Source: an uncultured bacterium (lineage in GTDB: Bacteria > Auribacterota > UBA3054 > JAPLST01). Taken from it: DNA of 64,000 nucleotides. Every line of letters starts with the position of its first letter. Positions within the stretch are counted from its first letter, which is position 1. Positions 1 to 64,000 of the stretch are shown piece after piece. The translations under genes were made by a program, and so were the position numbers. The notes beneath the pieces were generated by a model, which worked only from the letters and a program-made list of their open reading frames with translations, was not told where the DNA came from and ran no database searches. The DNA lies in assembly GCA_964397565.1 (NCBI GenBank), contig CAYNJC010000024.1, positions 2,535 through 66,534 of the forward strand, given 5' to 3'.

Positions 1-2
1 GG

Positions 3-563
3 TGGCGCAACCTGGGGAGCCGCTTCAACGGGGCAGTGGCAACGATCATGTTGGGCAAGCCGGCCGGCCTGTACTTGTCAAGTTTTAAGCTACTGACCCG
101 CTTTCTGGTGGATGAGCTTGTCAAGTATGATTTTCCGTTTACGTACTTGGACGGATTGATCCTGCGCACAACCAGCAAGATTACGGCGGTGCAGGTCGAT
201 CATGCTGCGCGCACGCACGGCCAGTCGGGCTACACGCTGCGCAAACTGGTGCGGTTGTGGCTGAACATGTTCACGAATTTTTCCGTGCTGCCGTTGCGGG
301 TCGCAATGGGCCTGGGGCTTGTCATTACTTTGCTGGGCATCGGACTGGCGGCGTATACGTTGTATGAACGCTTGACCGCGCCGACGTTGCCGCCCGGATG
401 GGCATTGCTGACCATCGTGGTCTGCATCTTCTCTGGCGCGCAATTGGTGTGCATCGGCACGGTGGGTGAATATGTCGGCCGGCTCTTTTTAGGGATGAAC
501 AAGCAGCCGCAATACACGATACGCCGGGCGTATACGGGGGATGATGCCCATGCAGACCAGTGA
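3..563 (+). CDS. Glycosyltransferase family 2 (ArnC/GtrB-like polyprenol-phosphate glycosyltransferase), 5'-truncated by window edge
   Basis: Frame is open from base 3 (WRNLGSRFN...). Has the R..G.SGY motif, two C-terminal TM helices and a GEYVGR...PQY tail typical of the ArnC/GtrB family. Confidence 0.85.
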   Translation, partial: WRNLGSRFNGAVATIMLGKPAGLYLSSFKLLTRFLVDELVKYDFPFTYLDGLILRTTSKITAVQVDHAARTHGQSGYTLRKLVRLWLNMFTNFSVLPLRVAMGLGLVITLLGIGLAAYTLYERLTAPTLPPGWALLTIVVCIFSGAQLVCIGTVGEYVGRLFLGMNKQPQYTIRRAYTGDDAHADQ

Positions 564-1284
564 ATACGCGAGGATTTACGCGCTCGAAGACGAGCATTGG
601 TGGTATCGCGGCGTGCATGATCTGGTCGAAGACATAGTGCGGGCGCGCGGGCGGAAGGATCTGGCTATTCTTGATGCGGGTTGTGGCACGGGCGGACTGC
701 TGGCACAGCTGCAACACTACGGCACGGTTGCTGGTTGTGACTATGCTGACGAAGCGCTGGCATGCTGCCGGCAGCGCGGCTTCGCTGCGGTTGTGCATGC
801 CGATCTCAACACGTGGGCGCCGGACGAGAATCGTTATGATGTCATCGTCAGTGTGGATGTGCTCTACCATGCCGCGATTGCTGACGATCTGGCAATAGTA
901 AAAAAACTGGCGCGTGGATTGCGTAGCGGGGGCGTGCTGATCTTACACCTGCCCGCGTTCAATTGGTTGCGCCGCCGGCACGATGTTGCCGTGGCAACCA
1001 AGCGGCGGTACACCCGGCACGACGTACGCGCCATGGTTGTGGCGGCCGGACTGCGTCCGCGGATGCTGACCTACCGCTTGCCGTGGTTGTTCGGCATTGC
1101 GGTGATGCAAAAGATGTGGGAGACACTGTGCGGCACGGTTAGCACTGCGCACTCCGATTTGCAGCCTGTGCCGGGCTGGCTGAATCGCGCCTTGCTGAGC
1201 ATCGTGCATGGGGAAAATATAGCGGTGCGATGGGGGCTAGCGATGCCCCTGGGCACATCCGTTTTTTGTGTGGCGGAGAAGTGA
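541..1284 (+). CDS. Class I SAM-dependent methyltransferase
   Basis: Motif I ILDAGCGTG and an N-terminal EDEHWWY motif; overlaps the upstream glycosyltransferase. Confidence 0.85.
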   Translation: MMPMQTSEYARIYALEDEHWWYRGVHDLVEDIVRARGRKDLAILDAGCGTGGLLAQLQHYGTVAGCDYADEALACCRQRGFAAVVHADLNTWAPDENRYDVIVSVDVLYHAAIADDLAIVKKLARGLRSGGVLILHLPAFNWLRRRHDVAVATKRRYTRHDVRAMVVAAGLRPRMLTYRLPWLFGIAVMQKMWETLCGTVSTAHSDLQPVPGWLNRALLSIVHGENIAVRWGLAMPLGTSVFCVAEK

Positions 1285-1289
1285 ACACT

Positions 1290-3467
1290 ATGCAAGCACC
1301 GGAGCTTCAGGAGGCACACGCACGGGTATTGCCGCGCTGGCACATGACGGCGTTAGTGCTGCTGGTCACCTTGGCATCACTCGCGGCGGTTTTGCCCGTG
1401 CTGCGCGACGGGCGGATGTGCATTCTAGACTGCGCCAATGTCTATCGGTCATTTCCAGACATAGAATGGCTGCGGCCGGCGACGTTTCTGAATGTTGATA
1501 ACGATGTGCAGAGTGCGCGACCAGGCGAATTTCTCGTGTATCTGCCAGCCTGTGTCGGCACACGATCACTGACGCATTACTGGTATCAGAGTGGCGCGGT
1601 ACTGACGCTGACGATGCTGATGTTGGCGGTCGTGATTGCGCGTGTGACCCAACGCGTATGGGTCGGCACAGCTGTGGCGTTGTGCGCACTGGCCATGCCC
1701 TCATTTGCCGAGAATTACTACACGCTGGGCAAGTGCGAACCCTTCATACTATTCGGCGCGATCGGCGTAAGCTGGGTGTTGTATTACGCGTTATTCGCAC
1801 CGCCACGTCGCGGCGGTAGATGGCTGCTGCTGGTGCCTGCGGGGGCGCTGTTCGCGTTCTTGGCCATTACGGTGAAGGAAACCGGCGGTGCCTTTCTGGG
1901 CGCGTATCTGGCCGGCTGGTTTGTCTTGGGCTGGGCGGCGCCGATATCGTGGTGGTGCGCGCTGAAACGCACGTGGTGGCTCAGCATGTTCGTGGGCTTG
2001 GCGTTTGCGTTGCTGGTGCATTGTGTTCTGGCGCTGCCGTCGTGGTACACCCAAGGTGGCACCGGCTCCTACACCGCAACAGCCGCCGGGTTGCTCCAAG
2101 GCATTCTGGCGCTTGTGCAACATTACCAAGCATGTGCGGCGTATGTCTGGGGCGGGTTGCTAGCCTTGGTTATGGCGGCGGCGCAGCCAGTGCAGTGGCG
2201 GCGCGGCCCGCATCGTCAATTACTGGCGTGGACGGTGTACTTCTGGCTTCTGGCTGCGGCGTTGACGCTGGTATATGCTCCGTGGACATCATTGCAAGCG
2301 CGCTACTTGCTGCCCGCGCTCGTCAGCGCGCTGACGGCAACGATCCTGTCGTTGGTCATGCTCTGGCGCAGCGTCGCGCAAGCACGCTGGTGGCTGTGGC
2401 GCTGGAGTTGCCGGAGTGTGTGCGTGCTCGTAGCAGTGCTGCTGGTTGCGCAGTGCCTGTTCACCGTACTGGTGGAGCACACGTCAGAAGGTTTGGTGCG
2501 ACTGCAAGTGGACCAGGCCTACGATGACATGTTTCGCTACATCGCCACGGCGACCCCGCAGGGCGGCACGGCATACTTCATGTATGATGCCGCGCATGAG
2601 GAATCGCGCTACAACACGCGCTTCGGCATGCCCTTGTTCTATGGCAGGCCGGACATTGGCTGCGTGTTTCCGCGCACGCCCCAGGAGATCACTGCCGCCG
2701 GATTGGTGGCGGTCTCCACTAGTGCGGTGGCGTACAATCCCAACCGCATACCAATGCATGAGCGCGCGCGCGCGCTGTTCTATGAGCAACTTGCGCCGAG
2801 TATTCCGCTGAAGGAACGCGTGCGGTCCGTTTCTGAGATATCGGTGAGGCATTTGGCGAAGAACACCTATGGTGATGTTCAGTATGTCACATGCTACCAT
2901 GCGACGAACGTCTATCGCGGGTTTCAGTACGCAACGTGGTGGGGCATTCCGGCGTTTTGGCGTCTGCAGTGCGGGCGGTACAGTTTCGGCTGGGTCATCT
3001 ATGAGTACGCACCGCATGCCGGCGCGGTGAACATTCTGCAAAATGGTGACTTTGCCTACGGCCTGCAGCATTGGGACACGTGGGGGACGGCGGCGGAGAA
3101 GACAAATCTCGTGAGCACCAGTCCGCACTGCGTGCGGATTGAGAATCCGGACGCGACGATGCCGGGCATCAAGCAGTATGTTGCCATCAACATGGTTTCG
3201 GGCGCGGTCTATCGCCTGAGTAGTGCGGCCCGTTGCATCGGCGCGCCGGATGCCGGCAAGAGCATGGGCGCGCGCGTCACGGTCTGGTTGCCGCCGCAGC
3301 CGGGATATGATATCGCCTGGATGGCGCAGCGGGATGCCTGGACGCGGGTCGAGCGCACGTTCACGAATCAGGTGAGTGGCGCAGCCGTTATTGTGGCGCA
3401 TCTGGGCTATGGCCAGATCGCCACCACGGCCGAGTTTGCGGACATCCGCCTGGAACGCCTGCCGTAA
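1290..3467 (+). CDS. Polytopic membrane protein, probable GT-C fold glycosyltransferase with C-terminal carbohydrate-binding-like domain
   Basis: About 11 hydrophobic segments with KE and RYLLP motifs. C-terminal NILQNGDF...W domain resembles CBM4/9. ATG at 1290 follows GGAG. Confidence 0.55.
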   Translation: MQAPELQEAHARVLPRWHMTALVLLVTLASLAAVLPVLRDGRMCILDCANVYRSFPDIEWLRPATFLNVDNDVQSARPGEFLVYLPACVGTRSLTHYWYQSGAVLTLTMLMLAVVIARVTQRVWVGTAVALCALAMPSFAENYYTLGKCEPFILFGAIGVSWVLYYALFAPPRRGGRWLLLVPAGALFAFLAITVKETGGAFLGAYLAGWFVLGWAAPISWWCALKRTWWLSMFVGLAFALLVHCVLALPSWYTQGGTGSYTATAAGLLQGILALVQHYQACAAYVWGGLLALVMAAAQPVQWRRGPHRQLLAWTVYFWLLAAALTLVYAPWTSLQARYLLPALVSALTATILSLVMLWRSVAQARWWLWRWSCRSVCVLVAVLLVAQCLFTVLVEHTSEGLVRLQVDQAYDDMFRYIATATPQGGTAYFMYDAAHEESRYNTRFGMPLFYGRPDIGCVFPRTPQEITAAGLVAVSTSAVAYNPNRIPMHERARALFYEQLAPSIPLKERVRSVSEISVRHLAKNTYGDVQYVTCYHATNVYRGFQYATWWGIPAFWRLQCGRYSFGWVIYEYAPHAGAVNILQNGDFAYGLQHWDTWGTAAEKTNLVSTSPHCVRIENPDATMPGIKQYVAINMVSGAVYRLSSAARCIGAPDAGKSMGARVTVWLPPQPGYDIAWMAQRDAWTRVERTFTNQVSGAAVIVAHLGYGQIATTAEFADIRLERLP

Positions 3468-3521
3468 AATGAATTGCCGCAATTCATTTTGTACAAAACG
3501 GTTTTGCGGCAAAACCGTTTT
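3466..3521. repeat. Two adjacent perfect palindromes (possible bidirectional terminator or REP-like element)
   Basis: AAAATGAATTGC-C-GCAATTCATTTT and AAAACGGTTTTGC-G-GCAAAACCGTTTT lie between convergent genes. Confidence 0.6.
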
Positions 3522-3763
3522 TCTCTGCAATCCCGAACCCTGAACCCCGCCACACCTCAGAAGTATGGCCACGAAGCCACGAAGGCGCGAAGAAATCGCA
3601 GAGCCAGGCCTGGTTAATTGCGCCGCCGCTGCCTGCGGCGCGTTGACAACCAAACACGTCAATTCTGTAGTTGCTGCTTCTTCGTGTCTTGGCTGGCGTC
3701 TGCTAGTCCCGCCCTGCGGCGTGGATGCCTTCGTGGCAACTTCATCTGCTTCTGCCCTGAACG

Positions 3764-5557
3764 CTATTCCGAGCGCAGCACTTCGAGAAAGGCCTTCTGG
3801 GGAATGGTCACGCGCCCGATCTGTTTCATGCGCTTCTTGCCTTCTTTCTGCTTTTCCAGCAATTTGCGTTTGCGGCTGATGTCACCGCCATAACATTTGG
3901 CGATGACGTTCTTGCGCAATGCCGAGACGGTCTCGCGCGCGATGACCTTCCCGCCAATCGCGGCCTGAATCGCCACGGCAAATTGCTGGCGCGGAATGAC
4001 GTTCTTCAAGCGTTCCGTCAAGACGTGGCCGCGTTCATAGGCATGCTCGCGATGGACAATCATGGAGAACGCATCCACTGGTTCGCCGTTGAGCAAAATG
4101 TCGAGTTTGACCAAGTCGCTGGGCCGATAGTCGCTTTCCTCGTAGTCCATACTGCCATAGCCCGAGGTGATGGTCTTGAGCTTGTCATAGAAATCGATGA
4201 TAATCTCATTGAGCGGCATGTCGAAATGCAGCAGGACGCGCTTGGCATCCAGCGATTCGGTGCTCTGCATCGTGCCGCGCCGCTCGCGCGCGAGCTGCAT
4301 CACCGCGCCAATCCGCTCAATCGGCGTGATCACCAGGACATTGACAAACGGCTCGTCGATCCCCTCAATCGTGGACAGGTCGGGGAAGTTCAGCGGATTG
4401 TCAATGTCTTTGATCTCGCCGTTCTTGAACATGACGTGATAGATGACGCTGGGTGCGGTGGCGATCAGATCAATGTTGAACTCGCGTTCCAGCCGTTCCT
4501 GAATGATTTCCATGTGCAACAGGCCGAGGAACCCGCAGCGGAAGCCAAAGCCAAGCGCCGCCGATGTTTCCGGCTCGAACGTGAACGAGGCGTCGTTAAG
4601 GCGTAGGCGTGCCAGCGCTTTCTTGAACTCATCATACTGGCCGGCGTCAACCGGGTAAAAGCCGCTGAAGACCATCGGGTGAAACTGCTTGAAGCCCGGC
4701 AGCGGCGCGGGCGCGGGCGCCGCGTCATGCGTGATCGTGTCACCGATCAGCACATCGGCGGCGTCACGGATGATGGCCGTGAGGTACCCGACTTCGCCCG
4801 GGCCGAGCGCGGCAATGGGTTTCAAGGTCGGGGTGAACACACCCAGTTCAATGACTTCAAAGACCCCGTTGCTGAACATCATCCGAATGCGATCGCCCTT
4901 GGTGATCGTGCCGCTAAAGATGCGGCCATAGACGACGACGCCTTTGTAGACATTGTACTCCGAATCGAACACGAGCCAGCGCAAGGCATCATCCTCGGGC
5001 GTGCGCGGCGGCGGCACGCGGCGGATGATGGTGGTCAGGAGCTCGGGCACACCGGCGCCGGTCTTGCCGCTGATGTGCAAGATGTCGGCGGGATTGCAGT
5101 GCAACAATTCGACCATTTGTTGCACACTGCCGGAGATGTCGGCGGCGGGCAGATCGATTTTGTTGATGACCGGAATGACGACCAATTTGTGTTCGAGGGC
5201 CAGGTGCACGTTCGCAACGGTCTGCGCTTGCACGCCTTGCGTGGCATCCACCAACAGCACCGCGCCATCACACGCGGCCAGACTGCGCGAAACTTCATAC
5301 GCAAAATCCACATGGCCGGGTGTGTCGATCAAATTCAGCAAATACGTGGCACCCGCGGGCGTGGTGTGCTGGAGCCGGACGGGATGGCATTTGATGGTGA
5401 TGCCACGCTCGCGTTCGAGATCCATGTCGTCCAGCGTCTGGGCGACCATGTCGCGCGCGGCAACGGCATGGGTCAGTTCGAGGAAGCGATCAGCCAGCGT
5501 TGACTTGCCGTGGTCAATATGGGCGATGATGCAAAAGTTGCGAATGTGATCAAGCAT
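3764..5557 (-). CDS. lepA: Translation elongation factor 4
   Basis: IRNFCIIAHIDHGKSTLADR, DTPGH, NKID and C-terminal KCYGGDISRKRKLLEKQKEGKKRMK. Confidence 0.98.
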   Translation of the reverse strand: MLDHIRNFCIIAHIDHGKSTLADRFLELTHAVAARDMVAQTLDDMDLERERGITIKCHPVRLQHTTPAGATYLLNLIDTPGHVDFAYEVSRSLAACDGAVLLVDATQGVQAQTVANVHLALEHKLVVIPVINKIDLPAADISGSVQQMVELLHCNPADILHISGKTGAGVPELLTTIIRRVPPPRTPEDDALRWLVFDSEYNVYKGVVVYGRIFSGTITKGDRIRMMFSNGVFEVIELGVFTPTLKPIAALGPGEVGYLTAIIRDAADVLIGDTITHDAAPAPAPLPGFKQFHPMVFSGFYPVDAGQYDEFKKALARLRLNDASFTFEPETSAALGFGFRCGFLGLLHMEIIQERLEREFNIDLIATAPSVIYHVMFKNGEIKDIDNPLNFPDLSTIEGIDEPFVNVLVITPIERIGAVMQLARERRGTMQSTESLDAKRVLLHFDMPLNEIIIDFYDKLKTITSGYGSMDYEESDYRPSDLVKLDILLNGEPVDAFSMIVHREHAYERGHVLTERLKNVIPRQQFAVAIQAAIGGKVIARETVSALRKNVIAKCYGGDISRKRKLLEKQKEGKKRMKQIGRVTIPQKAFLEVLRSE

Positions 5558-5561
5558 GCGC

Positions 5562-7508
5562 TTACAACAATTGTCGGATTAAGCGCTTGACGCTTTCTTG
5601 AAGCTGCTGCGATTCTGCGGACATGCTTTGATTGGTGCCGCCGCCGCCAAGACGCTGTTGCAGGTGCGCCGTGATGACCATCGTCAGGCGGTCTTCAAGT
5701 TCGGTGCGCTGTTCGTCGGTCAGGCGCAAGTCGGCGTGCGGTTGCGCCAGCGTGCCACGCACCCGCAACGGGATCTCAATCTGATTGTTATGCGTGAACA
5801 TACCCAGCAACGGATGCGTGCCATATTGGGCGACCAGCGCCGGCGCCAGCTGCACAGTGGTAATGTAGTCCAGCACGCCATTGGTATCGCAGACGCCGGC
5901 GGCGCTGATGACGCCGAAGGGTGTGGTTGCGCGCAAGTCGGGGGTCGAGAGTGTGCCGTCGTGCAGCACGAACTGGGTCGCAATGGTGCGGGGCGCCTTG
6001 AGCGACAGGCCGCGCAGGGTGCGGGTCAGCAGCGGCACGTTGAGCGCGGCACCGCTGATCTGGGCGAGCATGCTGAACATCGTACGCAGGGGCGCCGGCA
6101 CATCCGGCGCCAGCAACCATTGCTCGCCGGTGAAAGCCTGGAACTGGGCATTGGAAATGATCAGCTCACTCTTGGCGGAAAAACGGCCGAGCTGCGTGAA
6201 CCGGCGGGTCAGCAAGTCGGTGACGCGCATGTTATCCATTTCAAACGAACCGTGGGCGGTGAGCGTACCGCCGCAGCGCACCGGCATGGGCGCGATACAG
6301 GCGAGCAATTGATCCAGCGCGACGCGTTGCAGGATGAAATCGCCCAGCAAGACGGAATTTGTCGCTGCCGCATGGCCCGTCTGGCGAGCGGCGAGATTGT
6401 CAACTAGAGCGAGGTGGCTGACGCCATCCCACGTGTGACCAAAGGCGGTCAGGGTACTGATACGGTCATTGTCGAGTTCGGCCGTGAGGGTGACATTGCT
6501 GAACGCGATGCCGTGCAGATAGCCGACGCGGGCCTTGAGCAGCACATCCGACATCAACGTGCGCGTGTGTGGATCCGTGCTGCCGCTGATATGGCAGACG
6601 ACATCGTGGACAAAGCCACTGGCGGCCTGGGTCAGCCAGCGCGTGCCCGACCATTGCAGGGATTGCGGCGGCAGGTCAATCTGAAAATGGGTATTGGTGG
6701 CATCCACGCTGAGTTGCGCTTGCACATGCCACGTGGCACCCGACAGAACCAGCGTTTTCACGGCAACGTCATCAGGACTGAACGCGCCAGCAAATGAGCA
6801 ACTAAACGGCATGCGCTCGCGCAGCGTGCGTGGTGCAGCGCCCGGCGCAATAATGTGGCGCACGGTGACGTGCACGCCGGTGATGGACGCCTGCATAATG
6901 GTGGTGCGCCGCGTGCGGCGATTGTACAGCACGTCGGTCGTGAAACGCACCTGGCGCAGATTGGGCAGCTCGCAACGGCCGTGCGCAGTGATGGCATAGC
7001 GGCCGTGGGCGCCGCGCACGTCGGCGGTCACAGCGCGCAGGCCGAAGGTCTCGCGCATGCCCAGTGCGTGCGGCGTAAGAATGGGCTGCGACAAGTACCC
7101 GCGCCGCACCAAGAAGTCTTGCAGGACGGTGGTGGGCGGATCAAAATCAAGCCGGCTCATGGTGACGTCGCGGGCCACAATGTGTCCCAGCAACAGCGGC
7201 CAAAAGTCCACGCGCAGACGACAATTGCCGCAGTAGGCCAGCATGACATCGTTGCTCAGGTTGTAGAACGTGAGTGCGGAAAATACGAAGGTCGGTCCGC
7301 CGCTCCAGGTCGTTAGGTTCACTTGTTCGAGTTCGACGCGCGCGTTAAACAGCCGGCCCAGATGTCGTTCGCAAGCGTTGCGCAGCAGGGCCGTGTCGCT
7401 TAATGCCGGCGGCAGCAGCAGCCAGAGCGCGGCGCCCACTACCACGACCAGCGTGCCACGTCGCACAGTACGCCACATGTGTTTAGTGCTGATGGGGTGC
7501 ATAGTCAT
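5562..7508 (-). CDS. AsmA-like protein (N-terminal membrane anchor, AsmA C-terminal region)
   Basis: N-terminal TM helix, beta-rich body, and C-terminal IPLRVRGTLAQP motif typical of AsmA_2. Confidence 0.6.
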   Translation of the reverse strand: MTMHPISTKHMWRTVRRGTLVVVVGAALWLLLPPALSDTALLRNACERHLGRLFNARVELEQVNLTTWSGGPTFVFSALTFYNLSNDVMLAYCGNCRLRVDFWPLLLGHIVARDVTMSRLDFDPPTTVLQDFLVRRGYLSQPILTPHALGMRETFGLRAVTADVRGAHGRYAITAHGRCELPNLRQVRFTTDVLYNRRTRRTTIMQASITGVHVTVRHIIAPGAAPRTLRERMPFSCSFAGAFSPDDVAVKTLVLSGATWHVQAQLSVDATNTHFQIDLPPQSLQWSGTRWLTQAASGFVHDVVCHISGSTDPHTRTLMSDVLLKARVGYLHGIAFSNVTLTAELDNDRISTLTAFGHTWDGVSHLALVDNLAARQTGHAAATNSVLLGDFILQRVALDQLLACIAPMPVRCGGTLTAHGSFEMDNMRVTDLLTRRFTQLGRFSAKSELIISNAQFQAFTGEQWLLAPDVPAPLRTMFSMLAQISGAALNVPLLTRTLRGLSLKAPRTIATQFVLHDGTLSTPDLRATTPFGVISAAGVCDTNGVLDYITTVQLAPALVAQYGTHPLLGMFTHNNQIEIPLRVRGTLAQPHADLRLTDEQRTELEDRLTMVITAHLQQRLGGGGTNQSMSAESQQLQESVKRLIRQLL

Positions 7509-8514
7509 GCCATGTCCAGTGCTGCGTGTCGAACAACCAGAGCGTATTGCGCGCGGGCATCAAAGCGGCGGCGAAGGACATGCCGTGCAGCGAACACGTC
7601 TGCAGGATGCGGCCTTCACGAGCAACTAGTGACAATTCCTCGGCGGCGGGATCGAGCATGAGCCAGCCGGTCTTGTAGTGCGGCGCGATGAACAGCCGTT
7701 GCGCGTCGCGGCAGGCCAGCACGGCTTTCACGCGGGCGCGACTATCCATAACGATGACGCGATGGCGCAGCGCATCGGCCAGCACCAGCTCTTCATCGCG
7801 CGTGACAATCAGGCTGCACGGCACCAGCGGCCTGACCGTCGCCAGAGTGAAGGCTGTGTAGGTGCGGCCGTTTGACGCATAGCGCTCGATCAGCGACAGC
7901 AGCGGCACGGCAACGTACACCGTGCCGCGCCGGGAGATGCAGGCAATGCGCGGAACGATCACGGTGGGAGGACTGACGGCACAGTATTCACGGCGTGCCT
8001 GAGCATTTGCCACCATCGCGCGGACACTGCTGCCGTCCCAATAATTCGGATACGTGCGCGTGTACAGCAACCCGTAATCCTTGCTGACCAAATGTTGGCC
8101 GGTATGGACGCGCAGCTCACCGAGCGGAAACGACAGCGTCCCGCGCTGCAAGGCAAACAAAATGCGCTGGTCATCGCCAAACGAGATGCTGGTCACCACG
8201 CCGCGCGCCGGCACCGACACCCGCTGCGCGCGCGTGCCTGAATGCTTGTACGCGCAGATTTCATGCCGGGTTTGATCAGCGATCCAGAGCCGTTCGTCGT
8301 CATCGGCGGCCACCACCAACGGGATTGCGTCGGACGCGGCGAGTGGCATCGCGCGGGTGCGTGCCAGCGCCCAGACCGAGGTGAAATGAACCGGCGGCGT
8401 GTTGGTGAGCGTGACGCTGGCCGGACATGGCACCGTCGTCCACAGCAGCAGCGCGCCCAGCCCACCAGCGCGCCGGGCTGCGGTCAGAAACGTGCTGGTG
8501 GTGGCTGGTATCAC
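7483..8514 (-). CDS. Exported NHL/beta-propeller-like protein
   Basis: Signal peptide; LWIADQ, VYVA and LVLADALRHRVIV NHL-like repeats; translationally coupled to aspS. Confidence 0.55.
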   Translation of the reverse strand: MIPATTSTFLTAARRAGGLGALLLWTTVPCPASVTLTNTPPVHFTSVWALARTRAMPLAASDAIPLVVAADDDERLWIADQTRHEICAYKHSGTRAQRVSVPARGVVTSISFGDDQRILFALQRGTLSFPLGELRVHTGQHLVSKDYGLLYTRTYPNYWDGSSVRAMVANAQARREYCAVSPPTVIVPRIACISRRGTVYVAVPLLSLIERYASNGRTYTAFTLATVRPLVPCSLIVTRDEELVLADALRHRVIVMDSRARVKAVLACRDAQRLFIAPHYKTGWLMLDPAAEELSLVAREGRILQTCSLHGMSFAAALMPARNTLWLFDTQHWTWHDYAPHQH

Positions 8515-10283
8515 GGCGCGTCAGTCACGGCAATATGCAGATCATGCAACTGGTCAGTGCGCACGGTCGCGGGCGCGCCGCTCATAAGGTCGCTCGCCTT
8601 CTGCGTTTTAGGAAACGCGATCACGTCGCGCAGACTGGTCGCGCCGATCAGCAGCATCACCAAGCGGTCTAGGCCAATGGCAATGCCGGCGTGCGGCGGC
8701 GCGCCGTAGCGCAACGCAGTGATGAAAAAGCCGAAGCGTTCCTCGATTTCCTGCGCGGACAGTTGCAGCAACTGAAACACCTTTTCCTGAACCCGTGCAT
8801 CATGGATGCGCACCGAGCCGGAGGCGAGCTCATAGCCGTTGATGACCAAGTCGTAGGAACACGCGCGGACGGCCTGCGGGTTCGTCTCGAGCAGCGGCAC
8901 ATCCGCTAGGACCGGCGCGGTAAACGGATGATGCTCGCTGACCAGGCGCTGTTCGGCCTGGTCGTAGGAGAACATCGGGAAATCCGTCACCCACGCGCAG
9001 GCATACGTGCCGGGCGTGATCAGGTTCAGTACCTGGGCCAGTTGGCCGCGCACGGCGCCGAGGGCCGCGCGCGCCGTGGTGACGGCATCCGCCACGATCA
9101 GCACGCAATCGCCCGGTTGCGCGCCGGTGCAACGATCAAACTCCTGCCACAACGCCGGCGTCATGTGTTTTGTCAGCGGTGACTTGCGCTCGCCGTTGGC
9201 GTCACAGCGCACGGACAACAAACCCTTTGCGCCGACTTTGGTGGCGGCCGCGGTCAGGTCGTCAATCTGTTTGCGTGACAAGGTCGCGCCACCCGGCACG
9301 CGCAGTGCCCGGACCACGCCGTTGGCCTGCAGTGCGCCGGCAAACACGGCAAAATCAATGGTGCCGGCCAGGGCACTCACGTCACAGATCTGCAGCGCGA
9401 AACGCAGATCCGGCTTGTCGCTGCCATAGCAATCCAAGGCGTGCTGATGGGTCATGCGCACAAACGGTGCGGTGATGCGCAGGCCGGCGGCGACAAAGGC
9501 GGTGGCCATCAAGCCCTCGATTACCGCAAAGACATCGTCGTGGGTCGCAAACGACATTTCAAGGTCAATTTGGGTGAATTCAGGTTGGCGGTCGGCGCGC
9601 AAGTCCTCGTCGCGGAAGCAGCGCGTGATCTGGCTGTAACGATCCAGGCCGGCCACCATCAATAACTGTTTGAGCAATTGCGGTGATTGTGGCAGGGCAT
9701 AGAACATGCCCGGATGCACGCGACTGGGGACCAGATAATCACGCGCGCCTTCCGGTGTGGATTTGGTCAGCATCGGCGTCTCGATTTCGAGGAAACCGGC
9801 ACTGTCAAGATAATTGCGCACCGCCAGCGCAACTTTGTGGCGGATTGCCAGCGCGCGCTGCAAATGCGGGCGGCGCAGGTCGAGATAGCGATAGGCCAGG
9901 CGCAGGTCATCCGTCTCTTCGGTGTCATCGAGCGGGAACGGGGGTGTCTCGGCGTGATTGAGAATGGTCACTGTATCGGCCAGCAGCTCAATCGCACCGG
10001 TCGGCATGTCTTTGTTCACTTGGGTGCCGCGCGAGCGCACCATGCCGGCGGCACTCAGCACGTCTTCACCGCGCAACTCCTTGGCGGCGGTGTGCGTCGC
10101 GCTGTGGGTTGCCGGGTCGAACACGATTTGGGTGACGCCATAGCGGTCGCGGACGTCCACGAAAATCAACTGGCCAAGATCGCGCCGCTTCTTGACCCAG
10201 CCGGTGAGAATCACGTGCGTGCCGATGTGTCGCTCACGCAAGTCGCCGCAGGTGTGGGTACGCTGTAAGGCAGGTGTCATCAT
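8511..10283 (-). CDS. aspS: Aspartate--tRNA ligase
   Basis: RTHTCG, TPEGARDYLVPSR, FYALPQSPQ, CFRDEDLRADRQPEFTQ and GAPPHAGIAIGLDR. Confidence 0.98.
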   Translation of the reverse strand: MMTPALQRTHTCGDLRERHIGTHVILTGWVKKRRDLGQLIFVDVRDRYGVTQIVFDPATHSATHTAAKELRGEDVLSAAGMVRSRGTQVNKDMPTGAIELLADTVTILNHAETPPFPLDDTEETDDLRLAYRYLDLRRPHLQRALAIRHKVALAVRNYLDSAGFLEIETPMLTKSTPEGARDYLVPSRVHPGMFYALPQSPQLLKQLLMVAGLDRYSQITRCFRDEDLRADRQPEFTQIDLEMSFATHDDVFAVIEGLMATAFVAAGLRITAPFVRMTHQHALDCYGSDKPDLRFALQICDVSALAGTIDFAVFAGALQANGVVRALRVPGGATLSRKQIDDLTAAATKVGAKGLLSVRCDANGERKSPLTKHMTPALWQEFDRCTGAQPGDCVLIVADAVTTARAALGAVRGQLAQVLNLITPGTYACAWVTDFPMFSYDQAEQRLVSEHHPFTAPVLADVPLLETNPQAVRACSYDLVINGYELASGSVRIHDARVQEKVFQLLQLSAQEIEERFGFFITALRYGAPPHAGIAIGLDRLVMLLIGATSLRDVIAFPKTQKASDLMSGAPATVRTDQLHDLHIAVTDAP

Positions 10284-10295
10284 GCGTGGTGATCC

Positions 10296-11933
10296 CTATG
10301 CTTGAACATCAGTAATCTCGCCGCCGAAAATCTCGAGCGCCTTTTGCACGAGCGGCTCCTGGTGGGCCTGCTGCATCAAGTCGTCGCGCGTCAGTGGCGC
10401 GGTCGCGGTGGTGGGCGGTTGTTCACGCACGATATCAAGCGCGATGGGCCGGCTGACGTGCCGGCTGATCTCCGCGATGAGCCGTTCGCGTGTTTTCTTC
10501 TGTGCAAGCGCCTGCCACGTCATTTCAGCATCGTGCGGCACCAGCACACGCAACGTGCCGGGGCCGCCGTCGGCTACCGTCACGGGTGCGATCAGCGCAT
10601 GCAGTTTCGCATCGGCCGTCGCCAAGCCGGCCAGCAACGTTTTCCAAGAACTCGCCAGCGTGGCCTCGCTGCGTGGGCTAGCTGCGGGTGCTGCCGGCGC
10701 CGCCGGTTTTGCGGGCCGTGCCGACTGATACGCCGCGGGTGCCTCGCGCACCACCGCCGGCGCCGTCATGGCCGCGCCGTCGAGTGAGTGCAGTCGTTCC
10801 AGCATGCTGTCCAGACTGACGCGCCGCCGCGCGCGCAACAGTTTCAAGAGCGCCAGTTCCAGCGCGGTCTGCTTGGCTTCGGTGGCGGCCAGGCGCGGCA
10901 ATGTTTCCAGCAGGACGTCCATCGAATACAACAATTGTTCTTGCGAGTAGTGCTGGGCGGCGTCCCGCAAGGCGCGCAGCGAATCGGCAGTCTCTTCCAA
11001 GACCGTCTCCGGACTGCTGACATGCTGCACCACCAGCATGCTCCGCAGAAAATCCAACAACCCCACAAGAAACTGCTCCGGGTCGCGCCCACGCTCGATG
11101 ACGTGCTGCACGATACCTAGCGCGCCGGCAACATCCTCGGCCACCAGCGCGTGATGCAGCGCGAAATACGTTTCGCGTTCAGTCCAGCCCAGCAGGGCGG
11201 TCACTTCCGCTTCCGTGATGGTCTCGGCGGCCAGGGCCAGCACTTGGTCAAAGACCGAGAGTGTATCGCGCACGCTGCCATCGCCGGCCCGCGCAATGAC
11301 GCCCAGCGCGCCACGTTCGACGGTCACCCCTTCTGCCGTCGCCACTTTGTCGAGATAGGTTACGAGCGCGTCCCAGGCCACCCGGCGCAGCTCATATTTC
11401 TGCACCCGCGACAAAATCGTCGCCGGAATCTTGTGCGGCTCTGTCGTCGCGAAGAAAAACTTGACGTGCGGCGGCGGCTCTTCGAGCGTCTTCAACAGGG
11501 CGTTGAAGGCCTCTTTGGTCAGCATGTGCACTTCATCAATGATGTAGACTTTGTAGCGCGCGCTGACCGGCGCAATCGCCACCGAGTCGCGCAGGCGCCG
11601 GATTTCCTCAATGCCGCGATTAGACGCGCCATCAATCTCCATCACGTCCAGACAGGTGCCGTCGCGGATCGCCACGCAGTTCGCGCACGTGTCGCACGGC
11701 GTCGGCGTCGGCTCGGCTGTGCTTAGGCAGTTCAGCGCTTTGGCCAGAATCCGCGCAATCGTGGTCTTGCCCACGCCGCGCGTGCCGATAAATAGATAGC
11801 CCTGCCCGAGGCGACCTTGGGTGATGGCATTCTGCAGCGTGGTCGTGACATGCTCCTGCCCGATCACTTGCGCGAACGTCGGCGGCCGCCACTTGCGCGC
11901 CAGAACGGTATATGACTCGTGTGGTATGCTCAT
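10296..11933 (-). CDS. dnaX: DNA polymerase III subunit gamma/tau
   Basis: LARKWRP, Walker A GTRGVGKT, Zn cysteines, DEVHML and NALLKTLEEPP. Confidence 0.97.
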   Translation of the reverse strand: MSIPHESYTVLARKWRPPTFAQVIGQEHVTTTLQNAITQGRLGQGYLFIGTRGVGKTTIARILAKALNCLSTAEPTPTPCDTCANCVAIRDGTCLDVMEIDGASNRGIEEIRRLRDSVAIAPVSARYKVYIIDEVHMLTKEAFNALLKTLEEPPPHVKFFFATTEPHKIPATILSRVQKYELRRVAWDALVTYLDKVATAEGVTVERGALGVIARAGDGSVRDTLSVFDQVLALAAETITEAEVTALLGWTERETYFALHHALVAEDVAGALGIVQHVIERGRDPEQFLVGLLDFLRSMLVVQHVSSPETVLEETADSLRALRDAAQHYSQEQLLYSMDVLLETLPRLAATEAKQTALELALLKLLRARRRVSLDSMLERLHSLDGAAMTAPAVVREAPAAYQSARPAKPAAPAAPAASPRSEATLASSWKTLLAGLATADAKLHALIAPVTVADGGPGTLRVLVPHDAEMTWQALAQKKTRERLIAEISRHVSRPIALDIVREQPPTTATAPLTRDDLMQQAHQEPLVQKALEIFGGEITDVQA

Positions 11934-11947
11934 GCTATAGTTCTGTG

Positions 11948-11976
11948 ATTATAGTGGAGTCCGCCCGTTTTGTCAA
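11948..11976 (-). promoter_or_regulatory. Perfect sigma70 consensus promoter for the dnaX-aspS-lepA operon
   Basis: TTGACA-N17-TATAAT on the minus strand; the -10 ends 14 nt before the dnaX ATG. Confidence 0.85.
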
Positions 11977-12292
11977 TCGCATTGCGCAGGAACGAATCAG
12001 GCGCACCGTCGCTAATCAGAGGGAGAAGTGCAAGGCCGGCAGCGCTTTCAATCGACATGTGTTGTCGTTTGCGCATTGCGGAAAATGGTAATGCCAAGGT
12101 CGCACAGGACAAACGACACGCACGGTCGTCTGCACTCACCCATTGATGCTGTTGAATGTTTTCGTTTATGGGCGCGACACAGGTTTCACAATACTCAGGT
12201 GGTTGCCTGGCCGTGCTTGTCAAAACGCATAGCGCCTGCCCCCCATCTTCCTTGTCCCTATCTTCCTCCGTGCACTCCCCGTTTGATCCCCT

Positions 12293-13738
12293 TCATTTGG
12301 CAAAAGCATTCGCTGTGGTCATTGCCCTTTTTGCCATTTTGGTTGAGTATTTCGTCAGGTAGTCGGTGGCGCGGCTTCTATCCTGAAGGTACAACACGCC
12401 GGCGGTCTGTTCTACCTCTGCCTGCGCAGCGAACTCTTTCTGCTCGAATTCGTTGAATTTCTTTCTGATACGGCCGGTGGCAACGAGATACCTCACGTCG
12501 GCATATCTGGACACCATCCTGAATGTCCAGTAGGCTGATTTTTTGGTGAACACATTGGAGCCGGTGGCATACGGCGTGGGGATTTGCTGGCTTCCAAAAT
12601 ACCACGGGCTGAATATGCTCGTGCACGGGGTGGCCATCGCCCGCCAGCATAGTGCGCCGATTTCAACCGGTAACCAGCCGCGCAATTGGCACACGACGCT
12701 GACTTCGGAGTTGATGGAGCACAAGGTCCGTTCGTCGGTCTGATGCGGTGAACCATTGGTATAGCACCCGGTCAAGTCGTACGTGGTGCCTTCGTAATGG
12801 TCCCTGAGGACGGCAATGACATGCTGTGGCTCGATGCCGGCAATGCGGGGATCCAACAGATAATTGGCGCGCCACACCCGACGCGTGTTGTACGGATCAT
12901 CGAGTTTTGACGGTTCGGCGTACACGGTGGCGAAACGGAATGGCGCGTTGGTGTCACTGTACCAGTTGTTGCTCTTCGCGTAGTCAACAAGGTCGGCAGA
13001 GAACATGAAATTGGTGGGATCGTTGAAATCAACCACGTCGATCCGAAAGATGTTCGCGCGCACGCTGACCGCATTGCTTGGCACGCGCTGGGCAACCCAT
13101 TGTCCATCATACGTCACTTCGACCCACCAGCCTTCGTTGGTGTCGGCGACGCCATACATCGTGCCCGAATCGGCCCCCAGCTTGTAGGCGTGGGCAAGGT
13201 CGCCGATGACCCGGACTGCTTCCCTGGCCGATGTCGACCGCTCTAAGGCCAACTGCGTGAATTCCGTCCAGATCAGCCGATTGGTCGTTGCCAGTTCCTC
13301 TGGCACGTCCCGGCGATAGGACATGTTGTTCACCACGGCCACTTGGTGTTCATTGATGCCGCTGGTGATATCGCCAGGAACATAGCTTTTCCTGAATATC
13401 TTTGTCGCCGTGTAGGCATAGGTCACCGCTGGTTGTGGCACGTTCGTCCCGAAATATGCGGCAAACGTCGCGCCGGGCGCATTGGTCACCCGCGGCACGA
13501 AAACGAAATGATGTGCGCAGTAGTTGGCCAGGTCTTCATTGTGTGCCAGGATGACGGATCCGTCCGCCGTGGCGTCCTTACCGACAATGATGGACGAGCA
13601 CTTCTGGACAGTAGGTGTGCGGCGCGTGGCCGGGGCGCCTGGCGTTACACGGGATTCCTGTGCAGCAAGGTCAGCGCCGGCAGAGAGAAAAGCAAGGCAG
13701 GCTGAACCGGCAACGAGAAGGAAAAAGCGGGATTTCAT
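12293..13738 (-). CDS. Exported C69 family dipeptidase (secernin/PepD-like)
   Basis: Signal peptide, then CSSIIVGKDATADGSVILAHNED (Ntn nucleophile Cys), GINEHQV and LRDHYEGT. Confidence 0.9.
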   Translation of the reverse strand: MKSRFFLLVAGSACLAFLSAGADLAAQESRVTPGAPATRRTPTVQKCSSIIVGKDATADGSVILAHNEDLANYCAHHFVFVPRVTNAPGATFAAYFGTNVPQPAVTYAYTATKIFRKSYVPGDITSGINEHQVAVVNNMSYRRDVPEELATTNRLIWTEFTQLALERSTSAREAVRVIGDLAHAYKLGADSGTMYGVADTNEGWWVEVTYDGQWVAQRVPSNAVSVRANIFRIDVVDFNDPTNFMFSADLVDYAKSNNWYSDTNAPFRFATVYAEPSKLDDPYNTRRVWRANYLLDPRIAGIEPQHVIAVLRDHYEGTTYDLTGCYTNGSPHQTDERTLCSINSEVSVVCQLRGWLPVEIGALCWRAMATPCTSIFSPWYFGSQQIPTPYATGSNVFTKKSAYWTFRMVSRYADVRYLVATGRIRKKFNEFEQKEFAAQAEVEQTAGVLYLQDRSRATDYLTKYSTKMAKRAMTTANAFAK

Positions 13739-14084
13739 GGCTGACGTTCAATGAGTGTTGGATTAGCTGAACCTGGGGATGTGCCAGTGCATGCAGGCCA
13801 CGTCATGCTGTCTGCGGAGGCTGCTATCATCGTGTTCCTTGCATTCATGGTTGAATCAGAAAAATGCCGTTCCCCGTCACTTACATGTTTATAGTATATC
13901 ACAAAACACATTTTGCGTGGGGCAAGGCAACTCGATCCCTTGCATTTCCGAAAACAATATGTGATACTATGGTAGCGTCGTTAATGCAAAACCGTGTCCA
14001 TGCAACCGGTGGCGGCACAGCGACGAGATAAACTAACCGACACCGTACGACAACTAAGCCTCCGCAAAACCTCCGGTCACTACC

Positions 14085-14702
14085 ATGCTGCGCACCAAGA
14101 TCCCAATACATTTCTGTGCCGCTGTCTGCATCGTCATTGCTGCGCTGTGTTCCGCTGCGCATGCCCAGAGCAATGCATTTATCAACGCGCCACTGTGCCG
14201 CCAGGCGAAATCGTTCACCTGCGGTGTCGGCGCCATGCAGTCTGTCCTCTGCTATTATGGTCTTGAAGTGCGTCAGGATATTCTTGCGAAGAAACTGCAT
14301 ACCACGCCCAATGGCACGCAATTCACGCGCATGATTCAATATGCCCAGTCACAAGGATTTTCTGCTGATTGGAAGACCAACATGTCACTGGCCGAATTGC
14401 AGCAGCGCATGGACGACGGCAAGCCCACTATTTTAGCGATCCAGGCCTGGGCGGATAACCCGCCCGTGAACTACTCCAACGACTGGAAGGATGGCCATTA
14501 CGTGGTGGCGATCGGCTACGACATCACCAACATGTATTTCATGGATCCTTCCACGCTGGGCAATTTCACCTACATTCCCACGCCGGAGTTTCTGAATCGC
14601 TGGCATGATAGTAACCGGCGCAAGCCTTTGCCGCAGTTCGGGCTGACCATCAGCAAAGGTGCGCCGGCCTACGATCCTACGCGCATCTTGCGCATGGACT
14701 GA
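14085..14702 (+). CDS. Exported C39-like cysteine peptidase
   Basis: Signal peptide; Q..FTCG, GHYVVAIGYD and MDPS catalytic motifs. Confidence 0.85.
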   Translation: MLRTKIPIHFCAAVCIVIAALCSAAHAQSNAFINAPLCRQAKSFTCGVGAMQSVLCYYGLEVRQDILAKKLHTTPNGTQFTRMIQYAQSQGFSADWKTNMSLAELQQRMDDGKPTILAIQAWADNPPVNYSNDWKDGHYVVAIGYDITNMYFMDPSTLGNFTYIPTPEFLNRWHDSNRRKPLPQFGLTISKGAPAYDPTRILRMD

Positions 14703-14849
14703 TAGCGCGGACGCGTAGTAAGAGGAGCTGGTTCAATCGACATTTTCTGTCGTTTGTCTAATCATCTCTGTAACTGTAGTTTCCTTCGATTTTTCCAATC
14801 GTCAGCTCAACATTCCTGTCGCGTTGTTCAATCCAAGAGTAAGGCCAAT

Positions 14850-14976
14850 TACTAATGAGAGCGCTTTCTACGTTGCAGTGTACTTGTAGCCGCCCGCGGT
14901 GAGGGCGGCTTCTGCAGCCGCGGTCAGCGCCCGCGGCTACAATTGGCATGACACCTAGTAAGCGCATTCATTAGTA
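14850..14976. mobile_element. 127-bp MITE/REPIN-like element, copy 1
   Basis: 17-bp terminal inverted repeats (TACTAATGAGAGCGCTT / AAGCGCATTCATTAGTA, 2 mismatches) with internal GTAG-led palindromes; near-identical inverted copy at 31031-31158. Confidence 0.75.
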
Positions 14977-15082
14977 TGTTGCAAAGATAGAGCCTACAAT
15001 AGCAAGCATGAGAAGGCTTTTCATAGGTGATTTCAGCATGACTCACTCACATCAAAACCATCTATCAACGATCTACCGCCGC

Positions 15083-15913
15083 TTATTCCAGCGGCGTGTC
15101 TTCGGCGGCGCTGGCGGCCACCGTGCGCATGTCGCGCCCGAGCAGGACGCCGCGCTGGCTCGTTTCCACAAAGGTGATGAACTCCTCGACCTCGGGCAAC
15201 AACGGCACTTTTTCGCGGACCTCATCCAGCGCTTTCTTGACACTGCGCCGGCCGCGAAAGAATACTTTGTGTACCAGCCGCAGCGCATTGATCGTCGCCG
15301 CCGGGAAATTGCGCCGCCGCAAGGCCACCACATTGACGCCGGCAATCGCGCCGTTGCGGCCATTGACAATCATGAACGGCGGCAAATCTTTCGAGATGGC
15401 CGAGATGCCCCACATCATGGCGAAGCGGCCAATCCGGCAGAACTGGCGCACGGCCGTCAAGCCGGAAATGAAGCAGCCGTCGTGCACTTCGACATAGCCG
15501 GCCATCAGCGCGCAATTGGCCATGATGACTTGGTTGCCGATGATGCAATTATGGCCGACATGCGAGTTGGCCATGAAGAAATTGTCATTGCCAATCACGG
15601 TTTCGGTATCGGCCTTGGTGCCAACGTGGACGGTGACGCCCTCGCGGAAAAAGTTGCCATCGCCGATGCGCAAATACGAGAGCGTGCCGAAGGCAAAGCC
15701 GAAATCCTGGGGCTCGGCGCCAAGGCAGACCTGCGGATAAATGAGGTTGCGCGCGCCGATGGTCGTGTGGCCCGTGATGCAGGCCTGGCCGAGCAGGCGG
15801 GTCTGGCTGCCGATCGTCACGTGCGGGCCGATGAGGCAGAGCGGGCCGATGACGGCGTCATCGGCGATCTGCGCGTGCGGATCTACAACAGCGGTCGGAT
15901 GGATGTCAGGCAT
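15083..15913 (-). CDS. lpxA: LpxA paralog (acyl-ACP--UDP-N-acetylglucosamine O-acyltransferase-like), stand-alone
   Basis: IHPTAVVD hexapeptide repeats, PQD, REGVTVH and SHVGHNC; C-terminal helical domain ending SQRGV. Confidence 0.8.
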   Translation of the reverse strand: MPDIHPTAVVDPHAQIADDAVIGPLCLIGPHVTIGSQTRLLGQACITGHTTIGARNLIYPQVCLGAEPQDFGFAFGTLSYLRIGDGNFFREGVTVHVGTKADTETVIGNDNFFMANSHVGHNCIIGNQVIMANCALMAGYVEVHDGCFISGLTAVRQFCRIGRFAMMWGISAISKDLPPFMIVNGRNGAIAGVNVVALRRRNFPAATINALRLVHKVFFRGRRSVKKALDEVREKVPLLPEVEEFITFVETSQRGVLLGRDMRTVAASAAEDTPLE

Positions 15914-15930
15914 AAAGGTGCTCGTAGTGA

Positions 15931-15959
15931 TTGACAGACAGACGCGGATTGACTATGAT
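15931..15959 (+). promoter_or_regulatory. sigma70 promoter of tRNA-Ser
   Basis: TTGACA-N17-TATGAT. Confidence 0.8.
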
Positions 15960-15985
15960 ACAGTTTGCAGTCCACAGGCCAGCCA

Positions 15986-16075
15986 GGAGGGATGGCAGAG
16001 TGGTCGAATGCGTCGGTTTTGAAAACCGATTTGGGCGCAAGCTCAACGGGGGTTCGAATCCCTCTCCCTCCGCCA
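15986..16075 (+). tRNA. tRNA-Ser (anticodon UGA)
   Basis: GGAGGGA/TCCCTCC acceptor stem, anticodon arm TCGGT-TTTGAAA-ACCGA, long variable arm, GTTCGAATC T-loop and encoded CCA end. Confidence 0.97.
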
Positions 16076-16119
16076 CATTCGGTACGTCGATGATTGGTAA
16101 TCGGTGTGTCGGTGTCTGC

Positions 16120-16160
16120 AACTGAAAACCAGAATCCGAAAACTGAAAACCGAAAACCAG
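16120..16160. repeat. Degenerate heptamer tandem repeat (AACTGAA/AACCGAA)
   Basis: aactgaa aaccaga atccgaa aactgaa aaccgaa aaccag, downstream of the tRNA. Confidence 0.6.
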
Positions 16161-16252
16161 CCCAGCAGCAGCATTCGCCGCATGGAAGCGGCTCCGATCC
16201 ACGCCGCTGGCGCGACTGGCCCACACCCAGCATTCTTTGCAGCAAGGGATGT

Positions 16253-17041
16253 TCACAGGGCCAGCACTTCGTTGACTTGCTTCTTCATGCCAAGGAAGGC
16301 AGCGTAGACGCCGAAAGTCGGATAGGCGCTGCGCAACGCGCGCAAATTCACCAGCGGATCGTAATTCAAATCTTCGGGCGGCAGCTCATAGCCGACGCAA
16401 TTGGCAACCAGGTCAATCCGCTTGGTCATCCAGGCTTCGACGAAGACCGGCAACGTCAGGCGTTGGAGCCAGTCCACATTTTCATGGCGGCGAATGACCG
16501 GCTGGGTGATGACAAAGGCGGCGCCGGCATCCAGTTTGCGTTTCAACTTTTCGCGCTCGCTGTGCTGCGGCTCGTAGTGATTAAATGCCACGCCATGCAC
16601 AAACTGGCCGGGATATTCGCGGTTAATATAGCAGATCAACTCGACCGAGGTGATCGTCTGCACGCCGCTGATACCGAGTTCGGCGGGCTCGAGGCGGTGC
16701 AGCCGGTCATTGCCGTCGCCGCTGACGACCAGCAGATATTTCAGGCCGCGCTCCGCCATGGCGCGCAGCATGCGATCGAGATCAACCTTGCGGTGAAACG
16801 TGTTGAGATGAATCAGCAGGCGTTCGGGCTTGGTCTCGACGCCGGTTGTTTCAATCGTGTCGAGCGCTTCAAAGCTGAGCATGCCGACCGGATTGTCGGT
16901 GATGCAAATGACAAAATCGTGGGCCAGCGAGGCGTTGTATTTCTCGGTGAATTTCGCCAAATCGCCTTCGATATCCTCGCTGTCCTGCTTGGGGGTCAGG
17001 ACTTCATTCAAGTAGCGTTTTGGTTCCAACCAATCTTTCAC
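16253..17041 (-). CDS. Methylenetetrahydrofolate reductase family protein (divergent MetF-like)
   Basis: EVLTP, ITDNP, LLVVSGD and LKRKLDAGAAFVITQP motifs; GTG start after GGAG. Confidence 0.75.
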   Translation of the reverse strand: MKDWLEPKRYLNEVLTPKQDSEDIEGDLAKFTEKYNASLAHDFVICITDNPVGMLSFEALDTIETTGVETKPERLLIHLNTFHRKVDLDRMLRAMAERGLKYLLVVSGDGNDRLHRLEPAELGISGVQTITSVELICYINREYPGQFVHGVAFNHYEPQHSEREKLKRKLDAGAAFVITQPVIRRHENVDWLQRLTLPVFVEAWMTKRIDLVANCVGYELPPEDLNYDPLVNLRALRSAYPTFGVYAAFLGMKKQVNEVLAL

Positions 17042-17058
17042 TGGGCGATCTCCATTGT

Positions 17059-17994
17059 TTAGGAAGGTGATAATGATTCAAGATAGCGTTGGGCATCTAG
17101 CGCGGCCGTGCAGCCAGTGCCGGCGGCGGTGACGGCTTGTTTGTAAATCGGGTCCATGACATCGCCGCAGGCGAACAAGCCAGGCGTGCGTGTCGCGGTC
17201 GAGCCGGCGTGGACGGTGACAAAACCATTCTGGTCGAGGTCGGCGAGGTCTTTGACGAGGGCGCTTTGCGGCTCGTGGCCGATGGCGACAAAAATGCCAT
17301 CGCAGGCGATGCGCTCGGTCGCGCCAGTCTCGGTGTGTTTGAGGAGCGCACCCTGCACGGTCGTCTCACCGAAAATTTCTTCAATGGCATACGGCACCCG
17401 CCATGTGATCTTTGGATTGGCGCGGGCTTTTTCCACTTCAATCGGTGCGGCGCGGAAATAGTCGCGCCGATGTACGATAGTGACGGTGCTGGCGAAGCGC
17501 GTCAGGAACGCGGCGTCCTCCATGGCGGTATTGCCGCCGCCGACCACCAGCACATGTTTGCCGCGGAAAAACGCGCCGTCACACGTGGCGCAGCCGGAAA
17601 CGCCGCGGCCATAATACTTCTGCTCGGAAGGAATCGGCAAGCGGCGCGCCTCGGCGCCGGTGGCAAGAATGACACTGGCGCTTTCGTACGTACCGCTGGG
17701 CGCCTGCACCTGGAAGTGGTCGCCGTCGTGCGTGACGCGCTCGACTTCCTCGGTCAGCAGACGGGTCTCGAAGCGCTCGGCCTGCTGGCGGAAGAGCTGC
17801 ATCAGTTCAGCGCCGCTGATCGTGACGGGGAAGCCGGGGTAGTTCTCGACTTCGTGCGAGACGACCAGCTGTCCGCCGGGGACGCGACCTTCAAACAAAA
17901 TCGGGCGCAGCAGGGCGCGGGCGGTGTAAATCGCCGCCGTGTAGCCGGCCGGCCCGGAACCAATGATGATGACAGTTTCCATGGCAGTGCTCAC
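17059..17994 (-). CDS. trxB: Thioredoxin-disulfide reductase
   Basis: IIGSGPAGYTAAIY, CATCDG, VGGGNTA and FACGDV. Confidence 0.97.
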   Translation of the reverse strand: MSTAMETVIIIGSGPAGYTAAIYTARALLRPILFEGRVPGGQLVVSHEVENYPGFPVTISGAELMQLFRQQAERFETRLLTEEVERVTHDGDHFQVQAPSGTYESASVILATGAEARRLPIPSEQKYYGRGVSGCATCDGAFFRGKHVLVVGGGNTAMEDAAFLTRFASTVTIVHRRDYFRAAPIEVEKARANPKITWRVPYAIEEIFGETTVQGALLKHTETGATERIACDGIFVAIGHEPQSALVKDLADLDQNGFVTVHAGSTATRTPGLFACGDVMDPIYKQAVTAAGTGCTAALDAQRYLESLSPS

Positions 17995-18980
17995 GTGGTC
18001 GGTTGATACTGCTCAATGTAGCGCGAGAACGCGGCGCGGAAGCGTGGCAGGAATGTGGCCAGCGGCTCCTTGACGACCGCGCCCGAGGCGCAGACATGGC
18101 CGCCGCCGCCGAATGCGCACGCCAGCGGATTGACATTCACCGCGCTGGACTTCGAGCGCAAGCTGATGCGGACATGCCCGCTTTCGGGCAGTTCCATCAA
18201 GGTTGCCGCGATGAGGGCGGAATCGAGCGAGCGTGGGTAGTTGACAAAGTCCTCGACGTCCAAACTAGTGGCATTGTAGCGTTGGAGCGTGTCTTTGGTC
18301 AGATACATGAAGGCGCCCGCGCCATTGTTGGTCAGCTCGAGGGTGGCGAGGGCTTCGCGCAGAAGATGCAATTGCGTGACGGGCACACTGTTGTAAACGT
18401 GTGATGAGATCGCGGCGATATCCAAACCGGTTTCGAGCAGCACGCGGGCAATATCGAAGGTGCGTGGCGTGGTGTTTTGATAGGTGAAGTTGCCGGTGTC
18501 GGTGATAATCGCCGTGTACAAGGCGGCGGCGATGGGCGCGCTGATCGGCGTCGGCAATGCGCGCAGCAGGTCGTACACGATGCAGGCGGCGGCGCTTTCA
18601 CGCGAGTTGGTGCACGCGAACGTGGCGCTGGTAGCCACCGGCAGATGGTGGTCAATGATCAAGGTGGGCACGCCGGCGACAAAGGCGGCGGGATCAATGG
18701 CGGCGCGCTCGGTCGTGGCGGTGTCGAGCAAGACGAGCAAGTCAAATGCGGAAAAATCGTTGTGCAGTGGGGGAGTGATGAGCGGCTCAAGGAAGCGATA
18801 GCGGGCGGGCGCTGCTTCCGCGGACCACGCCTGCACGGCGGTGCCGTGCGCGCGCAGGCCGAGCGTGAGGGCGATCATTGAGCCAACGCAATCGCCGTCG
18901 GGCCGCACGTGCCCAAGAATCAGGATGCGTGCGGCGGTACGCAGCAGTTGAACAGTGGCAGTGAGGTCAAGGGATTGCAT
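17991..18980 (-). CDS. nrnA: DHH family phosphoesterase (bifunctional oligoribonuclease/PAP phosphatase NrnA-like)
   Basis: HVRPDGD, IDHH, TDTGNF, SLRS and GGGH; lies after rbfA. Start set at the MQSLDL ATG. Confidence 0.85.
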   Translation of the reverse strand: MQSLDLTATVQLLRTAARILILGHVRPDGDCVGSMIALTLGLRAHGTAVQAWSAEAAPARYRFLEPLITPPLHNDFSAFDLLVLLDTATTERAAIDPAAFVAGVPTLIIDHHLPVATSATFACTNSRESAAACIVYDLLRALPTPISAPIAAALYTAIITDTGNFTYQNTTPRTFDIARVLLETGLDIAAISSHVYNSVPVTQLHLLREALATLELTNNGAGAFMYLTKDTLQRYNATSLDVEDFVNYPRSLDSALIAATLMELPESGHVRISLRSKSSAVNVNPLACAFGGGGHVCASGAVVKEPLATFLPRFRAAFSRYIEQYQPTT

Positions 18981-18993
18981 GGCGCCGCGGTCG

Positions 18994-19362
18994 TCACTGC
19001 GGCGGCGCGGCCGGGTGATCGTCGTGGTTGAGCTTGTTGAGCAGGGTGTCGATGCGCAGCGCACGTTTCAGTTCCTCATCGATTTCAAAAATGAGTTCGG
19101 GGGTGTAACGCATGCGCACGGCGTGGGCCAGTTTGGCGCGCACAAACGGCTGGGCATGGCGCAAGCGCTGGATGGCGCGCTGTTCCTGCTGCTCGTCGCC
19201 CAAGACGGTGAAGAACACGCGCGCATGCTGCATATCTTTGCTGACCACGACGCGTGACAACGTGACCCAGCCCAACGAGGCATGGGTGAACTCGCGCTCG
19301 ATGATGACACTGAGCGCGCGTTTCACCACTTCATTCAATCGGACAACGCGTTCGACACTCAT
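18994..19362 (-). CDS. rbfA: Ribosome-binding factor A
   Basis: VSKDMQHARVF and MRYTPELIFEID; follows infB. Confidence 0.95.
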   Translation of the reverse strand: MSVERVVRLNEVVKRALSVIIEREFTHASLGWVTLSRVVVSKDMQHARVFFTVLGDEQQEQRAIQRLRHAQPFVRAKLAHAVRMRYTPELIFEIDEELKRALRIDTLLNKLNHDDHPAAPPQ

Positions 19363-19376
19363 AGGAGCAGACGGGC

Positions 19377-22337
19377 TTAGCGTTGCGTCTCCGGCAGCTC
19401 CGGCAATTCGCGTTCGAGCTTGTAGGCGCGAATGCGATCACCGGCCTGGACGTCTTTGAAGTCGCGCAGCAAGATGCCGCATTCAAAGCCGGCGCGCATC
19501 TCGCGCACTTCATCCTTGATATGCCGCAAGGAATGGATTTCGCCGTCGAACAGTTGCTGTTCACCGCGGAAAACCCGGACGCGATTGCTGCGCTGGATCG
19601 TGCCGCTGACGACATGGCAGCCCGCCACCATGCCAGCCGAGAGCTCGAAGACTTGGCGCACATCGGCGACGCCGGTCTCGACGTCCTTGAACTTCGGTTC
19701 GAGCAGGCCCAGCAGGGCGCGTTGCAGCTCTTCGCCGACATGGTAGATGACATCGTAGGACTGAATGTCCACGCCTTCGTTCTTGGCCAGCGTGCGCGCA
19801 CTTTCCGGCACATCGACGCGGAAGGCGACGATGATGGCATTGCTGGCCGACGCCAGCATCACGTCGCTTTCGCTGACATCGCCCGCGCCGGTGTGCAACA
19901 CGGTGATGCGCACCTCGCCGCTGGCAATGCGCTCGACGACGCCGCGCAACGCCTCGGTCGTGCCCTGAGTGTCAGCCTTGATAATGATCGGCAGCTCTTT
20001 GACTGCCTGGGTAGCCATCCGGTGATGGAAGCTTTCGAGGGTGAGTTTTTGGGTATCGACATGGCGCTTACGCTGTTCATCAACGCGCCGCTCATCGACC
20101 AGGTCGCGCGCGTGGCGCTCGCTGGTGGCGACGCGGAAGACGGAGCCGGGTGCCGGCAGTTCACTGAAGCCGAGGACTTGGACCGGCATGCTCGGCCCGG
20201 CTTCTTCGACGGCTTCGCTGCGGTAGTTCAGCAACGCGCGGGCACGCGCAAAGCAAGTGTTGCAGACCAGCGCGTCACCGCGCCGGAGCGTGCCTTCCTG
20301 CACCAACAGCGTCACGGTCGTGCCCTTGGTGGCATCCATGACGGACTCGATAATCACACCGCTGGCGGGCACATCCGCGCGCGCCTTCAGCTCCAGCACT
20401 TCGGCTTGCAGGCAGATCATTTCGAGCAGATGATCAAGGCCGTCCTTGGTCACGGCGGAGACACGGCAACAGATTGTTTCTCCACCCCAGTCTTCGGGTG
20501 TCAAGCCGCGGTCGGCCAACTGCGAGAAAATCCGGTCAGGATTGGCAGCCGGCAAATCCATCTTGTTGATAGCGATCATAATCGGCACACCGGCCGCTTT
20601 GGCGTGGTCCAACGCCTCGAGTGATTGGGGCATCAGGCCGTCATCGGCGGCGACGACCAGGACGGCGATGTCGGTCACCCGCGCGCCGCGCGCGCGCATC
20701 GAGGTAAAGGCCTCGTGGCCGGGTGTGTCAATGAAGGTGATCGTGCCAAAGGAGCCGGTGGCTTCATAGGCGCCGATGTGCTGGGTAATGCCGCCGGATT
20801 CACCGCCGGCGACATTCGTCTGGCGGATGGCATCCAGCAACGACGTTTTGCCGTGATCGACGTGGCCCATGAAGGTCACCACGGGCGGCCGCGACGGCGC
20901 ATCGGCATCATCGTACTGTTCCTCGCGCTGTTCGTTGAAAGCGAAATCCTCGAGCGTTTCGCCTGCCTCGGCGAACGAAATCTCCAAGTGTAAATCGAGC
21001 GCCAGCAGCTCGACCGTTTCCTGGTCCAGCGCCTGGTTGATCGTGGCCATGATGTTGTGTTTCATCAAGGTGCTGACGATATCACCGACTTTGACGCCGG
21101 TTTCCGAGGAAAAATCACGCACGGTAATGGGCACGTCCAGTACAATGCCCTTCTGTTGCTGCAACGGTTTCTGCCCGGGCCGCACGCCGTGCTTGCGCTT
21201 ACGAAATTGGCGCATGGATGCGGCGCGCTTGGCGGTGGCAACGGCCCGGTCGGCCAGAATTTGGCGCAAGGGCGCGCTGGACGACAAGCGCGGGCGGTTG
21301 ATCAGATCGTCAATATTATCAACGCCGCCGAAGTGTGGCTTGAGCTTCTTTTTCTGGGCATCATCGGCGGGCGGCTCGACGCGCGGCTCGACGCGCGGCT
21401 CCGGACGCGACTCGACGCGGACGCGCTTGGTCAGGGTCTGGGATTGCGCCATTTCAAGTGCCGACTTGATCTCTTCTTCGCGCGTAGAGAGCTTCTTGAT
21501 GCGGTCGAGCGGCACCATGTCGAGCGATTTTTCCGGTTTGGCCTTGGCGGGCGTGTGCTTGACCGGCTTGCCTGGCTTGGCATGCTTGGCGGGCGCGATC
21601 GGCGCGGCCGGCTTCTTCACGGCCAGCGCGGGCGCGGGCTTGAGTGGCGCGGGCGGCGGCGCCGCTTTGATCATCTGCGCCATGGTTGCTTTGGTCAGCG
21701 TCGGTCGCGTACTTGGGCGTGCGTGGAGCGGGCCTTCCGGCGTGCTGGTGGGCGGCGGCGTGGCGGCGGGCGGCTCGGGGGCCAGCGCAGCCGGCGGCGC
21801 AGCGGCAGCAGCAGCAGCAGTGCGGGTGCCAGGCTTCGGTGGTGTGAGGGTTGGCCGTGCGCCCTTCTTGGTTGCGGTATGCGCTGCGTCACGGTGCGGG
21901 CGTTCTGCTGCGTGGGCGTGGACGGCGTCCTCTTTCTGCTTCTGTGCGTCGTCGCGCTGTGCTTGGGCACGTGCCGCCTCATCGTGGGCACGCTGATGTT
22001 CCGCTTTCTTCTGTTCCTTGCGCTGCTGCTCCTGCGTTTTCTTATCCGTCTTGTCCTCCGCTTCCTTGCGCTTGCGTTCGCTGTCTTGCGTGCGTTTGTC
22101 GGCGGCACGCTGTTCGACCGCTTTTTTCGAGCGTTCCTGGCGGCGGGCGGCTTCCTTTTTGCGCTTGTCCTCTTTTTTTGCGATGATAAGGGCCGGCATG
22201 CTCTTAAGCGCCTGCTGTGCATAGTGCAGCGACACTTCATCCATGTCGCCGCGGCAGATGCAGCCGATTGTCTTCAGATATGTCTTGACGTCACCGCTGC
22301 TAGTGCCGAGCTGTTCAGCCAGTTCCAAAACCCGCAT
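19377..22337 (-). CDS. infB: Translation initiation factor IF-2
   Basis: [38 protein letters not shown]; long charged and Pro/Ala-rich N-terminus. Confidence 0.98.
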
Positions 22338-22359
22338 GCTGCCTCATTCTGTCACAAGG

Positions 22360-23796
22360 TTAAACCGCCGCCGGGGTGGCCGGCAAGGCGCGCGCCGCGT
22401 CGAGCAACGCGGTCGCGTTTGCATCGCCGATGTCCGGCATAGCGCTGATGGTGGCGGCATCGGATGCCAGCAGCTCATCAACGTTAGTGACACCGTGTTC
22501 GATCAACGACTTGGCAATTTCCGCAGTCATGCCGGGCACAATACTGAGCGAACGTGCCGCGGGCGTGTCGCCGGTCTGCAGACTTTCCAAGGAGTGGAAA
22601 ATGGTGGCAACCCGTTCCTTGGCATTGCGCGGGCGCCGTTCCGGGCGGGCGGCCTGCTTGCCGAACAGGGCGACGGCGGTCGGCTTGACATCGACCGGTG
22701 CCAATTCGACGCCGTGCTCGCGGGCGACGCGATCCGCCTCGGATTGCCGCACCACGTCCACCTTCCACTGCGTCAACTTGCTGGTCAGACGAATATTCTG
22801 GCCGGATTTGCCAATTGCCAAGGAAAGCTGGTCATCCGGCACCACCACCAGAATGCGCTCGCTTTCCGGATCGGCAAAACAGCGCGCCAGCTCGACCGGC
22901 GCCAGCGAGTTGGCGACGAATTCCTCGATGTTCTCACTCCAGCGCACAATGTCAATTTTCTCGCCGCCGATCTCTTGCACGATGTTCTTGACGCGCGAGC
23001 CGCGAATGCCGACGCACGCGCCGACACTGTCAATCTTGGGGTCGTGGGAAATGACGGCGATCTTGGTGCGGAAGCCGGGCTCGCGCGCAATCGCCTTGAT
23101 CTCGACAATCCCATCGTAAATCTCAGGAACTTCCGTCTCGAACAGGCGGCGCACCAGGCCGGCATGCGCGCGCGACAAAATCACGCGCGGGACGCGGCCT
23201 TCCTCAGTGTCCTTGACGTCCTTGACCACCGCGCGGACATGATCGCCGGGGCGATAGCGTTCGGTCGGCGATTGCTCGGTCTTAGGCAGATGGGCCTCGG
23301 TCCGGCCGAGATCAATAATCAACGTGCCGCGCTCAATGCGCGAGACCGTGCCATGCACCAGCTCGCCGATGCGGCTGACATACTCGCCCAGGACTTTTTC
23401 GCGCTCAGCTTCGCGCATGCGCTGGATGATGACCTGCTTCGCGGTCTGCGCCGAGATGCGGCCGAAATCCTCGACACTGAGCACAATGCGCACGACCGTG
23501 TTGGGCTGCGCGTCGCGCAGATACTTGCGGACGGCCTTGAGATGCCACCAACTGATGGGCGGCTGGCCTTCTTCCACGACCGGGCCGGCCTCATCGTTGG
23601 GCACGACCAGCACATCGCTGTAAGCGGTAATCGCGCCGGAAACCGGGTCCAACGTGACCTGCACGTCGGGCGGCAGCCCTTCGACTTTGCGCGCCGCCGT
23701 GGCGATCGCCTCTTGGACGGCTTCAATAACCGTCCCGCGATCCAAGCCGCGATCTTTTTCCAAAAACTCAATAATAGACAGCAACTCGCCTTTCAT
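22360..23796 (-). CDS. nusA: Transcription termination factor NusA
   Basis: FGRISAQTAKQ, AREPGFRTKIAV, GACVGIRGSRV, LSLAIGKSGQN and a C-terminal HhH-like extension. Confidence 0.97.
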   Translation of the reverse strand: MKGELLSIIEFLEKDRGLDRGTVIEAVQEAIATAARKVEGLPPDVQVTLDPVSGAITAYSDVLVVPNDEAGPVVEEGQPPISWWHLKAVRKYLRDAQPNTVVRIVLSVEDFGRISAQTAKQVIIQRMREAEREKVLGEYVSRIGELVHGTVSRIERGTLIIDLGRTEAHLPKTEQSPTERYRPGDHVRAVVKDVKDTEEGRVPRVILSRAHAGLVRRLFETEVPEIYDGIVEIKAIAREPGFRTKIAVISHDPKIDSVGACVGIRGSRVKNIVQEIGGEKIDIVRWSENIEEFVANSLAPVELARCFADPESERILVVVPDDQLSLAIGKSGQNIRLTSKLTQWKVDVVRQSEADRVAREHGVELAPVDVKPTAVALFGKQAARPERRPRNAKERVATIFHSLESLQTGDTPAARSLSIVPGMTAEIAKSLIEHGVTNVDELLASDAATISAMPDIGDANATALLDAARALPATPAAV

Positions 23797-23854
23797 GCGT
23801 TGCTCCTGCGTTCAACGATGCGTGCGGACACCTGCACTGCGCAGGCGGCACGAT

Positions 23855-23888
23855 TAACAAAAAAAGCGGGCTGTGAACCCGCCTTTTC
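23855..23888 (-). promoter_or_regulatory. Terminator-like leader hairpin upstream of nusA (rimP-leader-like attenuator)
   Basis: Minus strand reads GCGGGT-TCAC-AGCCCGC followed by a run of T, between the promoter and nusA. Confidence 0.6.
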
Positions 23889-23925
23889 ACCGGCACGGTG
23901 CCGAGCAAAAAAACGATACTAAAGA

Positions 23926-23954
23926 AGTATAGCAAACCCGCCCCGCTTTGTCAA
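23926..23954 (-). promoter_or_regulatory. sigma70 promoter of the nusA-infB operon
   Basis: TTGACA-N17-TATACT with TGn extension. Confidence 0.8.
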
Positions 23955-24010
23955 ACAGCCCCGCAACAGCCCCACAATGTCCCTGAAACGTCGAATGTCG
24001 AACCCTGGCA

Positions 24011-25450
24011 TTACTGCCCCTGCCCGCTGATCACCACCCAGATCGTCTTCAACAAAATGCGGAGGTCCAATGCCGGGCGCCACGTGTCGATATATTTCAA
24101 ATCGCAGGCAACCCAATCTTCATTCGGCAACTGCGTCCGGCCGCTCACTTGCCACAAGCCAGTCATGCCCGGTTTCATGGAGCAGCGCCGCCGTTCCCAC
24201 AATTGAAACTTGTCCACTTCAGCCGGCAAGGCCGGGCGCGGCCCGACCAAGCTCATGTCACCCATCAATACATTCCACAATTGCGGCAGCTCGTCAATGC
24301 TGAAACGCCGCAGCATGCGGCCGAGCGGCGTGATGCGCGGATCGTGACGCAGCTTGAACGCCCAGCCCTGCAGCTCATTGGCCGGTTCCAACGTCGCCCG
24401 CATGGTCTCGGCCTGGGCCACCATCGAGCGAAATTTGACCATGGCAAAAACGCGGCCGTTCTGTCCCACCCGCGCCTGGCGGATCAGCACCGGGCCGCGC
24501 GAGGTCAGCCGGATGCCCAGCGCCACGATCAGCAAGAACGGCAGGCTCGCCAGCAGCAACAGCGCCGCGACACTCCGGTCAAAAAACAATTTCACCGTCA
24601 AGGCCGCGAAATTCTGCGTCGTCGGATGCAGCTCGATCACCGGCGCGCCATCAATGATTTCGGTGGACATCTTGCAGATCAAGGGCTGGTACAGGTCGAC
24701 AATAATGCGGGTCGTCACGCCCAGTTGTTCGCAGACGTACAGCACGGTTGGCGCCATCGCGTACGAGCCGGGCGCCGGCGCCAAGACCACTTCATCCACC
24801 GGCTGCTGCGTCAAGGCCGCGGCGAAGGCGTCGGCCTGGATGCCCTGCAACGGCAGGCGTTGCACCACCAGCACACCCCAGTCGCGGTAGTGCTCGATCA
24901 AGCGGTCGGCCAGTGCGCCCATCTGGTCGTCGGCCACGACCACGACCGCATGTTGATACTCCGGCTGCTGGTGCAGGCGCACCAGCACGCGCCGCATGAT
25001 GCTCTCTTTAAGCCACAGCGCCAGCGTGGTCCAGATGCCCATGCTGACGATCACCACGCGTGCAATGAACTGCTGCTTGAACACGAAAATGACCAGGATC
25101 AGCAAGGCCGTGCTGAGCACTGATGCTTTGACGATCGTGACCCGGCGTGAACGGGTGTGGCGCGGATCATACAAGTCATAATAGCCCCAACGATTCAACG
25201 CCAGTGGCCACAACACGGCGCAGGTCGGAAAGAGCCACGCATACTCGCGCAGCAAATGGCTTTTCTCATACGGCACCATCTCGGGCAGCCACCACGGCAA
25301 CACGTCCACGCCGCCAGCCCACAGCAGCGCCAGCAACGAGCGCGTGTAATAGGCCGCCACCAGGGCCAGCAGCGCCAGCGCCATATCCAGCAGCAGATTC
25401 AGGCGCAAAAACACATATTGGCGCTCGCGGATCATCTCAGATGGTGGCAC
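24011..25450 (-). CDS. Priming polyprenyl-phosphate glycosylphosphotransferase (WcaJ/WbaP-like sugar transferase)
   Basis: N-terminal TM helices plus Bac_transf domain: KFRSM, DPRIT, SIDELPQLWNVLMGDMSLVGPRP and KPGMTGLWQVSGR. Confidence 0.92.
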   Translation of the reverse strand: MPPSEMIRERQYVFLRLNLLLDMALALLALVAAYYTRSLLALLWAGGVDVLPWWLPEMVPYEKSHLLREYAWLFPTCAVLWPLALNRWGYYDLYDPRHTRSRRVTIVKASVLSTALLILVIFVFKQQFIARVVIVSMGIWTTLALWLKESIMRRVLVRLHQQPEYQHAVVVVADDQMGALADRLIEHYRDWGVLVVQRLPLQGIQADAFAAALTQQPVDEVVLAPAPGSYAMAPTVLYVCEQLGVTTRIIVDLYQPLICKMSTEIIDGAPVIELHPTTQNFAALTVKLFFDRSVAALLLLASLPFLLIVALGIRLTSRGPVLIRQARVGQNGRVFAMVKFRSMVAQAETMRATLEPANELQGWAFKLRHDPRITPLGRMLRRFSIDELPQLWNVLMGDMSLVGPRPALPAEVDKFQLWERRRCSMKPGMTGLWQVSGRTQLPNEDWVACDLKYIDTWRPALDLRILLKTIWVVISGQGQ

Positions 25451-26216
25451 TGCTGAGCCGTTGGGTCACGGCCGTCACACTGACACCCTCGTCCCAGACG
25501 CCGTTCTCGAAAATGCTGATTTTACCGGACTCCTCGCTGACGCAAATGACCAGCGCGTCGGTCTCTTCACTCATGCCCAGCGCGGCGCGATGGCGCGTGC
25601 CCATCAATTGCGAGAGCGGATTGTTGGACAAGGGGAAAATGCAGGAGGCGGCCAGAATCCGGCCGCTTTCGACAATCACACCGCCGTCATGCAATGGATT
25701 CTTGGGAAAGAAAATGCTGATCAGCATCGCGGCGCTGATTTCACTGTCGAGGGTCACGCCGGTGTTGGCATAGCCGCGCAGGCCGACGGTGCGCTCAATC
25801 GCCAGCAGCGCGCCAATCTGCTTGTTGGCCAATACCCGCACGGCCTCGCGCACCGGCTCGGCCAGTGATTGCGAACCGAGCACATTGCGCACAAAGGTCT
25901 GCCGCCCAATCTGCATCAGCGCCCGGCGCAGTTCCGGCGCAAACATCACAATCATGGAAAACACCACGAATTGCGCCAGGGTGCGGTACAGCATATTGAT
26001 CGTTTCCAGGGAAAACGCGTTGGCCACCGCAAAAACCAGCGCCAGCAACAAAGCGCCGCGCAGCACCGCCACCGCACGCGTCCCGCGCACAAACATGATC
26101 GCGTAATAAATAAACAGCGCCAGCAACACAATCTCAACTGCGTGTTGCGGCTGGCGCAACAGCTTGTCTGCCAGATACCTGATATGTCCTGCAACGGCGC
26201 TTAGCATGGCGGTCAT
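25437..26216 (-). CDS. cdaA: Diadenylate cyclase CdaA/DacA
   Basis: Three N-terminal TM helices, FAPELRRAL, PLHDGG, GTRHRAALG and VSEESG. Start placed downstream of the extended -10 at 26234-26243. Confidence 0.92.
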   Translation of the reverse strand: MTAMLSAVAGHIRYLADKLLRQPQHAVEIVLLALFIYYAIMFVRGTRAVAVLRGALLLALVFAVANAFSLETINMLYRTLAQFVVFSMIVMFAPELRRALMQIGRQTFVRNVLGSQSLAEPVREAVRVLANKQIGALLAIERTVGLRGYANTGVTLDSEISAAMLISIFFPKNPLHDGGVIVESGRILAASCIFPLSNNPLSQLMGTRHRAALGMSEETDALVICVSEESGKISIFENGVWDEGVSVTAVTQRLSSATI

Positions 26217-26256
26217 CACTCTGGTTATGCTGCATTGTAGCATATTCGGCCCCAAC

Positions 26257-26285
26257 TTGAAAGGCGCGCGACAATATGCTACTCT
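26257..26285 (+). promoter_or_regulatory. Putative promoter of PEP-CTERM paralog 1
   Basis: TTGAAA-N17-TACTCT; conserved in front of paralog 2. Confidence 0.55.
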
Positions 26286-26340
26286 AAAGAGCCGTCATTT
26301 TGATTGCCTATGACAATAATCATTTTTGTTGGAGCTTACC

Positions 26341-28602
26341 ATGCATGTTCGGACAAGCATCGTGCTGCTGGTACTACTGTCCTGCGTCCTGCTGCCGGCC
26401 GCGCCGATCAATGACAATTTTGTCAATGCGCTGGTTTTCGCCGGCGTGGCAGGCACCAACACTGGCACAGACACCCTCGGCGCCACCAAGGAAGTCGGTG
26501 AAGACAGTTGCGTCAACGTCGCCTACACCAACACGGTCTGGTGGACGTGGACCGCGCCGACCAATGGCGTTTTGATTATCAACACACTTGGCTCACGCAG
26601 CATGGGCGGCACGGAATGGGACGCCTGTGTCGCGATCTACACCGGCAGCTCGGTCAACACCACGACCAAGTTCGGTGAGCAGGACACCGGTTTGGATGAA
26701 TTGTTCACCTTCAGCGGTGCGAAGGCCGGCGCGCAATATTTTCTTCAGTTTGCCGGTTACAATTGTGCGGCGGCCTCTAACATTTATTTCACCTATGCGT
26801 TTGTCCCGGTCAATGAGCCGGTCACCGCCGGTTGGTTCTCGATCCCGGTCGCCAGCGGCATCGCCGCTCTGGATTCGTTGCGTAGTTGGCTGGTGCCCGA
26901 CCCGGACAACCAGCTGCTGTGCGCCTCGCGCTGGGATAACGGCGACTATGCCGCCCACACAATCACGTTTAGTACCGCCACCAATCCGGCCTCGACCGGC
27001 GCGTCGTGGAGCAGCATTCCTGCCCCGCCCGGCACGCTCCAAGACGGGGATGGCAACGGCACCGCCGGGATCGTCGCCAATGGCACTCTGTATGCCTGCG
27101 CCGCCTTTGGCGCCACCAGTGACGACCGCAAATATGTGCGGCTTACGACGACCGGCATCACCTGGCAGGTCAGCACCAAAGTCGGCGGTGAAATTCCCAG
27201 CGGCGCCAACCCCGGTTGGGCCGGCGCCTATGCCATCATTGCCGATCCGACCAGCACGGGTACGTTCATCTACGGTCAGTGGTGTGGCACGCGCTATTAC
27301 CAGTCGTATCTGGTCAGCAATGAAGCCAATTTTGCGTACTACGCCCTGGCGCGCGGTGAAAACACGCCCTCATTCTGGGGCGTTGATGCGGTCCTCGGCG
27401 CGGACAAGACCATCTACTATTACAGCCAAGGCGTGGATGGTGGCTCGAACATGCTGCGGCGCGCGCCGCTGGGCGGCACAGTCACCGCGCAAATCTCAAC
27501 GCCATGGGTCAATGCGCGCGGCGAAATCAACAACAATCAAAACGCCAAGACCGGCGCCGCCATCGAATTTGTCCCGGCCGGCCGCGCGCCGTCGTTCATG
27601 GATGAACTGTGGGTCATGCCCTGCCGCGTCGTGCAAAGCGGCATGCCCTTGCCGTACAACAAGCTGGATCGCTATCGCGCCGCCGACGGTAGTTACCTCG
27701 GTTCCGTAGATTTGCCGTTCAGCGTCGCCAATGATGGGCGCGGCTATGATCTGGCCTGCCTCAATGGCTACATCTTCGTGATGGAAGGCGCGACCGGCAT
27801 GAAACTGTGGGCCTACAAACTCGGCGATGCCGTCCCGATCAGCGAAGCCCGCCAGCAGCCCATGAGCGCCATGGTGACGATCGGCCCCATGACTATCTCG
27901 ACCACCAACGACATCACCCGCAGCGGTTACGCCATCGCCGCGCAAGATGCGACAGCCGGTATCACGATCTATGGTGTCGAAGCCGAAACGATCTATGTCA
28001 CCAACCTGCTGAACCAAGGAGTCAAGCCGGGTGACCGGGTTGTCTTGCATGGCTCGAATGTCTGGTATCATGGCTTGTATGAAATCATGCAGCCCATTTT
28101 GGTGACCAATCTCGGTCCGGTCGGCGTCCCGGCCGCGGTGCCGATTAGCATGCATGAGATGCAGAACGGTTCGCTGCCGGGCGAGGCCCTGGAAAGCATG
28201 CGGGTGGTCCTCAGCAACGTGTTCATCGCGACCAACATTGTCACGTTCACGGGCGGCAACGTTGAGTATCCGTTGACGAATGCTGCCGGCCAGTCCGCCA
28301 TCCTGCGCATTATGGACTTGGCGGATCCATTGGTGGGCACACCGATTCCCAGCCTGCCGTGCGTGATTAGCGGGATCATGTCGCAGTACAGCACCAACAC
28401 GCCTGGGATCAACGACACCGATGGGCGCCGGCTTCTGCCACTGGTGCTGCTGCCAATACCCGAACCGACGCTGCTGCCCGGCGTGCTGCTGGTCGCCGCC
28501 CTGCTGCCGCGCCTGCGCGGACTGCGGCGGCCACAAACGAATCACCGAGGCGCGCTTGAAAAGCGCGCGACAATATGGTATCATAGCCAACTGTCATTTT
28601 GA
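26341..28602 (+). CDS. PEP-CTERM surface protein, paralog 1 (PxNDNF N-domain, beta-propeller-like middle, OB-fold-like C-domain)
   Basis: Signal peptide after GGAG; IPEP + hydrophobic helix + RLRGLRR; highly similar to 28641-30818. Confidence 0.85.
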   Translation: MHVRTSIVLLVLLSCVLLPAAPINDNFVNALVFAGVAGTNTGTDTLGATKEVGEDSCVNVAYTNTVWWTWTAPTNGVLIINTLGSRSMGGTEWDACVAIYTGSSVNTTTKFGEQDTGLDELFTFSGAKAGAQYFLQFAGYNCAAASNIYFTYAFVPVNEPVTAGWFSIPVASGIAALDSLRSWLVPDPDNQLLCASRWDNGDYAAHTITFSTATNPASTGASWSSIPAPPGTLQDGDGNGTAGIVANGTLYACAAFGATSDDRKYVRLTTTGITWQVSTKVGGEIPSGANPGWAGAYAIIADPTSTGTFIYGQWCGTRYYQSYLVSNEANFAYYALARGENTPSFWGVDAVLGADKTIYYYSQGVDGGSNMLRRAPLGGTVTAQISTPWVNARGEINNNQNAKTGAAIEFVPAGRAPSFMDELWVMPCRVVQSGMPLPYNKLDRYRAADGSYLGSVDLPFSVANDGRGYDLACLNGYIFVMEGATGMKLWAYKLGDAVPISEARQQPMSAMVTIGPMTISTTNDITRSGYAIAAQDATAGITIYGVEAETIYVTNLLNQGVKPGDRVVLHGSNVWYHGLYEIMQPILVTNLGPVGVPAAVPISMHEMQNGSLPGEALESMRVVLSNVFIATNIVTFTGGNVEYPLTNAAGQSAILRIMDLADPLVGTPIPSLPCVISGIMSQYSTNTPGINDTDGRRLLPLVLLPIPEPTLLPGVLLVAALLPRLRGLRRPQTNHRGALEKRATIWYHSQLSF
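28556..28584 (+). promoter_or_regulatory. Putative promoter of PEP-CTERM paralog 2
   Basis: TTGAAA-N17-TATCAT with TGn extension; homologous to 26257-26285. Confidence 0.6.
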
Positions 28603-28640
28603 CTAACTTTATTGATAACCATTTCGCTTTGGAGTCTGCA

Positions 28641-30818
28641 ATGAATGTTCGATCATGCGCCACGCTGTTGGCAATCCTGTCCTGCGCCCTGTTGTCAGCC
28701 GCGCCGGTCAATGACAATTTTGCCAATGCGCTGGTTTTTGCCGGCGTGGCAGGCACCAACACTGGCACAGACACCCTTGGCGCCACCAAAGAAGTCGGTG
28801 AAGACAGTTGCATCAACGTCGCCTACACCAACACGGTCTGGTGGACGTGGACGGCGCCGTCCAATGGCGTTTTGACCATCAGCACACTCGGCTCGCGCAA
28901 CTTTGCTGGCACGGAATGGGATGCCTGTGTGGCGATCTACACCGGCAGTTCGGTTAGCACCACGACCAAGTTCGGCGAGCAGGACACCGGCTTGGACGAG
29001 ACCTTCAGCTATAGCGGCGCGAAGGCCGGCGTGCAATATTTCCTTCAGTTTGCCGGCTACGACAACGCGGTTGCCTCGAACATTTATTTCACCTATATGT
29101 TTGTCCCGGTCAGTGAGCCGGTGACCGCCGGCTGGTCCTCGATCCCGGTCGCCAGTGGCATTGCCGCCTTGGATTCGTTGCGCAGTTGGCTGGTGCCCGA
29201 CCCGGACAACCAGCTATTGTGCGCCTCGCGCTGGGATAACGGCGACTTTGCCGCCCATAAGATAGCCTTCAGTGACGCCACCAATCCGGCGTCGACCGGC
29301 GCCTCATGGACCAGCATGCCCGCCCCGGCCGGCACGCTCCAAAACGGTCCTGACAACGGCACGGCCGGCATGGTTGCCAATGGAGAACTGTATGCCTGCG
29401 CCGCCTTTGGCGTTAATAGTGACGACCGCAAATATGCGCGGCTGAACACCACCGGCGCCACATGGCAGATCAGCACCAAGGTTGGTGGCGAAATCGCCGG
29501 CGGTTGGGCCGGCGCGTATGCCATCATTGCGGATCCGACCAGCACCGGCACCTTCATCTATGGTCAGTGGTGCGGCACACGCTTCTATGAGTCGTACCTG
29601 GTCAGCAACGAAGTTAATTTCACCTACTACGCCCTGGCACAAAACCAGTACACGCCGTCGTACTGGGGTGTTGACGCAGTGCTGGGCGCGGACAAGATCG
29701 TCTATTACTACAGCCAGGGCATTACCGGCGGCTCCAACATGCTGCGCCGCGCCGCGCTCAGCGGCAATGTGCCCGCGCAGATCTGCACACCGTGGCTCAA
29801 CGCGCGCGGCGAACTCAATAATGACCAAAACGCCAAGACCGGTGCCGCCATTGAATTTGTCCCGGCCGGCCGCGCGCCGTCGTTCACTGATGAACTGTGG
29901 ATCATGCCCTGCCGCGTCGTGCAAAGCGGCACCGCATTGCCCTACAACAAGATTGATCGCTATTGTGCCGCCGACGGCACTTACCTCGGCTTCGTGGATT
30001 TGCCCTTCGTGGTTGCCAACGATGGTCGCGGCTATGACCTGGCCTATCTCAACGGCTACATCTTCGTCATGGAAGGTGCGACCGGCATGAAACTGTGGGC
30101 TTACAAGCTCGGTGATGCCGTCTCGATCAGCGAGGCTCGTCAGCAAGGCATGAGCGCCAGCGTGACCATCGGGCCGGTGACGGTCTCAACGACCAATGAC
30201 ATCACCGCTAGTGGCTACGCCTTTGCCGCCCAGGACGTGACGGCCGGCGTAACGATCTATGGCTCCGGCGCCACCACTCTCTATGTCACCAATCTGCTGA
30301 GCCAAGGGGTCAAGCCGGGCGACCGGATCGTGCTGCAGGGCTCGAATGCCTGGTTCCGTGGCTTGTATGAAATCATGCGGCCAACCTTGGTGACCAATCT
30401 CGACGCGCTCGGTGTCCCGGCCGCGGTGCCGATCACCATGGACGAAATGCAGAACGGCTCGCTGCTGGGCGAGGCCGTGGAGAGCATGCATGTCGTCATC
30501 AGCAATGTCTACTTTGCGACCAGCGCGGCAACCTTCGCTGCGGCGAATTACCCATTGACGAATGAAGCTGGCCAAACCGCCACCCTGCGCATTCAAGATG
30601 TATCGGATCCGCTGGTTGGCACGCCAGTTCCCACACTGCCCTGCGTGATCTACGGCATTATGGCGCAGTACAGCACCAACAGTCCGGGGATCAACTATAC
30701 GGACGGGCGCCAACTTCTGCCGCTGGCCCTGCTGCCGATTCCCGAGCCGGCGCTGCTGTCCGGTGTACTGCTGGTCGCCGCCCTGCTGTCGCGCCGGCGC
30801 AGACTGCGTCTGCCGTAG
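28641..30818 (+). CDS. PEP-CTERM surface protein, paralog 2
   Basis: Signal peptide after GGAG; IPEPALLSGVLLVAALLSRRRR C-terminus. Confidence 0.88.
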   Translation: MNVRSCATLLAILSCALLSAAPVNDNFANALVFAGVAGTNTGTDTLGATKEVGEDSCINVAYTNTVWWTWTAPSNGVLTISTLGSRNFAGTEWDACVAIYTGSSVSTTTKFGEQDTGLDETFSYSGAKAGVQYFLQFAGYDNAVASNIYFTYMFVPVSEPVTAGWSSIPVASGIAALDSLRSWLVPDPDNQLLCASRWDNGDFAAHKIAFSDATNPASTGASWTSMPAPAGTLQNGPDNGTAGMVANGELYACAAFGVNSDDRKYARLNTTGATWQISTKVGGEIAGGWAGAYAIIADPTSTGTFIYGQWCGTRFYESYLVSNEVNFTYYALAQNQYTPSYWGVDAVLGADKIVYYYSQGITGGSNMLRRAALSGNVPAQICTPWLNARGELNNDQNAKTGAAIEFVPAGRAPSFTDELWIMPCRVVQSGTALPYNKIDRYCAADGTYLGFVDLPFVVANDGRGYDLAYLNGYIFVMEGATGMKLWAYKLGDAVSISEARQQGMSASVTIGPVTVSTTNDITASGYAFAAQDVTAGVTIYGSGATTLYVTNLLSQGVKPGDRIVLQGSNAWFRGLYEIMRPTLVTNLDALGVPAAVPITMDEMQNGSLLGEAVESMHVVISNVYFATSAATFAAANYPLTNEAGQTATLRIQDVSDPLVGTPVPTLPCVIYGIMAQYSTNSPGINYTDGRQLLPLALLPIPEPALLSGVLLVAALLSRRRRLRLP

Positions 30819-31030
30819 TCGCGCCGGCGCGGCTTGCACTGCACCGGGTGCCTCCCGAATCTGGCGTCGCGCACAGCCATTGCAGTGCAGATGTCGCGCG
30901 GTACTGCGGTTGGCACGCCCATGCGCGCGGTGTGGGTGAGTGGCGCTGACGTCGACGGAGATTCAGCCTCTGTAATACTTCTTTCGCCGCGAAAGAAGCA
31001 TGAGAGGATCAGACTCCCGCCACGAAGAAT

Positions 31031-31158
31031 TACTAATGAATGCGTTTGCTTGGTGTCATGTCAATTGTGGCCGCGGGCGCTGACCGCGGCTGCAGAAGCC
31101 GCCCTCAGCGCGGGCGGCTACAAGGACACTGCAAAGTAGAAAGCGCTCTCACTTAGTA
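31031..31158. mobile_element. 128-bp MITE/REPIN-like element, copy 2 (inverted relative to copy 1)
   Basis: Reverse complement of 14850-14976 with few substitutions; TA ends. Confidence 0.75.
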
Positions 31159-31209
31159 AACCGGCTCGTCCCGCGCACCGCGTCGCCAAAAGCGAGGGCC
31201 TGTGTGTGG

Positions 31210-31238
31210 TTGACCTGTGCGCATCTTTTTGCTATACT
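31210..31238 (+). promoter_or_regulatory. sigma70 promoter of the acyl-CoA dehydrogenase/Etf operon
   Basis: TTGACC-N17-TATACT with TGn extension. Confidence 0.75.
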
Positions 31239-31309
31239 AACCAGTTCCGAACCTTGCTATGTGCCAAGGCGCATTTATTGTTCTGTTTATGCAACACTGA
31301 CGAGAATCT

Positions 31310-32485
31310 ATGAACTATCTGCTGACCGAAGAACAACTGATGATCAGGGAGACGGCGCGCGAGATCGCCCAGAAGCGCATCAAGCCAATCGCCATCGAAT
31401 GCGATGAAAAGAACGAATTCCCCTGGGAAATTCAGAAAGTCATCGCGGATGCCGGCTTGTTTGGCGTCTACCTGCCGGAACAGTACGGCGGCATGATTGA
31501 TCCCGCGACGTCCAACGGGATTACGAACCTGGTAGTCGCGGTCGAGGAGCTGAGCAAGGCCTGCGGCGGCATCTCGCTGAGTTTGGCGGCGACGGCGCTG
31601 GGTACGCTTCCGATTGTGCTCTTTGGCACCGACAAGCAAAAGCAAAAATACCTGCCGGACCTGGCCTCGGGCGCCAAGCTGGCCGCGTTTGCCGTGACCG
31701 AAGCCGGCGCCGGCTCGGATGCCGGCAGTATTCAGGCCACCGCGCGCAAAGATGGCGAGGACTACATTATCAACGGCACCAAGCAGTGGATCACCAACGG
31801 CAAAGTGGCCGAGACCTACGCGGTGGTCGTCATGACCGACAAGGACAAGGGCGCGCGCGGCGCCACGGCCTTCATCATCGAAAAGGGCACGCCCGGCTTC
31901 TCGTTCGGCAAGAAAGAGGACAAGATGGGCATTCGCGCATCGAGCACCTATGAGCTCGTCTTTGAAGACTGCAAAGTGCCGGCGTCGCAGGTGTTGGGCA
32001 AAATCGGCCAGGGGTTCATTGTGGCGATGAAAACCTTCGATATGTCGCGCCCGGGCGTCGCCGCACAGGCGCTGGGCATTGCCGCCGGCGCACTTGACGA
32101 TGCGGTTGCCTATGCCCGCCAGCGCGTGCAGTTCGGCAAGCCGATCATCGCGAATCAAGGGCTGCGTTTCCTGCTGGCCGAGATGGCCATGAAAGTCGAG
32201 GCCTCGCGCGCGCTGGTCTATGCCGTGGCGCGTTCGATTGACGCCGGCGACCTCAAGTGCCAGAAAGAATCGGCCATGGCCAAGTGTTTCGCCTCGGACA
32301 TGGCCATGGAAGTGACGACCGACGCCGTGCAGGTCTTCGGCGGCTATGGCTACATGAAAGAGTATCCGATGGAAAAACGCATGCGCGACGCCAAGATCAC
32401 CCAGATCTACGAGGGCACCAATCAAATTCAACGCGACGTCATCGGCCATGCCCTGGTGAAAGAAGCCGCCAGCAAAGAGAAGTAA
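31310..32485 (+). CDS. Acyl-CoA dehydrogenase (butyryl-CoA dehydrogenase/CarC-like)
   Basis: FAVTEAGAGSDA, NGTKQWITNG, KMGIRAS, QVFGGYGY and RDAKITQIYEGTNQIQR. Confidence 0.95.
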   Translation: MNYLLTEEQLMIRETAREIAQKRIKPIAIECDEKNEFPWEIQKVIADAGLFGVYLPEQYGGMIDPATSNGITNLVVAVEELSKACGGISLSLAATALGTLPIVLFGTDKQKQKYLPDLASGAKLAAFAVTEAGAGSDAGSIQATARKDGEDYIINGTKQWITNGKVAETYAVVVMTDKDKGARGATAFIIEKGTPGFSFGKKEDKMGIRASSTYELVFEDCKVPASQVLGKIGQGFIVAMKTFDMSRPGVAAQALGIAAGALDDAVAYARQRVQFGKPIIANQGLRFLLAEMAMKVEASRALVYAVARSIDAGDLKCQKESAMAKCFASDMAMEVTTDAVQVFGGYGYMKEYPMEKRMRDAKITQIYEGTNQIQRDVIGHALVKEAASKEK

Positions 32486-32501
32486 CCCACGCCGCACGAC
32501 C

Positions 32502-33287
32502 ATGATTATTGTTGTATGCATCAAGCAAGTGCCGGACACGAACAATGTCCGTATCAATCCGGAAACGAAGACGCTAATTCGCGAAGGCGTTGAGTCAATT
32601 ATCAACCCGTTTGACTGCTATGCGCTGGAAGAGGGCGTGCGGCTGAAAGAACGCTTTGGCGGCAAAGTCATGGTCCTGACCATGGGCCCGCCGCAGGCGG
32701 AGAGCGCGCTGCGCGAAGCGATCAGTCTGGGCGCCGATGAGGCCGTCTTGTTGTCCGACCGCGCCTTCGCCGGCTCCGATACGCTGGCAACCTCGTATGC
32801 GTTGTCGCAGGCGATTCGCAAGTACGGCCAGGTGGATTTGATCATCTGCGGCAAGCAGGCGATCGACGGCGACACCGCCCAGGTTGGGCCTGGCATCGCC
32901 GTGCATCTCGGCATTCCGCAGATCACGTATGTGCGCAAGATCGAGGCGATTGAACACGGTGTCATTCGTGCCGAACGCCTGAATGAAGAGGGCTATGACG
33001 TGCTGGAAGTGACGCTGCCGGCGATGCTGACCGTCGTCAAGGAGATCAACCAGCCGCGCATCGCCAGTTTGAAAGGCAAGATGACGGCCAAGAAGGCGAC
33101 GATTCCGACCTGGACGGCAGCCGACGTCGGCGCCGAGCCGGCGCTGGTCGGGCTCGAAGGCTCACCGACCATGGTTGTCGAAATCTTCACCCCGCCGCCG
33201 CGCAAAGGCGGGAAGACGATTACCGGCGAACCCGCCGCTGTTGCCAGCGAGGCCATTCGCGACATGCGTGCCATGAGCATCGTCTGA
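32502..33287 (+). CDS. etfB: Electron transfer flavoprotein beta subunit
   Basis: VCIKQVPD, INPFD, DRAFAGSDTLAT and GKQAIDGDTAQVG (bifurcating-type motif). Confidence 0.95.
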   Translation: MIIVVCIKQVPDTNNVRINPETKTLIREGVESIINPFDCYALEEGVRLKERFGGKVMVLTMGPPQAESALREAISLGADEAVLLSDRAFAGSDTLATSYALSQAIRKYGQVDLIICGKQAIDGDTAQVGPGIAVHLGIPQITYVRKIEAIEHGVIRAERLNEEGYDVLEVTLPAMLTVVKEINQPRIASLKGKMTAKKATIPTWTAADVGAEPALVGLEGSPTMVVEIFTPPPRKGGKTITGEPAAVASEAIRDMRAMSIV

Positions 33288-33331
33288 GTGCGTGATCTGA
33301 AATCTCAAATCTCAAATTCATAAAAGCCGCC

Positions 33332-34522
33332 ATGCCCCTGATTATTGACCAAGAAAAATGCACCGGCTGCGCCGTCTGCCTCGAACGTTGCCCGTTTAAT
33401 GCGCTGACGATTGTGGACAATGTCGCCCAGGTTGACGACGTCACCTGCACGCTGTGCGGCGCGTGCGCCAAACAGGGCGTCTGCCCGTTTGACGCCATCA
33501 CCCTGCTGTGCGAGAAGAAAGACGCCAAGACCGGGCTGGACGCACATCGCAATATCTGGATCTTCGCCGAGCAGAAGAAAGGCGTGCTGCAAGGCGTCGT
33601 GTACGAACTGCTGGGCAAGGCGCGCGAACTGGCGGATGTCCGCCAACAGGAAGTCTGGGCCGTGCTGCTGGGCAAGACCGTGGCGCACAAAGCGCAAGAG
33701 CTGATCGCCTGCGGGGCCGACAAAGTCGTGGTCGTCGAAGACGATTGCCTCGAATTCTTCGAGGATGAAACATATTCGACGGTGATCACCCGGCTGTGCC
33801 GGAAGTATAAGCCGGAGATCGTGCTATGCGGCGCGACTACGATCGGTCGCGCGCTGATCCCGCGCGTGGCCGTGCAGCTCAAGACCGGCTTGACCGCCGA
33901 TTGCACCGCACTGCACATCGACCCGGAAAAACAGTTGCTGGTGCAAACGCGCCCGGCCTTTGGCGGCAATATCATGGCGCGCATTCTCTGCCCGCTGCAC
34001 CGCCCGCAAATGTCAACCGTGCGCCACAAAGTGTTCCCCGCGGCGCAACCGGACTCAAGCCGCACCGGCGAAGTCATTCGCGAAGCGTTTGACGCGCGCG
34101 AAAAGGCCAACAATGCGCGCGTGGTGGATGTCATCGAGATTCTCGAAGACACCGTCAACCTGACGGAGGCCAACATCATTGTCAGCGGCGGGCGCGGCAT
34201 CAAAGGGCCGGAAAACTTCACCCTGCTGCATGATCTGGCCAAGGCCGTCGGCGGAGCCGTCGGCGCCAGCCGCGCCGCGGTGGATGAAGGCTGGATTCAG
34301 TATTCGCACCAAGTCGGGCAGACCGGCAAGACGGTCAATCCGAAAGTCTACATCGCCTGCGGTATTTCCGGTCAGATTCAGCATTTGGTCGGAATGCAGT
34401 CGTCCGATGTGATTATCGCGATCAACAAGGATCCTGACGCGCCGATGATGAAAATCGCCACACTGGCCCTCTGCGGCGACCTGTTCCAAATCATTCCGGA
34501 GCTGATCAAGCAACTCAAGTAA
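33332..34522 (+). CDS. etfA: Electron transfer flavoprotein alpha subunit with N-terminal 2x[4Fe-4S] ferredoxin domain
   Basis: CTGCAVCLERCP and CTLCGACAKQGVCP; GLTADC, RPAFGGN, GASRAAVD, QVGQTGK and GISGQIQH. Confidence 0.95.
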   Translation: MPLIIDQEKCTGCAVCLERCPFNALTIVDNVAQVDDVTCTLCGACAKQGVCPFDAITLLCEKKDAKTGLDAHRNIWIFAEQKKGVLQGVVYELLGKARELADVRQQEVWAVLLGKTVAHKAQELIACGADKVVVVEDDCLEFFEDETYSTVITRLCRKYKPEIVLCGATTIGRALIPRVAVQLKTGLTADCTALHIDPEKQLLVQTRPAFGGNIMARILCPLHRPQMSTVRHKVFPAAQPDSSRTGEVIREAFDAREKANNARVVDVIEILEDTVNLTEANIIVSGGRGIKGPENFTLLHDLAKAVGGAVGASRAAVDEGWIQYSHQVGQTGKTVNPKVYIACGISGQIQHLVGMQSSDVIIAINKDPDAPMMKIATLALCGDLFQIIPELIKQLK

Positions 34523-34648
34523 TGTCGTGCTGCGGCCTATAGCTGCCACGAGGGCACGAAGAAAACGCAGGCCATGATGTAGGCGGCGACTGGAGAGTGT
34601 GGCTGGGCTTTCAGCCCGTCGATTCGTTCGCAGCCAACAAGGACGATT

Positions 34649-35284
34649 ATGAAATCCCTTTTGCACATTATCGCCAGTCCGCGCGGCGCACAGTCACGCT
34701 CCAACCGCATCGCCGCGGCATTTCTGGCCGAAACCACCCGGCGCAGGCCCGCGCTGCACATTGACACGCTCAACGTTTTTGACGAACCCCTGCCCGCGCT
34801 TACGGCGGTGCGCGTCGGCGGCAAGTATCAACTGATGGCAGGTCAAGAGCTGAACGCGGCAGCGGAAAAAAGCTGGAAGGCCATTGTCGCACAGATCACC
34901 CGCTTTTTGGCCGCCGACGCCTATCTCATCAGCACGCCCATGTGGAACTTCGGCGTGCCGTATGCGCTGAAGCACTATTTGGATGTGATTGTCCAGCCGA
35001 AGCATTTGTTTCGTTACACTGAACAAGGGCCGGTCGGATTGGCGCTGAACAAACGCATGCTGGTGGTCAGTGCCCGCGGCGGCGATTACAGCATCGACAG
35101 TCCGTATCATGCCTGTGATTTTGTGGAACCCTATCTGCGCACCGTGTTCGGCTTTGTCGGCATTAGCGACCTGACGTTTGTCAATGCGCAGCCGTTGGAT
35201 GCCGGCGACCCGCAAGTGACCGAGAGCAAACTGGCCGAGGCTGAGACACAGGCCCGCGCCATAGCCGTCCAGTGGTGCAGCTGA
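34649..35284 (+). CDS. azoR: FMN-dependent NADH-azoreductase (flavodoxin-2 fold)
   Basis: IIASPRG..SRS, PMWNFGVPYALK, ARGG.Y and YLRTVFGFVG. Confidence 0.9.
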   Translation: MKSLLHIIASPRGAQSRSNRIAAAFLAETTRRRPALHIDTLNVFDEPLPALTAVRVGGKYQLMAGQELNAAAEKSWKAIVAQITRFLAADAYLISTPMWNFGVPYALKHYLDVIVQPKHLFRYTEQGPVGLALNKRMLVVSARGGDYSIDSPYHACDFVEPYLRTVFGFVGISDLTFVNAQPLDAGDPQVTESKLAEAETQARAIAVQWCS

Positions 35285-35446
35285 GGCTTTATCTCCTGTA
35301 GTCGCGGCGCTCTGCGCCGAGCGCCTCTGATATCTCCCTTTGCTAAAGGGAGTACCCGGCTTGGCGGGGGGGAGGGATTTATCTCGGACGACCTGGCAAG
35401 TTCACCAACAAATAGCCCCGGCACCCGCTTTACTATAAGGGGGATT

Positions 35447-36508
35447 TCAGCGACCGACCTGCGGCGCCTGGCACCGTTCAGCAAAGCCGCGCGAAGTGAA
35501 GAAGCCCAAGACGTTGGTGCCTGGCGCCGGTCGCACGATAATCAGACATTCCAGATTTGTCACGTGCTCCGCCAAGGCAATGGCATCGGTTGCCGGCATA
35601 GTGAACAATGCCGTGGACCATGCATCAGCGCTGGTACAGTCGGGCGCCCAGGTGGTGACGCTGATCGTCTCGGTTTGCAGCGGCGTGCCGCTGCGCAGAT
35701 CGATGATGTGCATGACGCTGTTGCTGCCACGCTGGTAGAAATTTCGATAGCTGCCCGAAGTGGAAACCGCGCCGCGCTGCATGGCAATAATGCGATCACG
35801 CAAGTAGGCGCCATCCATGGCGTGCGCATCGGGCACTTGGATGCCGACATGCCACGTCTTGCTGCCGTCGGATGAAACCCGAATCTCGCCGCCACCATTG
35901 ACCAAGAAGTTGGTGAAGCCATGCTGCAACAGTTGCTCTGCGGCCCGATCAACCGCAACGCCCGCCGCCATCGAGCTCAAGTCAACCTCCACGCCGGCAA
36001 CCACGGTACTCACGGCCTGCTGTTCTGGCAGACGCACAAGCTTGTCCATGCCGCTGCGCGCGCGGGCCGCGGCAAGCTCGGTTGCATCAGGCACGCGATT
36101 AGTCTTGCCAGGGCCAAAGCCCCAGGCGCGAATCAACGGGCCGGCACAGACATCATAGCTGCCGCTGGTGTAGCGCCACAATTCCTGCGCGAAACGCAAG
36201 CAGTCCATGGTTTGGGTTGTGACGGGCACCAGCGTGCCAAGCCGGGCGGCGCGGATGCGTGCCACATCATTACTTGGCAAAAACCAACTCAACTGCTGCT
36301 CGACGTTGTCAATTGCGGCGAACGCGGCCTGCATGGCCCGCTGCACATCTACCGCCGCGCGCGGCATGGCCATCACCTGAATCTCGACGACCGTGGCCAT
36401 GGCAAAGCGCTGCTCGACGAAACGCTGCGGCCGCGAACAGCCGCATAACACGCTTGCGCTCGCGACGCACAATAAAACAGAGATCTGTCTGGTAACGCTA
36501 TGGTGCAT
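35447..36508 (-). CDS. apbE: FAD:protein FMN transferase lipoprotein
   Basis: Lipobox-like LCGC, AMAT, GGEI, STSGSY, HIID and ADAWSTA. Start set at the MHHSV ATG. Confidence 0.9.
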   Translation of the reverse strand: MHHSVTRQISVLLCVASASVLCGCSRPQRFVEQRFAMATVVEIQVMAMPRAAVDVQRAMQAAFAAIDNVEQQLSWFLPSNDVARIRAARLGTLVPVTTQTMDCLRFAQELWRYTSGSYDVCAGPLIRAWGFGPGKTNRVPDATELAAARARSGMDKLVRLPEQQAVSTVVAGVEVDLSSMAAGVAVDRAAEQLLQHGFTNFLVNGGGEIRVSSDGSKTWHVGIQVPDAHAMDGAYLRDRIIAMQRGAVSTSGSYRNFYQRGSNSVMHIIDLRSGTPLQTETISVTTWAPDCTSADAWSTALFTMPATDAIALAEHVTNLECLIIVRPAPGTNVLGFFTSRGFAERCQAPQVGR

Positions 36509-36881
36509 TGAGTCCTTGTGGTAATCAGACTCACATTGTACACAATTCTCGACGGAAGAACATCCAGACATGAACGCGATTGCTCTCTGCAAGGGGGGAG
36601 CCACTTCAGGTGGTGACGCTGCGCGAGCCTGCGCCTTCCCCATGCAGGCGCGGAACGGCGTTCCGCGTGCAGCAGCACCTTCCGTCACGAAGTGCAACAC
36701 GAAGCAAGCAACACCCGTTCCGGCCCTTAGCGTGCCCCCTGCTCTGCCATCGACCACGACGCTGCCCGCCCGCTGCATCTGCTTACATCTGCGTGCATAT
36801 ATGGTAGAATATACTTAGCGAAGCGTTCGCACGTGATGCGGACGTCACCATTCACCCCTACGCGACCCGTAAGGAAGACCT

Positions 36882-37370
36882 ATGAAAACTCATATCATGT
36901 TGCTGCTGGTACTTGCCACCATAATCATAGCCATTTCGCATCGCGCCAGCGGCGCCACATTGCTGTGGACCAACACGCTGCCCGTGAATGCCACTTTGAC
37001 CGATCTGATGCCGGACGGCAAGGGCGGCGTGGTCATCTGCTATTCGCTTGTGACGTCCGCCTATATCCGCTATCTCGACAAGAACGGCGTCAAGCTCTGG
37101 GAGTCAATATTCTCTAGCGCCAGCGAGGCCTATGCCGACTACATCTCCAAAAAGCAGGTCATTGTGGTCGTATTCCAGTCCGGTCAGTTCGCGGCGTGGC
37201 AGTTCGAGCTCAAGACCGGCAATTCGCAGCCCATCGCGAGCGCCGCTGGCTCGGACTTCACCTTTGGTCCGGCGGTCCCCACGGCTAACAAGGACGCCAA
37301 AGGCTTTTTCCTGTTCCAACGTGTCACCGCCACCAACGCGCGCGTGATCCAGCGTTACTCGTACAAGTAA
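36882..37370 (+). CDS. Hypothetical exported protein
   Basis: AAGGAAG RBS, signal peptide and beta-strand-rich body; codon usage matches the host. Confidence 0.75.
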   Translation: MKTHIMLLLVLATIIIAISHRASGATLLWTNTLPVNATLTDLMPDGKGGVVICYSLVTSAYIRYLDKNGVKLWESIFSSASEAYADYISKKQVIVVVFQSGQFAAWQFELKTGNSQPIASAAGSDFTFGPAVPTANKDAKGFFLFQRVTATNARVIQRYSYK

Positions 37371-37379
37371 TCGGCTGTA

Positions 37380-37900
37380 GCAAGGTAGGGGAGCATTGCA
37401 CTTGCTGGCCCAGCCGTTGCTTCAGTTCTGTGGGAGGGTCGCCGGCCCGGCGACCACCAATGTATCCGCCGATGCCGCAATGTAGGAGCGGCTGCCATGC
37501 CGCGAAGCTGCCGCCCCTGCCGCAGATGAAGGATTGCCTCTCTGAGTTGCCGCCACTGCAATGCGCGCCGGCGACGTCTGCGCCGTACCGCCCACGGCGG
37601 TAGGGTTGGGGGATGTTGCTGGCGACCAGCGCTGGAGCTGGCTTGGCCAGTCCCGCCATCGGCGGGATTGACAGTCAATGCATGCCCCTATTCTGGGCCG
37701 GCGAATCCGCCGGGCTGCCGCAGCAGCCACGCCGCCACGCAAGCGCCGCGCCGCAATCTGCTCCAGAGTGGGAGCGACCTCAGTGTCGCGATTCTTGCTT
37801 GTTGTGACCGTCGTATCGTCACAGTTCTGCGACGTGCGAGCCGCCGTGCTGGCTTGGCGAGTCCCGCCAGCGGCGTGGACCGCGAATCTGTTGCACCTCT
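37380..37900. repeat. Cluster of diverse REP-like palindromes
   Basis: GTGGGAG-GGTCGCCGG-C-CCGGCGACC, GTAGGAGCGGC..GCCGC, GTGGGAGCGAC..GTCGC; CTGGCTTGGC.AGTCCCGCCA occurs twice. Confidence 0.6.
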
Positions 37901-38102
37901 GCGAAGGGAACGCCGATCTCCAGATCGGCTGAAGGTAGGTGCGATCGCCCGATCGCACCTTCTGCTGGAGCGCGCCCTGCACGCAACCTCCGGCATCTCT
38001 GCGGCACGATAAACGTGGCGGAACTTCGATTCTGCCAAAAGAGCGTTCGCGTCCTTAAGTCGACCTGCATGTGCTATCGGCGGGATCAACGGTCAATGCA
38101 TG
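37900..38102. repeat. Direct repeat unit A (conserved 70 bp + variable middle + conserved 102 bp)
   Basis: 37900-37969 matches 38229-38298; 38001-38102 matches 38368-38469. Confidence 0.9.
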
Positions 38103-38164
38103 CTGCTGCTCTGGCCTCTCCATGCCATTCTGCCGCAAAGAAGATTAAGTGTCAATTGTTCACG

Positions 38165-38220
38165 CCTGACCCCAGTCCGCCCTGACCCCAGTCCGCCCCC
38201 GCCTGACCCCAGTCCGCCCC
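38165..38220. repeat. Three tandem CCTGACCCCAGTCCGC repeats
   Basis: Read directly from the sequence. Confidence 0.85.
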
Positions 38221-38228
38221 TGTTGCTT

Positions 38229-38479
38229 TGCGAAGGGAACGCCGATCCCCGGATCGGCTGAAGGTAGGTGCGATCGCCCGATCGCACCTTCTGCTGGAAG
38301 TCGCGCACATGGACCCGCCGACATATAAGTGGCACGCGCGCGCCGCGTTCCCCTCGGCGCTGACGTAGCGGCGCGGTAAACGTGGCGGAACGTCGATTCT
38401 GACCAAAGAGCGTTCGCGTCCTTAAGTCGACGTGCATGTGCTATCGGCGGGATCAACTATCAATGCATGACCCTACTCC
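38229..38479. repeat. Direct repeat unit B, ending in the left arm of a 27-bp inverted repeat
   Basis: Matches unit A; ends TCAACTATCAATGCATGACCCTACTCC (38453-38479). Confidence 0.9.
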
Positions 38480-38552
38480 GACCCCCAGTAAATAGGCCGA
38501 AAGAGCGCCTTAAGTTAGTGCCATTCATGCATGAACCTGCTCGGCCGGAAAA

Positions 38553-39263
38553 TTACGCGGGAACAATCATACGGATATACATAGTTAGAAGAAATGGACT
38601 AGCAAAGTACACGTAATGTAGAAGTGAAGAAATCCGATTCAGCATTTTGTGGCGGCGCCTAGAACACCACGAATACGTAAAGAGAGAGCAGATCATTGTC
38701 ACAGAATAGAAGAGAAAAAACAAGCAGAAAAATGTGAAGGAATCATGTTGGAATGAAACAGCAATGTACCAAACACACACAACTGGGCTCAGATACACGA
38801 TGGTCAAACAGAACACTATCCAGTCAAGTGGCCCACTCCGTGCTATAGGGCTTATGCTACTAATGAGCAAATTGTCCTTGCTTAATGAGCGTTCTGTCAT
38901 AAGAAAACGATGCACCAAAACGTAGCACGCCATACCAATTGGAAATCCGGGAACAATCCAAAGGAGAATATCACTTACTAGACCGCCAAGGCTAGTGCTC
39001 CCGTGTATATAAGCGTGTTCCCTAGCCCAAATCAATATTACAAAGTAACTTATCATACATGCCAAGAAGCCAGATATGCCACAATTCACCATGCTCAAAC
39101 GCGATGCGATTGTAATGAATATATAGGGCACACAAGCCATTACTGACAGGAGAATACAAAACGCCATGTTATGTGGGTCTCGCTCATAGGTTAAAAGCAC
39201 ATAGAAGAACCATATAGCGAGCCAACATATTACTGCAAACACATACTCTATAATCGTCTTCAT
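38553..39263 (-). CDS. AT-rich hypothetical polytopic membrane protein (horizontally acquired cargo)
   Basis: 236 aa with about 7 hydrophobic helices; GAGGA RBS; base composition far more AT-rich than the flanks. Confidence 0.75.
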   Translation of the reverse strand: MKTIIEYVFAVICWLAIWFFYVLLTYERDPHNMAFCILLSVMACVPYIFITIASRLSMVNCGISGFLACMISYFVILIWAREHAYIHGSTSLGGLVSDILLWIVPGFPIGMACYVLVHRFLMTERSLSKDNLLISSISPIARSGPLDWIVFCLTIVYLSPVVCVWYIAVSFQHDSFTFFCLFFLFYSVTMICSLFTYSWCSRRRHKMLNRISSLLHYVYFASPFLLTMYIRMIVPA

Positions 39264-39283
39264 TTTATAAATTCCTCAGGAGC

Positions 39284-39474
39284 GGATTAGGGTCATGCAA
39301 TGACAGTTGACAGATGTGCAAGCGTTTGCAGATGCCGGCGCAGACGCGCATGGGTGCGCTGTGCTGCTGGCGTTCGCGTTGTGCAAATAGAATTCACGCG
39401 TGCCAGGATTGCCGCGTTTGCTCACGCGGTACCGCATAGCGGGCGCGGAATGTTAATGGTCATTGCATGGCACT
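39284..39474. mobile_element. About 190-bp element with imperfect terminal inverted repeats; its left end is the right arm of the IR around the AT-rich gene
   Basis: AGGGTCATGCAATGACAGTTGACA versus TGTTAATGGTCATTGCATGGCACT (19/24 complementary). Confidence 0.55.
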
Positions 39475-39489
39475 CCATTTGAGGGCTAC

Positions 39490-39620
39490 GGTCGCTGAGG
39501 CCAGCGCCCCTCCCGAAGCAAAGGCCGCTGAGGCCAGCGCCCCTCCCGCAGCAAAGGTCGCTGAGGCCAGCGCCCCTCCCGCAGCAAAGGTCGCTGAGGC
39601 CAGCGACCCTCCCGAAGCAA
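39490..39620. repeat. 4 x 33-bp tandem repeat of a REP-like hairpin
   Basis: Unit GGTCGCTGAGGCCAGCG(C/A)CCCTCCCG(A/C)AGCAAA with hairpin GGTCGCTG-AGGC-CAGCGACC. Confidence 0.92.
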
Positions 39621-39723
39621 CTGGCTCGGAAATTGTCAATGGTACATTGTAAATCGCAAATCAGCATTTGCCTAGCATGGCAGATTGGGTGCGATTCGTC
39701 AAGCCGGGGCTGGCCAGATATGA

Positions 39724-39750
39724 CAAAGGCCGGCGTACGCCGGCCTTTGT
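39724..39750. terminator. Perfect palindrome downstream of the PEP-CTERM gene (probable terminator)
   Basis: CAAAGGCCGGCGT-ACGCCGGCCTTTG. Confidence 0.55.
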
Positions 39751-39775
39751 TGGAGCAGCAGCAGTCGCTACGAAA

Positions 39776-41632
39776 TCACTTGCGGCGCAGCAAACCCAAG
39801 CCGGCCAGCAATGCGAGCAGCATGGCGGGTTCCGGCACCGGCGCGCCCACTTCAATGTACTGATTGCCGGGCACCAAGCTGTAATTCACTTGCGGCGCAG
39901 GGCCATAGCCATTGACATCGCCGTTGATGCCGGGCAACGATTGATTGACAATATTGCTCTGATTCCAATCGAAGAGAATGGCTTGAATGCGGACGGTCGC
40001 ACCGACGATCAGGTTGGAATAAACGAGCGTGTCCAAGTCGAGGTAGCAGTCGAAGCCGGTATTGGCTTCCGGCGGCGTGGCGGCGGTGTTATTGTCGTTG
40101 AACGCGACCACATCGGCAGCGGCGCCATTGACAATCCGCTGGAACGGATTGAAGATGCTGGTCCACTCGGTCTTGGTGCCCCAATACCATTCCTGGTTTT
40201 CGTTGATGTGATAGACATTCACCCAGCAATCGCCGGGGTTGTTGATCGAGAGCAGCACGGCCTTGTCGGGCGTGAAGTCGGTATCGAAGGTCAGCCCGGC
40301 CAGATTCTGCAGCTTGGCGGGTGAACCAGCGGTGATCAGCGGCATGACATTCGAGCCGACCGCATAGTCGGTGTCAATAAATACGCCCAGGGTGCGATCG
40401 CTGGTGCCGGTGGTCATGTTGCCGCACACACCGATGTACAAGCGGCTACCATCGGGATAGGCCATGATGCGCTCGAGTTGCGCGCCGTCGCCCGGCACGG
40501 CCGCGCGGCCCCATTGGCTGGCGGGCGTGTCCTGGACCACATTGGTGTCCGCGCCGGCGAACGCATTGGTAATGTCCAGACCGTTGATGTCCGTGGCAGG
40601 ATACACCTTGACGGTGCCGACAGCGGAGGTCAGGACTTGTCCGCCGGCATCGCTGCCCACCAAGGTGACCGGATACGCGCCGGGCACCAGGTAATTGTAG
40701 TCAAAGGCCGTTACATTGGTGGTGAAGCCATCGCCCATGTTCCATTCGACAGTGTACGGCGGGGTGCCGCCGCTGACCGTAGCGTTGCAGGTCACCGGCC
40801 CGCTTTGCGCAAACAGGGTGTACTTGCTGACCGAGCCGGCGACTTGGATGTTCGTATCAATGCCGGGAATGATGATGGTCATGAATTGATTGCCGGGAAT
40901 GAGGGACGCGTCATGTTGAACGGACGGGCTGCTGATCCAGTAATTGGTGTCGCCGCCGGTGTTCGCCAAGGTCTGATTGTTGGCCCACGTGCCGTCATTG
41001 CCGGTCAGCACGACCATGACATTGACGGTCGGACTGACATTGGCGAGATCGGCATAGGGAATGGCAATTTCAATACCCTCGCTGGCAGTATTGGTCTGCT
41101 CGAGTGCAAGCGCCACCGGCATGAACGCGCCGAGGATGAGGTTGCCATTGGTCGTCACACTACTGGCGTTGGCAATATCGCCCAGGCCGCCCAAGTAGGT
41201 GCGATTATCGGCGACGATATTTTCGAGCGCCGGCCACGCGGAACTGCGGCCACCGGCGACCCGCACCGCAATCAGGCGGTCGGGCGTGAAGTCCGTGTCA
41301 AAAGTCAGGCCGGCCATGCCGGCGGAGATGGCATCGGGCATGGTCAGCCCGCTGGGCATCACATTCGAGCCAGTGCCCGGATTGCCGTCAATGATGAAAC
41401 CGACGGCGTTGCCATCGGCGATGCTGGGAATGCCGACCAAGAGGTGCGTGGCGTTGGTGTCGAGGTAGCAGGCCAAAATGGAATTGTTCTGGCCCCAGGA
41501 GGATTCGACATCCTGGTACGTGACCCAGGGTGCGTTGGCGAAATCGCCGGTGATGTTCTGGCCGTCAATCGTGATGGCCAAGGTGATGAGCGGCAGGTAG
41601 AGACAGAATAGCAGGGTGAGCAACATTTTCAT
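39776..41632 (-). CDS. PEP-CTERM surface protein with two homologous domains flanking a PKD domain
   Basis: Signal peptide; internal repeat GSNVMP..AGLTFDTDFTPD..NQ.L..PGNQ; PKD motif WNMGDG..Y..PGAY; VPEP + TM + RRK. Confidence 0.88.
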   Translation of the reverse strand: MKMLLTLLFCLYLPLITLAITIDGQNITGDFANAPWVTYQDVESSWGQNNSILACYLDTNATHLLVGIPSIADGNAVGFIIDGNPGTGSNVMPSGLTMPDAISAGMAGLTFDTDFTPDRLIAVRVAGGRSSAWPALENIVADNRTYLGGLGDIANASSVTTNGNLILGAFMPVALALEQTNTASEGIEIAIPYADLANVSPTVNVMVVLTGNDGTWANNQTLANTGGDTNYWISSPSVQHDASLIPGNQFMTIIIPGIDTNIQVAGSVSKYTLFAQSGPVTCNATVSGGTPPYTVEWNMGDGFTTNVTAFDYNYLVPGAYPVTLVGSDAGGQVLTSAVGTVKVYPATDINGLDITNAFAGADTNVVQDTPASQWGRAAVPGDGAQLERIMAYPDGSRLYIGVCGNMTTGTSDRTLGVFIDTDYAVGSNVMPLITAGSPAKLQNLAGLTFDTDFTPDKAVLLSINNPGDCWVNVYHINENQEWYWGTKTEWTSIFNPFQRIVNGAAADVVAFNDNNTAATPPEANTGFDCYLDLDTLVYSNLIVGATVRIQAILFDWNQSNIVNQSLPGINGDVNGYGPAPQVNYSLVPGNQYIEVGAPVPEPAMLLALLAGLGLLRRK

Positions 41633-41714
41633 GACGATCCTCATGCGCGAGTGATTATCCGAGGCCCGTGCCGGGCAGCCCGACACCGCAAAAGCCTCTA
41701 TTCGTAACGTTATC

Positions 41715-41743
41715 AGTATAGCATATTGCGCCACCAAATGCAA
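41715..41743 (-). promoter_or_regulatory. Promoter TTGCAT-N17-TATACT with extended -10
   Basis: ATGCTATACT upstream of the PEP-CTERM/PKD gene. Confidence 0.65.
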
Positions 41744-41806
41744 GTGGGCAGCATGCCGACGGTGGCAGGCAGCGCGTCGGTGCGGCGGGGGTTAGGGTTC
41801 AGGAGA

Positions 41807-41885
41807 AATGATGAATGATGAGTGATGAATGATGAGTGTTCAGCACGCAGCATTCATTGTGTTTCAGTTCATGATTCATCATTCG
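41807..41885. repeat. Inverted heptamer repeat tracts (ATGATGA/TCATCAT)
   Basis: aatgatg aatgatg agtgatg aatgatg ... ttcatga ttcatca ttc. Confidence 0.65.
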
Positions 41886-42036
41886 GAGTTTAGGGGGAAG
41901 ATGCAGCGGAATGGCCAATAGTACTTTTTTCGCAACGAAACATATTATGGTGCAGCAGTTAATTAATTTGTTCGGCGCGAACAGATTATTGGATTGCGTC
42001 AAGCAATTCTTTGCGCAGAAGAGCAGGCGTGACCGA

Positions 42037-42873
42037 TCAGCACAATGGAATATGCTGCGCGGTGCAGACGGCTTTCAAGGCCGTGACCGCCGTGGCAAAC
42101 AAGGCCGGGCCAGTGAAGCCCTGGAACTGGCCGGCGACCGACAAATGCGGTTCGAGCGAGAGATAGCCGCGATAGCCGCTGGCATAGGCGTCGCGGAGGA
42201 TTTCAGGGATATGACCGTCGCCCTGGCCGGCCGGCACAATGGTGCCGTCCGCCATCCGGGCGTCCTTGATGTGCAGATGGACCACAAAGGGCTTGAGCAG
42301 CTGCCACGCCGGCCACGGGTCGTCCTTGGCCACCACAAAATTGGCAAAATCAAACACCGCCTTCAATTTGGGTGAAGCAATGGTCTGCAGCAGATCCAGG
42401 CATTCGGCCGGATGCTCGCCGAAAATGTTGGCCTCGTTTTCGTGCACGAGGACGGGCGTGTACGCGGCGGCATACTCAACTTTGGCGCGCATACGGCGCA
42501 TGACTTCGTCACGATGCTTGGTGATCAAATCGCGGTGTGATTCGCCGCGGGCGGGATAGTAGCTGAAAATGCGCACAAAGGGCGCGGCGAAGAATTCGGC
42601 CAGCGCAAGCGCATGTTTGAAGCGCTCGAAGTGCGGCGCGAACGGCTCGTCAATGCGAATTTTGCCGATCGGTGAGCCGATGCTGACGACGGACATGCCG
42701 TTGGCGGCCAGCGCATCTTTTATGCGCGACCGCAATGCGTCATCGAAATCCAGCACATTTATTTCATCAACGCCGCGTAGTTCAATGGCGCGCACGCCGT
42801 TATTCAGACAGTGTTCAATCTGGGCGTCGAGCGCGGGGGCGATCTCGTCGGCGAAAGCGGCTAGGCGGAGCAC
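42037..42873 (-). CDS. Sugar phosphate isomerase/epimerase (xylose-isomerase-like TIM barrel)
   Basis: FADEI, IGSPIGK, HENE, FDFANF, HIKD and LEPH metal ligands. Confidence 0.9.
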   Translation of the reverse strand: MLRLAAFADEIAPALDAQIEHCLNNGVRAIELRGVDEINVLDFDDALRSRIKDALAANGMSVVSIGSPIGKIRIDEPFAPHFERFKHALALAEFFAAPFVRIFSYYPARGESHRDLITKHRDEVMRRMRAKVEYAAAYTPVLVHENEANIFGEHPAECLDLLQTIASPKLKAVFDFANFVVAKDDPWPAWQLLKPFVVHLHIKDARMADGTIVPAGQGDGHIPEILRDAYASGYRGYLSLEPHLSVAGQFQGFTGPALFATAVTALKAVCTAQHIPLC

Positions 42874-43634
42874 AAGGTTGTGGTGATATAGTTGAAGCTC
42901 TTCTTGAGCGAATCGAACGGGTCACCCGGGCAGGTATCCTGTTCGACACAGAACCATTGGCAGCCGGAGTTTTCGGCGGCGGTGATGATGCGTTGCCAAT
43001 CGAGATTGCCACAGCCAATCTCGGCGAAAGAGATTTTGTTTTCGCGGGTGATCACGAAATCTTTCATGTGCAGAATTGGCAACCGATTGTGTAAATACGT
43101 GCACCAAGCCACCGGGTCGCCGCCGCCATATTGCACCCAATACGTGTCGGGCTCGCCTTGCAGGTAACGCGGATCAGTTTCCTCGAAGATGACTTGCAGC
43201 GCGGGCTTGCCGCCGACACGTTTGAACTCGATGTGATGGTTGTGATAGCACAAGACGCAGCCGTTGTCATACAGCACTTTGCCGGCCGCGTTCAGTTTCT
43301 TGGCCAGTTCCTTCACGTTTTCAAGCGTGTCGCAGGGATAGCCGCCGGGATACGGATACGCGGTAATGGTGCAGCCATAGGCCTTCAGGAGTTTGACCAC
43401 GGCGAGCGGCTCATTGAGAATCAGGTTGCTGTCCTCATGCGTGGCGCAGCAGACCAGGCCGGTATCGTTAAGCATGCCGACCAGCGTGGCCGGTTCGATC
43501 GGACCCAGGCCGCTCAATTGCACGGCCTGGTAGCCAATGTTTTTGAGCTTCTTGAGGGAGGCGGCGATAGCCGCCGGCGTGGTGAGAAAATCGCGGACGG
43601 TGTACAACTGGGCGGCAATGTGGGGTGTTTTCAT
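42861..43634 (-). CDS. Sugar phosphate isomerase/epimerase (IolE-like TIM barrel)
   Basis: QLYTVRD, YHNH..EF, DTYWVQ.GG, HMKD and VEQD. Confidence 0.9.
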   Translation of the reverse strand: MKTPHIAAQLYTVRDFLTTPAAIAASLKKLKNIGYQAVQLSGLGPIEPATLVGMLNDTGLVCCATHEDSNLILNEPLAVVKLLKAYGCTITAYPYPGGYPCDTLENVKELAKKLNAAGKVLYDNGCVLCYHNHHIEFKRVGGKPALQVIFEETDPRYLQGEPDTYWVQYGGGDPVAWCTYLHNRLPILHMKDFVITRENKISFAEIGCGNLDWQRIITAAENSGCQWFCVEQDTCPGDPFDSLKKSFNYITTTLCSA

Positions 43635-43688
43635 TACAGAATAAGGTCTAAGGTTTTAGGTTTTAGGTTTTGGGAGTCAGCAAAGAAA

Positions 43689-44846
43689 TCAGGCTTTGTT
43701 GAAGGAGGTGGACAAGTCTGCGGCCGGGCCTTTTGGCGCGGTGGCTTTAGTGCATTTCGAGGTGGCAATCAGCTCCTGCAATGTTCTGGCATACGCGGCG
43801 GCATCCAGCGGCAGCGTGACCGTGCGGTCGGTCAAGGCCGAGTAGAGCATGGCGTTGGCGAGCGTGACCGAGTGGATGCCTTCCTCGGCCGGGGCAATCA
43901 ACGGCGAGCCATCCAGAATCGCATTGACAAAGTTCTGCAGAATCTCGACATGCTGGCCACCGCAGTCGTGGGCGGGGATATGCACCTGCCAGACTTCCGG
44001 GGTGCTGAACAGGCCGGGGTCGTGCATGCAGAACATCTTGACCGACGAGACCGTGCGATGGAAAGTGACCGTGCCGTTTTCGATCACGACTTTGCCGCGG
44101 TCGCCGGAGATTTCAAGGCGATTGGTGCCGGGCACCTCGCCGGTGGTGGTGACGAACACGCCGGTGGCGCCATTGGCATATTCAAGATAGGCGGTCACAT
44201 CATCTTCAACTTCGATGCGGTGATACTTGCCGAAAGAGCAATGCGCACGCACCGTGGCGGGCATGCCGCACAGCCACTGCAGCAGATCGAGGTTATGCGG
44301 GCATTGATTCAGCAGGACGCCGCCGCCTTCGCCGCCCCAGGTAGCGCGCCAAGCGGAGGAGTTGTAATAGGACTGGGTGCGGAACCAATTGGTGATCAGC
44401 CAATTGACGCGGCGCAGTTCGCCGAGCTCGCCCTGCTGGATCAGCGCGCGCACTTTGGCGTAATGCGGATCGGTGCGCTGGTTGAACATGGCGGCGAAGA
44501 CTTGCGTGGCATTCGTGTGGGCGGCGATCAATCTCTGCGCATCGGCGACATGCACGGAAATAGGTTTCTCGACCAGCACATGCAGACCATTTTGCAGCGC
44601 ATCAATGCCGATGGTGGTGTGCGCGTAATGCGGTGTGACGACGAGCAGCGCGTCGACCAAGCCGGAGCGGATCAGCGCGGCGCTGTCGGTGAAGTGGGGG
44701 AGATCAGGATAGTGTTCGAGCGTGGCCGGATCGAGGTCGCAGACTGCGGTCACGCGGACGCGCTGGACTTTATTCTCCAGCAGATTGCGCAGATGGAAGG
44801 TGCCCATCGCGCCGAGGCCGATGACACCGAGACGAACAGTATTCAT
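43689..44846 (-). CDS. Gfo/Idh/MocA family NAD-dependent oxidoreductase
   Basis: GVIGLGAMG, TPH..H, HVLVEKP and GGGVLLNQCPHNLD. Start set at MNTVR. Confidence 0.92.
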   Translation of the reverse strand: MNTVRLGVIGLGAMGTFHLRNLLENKVQRVRVTAVCDLDPATLEHYPDLPHFTDSAALIRSGLVDALLVVTPHYAHTTIGIDALQNGLHVLVEKPISVHVADAQRLIAAHTNATQVFAAMFNQRTDPHYAKVRALIQQGELGELRRVNWLITNWFRTQSYYNSSAWRATWGGEGGGVLLNQCPHNLDLLQWLCGMPATVRAHCSFGKYHRIEVEDDVTAYLEYANGATGVFVTTTGEVPGTNRLEISGDRGKVVIENGTVTFHRTVSSVKMFCMHDPGLFSTPEVWQVHIPAHDCGGQHVEILQNFVNAILDGSPLIAPAEEGIHSVTLANAMLYSALTDRTVTLPLDAAAYARTLQELIATSKCTKATAPKGPAADLSTSFNKA

Positions 44847-44877
44847 GCGAGCGGGGGCACGAGCCAACCGTGCCGGT

Positions 44878-45657
44878 TCAGCGGACGATGCCGCGTTCAC
44901 TGCGGTCAATAAAGTCGGCCATTTGGAGCGCGGGCGGGCAGGCGGCCAGTTCGGCGCGAATGCGGACGACGGCCTCGCGCGCCTTGAGCTGCTGGCGGAA
45001 GATCAGGCGATAGGCTTCCTTGATGGCGGTGACGGTTGTGTCATCCATGCCCATGCGTTTCAGTTTGACGAGATTGAGACCGACACTGGCGGCCGGATTG
45101 CCGTCAGCAATGCAAAACGGGACAATGTCTTGCACGATCTTGGTGCAGGCGCCGACCATCGCCATCTGGCCAATCCGGCAAAACTGGTGCACGCCGGCCA
45201 TGCCACCCAGGATGGCGTGATCCTCGATGGTGACATCGCCGGCCAAGGTTGCCAGGTTCGACATGATGACATGATTGCCGATGACGCACTTGTGGGCGAT
45301 GTGGCAATAGGCCATGATCAGATTGTGGTCGCCGATTTCGGTGGCGTCACCGTCATTGGTGGCGGTGTTGATCGTGACGAATTCGCGAAACACATTGTGA
45401 TGCCCGATACGCAGATAGCAGGTACCGCCGGTGAATTTGAGGTCCTGCGTTTTTTGGCCGAGCGAGGCCATCGGGAAAATCTCACAGTGTTCGCCGATGG
45501 TCGTATGGCCGTCAATGACGGCATGCGCCATGATGCGCGTGCCGGCGCCGATCCGCACGTGCGGGCCGATGACGACGAACGGCCCGACCTCGACATCGGG
45601 CGCGAGTTCGGCCTGCGGCGCAATAACCGCGCTGGAATGCACCGAGGCCATGGTCAA
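44878..45657 (-). CDS. lpxA: Acyl-ACP--UDP-N-acetylglucosamine O-acyltransferase
   Basis: QDLKF, REFVTIN, HIAHKC and VHQFCRIG; follows fabZ. Confidence 0.95.
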   Translation of the reverse strand: MTMASVHSSAVIAPQAELAPDVEVGPFVVIGPHVRIGAGTRIMAHAVIDGHTTIGEHCEIFPMASLGQKTQDLKFTGGTCYLRIGHHNVFREFVTINTATNDGDATEIGDHNLIMAYCHIAHKCVIGNHVIMSNLATLAGDVTIEDHAILGGMAGVHQFCRIGQMAMVGACTKIVQDIVPFCIADGNPAASVGLNLVKLKRMGMDDTTVTAIKEAYRLIFRQQLKAREAVVRIRAELAACPPALQMADFIDRSERGIVR

Positions 45658-46118
45658 ACCTGCGCGGGTGGGTCGGCGATGGCGAACGCGACGACGGCTT
45701 CCGAGACGACCGTGCCGTTGACGCTGGCGACGGCTTTGGCTTTGCCGGTGGTGCTGCGCATGCGGATCATATCCACGCGCAAGACCAATTGGTCACCGGG
45801 CACGACCGGTTTGCGGAATTTGACTTGGTCAATCGTCATGAAGAACGGAATTTTACCTTTGTAGGCGGGATTGGACAGGACGACGATGGCGGCGGCCTGG
45901 GCCATGGCTTCGACAATCAAGACGCCGGGCATGACCGGCGAACCAGGGAAATGGCCGGCGAAGAACCATTCGTTGATGGTCACGTTCTTGGTGGCGATGA
46001 CATACGTGGCGCAGTCGGTTTCGTCGATTTTGTCAATCAGCAGAAAGGGCGGACGGTGCGGAAGGATGTTCTGAATCTGACAGATATCGAAGGTGCGTTT
46101 CTCGTGGGCGGTGTGCAT
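45654..46118 (-). CDS. fabZ: 3-hydroxyacyl-ACP dehydratase
   Basis: LPHRPPFLLID, FAGHFP and PGVLIVEAMAQ. Confidence 0.96.
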   Translation of the reverse strand: MHTAHEKRTFDICQIQNILPHRPPFLLIDKIDETDCATYVIATKNVTINEWFFAGHFPGSPVMPGVLIVEAMAQAAAIVVLSNPAYKGKIPFFMTIDQVKFRKPVVPGDQLVLRVDMIRMRSTTGKAKAVASVNGTVVSEAVVAFAIADPPAQV

Positions 46119-46123
46119 GGCAA

Positions 46124-46981
46124 CTACTGTTCGCGTGAAGGTGAGGCAATGCCGGCCGCGGCGCACAATGCGCGGGCCAAGGCAACATTCAAGGTATGGC
46201 CAGAGCGAATCGAGATGACATGGGCGCGCACACGCCGGCCGGTCAAGGTCAGATCGCCGATCAAGTCCATGATTTTGTGGCGCACAAATTCGTCGGGATA
46301 GCGCAGGCCGTCCTTGGTGAGGATGGCTTGGTCGGTGATGACGATGGCGTTATCCAGACTGCCGCCTTTGATCAGGCCGGCGTTCAGCAATTGTTCGAGT
46401 TCGCTGTAGAGCGCAAAGGTGCGTGCCGGCGCGAGTTCGTTGACGAACGTGGCCGCAGTGATGGGGAACTCGCGGAACTGCGGCTTGATCGCCGGATGAT
46501 TGTAACTGAGCGTGTACGAAATGCGGAAATCATCTGCGGGCAGGGCACAGAGGGCCATACCGCTGGCCTCGACGGCGAGCGGCGCAGTGATGGACAGGAA
46601 CGGTTGGTCGGCGTCCTGCTCGACGCGGCCGGCTGCCTGCAGAATTTTGACAAACGGGCGGGCCGAGCCATCTGTCAGTGGTGTTTCGGGCGCATTCACT
46701 TCTACGATGACATTATCCAGGCCGAGACACTGAATCGAGGCGAGAATATGCTCGACCGTTTGGACAATGGCGGGGCCGACGCCGAGGGTTGTGCTGCGCT
46801 GCGTGTCCATGACACTGGCGATGTGGGCCGGAATTTCGGGCTTGTCCGGCAAGTCCACGCGGCGGAAACGGACGCCGGTGTTAACGTCGGCCGGCACGAA
46901 GCGCAGGGTCGTGATGCGGCCGGTGTGCAGACCAATCCCGGCCAAGGCCTGGGGGGTTGCTATCGTCGCCTGGCGGGCCAT
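46124..46981 (-). CDS. lpxC: UDP-3-O-acyl-N-acetylglucosamine deacetylase
   Basis: GIGLHTG, TVEH, DGSA, APARTF, GGSLDNA and RHKIMDLIGD. Confidence 0.96.
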   Translation of the reverse strand: MARQATIATPQALAGIGLHTGRITTLRFVPADVNTGVRFRRVDLPDKPEIPAHIASVMDTQRSTTLGVGPAIVQTVEHILASIQCLGLDNVIVEVNAPETPLTDGSARPFVKILQAAGRVEQDADQPFLSITAPLAVEASGMALCALPADDFRISYTLSYNHPAIKPQFREFPITAATFVNELAPARTFALYSELEQLLNAGLIKGGSLDNAIVITDQAILTKDGLRYPDEFVRHKIMDLIGDLTLTGRRVRAHVISIRSGHTLNVALARALCAAAGIASPSREQ

Positions 46982-46983
46982 GA

Positions 46984-48030
46984 TCAGGGCGCGAGGTGGT
47001 CGAGGCGGGCGGTGAGCTCGGCCACGCGCTTTTCGAGCAACTTGATCGTGCGTGCCAGTTCAGGCAGGCGCACGACGACGCTCTCGCGCTTCTTGTACGT
47101 CATGTGGGGCGTGGCCGGCGAACCGATGTAGAAGCCCGCTTGCGTGAGTTCCTTGGTGACGCCGCACTGCGCGCCAATGATGATGTTGTCGTGAATCTTG
47201 ATGTGCCCGACCATGCCGGCTTGGCCGGCCATGATGACGTGATTGCCGACTTTGGCCGAGCCGCTCAAGCCGGCTTGGGCGCAAATGATGCTGTCCTCGC
47301 CGATTTCACAGTTGTGCGCGATCTGGACGAGATTGTCAATCTTGGTGCCACGCCGGATGATGGTGCGATCAAAGCGGGCGCGGTCAATCGTCGCATTGGC
47401 GCCGATCTCGACATCGTCTTCCAGAATGACCGTGCCGATCTGTGGGATTTTGACATGCTTTCCGTCGATTTGCTCGTAGCCAAAGCCATCCGTGCCGATC
47501 GCCGCGCCGACATGAATAATGACGCGCTGGCCGACCGCGCAACGCTCGCGAATGGTGACGCGCGGATACAGGAAGCAGTCGTTGCCCACGCGGGTGCAAT
47601 GCCCGATGTAGCAGAACGCGCCGATGACGACGTTGTCACCGATGGTGGCGCCGGGCTCGATGACGGCATACGGCTGGACAGAGACGTTCTTGCCGAGGAC
47701 GGCATCCGGCGCGACAATGGCGCTGGGATGCACGCCGGGCGCGTAGATGATCGGCGGCGGGGCCAAGGCGCGGGTCAGCACGTGGAACGCGTCGCGCGGA
47801 TTGCGCACGCGGATTTGCGGCATGCTGGCGGTCGTCTGCAAGTCGGCCCGGATCAAGACCGCGGCCGCGTGCGAATGCTGCAGCGCGTCAAGGTATTTCG
47901 GATCGACGACAAACGTCAGATCGCCCGGCTCGGCTTCATTGACACCGCGCACGTTATGCACGCGCACGGTGCCATCACCGACCACCTCGGCCTGCAACAA
48001 TTGGGCAATTTCGGCAACAGAAATATCCAC
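46984..48030 (-). CDS. lpxD: UDP-3-O-(3-hydroxyacyl)glucosamine N-acyltransferase
   Basis: DGFGY, KIPQIG, EIGANATIDR and GTKIDNLVQIAHN. Confidence 0.96.
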   Translation of the reverse strand: MDISVAEIAQLLQAEVVGDGTVRVHNVRGVNEAEPGDLTFVVDPKYLDALQHSHAAAVLIRADLQTTASMPQIRVRNPRDAFHVLTRALAPPPIIYAPGVHPSAIVAPDAVLGKNVSVQPYAVIEPGATIGDNVVIGAFCYIGHCTRVGNDCFLYPRVTIRERCAVGQRVIIHVGAAIGTDGFGYEQIDGKHVKIPQIGTVILEDDVEIGANATIDRARFDRTIIRRGTKIDNLVQIAHNCEIGEDSIICAQAGLSGSAKVGNHVIMAGQAGMVGHIKIHDNIIIGAQCGVTKELTQAGFYIGSPATPHMTYKKRESVVVRLPELARTIKLLEKRVAELTARLDHLAP

Positions 48031-48063
48031 GCGGGATTCCTCGGCTGGTACGATGGCGCGGCG

Positions 48064-48669
48064 CTACTGGACGCGCGTCGGCACTTTACGCTGCAACTTG
48101 TCTTTCTCTTTTTCGTAGTCCGCATTTAGCAGCTGCGTCACGCGCTCGGTCAAGTCGGTGACTTGCGCGGCGTTCAGGTACAGAATCGGCTTGACATCCA
48201 GGATCATGGTCAGGTGCTGATCACGGCCCAGTTGTTCGATGATCGCCCTGATTTTGTTGGCGATGCGCTTTAGATCCACGCTTTGGCGTTCAAGAATATC
48301 CTCGCGCGACTGGGTCTGGAAGTCCATCAATTCCTGGCGCTTGCGATTGTATTCGGGCAAGCGCGCCTTGCGCTGCTCTTCGGACATGACGCTGAGTTCC
48401 TCTTCGAGTTTGCGGATGGCCCCCAACTTTTGCTGGCCTTCCTCCTCTTTGAGATCGATCTTGGAGCGTGCTTCGCGATCAATCTCCTTGAATTCAAGCG
48501 CGCCCTGCAGCACCAGCTCGGTGTCGACCGAGCCAATCGTAAGAGGCCCCGCAGACGCGGTGACAGTCGCGGTCGCGGGGGCCGGCCCGGCGGCGCTGCA
48601 GAGACAGGTCGCGAGCGTCATGCCGCCGACCAAAAACCAAGATGCACGGGTGATCATAAGTGTGCTCAT
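48064..48669 (-). CDS. skp: OmpH/Skp outer-membrane protein chaperone
   Basis: Signal peptide, IGSVD, coiled coil and DLT..V C-terminus; directly upstream of lpxD. Confidence 0.8.
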   Translation of the reverse strand: MSTLMITRASWFLVGGMTLATCLCSAAGPAPATATVTASAGPLTIGSVDTELVLQGALEFKEIDREARSKIDLKEEEGQQKLGAIRKLEEELSVMSEEQRKARLPEYNRKRQELMDFQTQSREDILERQSVDLKRIANKIRAIIEQLGRDQHLTMILDVKPILYLNAAQVTDLTERVTQLLNADYEKEKDKLQRKVPTRVQ

Positions 48670-48954
48670 TCAATGGTTGGTTAGATGGTGGATATTGTAG
48701 CAGAACGGGCGCTGGATGTCAACGCGCGCGTGCCGGCCCCTGAAATCCCGAGGATGGTGGCGCCGAGCGTATTGAGGCAGAGTGCCGCCAAGGATCAGCT
48801 GGGAGTCAAATTGGTGGTACAACAGACACGCAGGTGCATGCTGCGCACCGTGCCAGCCAAATTGTCCACAGCGCGGGCACATATTTTACAGCAGCTCCGG
48901 CGAGAACATTTCTCAAACAATTGCACCGCATATAGTTATGGACAATGCACGGCA

Positions 48955-48969
48955 TGGCATTGCTTATGC
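48955..48969 (+). promoter_or_regulatory. Candidate sigma54 (-24/-12) promoter
   Basis: TGGCATTGCTTATGC has exact GG-N10-GC spacing, 45 nt before a small ORF. Confidence 0.45.
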
Positions 48970-49014
48970 CCACTATTATATGACAGTAGTCTTAACTCAA
49001 CCATCAAGGACTAT

Positions 49015-49221
49015 ATGAAAAGACTGTCAATCTGCCTAACGCTTGTTCTTGCTTGCCTGGTGACCGCCTCTGCTATGTTTGCCCAGACCCACGGCAGAGA
49101 TGCCAACAAATCGAGAAAACAGCCGAGCATGACCAACCGCGTCGATCGGATTGCGGTGACCAATGCTGCCGGCAAAGTAGTACACCCGGTGCGCAGGTCA
49201 GAACGTCGGGGCCAACGTTGA
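49015..49221 (+). CDS. Small basic exported protein (68 aa)
   Basis: AAGGA RBS, signal peptide MKRLSICLTLVLACLVTASAMFA, and its own terminator. Confidence 0.7.
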   Translation: MKRLSICLTLVLACLVTASAMFAQTHGRDANKSRKQPSMTNRVDRIAVTNAAGKVVHPVRRSERRGQR

Positions 49222-49231
49222 ATTCGACAAC

Positions 49232-49266
49232 TGGCGGTCTGCCGTTATCGGCAGGCCGTCTTTTTT
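49232..49266 (+). terminator. Rho-independent terminator
   Basis: GGCGGTCTGCCG-TTAT-CGGCAGGCCGTC followed by TTTTTTT. Confidence 0.8.
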
Positions 49267-49314
49267 GTGCATGGGCAGCGCGCCGCGACGTGTTAGCCAA
49301 GGTTCTCTGGGCGA

Positions 49315-50535
49315 TCAGATGATGTGCGTTGCGCGTCCGGCTTGGAGAAAACGTTTGAGGATGCGCGCGATGTGTTCGTCGGTATGGATGGCGCTGACGC
49401 TCAGGCGCAAGCGTTCGCCACCCGGCGGCACTGCCGGCGCGATCACCAAGCTGGTGAAGACGCCTTGGGCGTAGAGGGTCCGCCACAAGGCCGCCGCACG
49501 TTCCATACTGCCGATCAACACGGGAATAATGGGCGTCACGGACGCGCCGACATCAAATCCCAAATCGTGCAGGCCGTTGCGCAAGAGGTCTGAAACCTGG
49601 CGCAAGCGCACGCGCCGTTCCGGCTCTTGCTGCACGATCTCCAGTGACGCGATCACGGCGGCGGCCATCGGCGCCGACAGAGCTGCTGAGAAAATCAGTG
49701 AGCGCGCATGATGGCGCACATAATCGATCACATTCCTGGTTCCGGCAATAAAGCCGCCCGAGGCCGCCAAGGCCTTTGAAAACGTGCCCATGACCACGTC
49801 GACCTCATCGAGGCAGCCGAGTTCCTCCGCAGTACCGGCGCCGTTGGCGCCCAGAACACCGATGCCATGCGCGTCATCCACGATCACGCGCGCGCCGTGC
49901 GCATGTGCTGTGGCGAGCAGCGTCGGCAACGGCGCGATGTCGCCATCCATGCTATAGACGCCCTCAATCACGACCAACGCGCCGCCATCCTCATCCGTTT
50001 TTTCCAGCAGGGCCGCCAAGGCCGCGGCATCATTGTGCGGAAAGCGGGCCATGCGCGCATGCGACAGGCAGCAGCCATCCAAGATGGACGCATGCACCAG
50101 CTTGTCGGCAAACACCCAATCCTTGCGGTGGGCCAGGGCGCTGATCAGGCCCAGATTGGCTTGCATGCCGGTGCTGAACACCAAAGCCGCCTCCTTGCGC
50201 ACGAAGGCCGCCAAGCGCGTCTCCAGCTTTTCATGAATACGCAAGGTGCCCGCCAGAAAACGCGAGGAACAACAGCCCGTGCCGTAGTGGTGCAAAGCGT
50301 GCGCCGCCGCCGCCTGCACGCGCGGATCGTGCGCCAGCCCCAAATAGTCATTCGAGGCCAGCATCAACATGGTCTGGCCGGCAATCACCACCTCCGGTCC
50401 GGGCGCTGATTCGAGCACGTGAAAGTACGGATAGTACCCGCAACGCCGTGCTTCTTCCGCCGTCCGGTATTCCGCACAACGGGTGAAGATATCCTTCACT
50501 TTACGCGTGGACATAGTGTGCATAGGTTGCTGCAT
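49315..50535 (-). CDS. Alpha-oxoamine synthase family PLP enzyme, serine palmitoyltransferase-like
   Basis: GYYPYF N-terminal motif, SNDYLGL, GTGCCSSRFLAGT, HASILDG, DDAHGIG and GTFSK(PLP). Confidence 0.75.
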   Translation of the reverse strand: MQQPMHTMSTRKVKDIFTRCAEYRTAEEARRCGYYPYFHVLESAPGPEVVIAGQTMLMLASNDYLGLAHDPRVQAAAAHALHHYGTGCCSSRFLAGTLRIHEKLETRLAAFVRKEAALVFSTGMQANLGLISALAHRKDWVFADKLVHASILDGCCLSHARMARFPHNDAAALAALLEKTDEDGGALVVIEGVYSMDGDIAPLPTLLATAHAHGARVIVDDAHGIGVLGANGAGTAEELGCLDEVDVVMGTFSKALAASGGFIAGTRNVIDYVRHHARSLIFSAALSAPMAAAVIASLEIVQQEPERRVRLRQVSDLLRNGLHDLGFDVGASVTPIIPVLIGSMERAAALWRTLYAQGVFTSLVIAPAVPPGGERLRLSVSAIHTDEHIARILKRFLQAGRATHII

Positions 50536-50634
50536 TCCTCGTTAGCTCTCTAAGTGATACTTCGTGTCGCGTGATGATGCGGGTTACGGCCAGTCTGTAA
50601 CGTGCCGTTGATCACCACCGCCGCTTGACAGGGT

Positions 50635-50663
50635 AGTATAGCATAGCGGCGTGCGAGATGCAA
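50635..50663 (-). promoter_or_regulatory. Promoter TTGCAT-N17-TATACT with extended -10
   Basis: ATGCTATACT upstream of the SPT-like gene. Confidence 0.65.
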
Positions 50664-50699
50664 CTGGAATGCGCGACAGGGTTACGCATACTGCGGCGG

Positions 50700-50728
50700 T
50701 TGACGCGCGTGCGCAAGTCTGGTACTAT
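50700..50728 (+). promoter_or_regulatory. sigma70 promoter of the fcl operon
   Basis: TTGACG-N17-TACTAT. Confidence 0.6.
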
Positions 50729-50752
50729 ACTGCATCAACCACCACGAGAACC

Positions 50753-51691
50753 ATGAGTACGTTTGAAACGCAACGCATCTGTATTACCGGCGGCGCGGGC
50801 TTTCTGGGCTCGCATCTGGTTGCGCATCTGCGCACGCGCGGCTGCCGCAACATATATATCCCGACCATCGAGGAATACGACCTGACGCGCGAGCCCGATG
50901 TGGTGCGCATGTATGCCACGGCCAAGCCGGATGTGGTCATTCACTTGGCCGCGATCGTGGGTGGCATCGGCGCAAATCGCGCACACCCTGGCTCGTTTTA
51001 CTATAAGAATATGATGATGGGCGCCCTGCTGATTGAGCATGCCCGCCTGACCGGCATCCGGAAGTTCGTGGCCATCGGCACGATTTGCGCCTACCCGAAA
51101 TTCACGCCGGTGCCGTTCAAGGAAGAGGAGTTGTGGAATGGCTATCCGGAGGAAACCAATGCGCCCTATGGCATCGCCAAGAAATGCATGCTGGTGCAAC
51201 TGCAATCCTATCGTGAAGAGTACGGCATGCATGGCATCTTCTTGCTGCCGGTGAATTTGTATGGCCCGCGCGACAACTTCAACGAGCAGACGTCCCATGT
51301 GATTCCGGCGCTGATCCGCAAGTGCGTCGAAGCCAAGCAGGCGGGTGCAGCCAGCGTCGCCTGCTGGGGCACGGGCAACGCCACGCGTGAGTTCCTGTTT
51401 GTCGAAGATGCGGCGGCGGCGATCGCCTTGGCCACCGAGCGTTATGACGGCGCGGCGCCGGTCAACATCGGGGCCGGCTTTGAAATCCGCATTCGCGCCT
51501 TGGCCGAACTGATCGCGCGCAAGACCGGCTTCACCGGCCAGCTCGTCTGGGACCCGACCCAACCCGACGGCCAGCCACGCCGCTGTCTCGACGTCGCGCG
51601 TGCCGAGGCCTTGTTCGGGTTCCGTGCCCGCACGTCGTTTGAGGATGGCCTGCAAAAAACGATTGACTGGTATGTCCAAACGCATTCTTGA
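50753..51691 (+). CDS. fcl: GDP-L-fucose synthase
   Basis: [51 protein letters not shown] and PDGQPRR. Confidence 0.93.
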
Positions 51692-52286
51692 TCTGGCGCT
51701 GGTCCTACCGCTGTTGGTGCTGACCGCGCCGTTGCTGGCGTGTATCGCGGTGTGGATCAAACTGGATTCGCGCGGCCCGGTCTTGTTTCATCAAACGCGG
51801 GTGGGCCAAGGCGGCCGGCTATTTTCCATTCTGAAATTCCGCACGATGGTGGTGGATGCCGAGCAACGCGGCTACTACACTGCGGAACACGATCCGCGCA
51901 TCACCCGGTGCGGCGCATTGCTGCGCCGCACTAGCCTGGATGAGCTGCCGCAACTCCTTAATATCTTACGCGGTGAGATGAGCGTGGTCGGCCCGCGCCC
52001 GACCTTGCCGTATCAAGTGGAGCAGTATACGCCGCGGCAACGCCGGCGCTTGGCAGTCAAGCCGGGTGTCACCGGCTGGGCCCAGGTCAACGGCCGCAAC
52101 AGGCTGTCGTGGCCGCAACGGATCGAACGTGATGTCTGGTATGTGGAGCACCAATCGCTCTGGCTTGATCTGCGGATTCTGGCGCGGACGCTGCGGGTCT
52201 GGCTGCGTGGCGAAGGCGTCTATGCCGACAAAGACAACTTCAAACTCAGCGCGCAGGATGATGCGCAGCTGGGCGGTCCAACGTGA
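51672..52286 (+). CDS. Small monotopic phosphoglycosyl transferase (Bac_transf/PglC-like)
   Basis: [25 protein letters not shown] and [14 protein letters not shown]. Confidence 0.92.
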
Positions 52287-52939
52287 TCCTGGCCTTCGAG
52301 ACGGCGGCCTATCGCGGCGCTTCGCTGGCCTTGCTGGAGGGCGACACCTGCCTGCGGCAGATTGCGTTTGACACGCCGCGCACGCTGACCAGCGCGCTGG
52401 TGCCGGCGGTGCAAGGCCTGCTGGCCGAGGCGCGCATTACGCCGGCGGCGCTGCGCCTGCTGGCCATAGACTGCGGCCCGGGTTCGTTTACCGGCATGCG
52501 CATCGGCGTGGCGGTGGTCAACGGCTTGGCCGATGCCTGGGGTATTCCCACGTGCGGCATTGCCCAGTTTGACTTGTGGCCGCAGCCAGCCGGGCAAGAT
52601 CTGGCGCAGTTGCTCATGATTGATGCGCAAGCCAGCCATGGGGCGCATTACCAACTGACGCTGCCCGATGGCACGCGCGAGCGCGGGTTCACGAGGTATG
52701 CCGCGCTGCCGGAGGTGCTGCACGCCGCGGGCGACATCACCGGCATGATCTACAGCGACCGGCCGCTCGATGTGTGCGACACGCTGGGCTGGCGGGTGGT
52801 GGTTGTGCCGCCGCCGGCAACCGCGGCACAGGTTGGCCGGGTTGCCATGGCCGCCATGGCCGCCGGCGTGCGCGGCGCGGTTGCACCACTGTATCTGCAC
52901 GCCACGCAGTATACCCGAACTCCGGCGCCGGCGTGCTGA
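52283..52939 (+). CDS. tsaB: tRNA threonylcarbamoyladenosine biosynthesis protein TsaB
   Basis: [21 protein letters not shown] and PLY C-terminus. Confidence 0.88.
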
Positions 52940-53427
52940 ACGGGCCGACGCGCGCGCAGCGTTTTGGCGCCGTGGCCATCATCTGGATGGCGCTGATCTC
53001 GAGCACCTCGGCGCAACCCAAACAGCGTTTGCATTTCATGCAGCATTTCTATGACGCCCCCCATCACCTCCTGGCGCTGTGTTCGCCGGCGACGCGCGCG
53101 CACGGCCTGGTCGGCTGGCTCGAACAGCAGAATTATGCACATATACTAGACAAGCCGCTGCATGTGGTTGCGTATGCGGTGCTGGCACTGCTGTGGCTGC
53201 AGTCTCTGCGCGCGGCGCGTCGTCCGCGCCTGTGCCACAACGCCCTCGCGTGGGCGGCGCTTCTCACTCTTGTGTTTGCCGTCTTCGATGAATGGCATCA
53301 ATCGTTTACCCCCGGCCGCGAAATGCGTGCCAGCGATGTGCTGGCTGACGCGGTCGGCGTGCTGGTGGTCGCGGCTTGGGCGCGCCTTGGCGCCGGGCTT
53401 CGGCCAGCGCCAGCTAACGAGAAGTAA
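52933..53427 (+). CDS. VanZ family membrane protein
   Basis: DKPLHVVAYAVL and DEWHQSFTPGR...DVLAD. GTG start overlapping the tsaB stop is inferred. Confidence 0.8.
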   Translation: MLNGPTRAQRFGAVAIIWMALISSTSAQPKQRLHFMQHFYDAPHHLLALCSPATRAHGLVGWLEQQNYAHILDKPLHVVAYAVLALLWLQSLRAARRPRLCHNALAWAALLTLVFAVFDEWHQSFTPGREMRASDVLADAVGVLVVAAWARLGAGLRPAPANEK

Positions 53428-53482
53428 GATATGCCACGGCCCCACGGTTGACAGTGCCGACGCACGTGGCTAACATGGACAG

Positions 53483-54136
53483 GTGATTATGGAACAGACC
53501 CGACAGGAAGAGTTGGTGAATACCTTGACGCATGCCTTTGGCGTGCTCTTAAGCATTGGTGGCACGGCCGTCCTGCTGGTCTTTGCCGTCCTGCACGGAA
53601 CGGTCTGGCATGTGGTTGCGTGCAGCATTTACGGGGCCACGCTGGTCGCCATGTTTGCCGCCTCCAGCGTCTATCATCATGTTGCCTCGCCGCGCATCAA
53701 ACACCTTTTGAACATCATGGATCACAGCGCGATTTATTTGTTGATCGCGGGAACCTACACGCCGTTTACGCTGACGATCTTGCGGCGTGGCGGGCTCGGC
53801 TGGCCGTTATTTGGCCTGGTGTGGGGTTGCGCGCTGGCCGGGATTGCGGTGAAAACCATGTTTGTTGGCCGCTGGCGCCTGGTCTCGACGGCGCTGTATG
53901 TTGTCTTGGGCTGGCTGTGCGTGATCGCCTACAAACCATTGCTGGCCGGGCTTGGCACGGGCGGTACGGTCTTGCTGTTGAGCGGTGGCGCGGCCTACAC
54001 GCTGGGGGTCATTTTCTACTTGTGGCGCACGCTGCCGTACAGCCACGCCGTCTGGCATGTGTTTGTGCTGGTGGGCGGCATCCTGCAGTATCTGTGTGTG
54101 CTGCTCTACGTGGTGCCGCTGCTGCAGCCGCAGTAG
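53483..54136 (+). CDS. Hemolysin III / PAQR family membrane protein
   Basis: EELVNTLTH, SSVYH, DHSAIYLLIAGTYTPF and HAVWHVFV. Confidence 0.93.
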   Translation: MIMEQTRQEELVNTLTHAFGVLLSIGGTAVLLVFAVLHGTVWHVVACSIYGATLVAMFAASSVYHHVASPRIKHLLNIMDHSAIYLLIAGTYTPFTLTILRRGGLGWPLFGLVWGCALAGIAVKTMFVGRWRLVSTALYVVLGWLCVIAYKPLLAGLGTGGTVLLLSGGAAYTLGVIFYLWRTLPYSHAVWHVFVLVGGILQYLCVLLYVVPLLQPQ

Positions 54137-54168
54137 TGTGCGCCTAGTCTGCGCCGTCGCAGGATAGC

Positions 54169-55425
54169 CTAACGGACGCGCCGACGCAGCTCATCGAAAA
54201 CGCGTTTGAGTAGTTGGGTGAGATTGCTGGTGAAATAGAGCACGGTGGCGGTGTCGCTCAGCACGGCGCTGACGCCGTGGGCGATGTGGGACACGCCATA
54301 GATGGTATCGCCGGTATTCAGGCGATGCGTATCCGCGCCATGCGTGAAATCAATGGCACCCTGCATGACCATCACAAAGATTTGGCCGGGCGCCTGCGTG
54401 GTTTGTGGCACAAAGCCCTTGCGGTCATATTCGCGACATTCCGGGAAGAACATCGGCTCGCCCAGGTCGGGCACCACCAGCGGTGCGCCGCGATACCGGT
54501 GACCGCCTTCAACGCGGGCCTTCAAGACGCGTTCGCCGACCGGGATGAATGACGCGCGGCACGTGCTGACTTCCTCATCGAAGAAATAGGCGACCGGCAC
54601 GTTCAGCGCGCGCGCAATCAGTTCGAGGGTGGTGAGCGAGGGTTTGGACCGGCCGGATTCGATGTGCGAGATCATGCCATAACTCAGGCCGGTCTTGGAG
54701 CGCATGGTGGTTTGCAGAAAGCCGCGCTGCGAGCGCGCGTACCGAATGCGCCACGCCAGCCGCTGGATCGGCGACAAGTGTTGTGGGGCGCGCGGTGGCC
54801 GCGCAAACAGGCCGCGCGGGTCAAGCCGCATGTCCAGCCAGCCATACAACTCGTCGGTGTAACAGACCAGATACTCGGCATGCTCGCTGTTGACTGCAAT
54901 CGGCCCGTGTTCTTCGTGACTGTGGAAAAAGACGCTGTCGCCAGGATTGACGGTGAAGATCTCGTCGCCGCAGGCATAGTTGAACGAGCCGCTCATGCCA
55001 TAGATCAGCTGGTCGCCGCGCAACGACACTTTTTGACTCGAAAACGAGTGGCGATGCACGCGCACCAAGACAGGACCCATCTCTTGTGGCTTGATGCCGT
55101 CGAGGACCAAGCCGGTGTCTTCATAGCGCATGCGGCCGTCGCGCGTCACGCCATAGCCGCGATCCGCCACATGTTGAACGACATAATCGTGCGGGCTGAT
55201 CACCGGTTCCGCGAACAACTCCGACAACGAAATGTTCAGGGCGCGGGCGATGGCAAATAAGGTATCAATGGACGGATGAATCTTGCCGCGCTCGATCATC
55301 GAGATCATGGCCGGGGTTACCTGTGCCCGTTGGGCCAGCTCACGCAAGCCCAGATTGCCACGCTGCCGTTGCGCCCGCAGACGCGCGGGAAACCGTTCAA
55401 GCGGGTTGCTGTTTGCTTCTGCCAT
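54169..55425 (-). CDS. Tandem (XRE HTH-cupin)x2 transcriptional regulator
   Basis: Two HTH_3 domains (ISMIERGKIHPSIDTL, ISHIESGRSKPSLTTL), each followed by a cupin domain (GDSVFF..H, GDTIY..H); AAGGAGG RBS. Confidence 0.85.
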   Translation of the reverse strand: MAEANSNPLERFPARLRAQRQRGNLGLRELAQRAQVTPAMISMIERGKIHPSIDTLFAIARALNISLSELFAEPVISPHDYVVQHVADRGYGVTRDGRMRYEDTGLVLDGIKPQEMGPVLVRVHRHSFSSQKVSLRGDQLIYGMSGSFNYACGDEIFTVNPGDSVFFHSHEEHGPIAVNSEHAEYLVCYTDELYGWLDMRLDPRGLFARPPRAPQHLSPIQRLAWRIRYARSQRGFLQTTMRSKTGLSYGMISHIESGRSKPSLTTLELIARALNVPVAYFFDEEVSTCRASFIPVGERVLKARVEGGHRYRGAPLVVPDLGEPMFFPECREYDRKGFVPQTTQAPGQIFVMVMQGAIDFTHGADTHRLNTGDTIYGVSHIAHGVSAVLSDTATVLYFTSNLTQLLKRVFDELRRRVR

Positions 55426-55505
55426 AAACGCCTCCTTGACGCTTCAACAAATGTCGCGCCGTTACACTAGCGTAACCAGACGCAACAAAATACTGGCTAA
55501 ACTCG

Positions 55506-55533
55506 TTGACAAGTATAGCATACTTCTTGTTAA
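55506..55533. promoter_or_regulatory. Extended -10 (ATGCTATACT, minus strand) embedded in palindrome AAGTAT-AGC-ATACTT; candidate operator
   Basis: Upstream of the XRE-cupin gene; a second palindrome GTTAC-N6-GTAAC lies at 55461-55476. Confidence 0.5.
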
Positions 55534-55878
55534 TTTGCACTAACCTTGCGGGTGGCGCAGGCTTTTGGCCGCTTTCGGGATGGGCGTGGGCAGATGGCTG
55601 GGATGGCAGGGCGTGCACGGCGGCAATGCGCCTGCTGGTGGGGCGAAGACGCAGATTGGGCGTGTGGCACGACAGCCGGGGTGCACGAAATCCCCCGGCG
55701 CTGCTGCGCCCGCCCCTCCCGCCGTTGGCGGGAAAAGGGGGACCAGAGCGCGGCACAAGTGCCAGGCCCCTATTGGCGCGCCTTTTACACAGTTGGTCGC
55801 GTGTCGCATTTGGGGTGGGGTTTCGGGTTTGCTCTCGTCAGCCCGCTGCATTTTCCCACGGAAATCCCGGAAGAACCC

Positions 55879-55913
55879 AAAAAAGAGAAGGGCGCCCGTG
55901 GGCGCCCTTCTCA
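55879..55913 (-). terminator. Rho-independent terminator
   Basis: Minus strand reads GAGAAGGGCGCCC-AC-GGGCGCCCTTCTC followed by TTTTTT. Confidence 0.85.
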
Positions 55914-55934
55914 CAAACCTAACAGCAAGCCAGC

Positions 55935-56327
55935 TTACTTCTGCGGTGCCGGGAAGGCAGCTGCAGCCGTACCACAAGCATCGCGCTCGAGGTAGATCGG
56001 CTTGACGCAGAACGGCAGGTAGCTGTTGCCTTCATCCGGCAGCAAGCCGAGGGTCAGCACGTCGCCGAGGCCGCCGAGCAACCGGCCAACCGCGTAGACG
56101 GTGCCCTTCACCGGGCCGATCACCAGGCCGACAACACTGTACTCATTGACATCTTTGAAGAGCCAATGCGTGATCTCGGTCGGGGAAACGACCATGTTCT
56201 CGATGCCGCGCTGCAAGCCTTTGGTCATCAAAGAACCGGTGTTGTTCGACCACGCCGGAAAGCCTTCGGCGAGGGCGAGGCCAGCAACCAAGCTTGCTGC
56301 CAGTGCTACTGCGATGATATGCTTCAT
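55935..56327 (-). CDS. Exosortase-system-associated protein (TIGR04073-like)
   Basis: Signal peptide; KGLQRGIENM...EI...G.VKG...R...G..DVLT pattern; AAGGAG RBS. Confidence 0.65.
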   Translation of the reverse strand: MKHIIAVALAASLVAGLALAEGFPAWSNNTGSLMTKGLQRGIENMVVSPTEITHWLFKDVNEYSVVGLVIGPVKGTVYAVGRLLGGLGDVLTLGLLPDEGNSYLPFCVKPIYLERDACGTAAAAFPAPQK

Positions 56328-56398
56328 ACTATCTCCTTATGGTATCGTTACGTGTGATTGCTGCCGTTAAGCAACGGCACCGACAACCACTTATAGGC

Positions 56399-56427
56399 AC
56401 TATAGCATATTTATCATGAAAATGCAA
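56399..56427 (-). promoter_or_regulatory. Promoter TTGCAT-N17-TATAGT with extended -10
   Basis: ATGCTATAGT. Confidence 0.6.
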
Positions 56428-56514
56428 GGGGTGGGGAAAACCGGGCTATCCGGCACAAAATAGGCGGACTAGGGAGCCCGCCTGGAAAGCACTGCAGATA
56501 GGAGCGGAGGCTGA

Positions 56515-57450
56515 TTATGCTGGTGGCGCGCCCTGTTTCTGGGGCGGCACGGCGTCGCGCTCGCGCAGCATGCGGACATGGGCGCAACGGAACTCGCGCA
56601 GCCATTGGTCGAACGCTTGATCGCGTTTTAAGCCGGCGAAATAGTTGGTGTAGATGGTCTGCATGGCTTGGGCGTCGAAGACGGGCAGGCGCGAGGGATC
56701 GCGCGCCATCAGGATGGTCTCGTACACCTCGCGGCCCTTGGCGGTGATGTCCTTGGTCGGAATGCCCATGTCAATGTGCTTCGGATAGCCCTTAATGCCA
56801 AGGTCACGGTAGAAATTGATCGTGCCGAAGGTCGGTTCGGCCAGGCCCAGGTCGTATTCGGCGCGCGGCAAGTCGCTGTAGGCGCACTTGAAAATCCAAA
56901 TGGCGGTACCTTCGTTCAACGCGGAAATGCCGCCGGCGGCGTGCTGCTGGTGGTTGAAAATGTGAAATAACTCATGGGTGATCGTGTTGCGCAAGACGGT
57001 GATGTCCTTCTGGCCAAGCATGCCGCTGCTGAGTGAAATATGGTCGCCGGCGGCATACGCGCCACTGGGCGCATCATGCATGCGAATCTGGGTGGTGGCG
57101 TAGAGTTCAAGATAAAAGCCGAGGTCCGGACTGTCGGTGACCAGGAGGGCGGCCTCGGTCACCCGTTGCGTTTCGGCCGGCGTGACGGTGATATCCAGCG
57201 CGCAACTGACCAGCTGTCGGCGCTGCGGCGGTGTGAGCGCTTGGAGGGCGGCATTGATGTTGCTCGCCGGCTGGGTCGCGCACCAGGCGGCGATGGCCGC
57301 GCGGCTGGCATTGGTGAGCAGCAACATGGGCGGCAGCGTTCGCGACGCGGCGGTCGCTTCCGTGGCATTGGTGGCGGCAGCGGCGCTGCAGACGAGGGCG
57401 CAAACGACAAAACACGTCGATAGCAGATGGCGCAATGGGTTGATGGACAT
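56515..57450 (-). CDS. Exported putative zinc metallopeptidase (gluzincin-like)
   Basis: Signal peptide; THELFH followed by LNEG; TGATG coupling to the upstream gene. Confidence 0.7.
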   Translation of the reverse strand: MSINPLRHLLSTCFVVCALVCSAAAATNATEATAASRTLPPMLLLTNASRAAIAAWCATQPASNINAALQALTPPQRRQLVSCALDITVTPAETQRVTEAALLVTDSPDLGFYLELYATTQIRMHDAPSGAYAAGDHISLSSGMLGQKDITVLRNTITHELFHIFNHQQHAAGGISALNEGTAIWIFKCAYSDLPRAEYDLGLAEPTFGTINFYRDLGIKGYPKHIDMGIPTKDITAKGREVYETILMARDPSRLPVFDAQAMQTIYTNYFAGLKRDQAFDQWLREFRCAHVRMLRERDAVPPQKQGAPPA

Positions 57451-59996
57451 CAGTGGGTGGAGGTGGGTGAGTGACGTGCGCGCAGGCACAAGAGAATAAG
57501 CGCGGCACCAGCGAGCAATGCTGGTTCCGGCACGACAAGGAAGGGGAACGGCCAGAAGATGTGCTCGGTCGTGTTGCTGGCGGCGTCGCGCACGACAAAG
57601 CGAATGACCAAGCCGTTGCTATTGCTTTCGAGGTTGGCGGGCGGCGCCCACGCGGCCAGGCCGGCGCTGTTGTTGACATCGCTGGCGATGGCGGCGACTT
57701 CCTGCGTACTGCCGCTGTCATGCGCGCTGATCCAGGTGATGACACAGCTGGTGCCATTGACCACATCGGTAATCTTGGCGGGGGCCCAAGTGACGTTGCG
57801 CAGCACTTCGGAAAGCAGCAGCGCGCCATTGGTCGGGAACGTCAGTGCGTCATCGGCGACGAAGGGTGGCGTGGTGTCAGGCTCGATCGTGAAGGGGAAC
57901 GCGGTGAAGACGCGATTGGTCTCGTTCATCGAGGTGTCGCGCGCGGTGACACTGATAGCGCAGACGGTGGTGGTCGCGACGAGGTCGGCGGGAATCGTCC
58001 ACGAACGCGTGCCGCTGTTGCTGAAATTGCCGCCGATGACGGCCAGTTCGTTGGTCGTGCCATACGCGAGCACGCTCATGCGCGTGATGGTGCAGCCGGT
58101 GCCATCCGCTTCGTCATTGATGCGATAGGCGATCCAGCGCAGCGTGATGGCTTGGCCATTGAACAGGCGCGCGCCGGGATAGGGATTGAGTTGCGCTTCA
58201 CAACCAATTTGCGGCGGGGTTGTATCCTGGCGCACATAGGTGACGACTTGCGTATCAGCCAGGCCGCCCGGCCCATTGGCAGTGACGGTGAGAACATTGG
58301 TGCCCTTGGCGGGCGTGACGGCACGACGCCATGCGCCATAGTAGTAACTGGCGGCGCTGCCGTTGACGCGCACGGCGGTGGGCGTGGTCGTGCCGCTCAT
58401 GACGACGGCGACATCGAGACTGCTGCCGAGCGGCGTAAAATAGCCGTTGGTTGGCGTAATGCCGGCAATGCGAAAGGTGCCGTCGAGCATGGCGACGCCG
58501 AGGGCATACGTGGCGGTCTGCACATTACCGCGCCAAAACGCCAGATTGAATTCCATGGCATTGAGGAAACCAAAGCCGGTCTGGGCGCCCTGCTCGACGC
58601 GCAGCAGGAGATCGCCGCGCGAGATGCCGTAGCCGTGGGAGATGAAGCCGGAGGTGCTGAACGGGCAGCGGCCAAGGGCGACGCGACCGTCGGCATCGCT
58701 GGTCAATGTCAGATTGGGCGCATTGGTGAATTTCTTGCCGTACCACGAGCCGGTGTTTTGGGCTTGGTAAACTTTGACGGTGGCATTGGAGATCGGTTCG
58801 CCCAGCGCGCCGCGCACCGTGAGAACATTCTGGGTTGGCAGGTTTTGGAGGTACACGCCGATGTTGCCGGGTGAGTTGTAGTTCCCGAGAATCGCGCGGC
58901 GGCCGGCAATAAAATTCAGGGCCGGCGCGCTGTAGTGGTCGACCATATCGTAGGGGCCGGACATCAAGCCATAGCCGGGCCAGCCGAAGGATGTCGGGAA
59001 ATAAGCCGAATCGGCCCAGGGCGGGTTGATCGGCAGATAGGGTGTGCCCGAGATCCAATTGCCGTTGACTTGCACCGTGCAGTTGCTCCACCAGGGCGGA
59101 TTGGGCGGATTATAGGCCGGAGTTTCGTGGTAATTAAAGCCGTAGGTGTCAATCAAGTAGCGGGCATGGCCGAGCTCGTGAATGAGCGAGCCCTCGAAAT
59201 AAAAAGGTTTATCATCATTGATCGTGGTGTGATCGCTATAGGCGGAGAAATTGCCGCCGTCGGGCACGGGGAAGCCCCACTGCAGATCGACTGTACGATT
59301 GGTGTAATCCGGATCATTCGAGGCAATCCCGCCGTTGAGCGGCAGTTCGCCGTCCTCGACCATGTTGATCTGGTCCAGGCGGATGCGGTCGAGCACGCCG
59401 GCGGGCGCCTCGGGATAGACCGCGCGGGCGAACATTTGGTTCCAGCGTGTGACTTGCCGCTGGGCCCAATCTTCCCAGCCGTTGGCGCCGATGTTGAGGT
59501 CTTTTTGATATTGATGGAAGTAATTATAGGTAGTGCGCTCGACCCAGAAGCCGACACTGATCGCATCCGTATTGAGATACAGGCGGTTATTCAACTCTGA
59601 AAACTCGGGGGAGGCGTTGTCGCTGTCGATGGCAAACGACAAAAGATGTCGATTGAACGTCCACGGCCAAGCCAAATCAACGATGGTGTGGGCATTGGTG
59701 GCCAGAGTGACGACGCCGGTGGCAATGACGGTACCGTCGAGCGACCAGGTGTAGGCCACATTGGTCTTGACGGTGTCGGACCAGTTCTTGACAAAGGCGC
59801 GCCAGGTGACGACCTGGTTGTTGGTCGGCCAGCCGTCGCGCGTGGCATTGGTACTGCCCCACACATAGGGGATGCTGGGCAGGCGCTTGATCCAGCCGGC
59901 ATCAATGTCATTGTCATGCGGCGCGGCGAAACCGGCGGCGGTGAGCAGTGTGGCACACAAGTAAATACAAGAGGCAGAGCGAGTGAGATCAGCCAT
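57450..59996 (-). CDS. PEP-CTERM protein with CARDB-like domain, HEXXH metallopeptidase-like domain and Ig-like repeats
   Basis: Signal peptide; DSDN...E.SELNN; IHELGH plus GLMS Met-turn-like motif; two DTTPP repeats; VPEP + TM. Confidence 0.8.
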   Translation of the reverse strand: MADLTRSASCIYLCATLLTAAGFAAPHDNDIDAGWIKRLPSIPYVWGSTNATRDGWPTNNQVVTWRAFVKNWSDTVKTNVAYTWSLDGTVIATGVVTLATNAHTIVDLAWPWTFNRHLLSFAIDSDNASPEFSELNNRLYLNTDAISVGFWVERTTYNYFHQYQKDLNIGANGWEDWAQRQVTRWNQMFARAVYPEAPAGVLDRIRLDQINMVEDGELPLNGGIASNDPDYTNRTVDLQWGFPVPDGGNFSAYSDHTTINDDKPFYFEGSLIHELGHARYLIDTYGFNYHETPAYNPPNPPWWSNCTVQVNGNWISGTPYLPINPPWADSAYFPTSFGWPGYGLMSGPYDMVDHYSAPALNFIAGRRAILGNYNSPGNIGVYLQNLPTQNVLTVRGALGEPISNATVKVYQAQNTGSWYGKKFTNAPNLTLTSDADGRVALGRCPFSTSGFISHGYGISRGDLLLRVEQGAQTGFGFLNAMEFNLAFWRGNVQTATYALGVAMLDGTFRIAGITPTNGYFTPLGSSLDVAVVMSGTTTPTAVRVNGSAASYYYGAWRRAVTPAKGTNVLTVTANGPGGLADTQVVTYVRQDTTPPQIGCEAQLNPYPGARLFNGQAITLRWIAYRINDEADGTGCTITRMSVLAYGTTNELAVIGGNFSNSGTRSWTIPADLVATTTVCAISVTARDTSMNETNRVFTAFPFTIEPDTTPPFVADDALTFPTNGALLLSEVLRNVTWAPAKITDVVNGTSCVITWISAHDSGSTQEVAAIASDVNNSAGLAAWAPPANLESNSNGLVIRFVVRDAASNTTEHIFWPFPFLVVPEPALLAGAALILLCLRARHSPTSTH

Positions 59997-60068
59997 GATT
60001 GTGTCGGATAAACCGTTGGTAGTTACTGCGCCGGTTGCTGCGGCACGGTTAAGCAGCTATATAAATGT

Positions 60069-60078
60069 ATTATAGCAT
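60069..60078 (-). promoter_or_regulatory. Extended -10 promoter ATGCTATAAT
   Basis: Perfect TGn-TATAAT upstream of the PEP-CTERM peptidase. Confidence 0.6.
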
Positions 60079-60092
60079 AAATTGGTGCGCGC

Positions 60093-62819
60093 TTACGGGG
60101 TGGTGGCACTGCGGGTGTCGGGTGTGTGTGTGCCGGGCGCAACGGCGCGCGTGATCGTGATCGAATCGCTGCCGACAATGCCGCTGGTATTGGTGCCGCT
60201 GATGGTCAGCAGATTACCGCCGAACTGCAGCGCAATGCCGGTCGCCTGCCAGGACGATGTGGCGCAAAACGAGCCGCCACCGCCGCGCTCGTTGATCCAT
60301 TGCATCGTGCCCACCACGTTCCGCGTGGTACCGCCCACCGCCGTGCTGGCACTGGTCACCGTGCTGATGGCATTGGTGACATCAACCAACGGCGCGGTCG
60401 CTCGCGGCACGTGGAAAATGATGCGATTCCAGGTATGATCCTGCAGCACAAAGGATGAGCCGTCGAAGAAACAAAAGGCGGGCTGGCCCAGATAGGTGTT
60501 GATGATATGCGTGGGCTGCGGATTGGCGCCGGTCTGTGGTGTGGGGTAGACAAACAGGTGCATGCCCTGAGGGGTGTTGTAGGTGTCGTCGGTCAACACC
60601 ATGGCGTTGGCGCTGTTGAAGGTCAGGGTGATCGGTGTGCCGGGGCGATTGGCGTCGTTGTAATCGCGGGTGGTCGTGAGCGTCGGCTTGCAGAAGACCG
60701 CATCGGCCGCCGTGTTGGGGAAAATGTTGCCGTCGACCGGGTAGGTATGGGCTTCGTCGAAGCGCACGACGCGGCGGTTGCCGGCATTATCGACGCGGCC
60801 CTCGTAGCCGGAGTCAACGATGTAAAGGTTGCGGTAGTTGTCGAGAAAGACCTGCGACGGACTTGCCATGTCGGTCGCGTCAACGGTGAACGGACCGTAC
60901 GGCTCGAAGTACTTGCCTTTGTTTCTCAGGTTGCCGGTCTTGTTGGTCTGGCCGAGCACGAGGTCAACCAACGGATTGGTGGCCAACGGATTGCGGATGC
61001 GCAGCACGCGCGAGCCGGGATAGTCGTCACGCACATGATTTTGCGTGACCCACAGCACATTGCTGACCGGATCATAGCACACGCTTTCGAAAGGCACCGG
61101 CGCGCAGTCGCTGTTGTCGTCCGCCCATTTGAGTTGGTTGGCCTGGTTGCCGTCAATCGTTTTGAAGGGGGCGCAATCGCGCCCGCCGCGGGTAATCGGC
61201 AGATGAAACATAAACAGTTTCCCGTCGGCGGTCACGAAGAGGATATTGCTGCTGGCATGCAGAAAGTTGGGAAAGCGGCCTTCAAAGGTGCCGCCGGGTT
61301 CGCTCTGCTCCATGGCTGACTGGCCAATGACCACATCCGCCGACTGAAAGTTGACTGCCATGGGATAGTTGGTCCAGACCAAGATGCGATAACGGTCGTG
61401 CACGAACAGTTGGTTCTTCCAGCGCGCCATGCCCCAGTTGTCCCAGGTCGTGCGCCCGCTGATTGCGTTCATGCCTTCCTTCATCATCTCGCCGTTGGAC
61501 CGGACCAGGCCCTGGGCATTGCGCGTGATGGGCAGGGGAAAGCGGACGACTTTGCTGTGCCCGCCAAAACCGGCGAGGTAGAGATTGGTGTGGGCGTCAA
61601 TACTGATGCTGCCGTCTGGTTGCCCGAAGCGGGCCACGGAGCCGTCCGGGCGCACATACGGGCCGAGGTCAAGAAAGTTTGTCGGATTCTGCTGGCCGAT
61701 GCAGTCAAGCGGCTGGCCGGTGACATGGTTGAACTTGACGATGCGATTGTTACCGCCGTCGGCGACCCAGACAACGTTTGAATCAAACGGATCAAGGCAA
61801 AAGCCACGAGCCCACCAGAACACATTAGTGCCGAATTCGTTCGTCTGGCTGAACGCGCGGTTGGCGCGCATGCCGTTCGAGAACGGCGGGCGGAAGACCA
61901 TGATGCGCGGGCCGATGCGCTCGTCGTACCAGTCGTTGCGACAGTCGAGAACGAAGACCTCGTGCGTCTGCGGATGCACGCGCACGCCACTCGGCCGGTT
62001 CATTTCGTTCAGCGCTGTGCCGATGCCGTTGTTGGTGAACGTGGATTGGCCGAGCACCAGCGTGGCGCGCTTGGCACCGTTGGTGAAGCAGAGCACACGA
62101 CTGTTGTCCGTGTCGGCGACCCAAATATTGCCGTCCGCATCCACATCCACACCGGAGGAGTATGCGCCCTGGGTGCTCAGTGTGGTGGCACTGGTGGGTG
62201 GCGGTGTGTGCGTGTTATCAGGCGAGCGGTTGGTGAACGAGGTCTGACCCCAGACATCGTCCGCGATTTGATCGGTCTCGAACGGATCAAGATACTTGAG
62301 CACGCGGTTGTTGCACAAATCCACCACGTAGAAATTGCCGGCGGCGTCCGTGGCCATCATGCTGGAGCGCGGTGATTCGGAGACGCTGCTGACAAACGGA
62401 TATGACATCAGCGCAAGCGTTGCGGCAGTCGGCGGTAAAAACTTGGTGCTGTTGCCATTGACAGAGCCGACGTCCCACATAGCGGGCTGGCCAATGACGA
62501 TGTCCGCCCACGGATATGGGCCGTTTGGCAGCGTTGCCGGCTTCCAACCGTTGAAACCGAGAATGCGATTGTTGGCCGAGTCGAACAGATAAATGCGCGG
62601 CGGATTCTTGCTGGTGTCCACGTGAACGCCACCAATGTGCGCGCCAGCATACGGCACAATCCGATTTACCATGATTTCCTCTTGGCGCGTCGTGCCGAGA
62701 TATTTACTGATGGCCAGATCCAGCGCCGGCAGGGGCGTGGCGGCGAAGGCGGCGGATGCGGCAAGCGCGAAGGCAGTCACTGTGGACAATGTCAGGCGAT
62801 GAGGTTGCACAATTAGCAC
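60093..62819 (-). CDS. Large exported NHL-repeat beta-propeller protein lacking PEP-CTERM
   Basis: Signal peptide; repeated D..NNR(V/I)L...AD.V.GQ motifs; paralog of 62849-64000. Confidence 0.85.
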   Translation of the reverse strand: MLIVQPHRLTLSTVTAFALAASAAFAATPLPALDLAISKYLGTTRQEEIMVNRIVPYAGAHIGGVHVDTSKNPPRIYLFDSANNRILGFNGWKPATLPNGPYPWADIVIGQPAMWDVGSVNGNSTKFLPPTAATLALMSYPFVSSVSESPRSSMMATDAAGNFYVVDLCNNRVLKYLDPFETDQIADDVWGQTSFTNRSPDNTHTPPPTSATTLSTQGAYSSGVDVDADGNIWVADTDNSRVLCFTNGAKRATLVLGQSTFTNNGIGTALNEMNRPSGVRVHPQTHEVFVLDCRNDWYDERIGPRIMVFRPPFSNGMRANRAFSQTNEFGTNVFWWARGFCLDPFDSNVVWVADGGNNRIVKFNHVTGQPLDCIGQQNPTNFLDLGPYVRPDGSVARFGQPDGSISIDAHTNLYLAGFGGHSKVVRFPLPITRNAQGLVRSNGEMMKEGMNAISGRTTWDNWGMARWKNQLFVHDRYRILVWTNYPMAVNFQSADVVIGQSAMEQSEPGGTFEGRFPNFLHASSNILFVTADGKLFMFHLPITRGGRDCAPFKTIDGNQANQLKWADDNSDCAPVPFESVCYDPVSNVLWVTQNHVRDDYPGSRVLRIRNPLATNPLVDLVLGQTNKTGNLRNKGKYFEPYGPFTVDATDMASPSQVFLDNYRNLYIVDSGYEGRVDNAGNRRVVRFDEAHTYPVDGNIFPNTAADAVFCKPTLTTTRDYNDANRPGTPITLTFNSANAMVLTDDTYNTPQGMHLFVYPTPQTGANPQPTHIINTYLGQPAFCFFDGSSFVLQDHTWNRIIFHVPRATAPLVDVTNAISTVTSASTAVGGTTRNVVGTMQWINERGGGGSFCATSSWQATGIALQFGGNLLTISGTNTSGIVGSDSITITRAVAPGTHTPDTRSATTP

Positions 62820-62848
62820 TCAGGTGTAGTGTTATTAAATACTCACAG

Positions 62849-64000
62849 TTATACAACAAAGCGGCAAGCGTGCCTGCGCAGCAACGCCGGCGCCAGCAGA
62901 GCGAGAAGAACGCCTGGCTCCGGCACGCCGATCTGCTGAAGCGTGATCGAATCGCTGCCGACAATGCCGTTGACGTTGGTGCCGCTGATGGTCACCAAAT
63001 TGCCGCCGAATTGCAGCGGAATGTTGGTCACTTGCCAGGGTGATGTCGCGGGAAACGCGCCGCCGTCACCGCATTCGTTGACCCAGTGCATCGTGCCGAC
63101 CACGTTCACATTGGTGCCGCCAATAGCCGTCGCCGCGCCCATCACGGTGCTGTTGTTGTTGGTGACATCAACCAGCGGCGCAGTCGGGCGCGGCACATGG
63201 AAAATGATCCGATTCCAGGTGTGATCCTGCAGCACAAACAGCGGGCCGTCAAAGAAGCCAAACGCGGGCTGGCCAAGATAGGTGTTGATGATATGCGTGG
63301 GCTGCGGATTGGCGCCGGTCTGCGGTGTGGGATAGAAAAACAGGTGCATGCCCTGGGGGGTGTCGTAGGTGTCGTCGGCCAACACCATTTCGTTGGCGCT
63401 GTTGAACGTCAGGGTAATGGGTGTGCCGGGCCGATTGGCGTCGCCGTAGTCGCGGGTAGTGGTGAGCGTCGGCTTGCAGATGACCGCGTCAGCCGCCGTG
63501 TTGGGAAAGATAGTACCACCGACCGGATAGGTCTTGACTTCGTTAAAGCGGACGACGCGGCGATTGCCGGCATTGTCGATGCGGCCCTCGTAGCCGGAAT
63601 CGACGACGTACAGGTTGCGGTAGTTGTCGAGAAAGACCTGGGCCGGATTGGCCATGTCGGTCGCGTCAACGGTGAACGGACCAGATGGTTCACTGTATTT
63701 GCCTTTGTTTTTCAGGCCGCCAGTCTTGTTGGTCTGGCCGAGCACGAGATCCACCCGCGGAATGGCGGCAAACGGATCGCGGATGCGCAGAACGCGCGCG
63801 CCGGGATAGCTGTCGCTTGAGTGATTGTGCGCGACCCACAGCACATTGCTCACCGGATCATAGCATACGCCGTTGAAGGATACCGGGGTGCAATCGCTGT
63901 TGTCGTCCGCCCACTTGAGTTGATTGGCCTGCCCGCTGTCAATCGTTTTGAAGGGGGCGTAAGCGCGCCCGCCGTTGGTAATCGGCAGGTGAAACATGAA
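62849..64000 (-). CDS. NHL-repeat beta-propeller PEP-CTERM protein, 5' part outside window
   Basis: Collinear with the C-terminal ~380 aa of 60093-62819 but ends VPEPGVLLALLAPALLRR. Confidence 0.85.
   Translation of the reverse strand, partial: FMFHLPITNGGRAYAPFKTIDSGQANQLKWADDNSDCTPVSFNGVCYDPVSNVLWVAHNHSSDSYPGARVLRIRDPFAAIPRVDLVLGQTNKTGGLKNKGKYSEPSGPFTVDATDMANPAQVFLDNYRNLYVVDSGYEGRIDNAGNRRVVRFNEVKTYPVGGTIFPNTAADAVICKPTLTTTRDYGDANRPGTPITLTFNSANEMVLADDTYDTPQGMHLFFYPTPQTGANPQPTHIINTYLGQPAFGFFDGPLFVLQDHTWNRIIFHVPRPTAPLVDVTNNNSTVMGAATAIGGTNVNVVGTMHWVNECGDGGAFPATSPWQVTNIPLQFGGNLVTISGTNVNGIVGSDSITLQQIGVPEPGVLLALLAPALLRRHACRFVV

Follow-up and report, generated by a model that had tools for sequence, protein, structure and literature searches.

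The inverted repeat that brackets an AT-rich gene (gene A) in the 64-kb stretch of DNA analysed here (the window) is, as judged from sequence comparison, the end-repeat of the TIRYT/TIRtron class and not a new kind of site; the system thus has a precedent, being a member of a described class. Positions 39282-39481 of the window are, by alignment, a 200-bp internally deleted TIRtron ("mini-TIRtron"), and the window also carries several end-repeats that are solo and joined to small repeats of other kinds. Copies of the repeat that bracket small foreign membrane-protein genes hint that the elements are able to carry passenger genes, and from these we infer a transposase-driven capture of cargo.

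The repeat, here named F, has the motif TTGTCAACTGTCAATGCATGACCCTACTCTGG and is 27-32 bases long, the well-defined end being 32 bp. With at most three mismatches it was matched four times in the window, compared with 0.06 expected, and this count was reached by none of 100 shuffles of the window. Genome-wide, about 22 copies were found at PWM ≥30, against none in 1.6 Mb of shuffled sequence, and among 40 other genomes searched only one, a congener, contains F, in five copies. The motif is therefore dispersed beyond this locus, as the initial annotation had supposed, and F is a multi-copy repeat restricted to one genus, in which most copies are solo. F shows no significant fold (-2.1 kcal/mol, z -0.66, a 4-bp stem only), forming neither a hairpin nor an attC-like structure in this computation. 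The imperfect-palindrome stem-loop with a GTAG or CGTC tag that defines REPs and REPINs is not seen in F, and by manual count GTAG stands beside GGGTCA in only about one third of the copies. A sigma-54 promoter, a dif/Xer site and an attC core were also considered for F and rejected, since spacing or invariant bases misfit the consensus sequences when compared by eye.

A transposase gene flanked by the same site, the presence of which the initial annotation had proposed to check, was found in the congener. The order there is rcF, a 334-aa ORF and F; one of the inverted copies lies 28 nt before the ATG, and the other overlaps the 3' end of the transposase gene, taking in its last six codons and its stop codon. 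The ORF reaches 43 bits with Y1_Tnp (cut-off 23), 47.9 bits with NCBIfam REP_Tyr_transpos, below the cut-off of 80, and 19.8 bits with Bac_DnaA_C, below the cut-off of 31.5, the C17 paralogue reaching 41.5 bits with the last. In this intact copy the HUH (HFH) and YIHLNP (RYIHLNP) motifs are kept. According to the passages on TIRtrons in Di Nocera et al. 2013 (PMC3733652) and Quentin et al. 2018 (PMC6006769), a TIRtron is a TIRYT gene, encoding a RAYT-related tyrosine transposase of the Y1 HUH type, between two inverted repeats of about 30 bp with the motif GGGGWSAS near the outer end; the C-terminal HTH of subclass 2.1 of TnpA_REP is Bac_DnaA_C, HTH_23 or HTH_28 in the relevant passage of PMC6006769. 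The congener copy is a Y1 HUH transposase homologous to RAYTs, of which the window has a remnant only; long terminal inverted repeats, and not palindromic REPs, stand on either side of it, it has the C-terminal HTH of subclass 2.1 (Bac_DnaA_C, sub-cut-off in the F-cognate copy), and its repeats are also a dispersed family. The likeness to TIRtrons as presented in those passages (PMC3733652, PMC6006769) extends to the RAYT-like Y1 HUH protein with its DnaA-like C-terminal HTH, to terminal inverted repeats of about 30 bp with a GGGGWSAS-like motif and overlapping gene ends, and to moderately abundant dispersed repeats that are solo, paired or clustered. In contrast to them, the motif text of F (GGGGTCAT or GGGTCATG) agrees with GGGGWSAS at 7 of 8 positions and some repeats are fused to REP hairpins; the paralogous units C17 and C12 read GGGGTCAG, an exact match. 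The outer parts of the repeats carry GGGGTCA, and inverted repeats of 20-41 bp with a GGGGTCA start were seen at 22 of 30 homologous loci from the phylum, 21 of 30 having a repeat that contains GGTCA; TIRYT homologues occur in 29 of 79 genomes of this phylum. The suggestion of the initial annotation that the ends belong to an HUH/RAYT-like transposase and are used in trans is supported, an intact cognate having been found in the congener alone and the window retaining a remnant of it.

The upstream repeat of the congener unit supplies the -35 box of a predicted promoter for an apparently leaderless transposase mRNA: rcF contains two TTGACA boxes, TATACT follows at N17, and the ATG lies six bases past the -10 box. 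Such a layout was seen by eye in 7 of 21 other TIRtrons. This raises the question of whether F is chiefly regulatory, that is, a promoter or operator for the DnaA-like HTH of a domesticated, transposase-derived regulator of adjacent genes. The predicted promoter would fit this reading, as would the tandem heptamer TGTCAAC/TGTCAAT inside F and the F copy at C5, which reads TTGTCA-N18-CAATCT-N7-ATG ahead of the gene A paralogue there. However, we consider it very improbable: a consensus sigma-70 scan gave no promoter in the F copy upstream of gene A in the window, the intact transposase has kept its HUH and YIHLNP motifs, and F adjoins truncated genes, namely a piece of an IS1182-like gene and the C-terminal part of a transposase. 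Moreover, F positions are generally synteny or indel breakpoints, and the marking of indels is the behaviour of mobile DNA.

The arrangement of the repeats in the window is given in Table 1. The 27-bp inverted repeat of the initial annotation is real, its 27-nt cores bracketing 804 bp; extended, it forms the pair I1 (38453-38491 and 39272-39310), with 39-nt arms that are 79% complementary and 780 nt apart. The direct copies reported earlier belong to the 42-nt family D3 (at 37655, 38073 and 38440, 79-81% identical), and the copy at 39451-39474 pairs with 39289-39312 at 79% (pair I3). In contrast, the supposed degenerate form at 38150-38172 belongs to a separate, though related, end-repeat family, and the left arm at 38453-38479 is indeed a copy of F but is part of the neighbouring REP+F module and not of the gene A unit, the own distal repeat of which is the degenerate copy at about 38520-38546. 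The absence of a transposase from the window stands for intact genes, and a scan of 48 window ORFs gave no match to recombinase families; however, a remnant of the cognate transposase is present at 39296-39437.

Table 1. Repeats, genes and remnants in and around the gene A locus (window coordinates).
Feature	Position	Strand	Evidence
Filling (3.2 kb, species-specific) of the space between apbE and the PEP-CTERM gene	36512..39715	.	Congener: the two genes ~70 bp apart
F copy, head fused to REP hairpin GTCCCGCCATCGGCGGGAT, "(a)-type" module	37665..37696	+	PWM 41.8; D3 family
F copy, (a)-type, degenerate tail, terminates first copy of 367-bp repeat	38083..38114	+	PWM 37.0; D2/D3 families
Related-family end-repeat GTGTCAATTGTTCACGCCTGACCCC, then three tandem tail units CGCCTGACCCCAGTCCGCCC	38149..38220	+	PWM 16.6; D5 family; tandem repeats
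F copy, (a)-type, the left arm of the initial annotation; tail toward gene A 3' end	38450..38481	+	PWM 49.5; I1 arm
Degenerate distal end-repeat or tail repeat of gene A unit	38520..38546	+	Aligns with well-kept distal F and tail repeat at C5
Gene A, encoding a multi-pass membrane protein of 236 aa; foreign in composition	38553..39263	-	ORF; GC/GC3; hydrophobic segments
F copy, 3' end-repeat (TIR_R) of decayed transposase unit	39282..39313	-	PWM 43.2
Remnant of cognate TIRYT transposase gene, N- and C-terminus pieces	39296..39437	-	blastn and tblastn against congener element
Degenerate 5' end-repeat (TIR_L)	39450..39481	+	I3 pair 79%; 21/32 positions match F (manual reading)
Four tandem 33-bp units, each with small hairpin CGCTG-AGGC-CAGCG	39490..39620	.	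TRF: period 33, 4.0 copies, 94% matches; D1 family

The transposase remnant matches the congener element at 80% over 86 nt (blastn, E 9.6e-15) and residues 308-334 of the transposase at 67% (tblastn), roughly residues 29-307 having been deleted; the 53-aa ORF at 39276-39437 reads ..RYRVSKRGNPGTREFY.. where the intact protein has MWYHVLNRGNDRGTVFF. A second transposase remnant lies at C5. No intact cognate transposase is assembled in the source genome (89.7% complete), in which its other traces are remnants and a stretch of 13 codons that C67 ends with. The mini-TIRtron is adjoined by the tandem 33-bp units. Together with ORF162, a REP/MITE mosaic and gene A, it makes up the 3.2-kb filling, and the comparison of the apbE-to-PEP-CTERM interval that the initial annotation had called for finds this interval "empty" in the congener. 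Within the filling, 37400-38480 is a mosaic in which five or more dispersed repeat families, each of tens of copies, are represented. The REP+F junction at 37665..37696 recurs at C1, C6, C19, C20 and C89, and the feature at 38149..38220 is 93% identical to C89:2770-2937. An Rfam scan of 36500-40500 gave nothing beyond a chance miRNA match (E 0.77).

The gene A segment is the sole low-GC stretch of at least 1 kb within the 64 kb (GC 0.41-0.45, compared with 0.58-0.68 in the flanks) and has a single ORF, with GAGGA 9 nt ahead of the ATG, which is itself 18 nt downstream of TIR_R. The GC content of the gene is 0.42 and its GC3 is 0.46, compared with about 0.75 in host genes; the product has about 6-7 hydrophobic/TM segments. 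No family was found for it in Pfam, NCBIfam, PADLOC or PHROGs. A word-indexed search detected two homologous proteins only, at 96% and 52% identity (the latter P0002), and a profile search of 1.84 billion representatives returned only P0001. The scan of the genome contigs gave no relative of gene A, and that of the metagenome returned nothing beyond the C5 locus of a strain.

The block composed of TIRtron, gene and distal repeat is present twice in the genome, in the window and, with the gene A paralogue, at C5. Window positions 38532-39339 are 94.8% identical to C5:5070-5864, the likeness starting at 38532 and stopping at the head of the distal repeat. The two copies of gene A are about 88% identical over the first ~100 nt and about 100% identical over the remainder; judging from this pattern, the near-identity is a gene-conversion tract and does not reflect recent transposition. 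A more diverged copy lies on a strain contig. At C92, the last 14 transposase codons are followed by F, an unrelated 250-aa gene (gene B, GC 0.44) and an inverted F; gene B likewise fell into no Pfam, NCBIfam, PADLOC or PHROG family, and sequence searches match only itself. Among the solo copies of F compared at orthologous sites, only C6:19094 was informative, since for C20 and C9 the congener offered no orthologue that could be used. At C6:19094, where both genomes share an F, the congener DNA is longer by 1.65 kb on the tail side (the outer side of F), and ORF513 is located there. At C48, synteny with the congener breaks at F.

Where low-GC DNA adjoins F, it lies on the tail side. In the 300 nt beyond the tail, GC is ≤0.47 at 7 of 22 copies, compared with 1.75% of genome windows and with 0 of 19 on the head side; the seven low-GC tails come from only 3-4 independent loci, and ordinary-GC DNA is found at the other 15. 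All three tail-to-tail pairs enclose an AT-rich gene, which, with the low-GC tails, agrees with the link between the motif and variable, compositionally foreign genes that the initial annotation had drawn. The outer ends of both gene A repeats face the gene. The polarity of cargo-flanking repeats is opposite to that of transposase-flanking repeats, and therefore the cargo lies outside the canonical element. The explanation that we favour, at about even chances, is that the F copies are TIRtron ends, that gene A is foreign passenger DNA directly downstream of a decayed transposase, and that a transposase supplied in trans may use the distal repeat as an alternative end. The DNA adjoining the normal end would then be carried or trapped, with an outcome that might resemble passenger-bearing IS derivatives or IS91/ISCR-like read-through, and the gathering of variable low-GC DNA at the tails would be explained if DNA were broken and joined there repeatedly. 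The broader proposition, in which TIRYTs are gene-capturing transposases that cut and join at outer ends, so that a lone foreign gene is caught between two ends facing each other and relocated within the chromosome, seems unlikely to us. Several results count against the favoured explanation, among them the opposite polarity, the ordinary GC at 15 tails, the lack of an intact cognate transposase in the assembly and the gene-conversion pattern of gene A. In addition, no further repeat was found within 1.5 kb downstream in any of 22 other TIRtrons, and no empty site for the cassette itself was found.

The repeats and the genes might also have no functional link. TIRtron ends and small repeats would then accumulate where insertions are tolerated, in "junkyard" DNA that is intergenic, dispensable or of horizontal origin, and the AT-rich genes would have arrived separately and been flanked later by independent insertions. 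The mosaic at 37400-38480 suits such an origin, as do the mostly solo occurrence of F, its general position at breakpoints and the assignment of the supposed left arm to a separate REP+F module known from 8 loci. However, two unrelated genes, A and B, are trimmed at both ends to 5-87 nt from facing tails and each lies directly downstream of a transposase 3' remnant, so several coincident insertions would be needed. The strict polarity and the absence of any cargo-free pair among the three tail-to-tail pairs also speak against independent accumulation, which we regard as a real possibility, albeit on the unlikely side.

The initial annotation had read the locus as integron-like, with F as a recombination site for the capture, excision and exchange of single foreign genes. 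One slot with unrelated genes (A, B, and ORF513 at the F shared with the congener), single-gene cargo with minimal flanks and foreign GC3, and a many-copy site confined to one genus are all compatible with a true cassette system, and integron cassettes likewise consist of one gene, often foreign, set off by a short site that recurs. However, the cargo sites are inverted and not direct, so the analogy with integrons fails, and site-specific recombination between them would invert and not excise the gene. Moreover, the window has neither IntI, attI, a folded attC nor a direct array, no locus has more than one cargo, most copies of F are solo and only three cargo-bearing pairs exist among the ~22 copies, and no circular or empty forms were seen in contigs. 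A cassette system is therefore improbable. Excision or inversion junctions were sought in Logan contigs of four lake-water runs, in which the repeat zone is split into short unitigs; none were found, and these contigs speak neither for nor against. A recurrent joint in them, 38478>38532, is the C5 paralogue, and the one "opposite strands" joint seen, 37455/39316, was given no weight, as it lies in dispersed repeats and one of its sides is only 31 nt long.

Among other transposase-less arrangements, mobile insertion cassettes (MIC231) and "tIS" have IS end-repeats that bracket one passenger gene, the transposase acting in trans, and in a MIC the repeats are oriented toward the cargo just as those of the parent IS are toward its transposase. 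In contrast, the polarity here is reversed, with tails inward, the enzyme is of the HUH and not the DDE type, and no target-site duplication was recognised at the borders of C5 or C24. IS91/ISCR elements have an HUH enzyme (Y2, or Y1 of the IS91 type) and no terminal inverted repeats, and capture adjacent genes by rolling circle. The present system resembles them in its HUH enzyme, in the cargo directly downstream of the transposase and in a possible co-mobilisation via a more distant end; however, the HUH family is another one, terminal inverted repeats are present, and evidence of rolling circle is absent here. IS200/IS605 elements, with subterminal hairpins, no TIRs and a TnpA of about 150 aa, differ from the inverted repeats without hairpin and the 334-aa protein with HTH found here. 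As in REPIN/RAYT systems (Bertels & Rainey 2011, PMC3116915), a single-copy HUH transposase is flanked by a short repeat in inverted copies, which is also dispersed through the genome, restricted to a lineage and would be mobilised in trans; in contrast to REPINs, F has no palindrome and no hairpin, and the spacer is an 800-bp gene instead of tens of bases. The facing outer ends also enclose whole foreign genes, a feature of which the TIRtron passages of PMC3733652 and PMC6006769 contain no description.

TIRtrons have been named but are not known to have been studied functionally, and the terms TIRYT and TIRtron are rare in the full-text literature. The genus offers a compact test case, with an intact enzyme, a 32-bp end, deletion derivatives and three facing-end loci with foreign genes. 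If the link between ends and cargo were causal, it would provide a first biological role for a large and widespread group of HUH proteins and a new route of single-gene acquisition in bacteria; if not, the locus would add one member to a repeat/transposase class already known, located in an intergenic spacer rich in repeats. Gene capture by TIRYTs, if true, would constitute a passenger or cassette system that is based on a Y1 HUH enzyme and differs from integrons, ISCR elements and DDE-type cassettes. A further case of DNA enclosed by tails that face each other was seen among 22 loci viewed with 1.5-kb flanks: in G069, an unrelated TIRtron, the enclosed genes are a ParE-like toxin-antitoxin pair.

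The bracket proposed in the initial annotation, an inverted repeat around one AT-rich membrane-protein gene (gene A), was reproduced by a repeat finder (arms 38453-38491 and 39272-39310, 39 nt, 79% complementary), which also recovered the direct copies (37655, 38073 and 38440) and paired 39289-39312 with 39451-39474. The degenerate pattern proposed for the site had four matches in the window against 0.06 expected, and four were reached in 0 of 100 shuffles. The site, termed F, has the consensus TTGTCAACTGTCAATGCATGACCCTACTCTGG, with a head (TTGTCAAC end) and a tail (CTCTGG end); its reverse complement reads ..GTAGGGTCATGCATTGACAGTTGACAA and contains the motif GGGTCATG, or GGGGTCAT in many copies. 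It extends beyond this locus, being dispersed in the host genome (G000) and present in its sole congener genome (G001). A position-weight scan of G000 found 22 copies at a score of at least 30 and 29 at a score of at least 14, and none in a shuffled genome (1.6 Mb). The 21-nt core, allowing one mismatch at most, occurs 20 times in G000 and five times in G001, and is absent from 39 other relatives (backwards control, 0). Across genome_contigs, one genome per species and the window's own genome left out, exact F matches fell on the congener's contig only. No fold is predicted for F (-2.1 kcal/mol, z -0.66), and an Rfam search found no family. The head-side sequences of the copies sort into few families: a REP hairpin (8 loci), a hairpin-bearing module (3 loci), the first part of a gene (reading MARPLRIEAPGMWYHV.NRGN) in reverse complement, and a conserved CGGCATCTGCA-N11.

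Comparison with a complete unit in the congener (G001:C116) identifies the conserved CGGCATCTGCA-N11 as the 3' end of a transposase gene. In this unit, a 334-aa ORF is preceded, at a distance of 28 nt, by an inverted F, and a forward F covers its last six codons and stop (..TTG TCA ACA GTC AAT GCA TGA). The protein scores 43 bits with Y1_Tnp (cut-off 23), 19.8 bits with Bac_DnaA_C, and 47.9 bits with NCBIfam REP_Tyr_transpos, which is under that model's cut-off. According to two studies (PMC6006769, Quentin et al. 2018; PMC3733652, Di Nocera et al. 2013), TIRYT proteins are RAYT-like transposases, often with a DnaA_C-type HTH, and their genes form TIRtrons, with long terminal inverted repeats on both sides; the repeats share GGGGWSAS, may overlap gene ends, and in some cases make up moderately abundant dispersed families. 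The class described there is that of F and its 334-aa protein, with F agreeing at 7 of 8 positions of GGGGWSAS. F is thus a TIRtron end and a further member of this already known class, and the earlier guess of a RAYT-like enzyme was essentially right.

TIRYT homologues were found in 29 of 79 genomes of the phylum. Of the 30 homologous loci returned, 22 show inverted repeats of 20-41 bp, and at 21 of these 22 the repeats have GGGGTCA-type outer ends and sit roughly 15-120 nt ahead of the ATG and at, or close to, the stop codon. Three paralogous TIRtrons are intact in the host, each with repeats of its own (C17, C12 and C5:70.4 kb); the F-cognate gene appears in its contigs only as 13 codons at the end of C67 and as remnants. 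F-type units read TTGACA-N17-TATACT-N6-ATG, and a leaderless-type promoter, TAnnnT six bases before the ATG, was seen by eye in 7 of 21 phylum TIRtrons. In many TIRYT genes (loci L055-L081), a near-consensus sigma-70 promoter stops six bases short of the ATG, suggesting that their mRNAs are leaderless. Tandem doubling of the repeat's outer GGGGTCA part is frequent, both in the window (38163-38220) and in other TIRtrons (L055-L081). A 279-bp direct repeat, 90% identical, lies on either side of the intact congener TIRtron (L013, G001:C116, 1217-1489 and 2687-2965); its divergence and its length rule out a target duplication.

Features of the gene A block, in minus-strand order, and of a toxin locus in a genome from another family of the phylum (G069)
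Feature	Position	Strand	Remark
Degenerate 5' repeat	39481-39450	+	
Transposase N- and C-terminus pieces	39437-39296	-	blastn 80% over 86 nt, E 9.6e-15
3' repeat F	39313-39282	-	
18-nt spacer			between 3' repeat F and gene A; contains GAGGA
Gene A	39263-38553	-	single 236-aa ORF between arms
Degenerate distal repeat	38546-38520		
F of REP+F module	38481-38450		module 38 nt past distal repeat; this F is the left arm of the initial annotation
ParE-like toxin and partner ORF	L073 (G069:C98) about 800-1470, analysis orientation		between facing end-repeats

Since a degenerate 5' repeat, transposase pieces and a 3' F follow one another in order, 39282-39481 is a decayed unit, a 200-bp "mini-TIRtron". 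The earlier statement that the window holds no integrase or transposase agrees with the lack of a recombinase domain in all 48 window ORFs scanned. The arms enclose the only low-GC segment of at least 1 kb in the 64 kb. Gene A has a GC of 0.42 and a GC3 of 0.46, compared with GC3 values of 0.71-0.78 in its neighbours and 0.70-0.72 in TIRYT genes, and encodes about 6-7 hydrophobic segments. No family matched it in four libraries, only two relatives (96% and 52% identity) were found among 5.8 billion proteins, and among 1.84 billion representatives a profile search returned P0001 only. The 52% relative retains the hydrophobic pattern, indicating that gene A is real.

The block of unit, cargo and distal repeat recurs in the genome. 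A second copy of gene A (C5:5070-5864, 94.8% identical) lies downstream of a decayed transposase retaining residues 1-37 and 295-334, and a well-kept inverted F closes the block; window and C5 are alike up to the distal repeat's head. Contig C92 opens with the 14 final transposase codons and then F, followed after 87 nt by gene B, a 250-aa AT-rich membrane ORF (GC 0.44, GC3 0.46) unrelated to gene A, whose end runs into an inverted F and whose protein search gave a self-match only. The two gene A copies show about 12 differences in the first ~100 nt and 2 in the remaining ~640 nt, and in a strain-level contig that is 99.65% identical to C5 the copy is more diverged. Because of this unevenness and the more diverged copy, their near-identity reflects gene conversion rather than fresh transposition. 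C92 is a patchwork of mobile-element debris, in which a ribbon-helix-helix and PIN-like toxin-antitoxin pair (1969-2550, assigned by eye) adjoins the truncated start of a TIRYT gene and a fragment resembling IS1182 (DDE_Tnp_1_6 match).

As for whether copies of the site delimit low-GC genes, an AT-rich gene lies inside all three tail-to-tail F pairs in G000. In the 300 nt past the tail, 7 of the 22 copies have a GC of 0.47 or below; a value that low occurs in 1.75% of genome windows (binomial 7e-8) and on the head side at 0 of 19 copies. The seven tails represent 3-4 independent loci, for which P is still about 0.005. F tails are thus marked by polarity and compositional bias. At C1:92048 in G000, F faces an AT-rich 134-aa ORF beside an RHS fragment, and in G001:C31 it faces an RHS-repeat gene at its AT-rich 3' tip. 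RHS-repeat genes with AT-rich 3' tips followed by a tail-facing F occupy 1-1329 of L017 (G001:C31) and C1:92.2-93.4 kb of G000; F end-repeats may be linked to the exchange of polymorphic-toxin tips. The F at C6:19094 has the same orientation in its G001 orthologue, where the tail side carries 1.65 kb extra, with a 513-aa ORF (GC 0.53) in place of the neighbour's last ~28 codons, and the head side the same IS1182-like fragment as C92. In G069, a different TIRtron, whose repeat family has 14 genome copies, carries one more inverted repeat 630 bp upstream; between the two tails, which face each other, lie a ParE-like toxin (49.4 bits) and a small partner ORF. Of 22 TIRtrons, none had another repeat in the 1.5 kb downstream, which counts against generality.

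A TIRYT acting at F tails might use the distal repeat, or repeatedly break and join DNA at tails, and would thereby trap and move adjoining DNA. The cargo-flanking repeats have a polarity opposite to that of the transposase-flanking repeats, so that the cargo is formally "outside" two facing element ends, and a composite or read-through model fits better than a site-specific cassette model. The integron-like cassette exchange proposed initially is unlikely, and inverted sites cannot excise a cassette through simple recombination. No usable junctions came from the contigs of four runs; structure and statistics speak for the bracketing of foreign single genes by facing repeats, but no direct sign of movement was seen. 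It is this bracketing that is additional to the known TIRYT/TIRtron class, and no description of it was found in the passages of the two studies that describe the class, or by literature search.

In the congener (G001:C386), about 70 bp separate the apbE start codon from the PEP-CTERM gene's terminator, and 36512-39715 of the window has no counterpart. The interval, earlier suggested for comparison across strains, is therefore a variable spacer and not a clean empty site for a cassette, because G001 is another species (84-86% identity). The 443-aa apbE ORF (35447-36778) is probably over-extended, as congener homology and a lipoprotein-type signal (MHHSVTRQISVLLCVASASVLCGCS) place its start at 36511. 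The ORF at 36882-37370 (162 aa, secreted-looking, normal GC, without family) is missing from the congener's interval, yet it is 79% alike to G001:C421 DNA.

The region 37400-38480 is a patchwork of small dispersed repeats, each present in tens of copies, and includes a 367-bp duplication with F at its end. A 73-nt double-hairpin repeat (..GCCGATCTCCAGATCGGC..GGTGCGATCGCCCGATCGCACC..) with a MITE- or REP-like look is present at 37897-37969 and 38226-38298 (96% identical) and has more than 30 related copies genome-wide. The REP-like hairpin GCTGGCTTGGCCAGTCCCGCCATCGGCGGGAT (37633-37668) has about 45 genome copies, eight of them joined to F at one same junction; such fusions resemble the "TIR + stem-loop" hybrids reported for Pseudomonas. 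In the gap separating the mini-TIRtron from the PEP-CTERM gene's terminator, 39490-39620 holds four tandem 33-bp units that are 94% alike, each with a 5-bp-stem hairpin.
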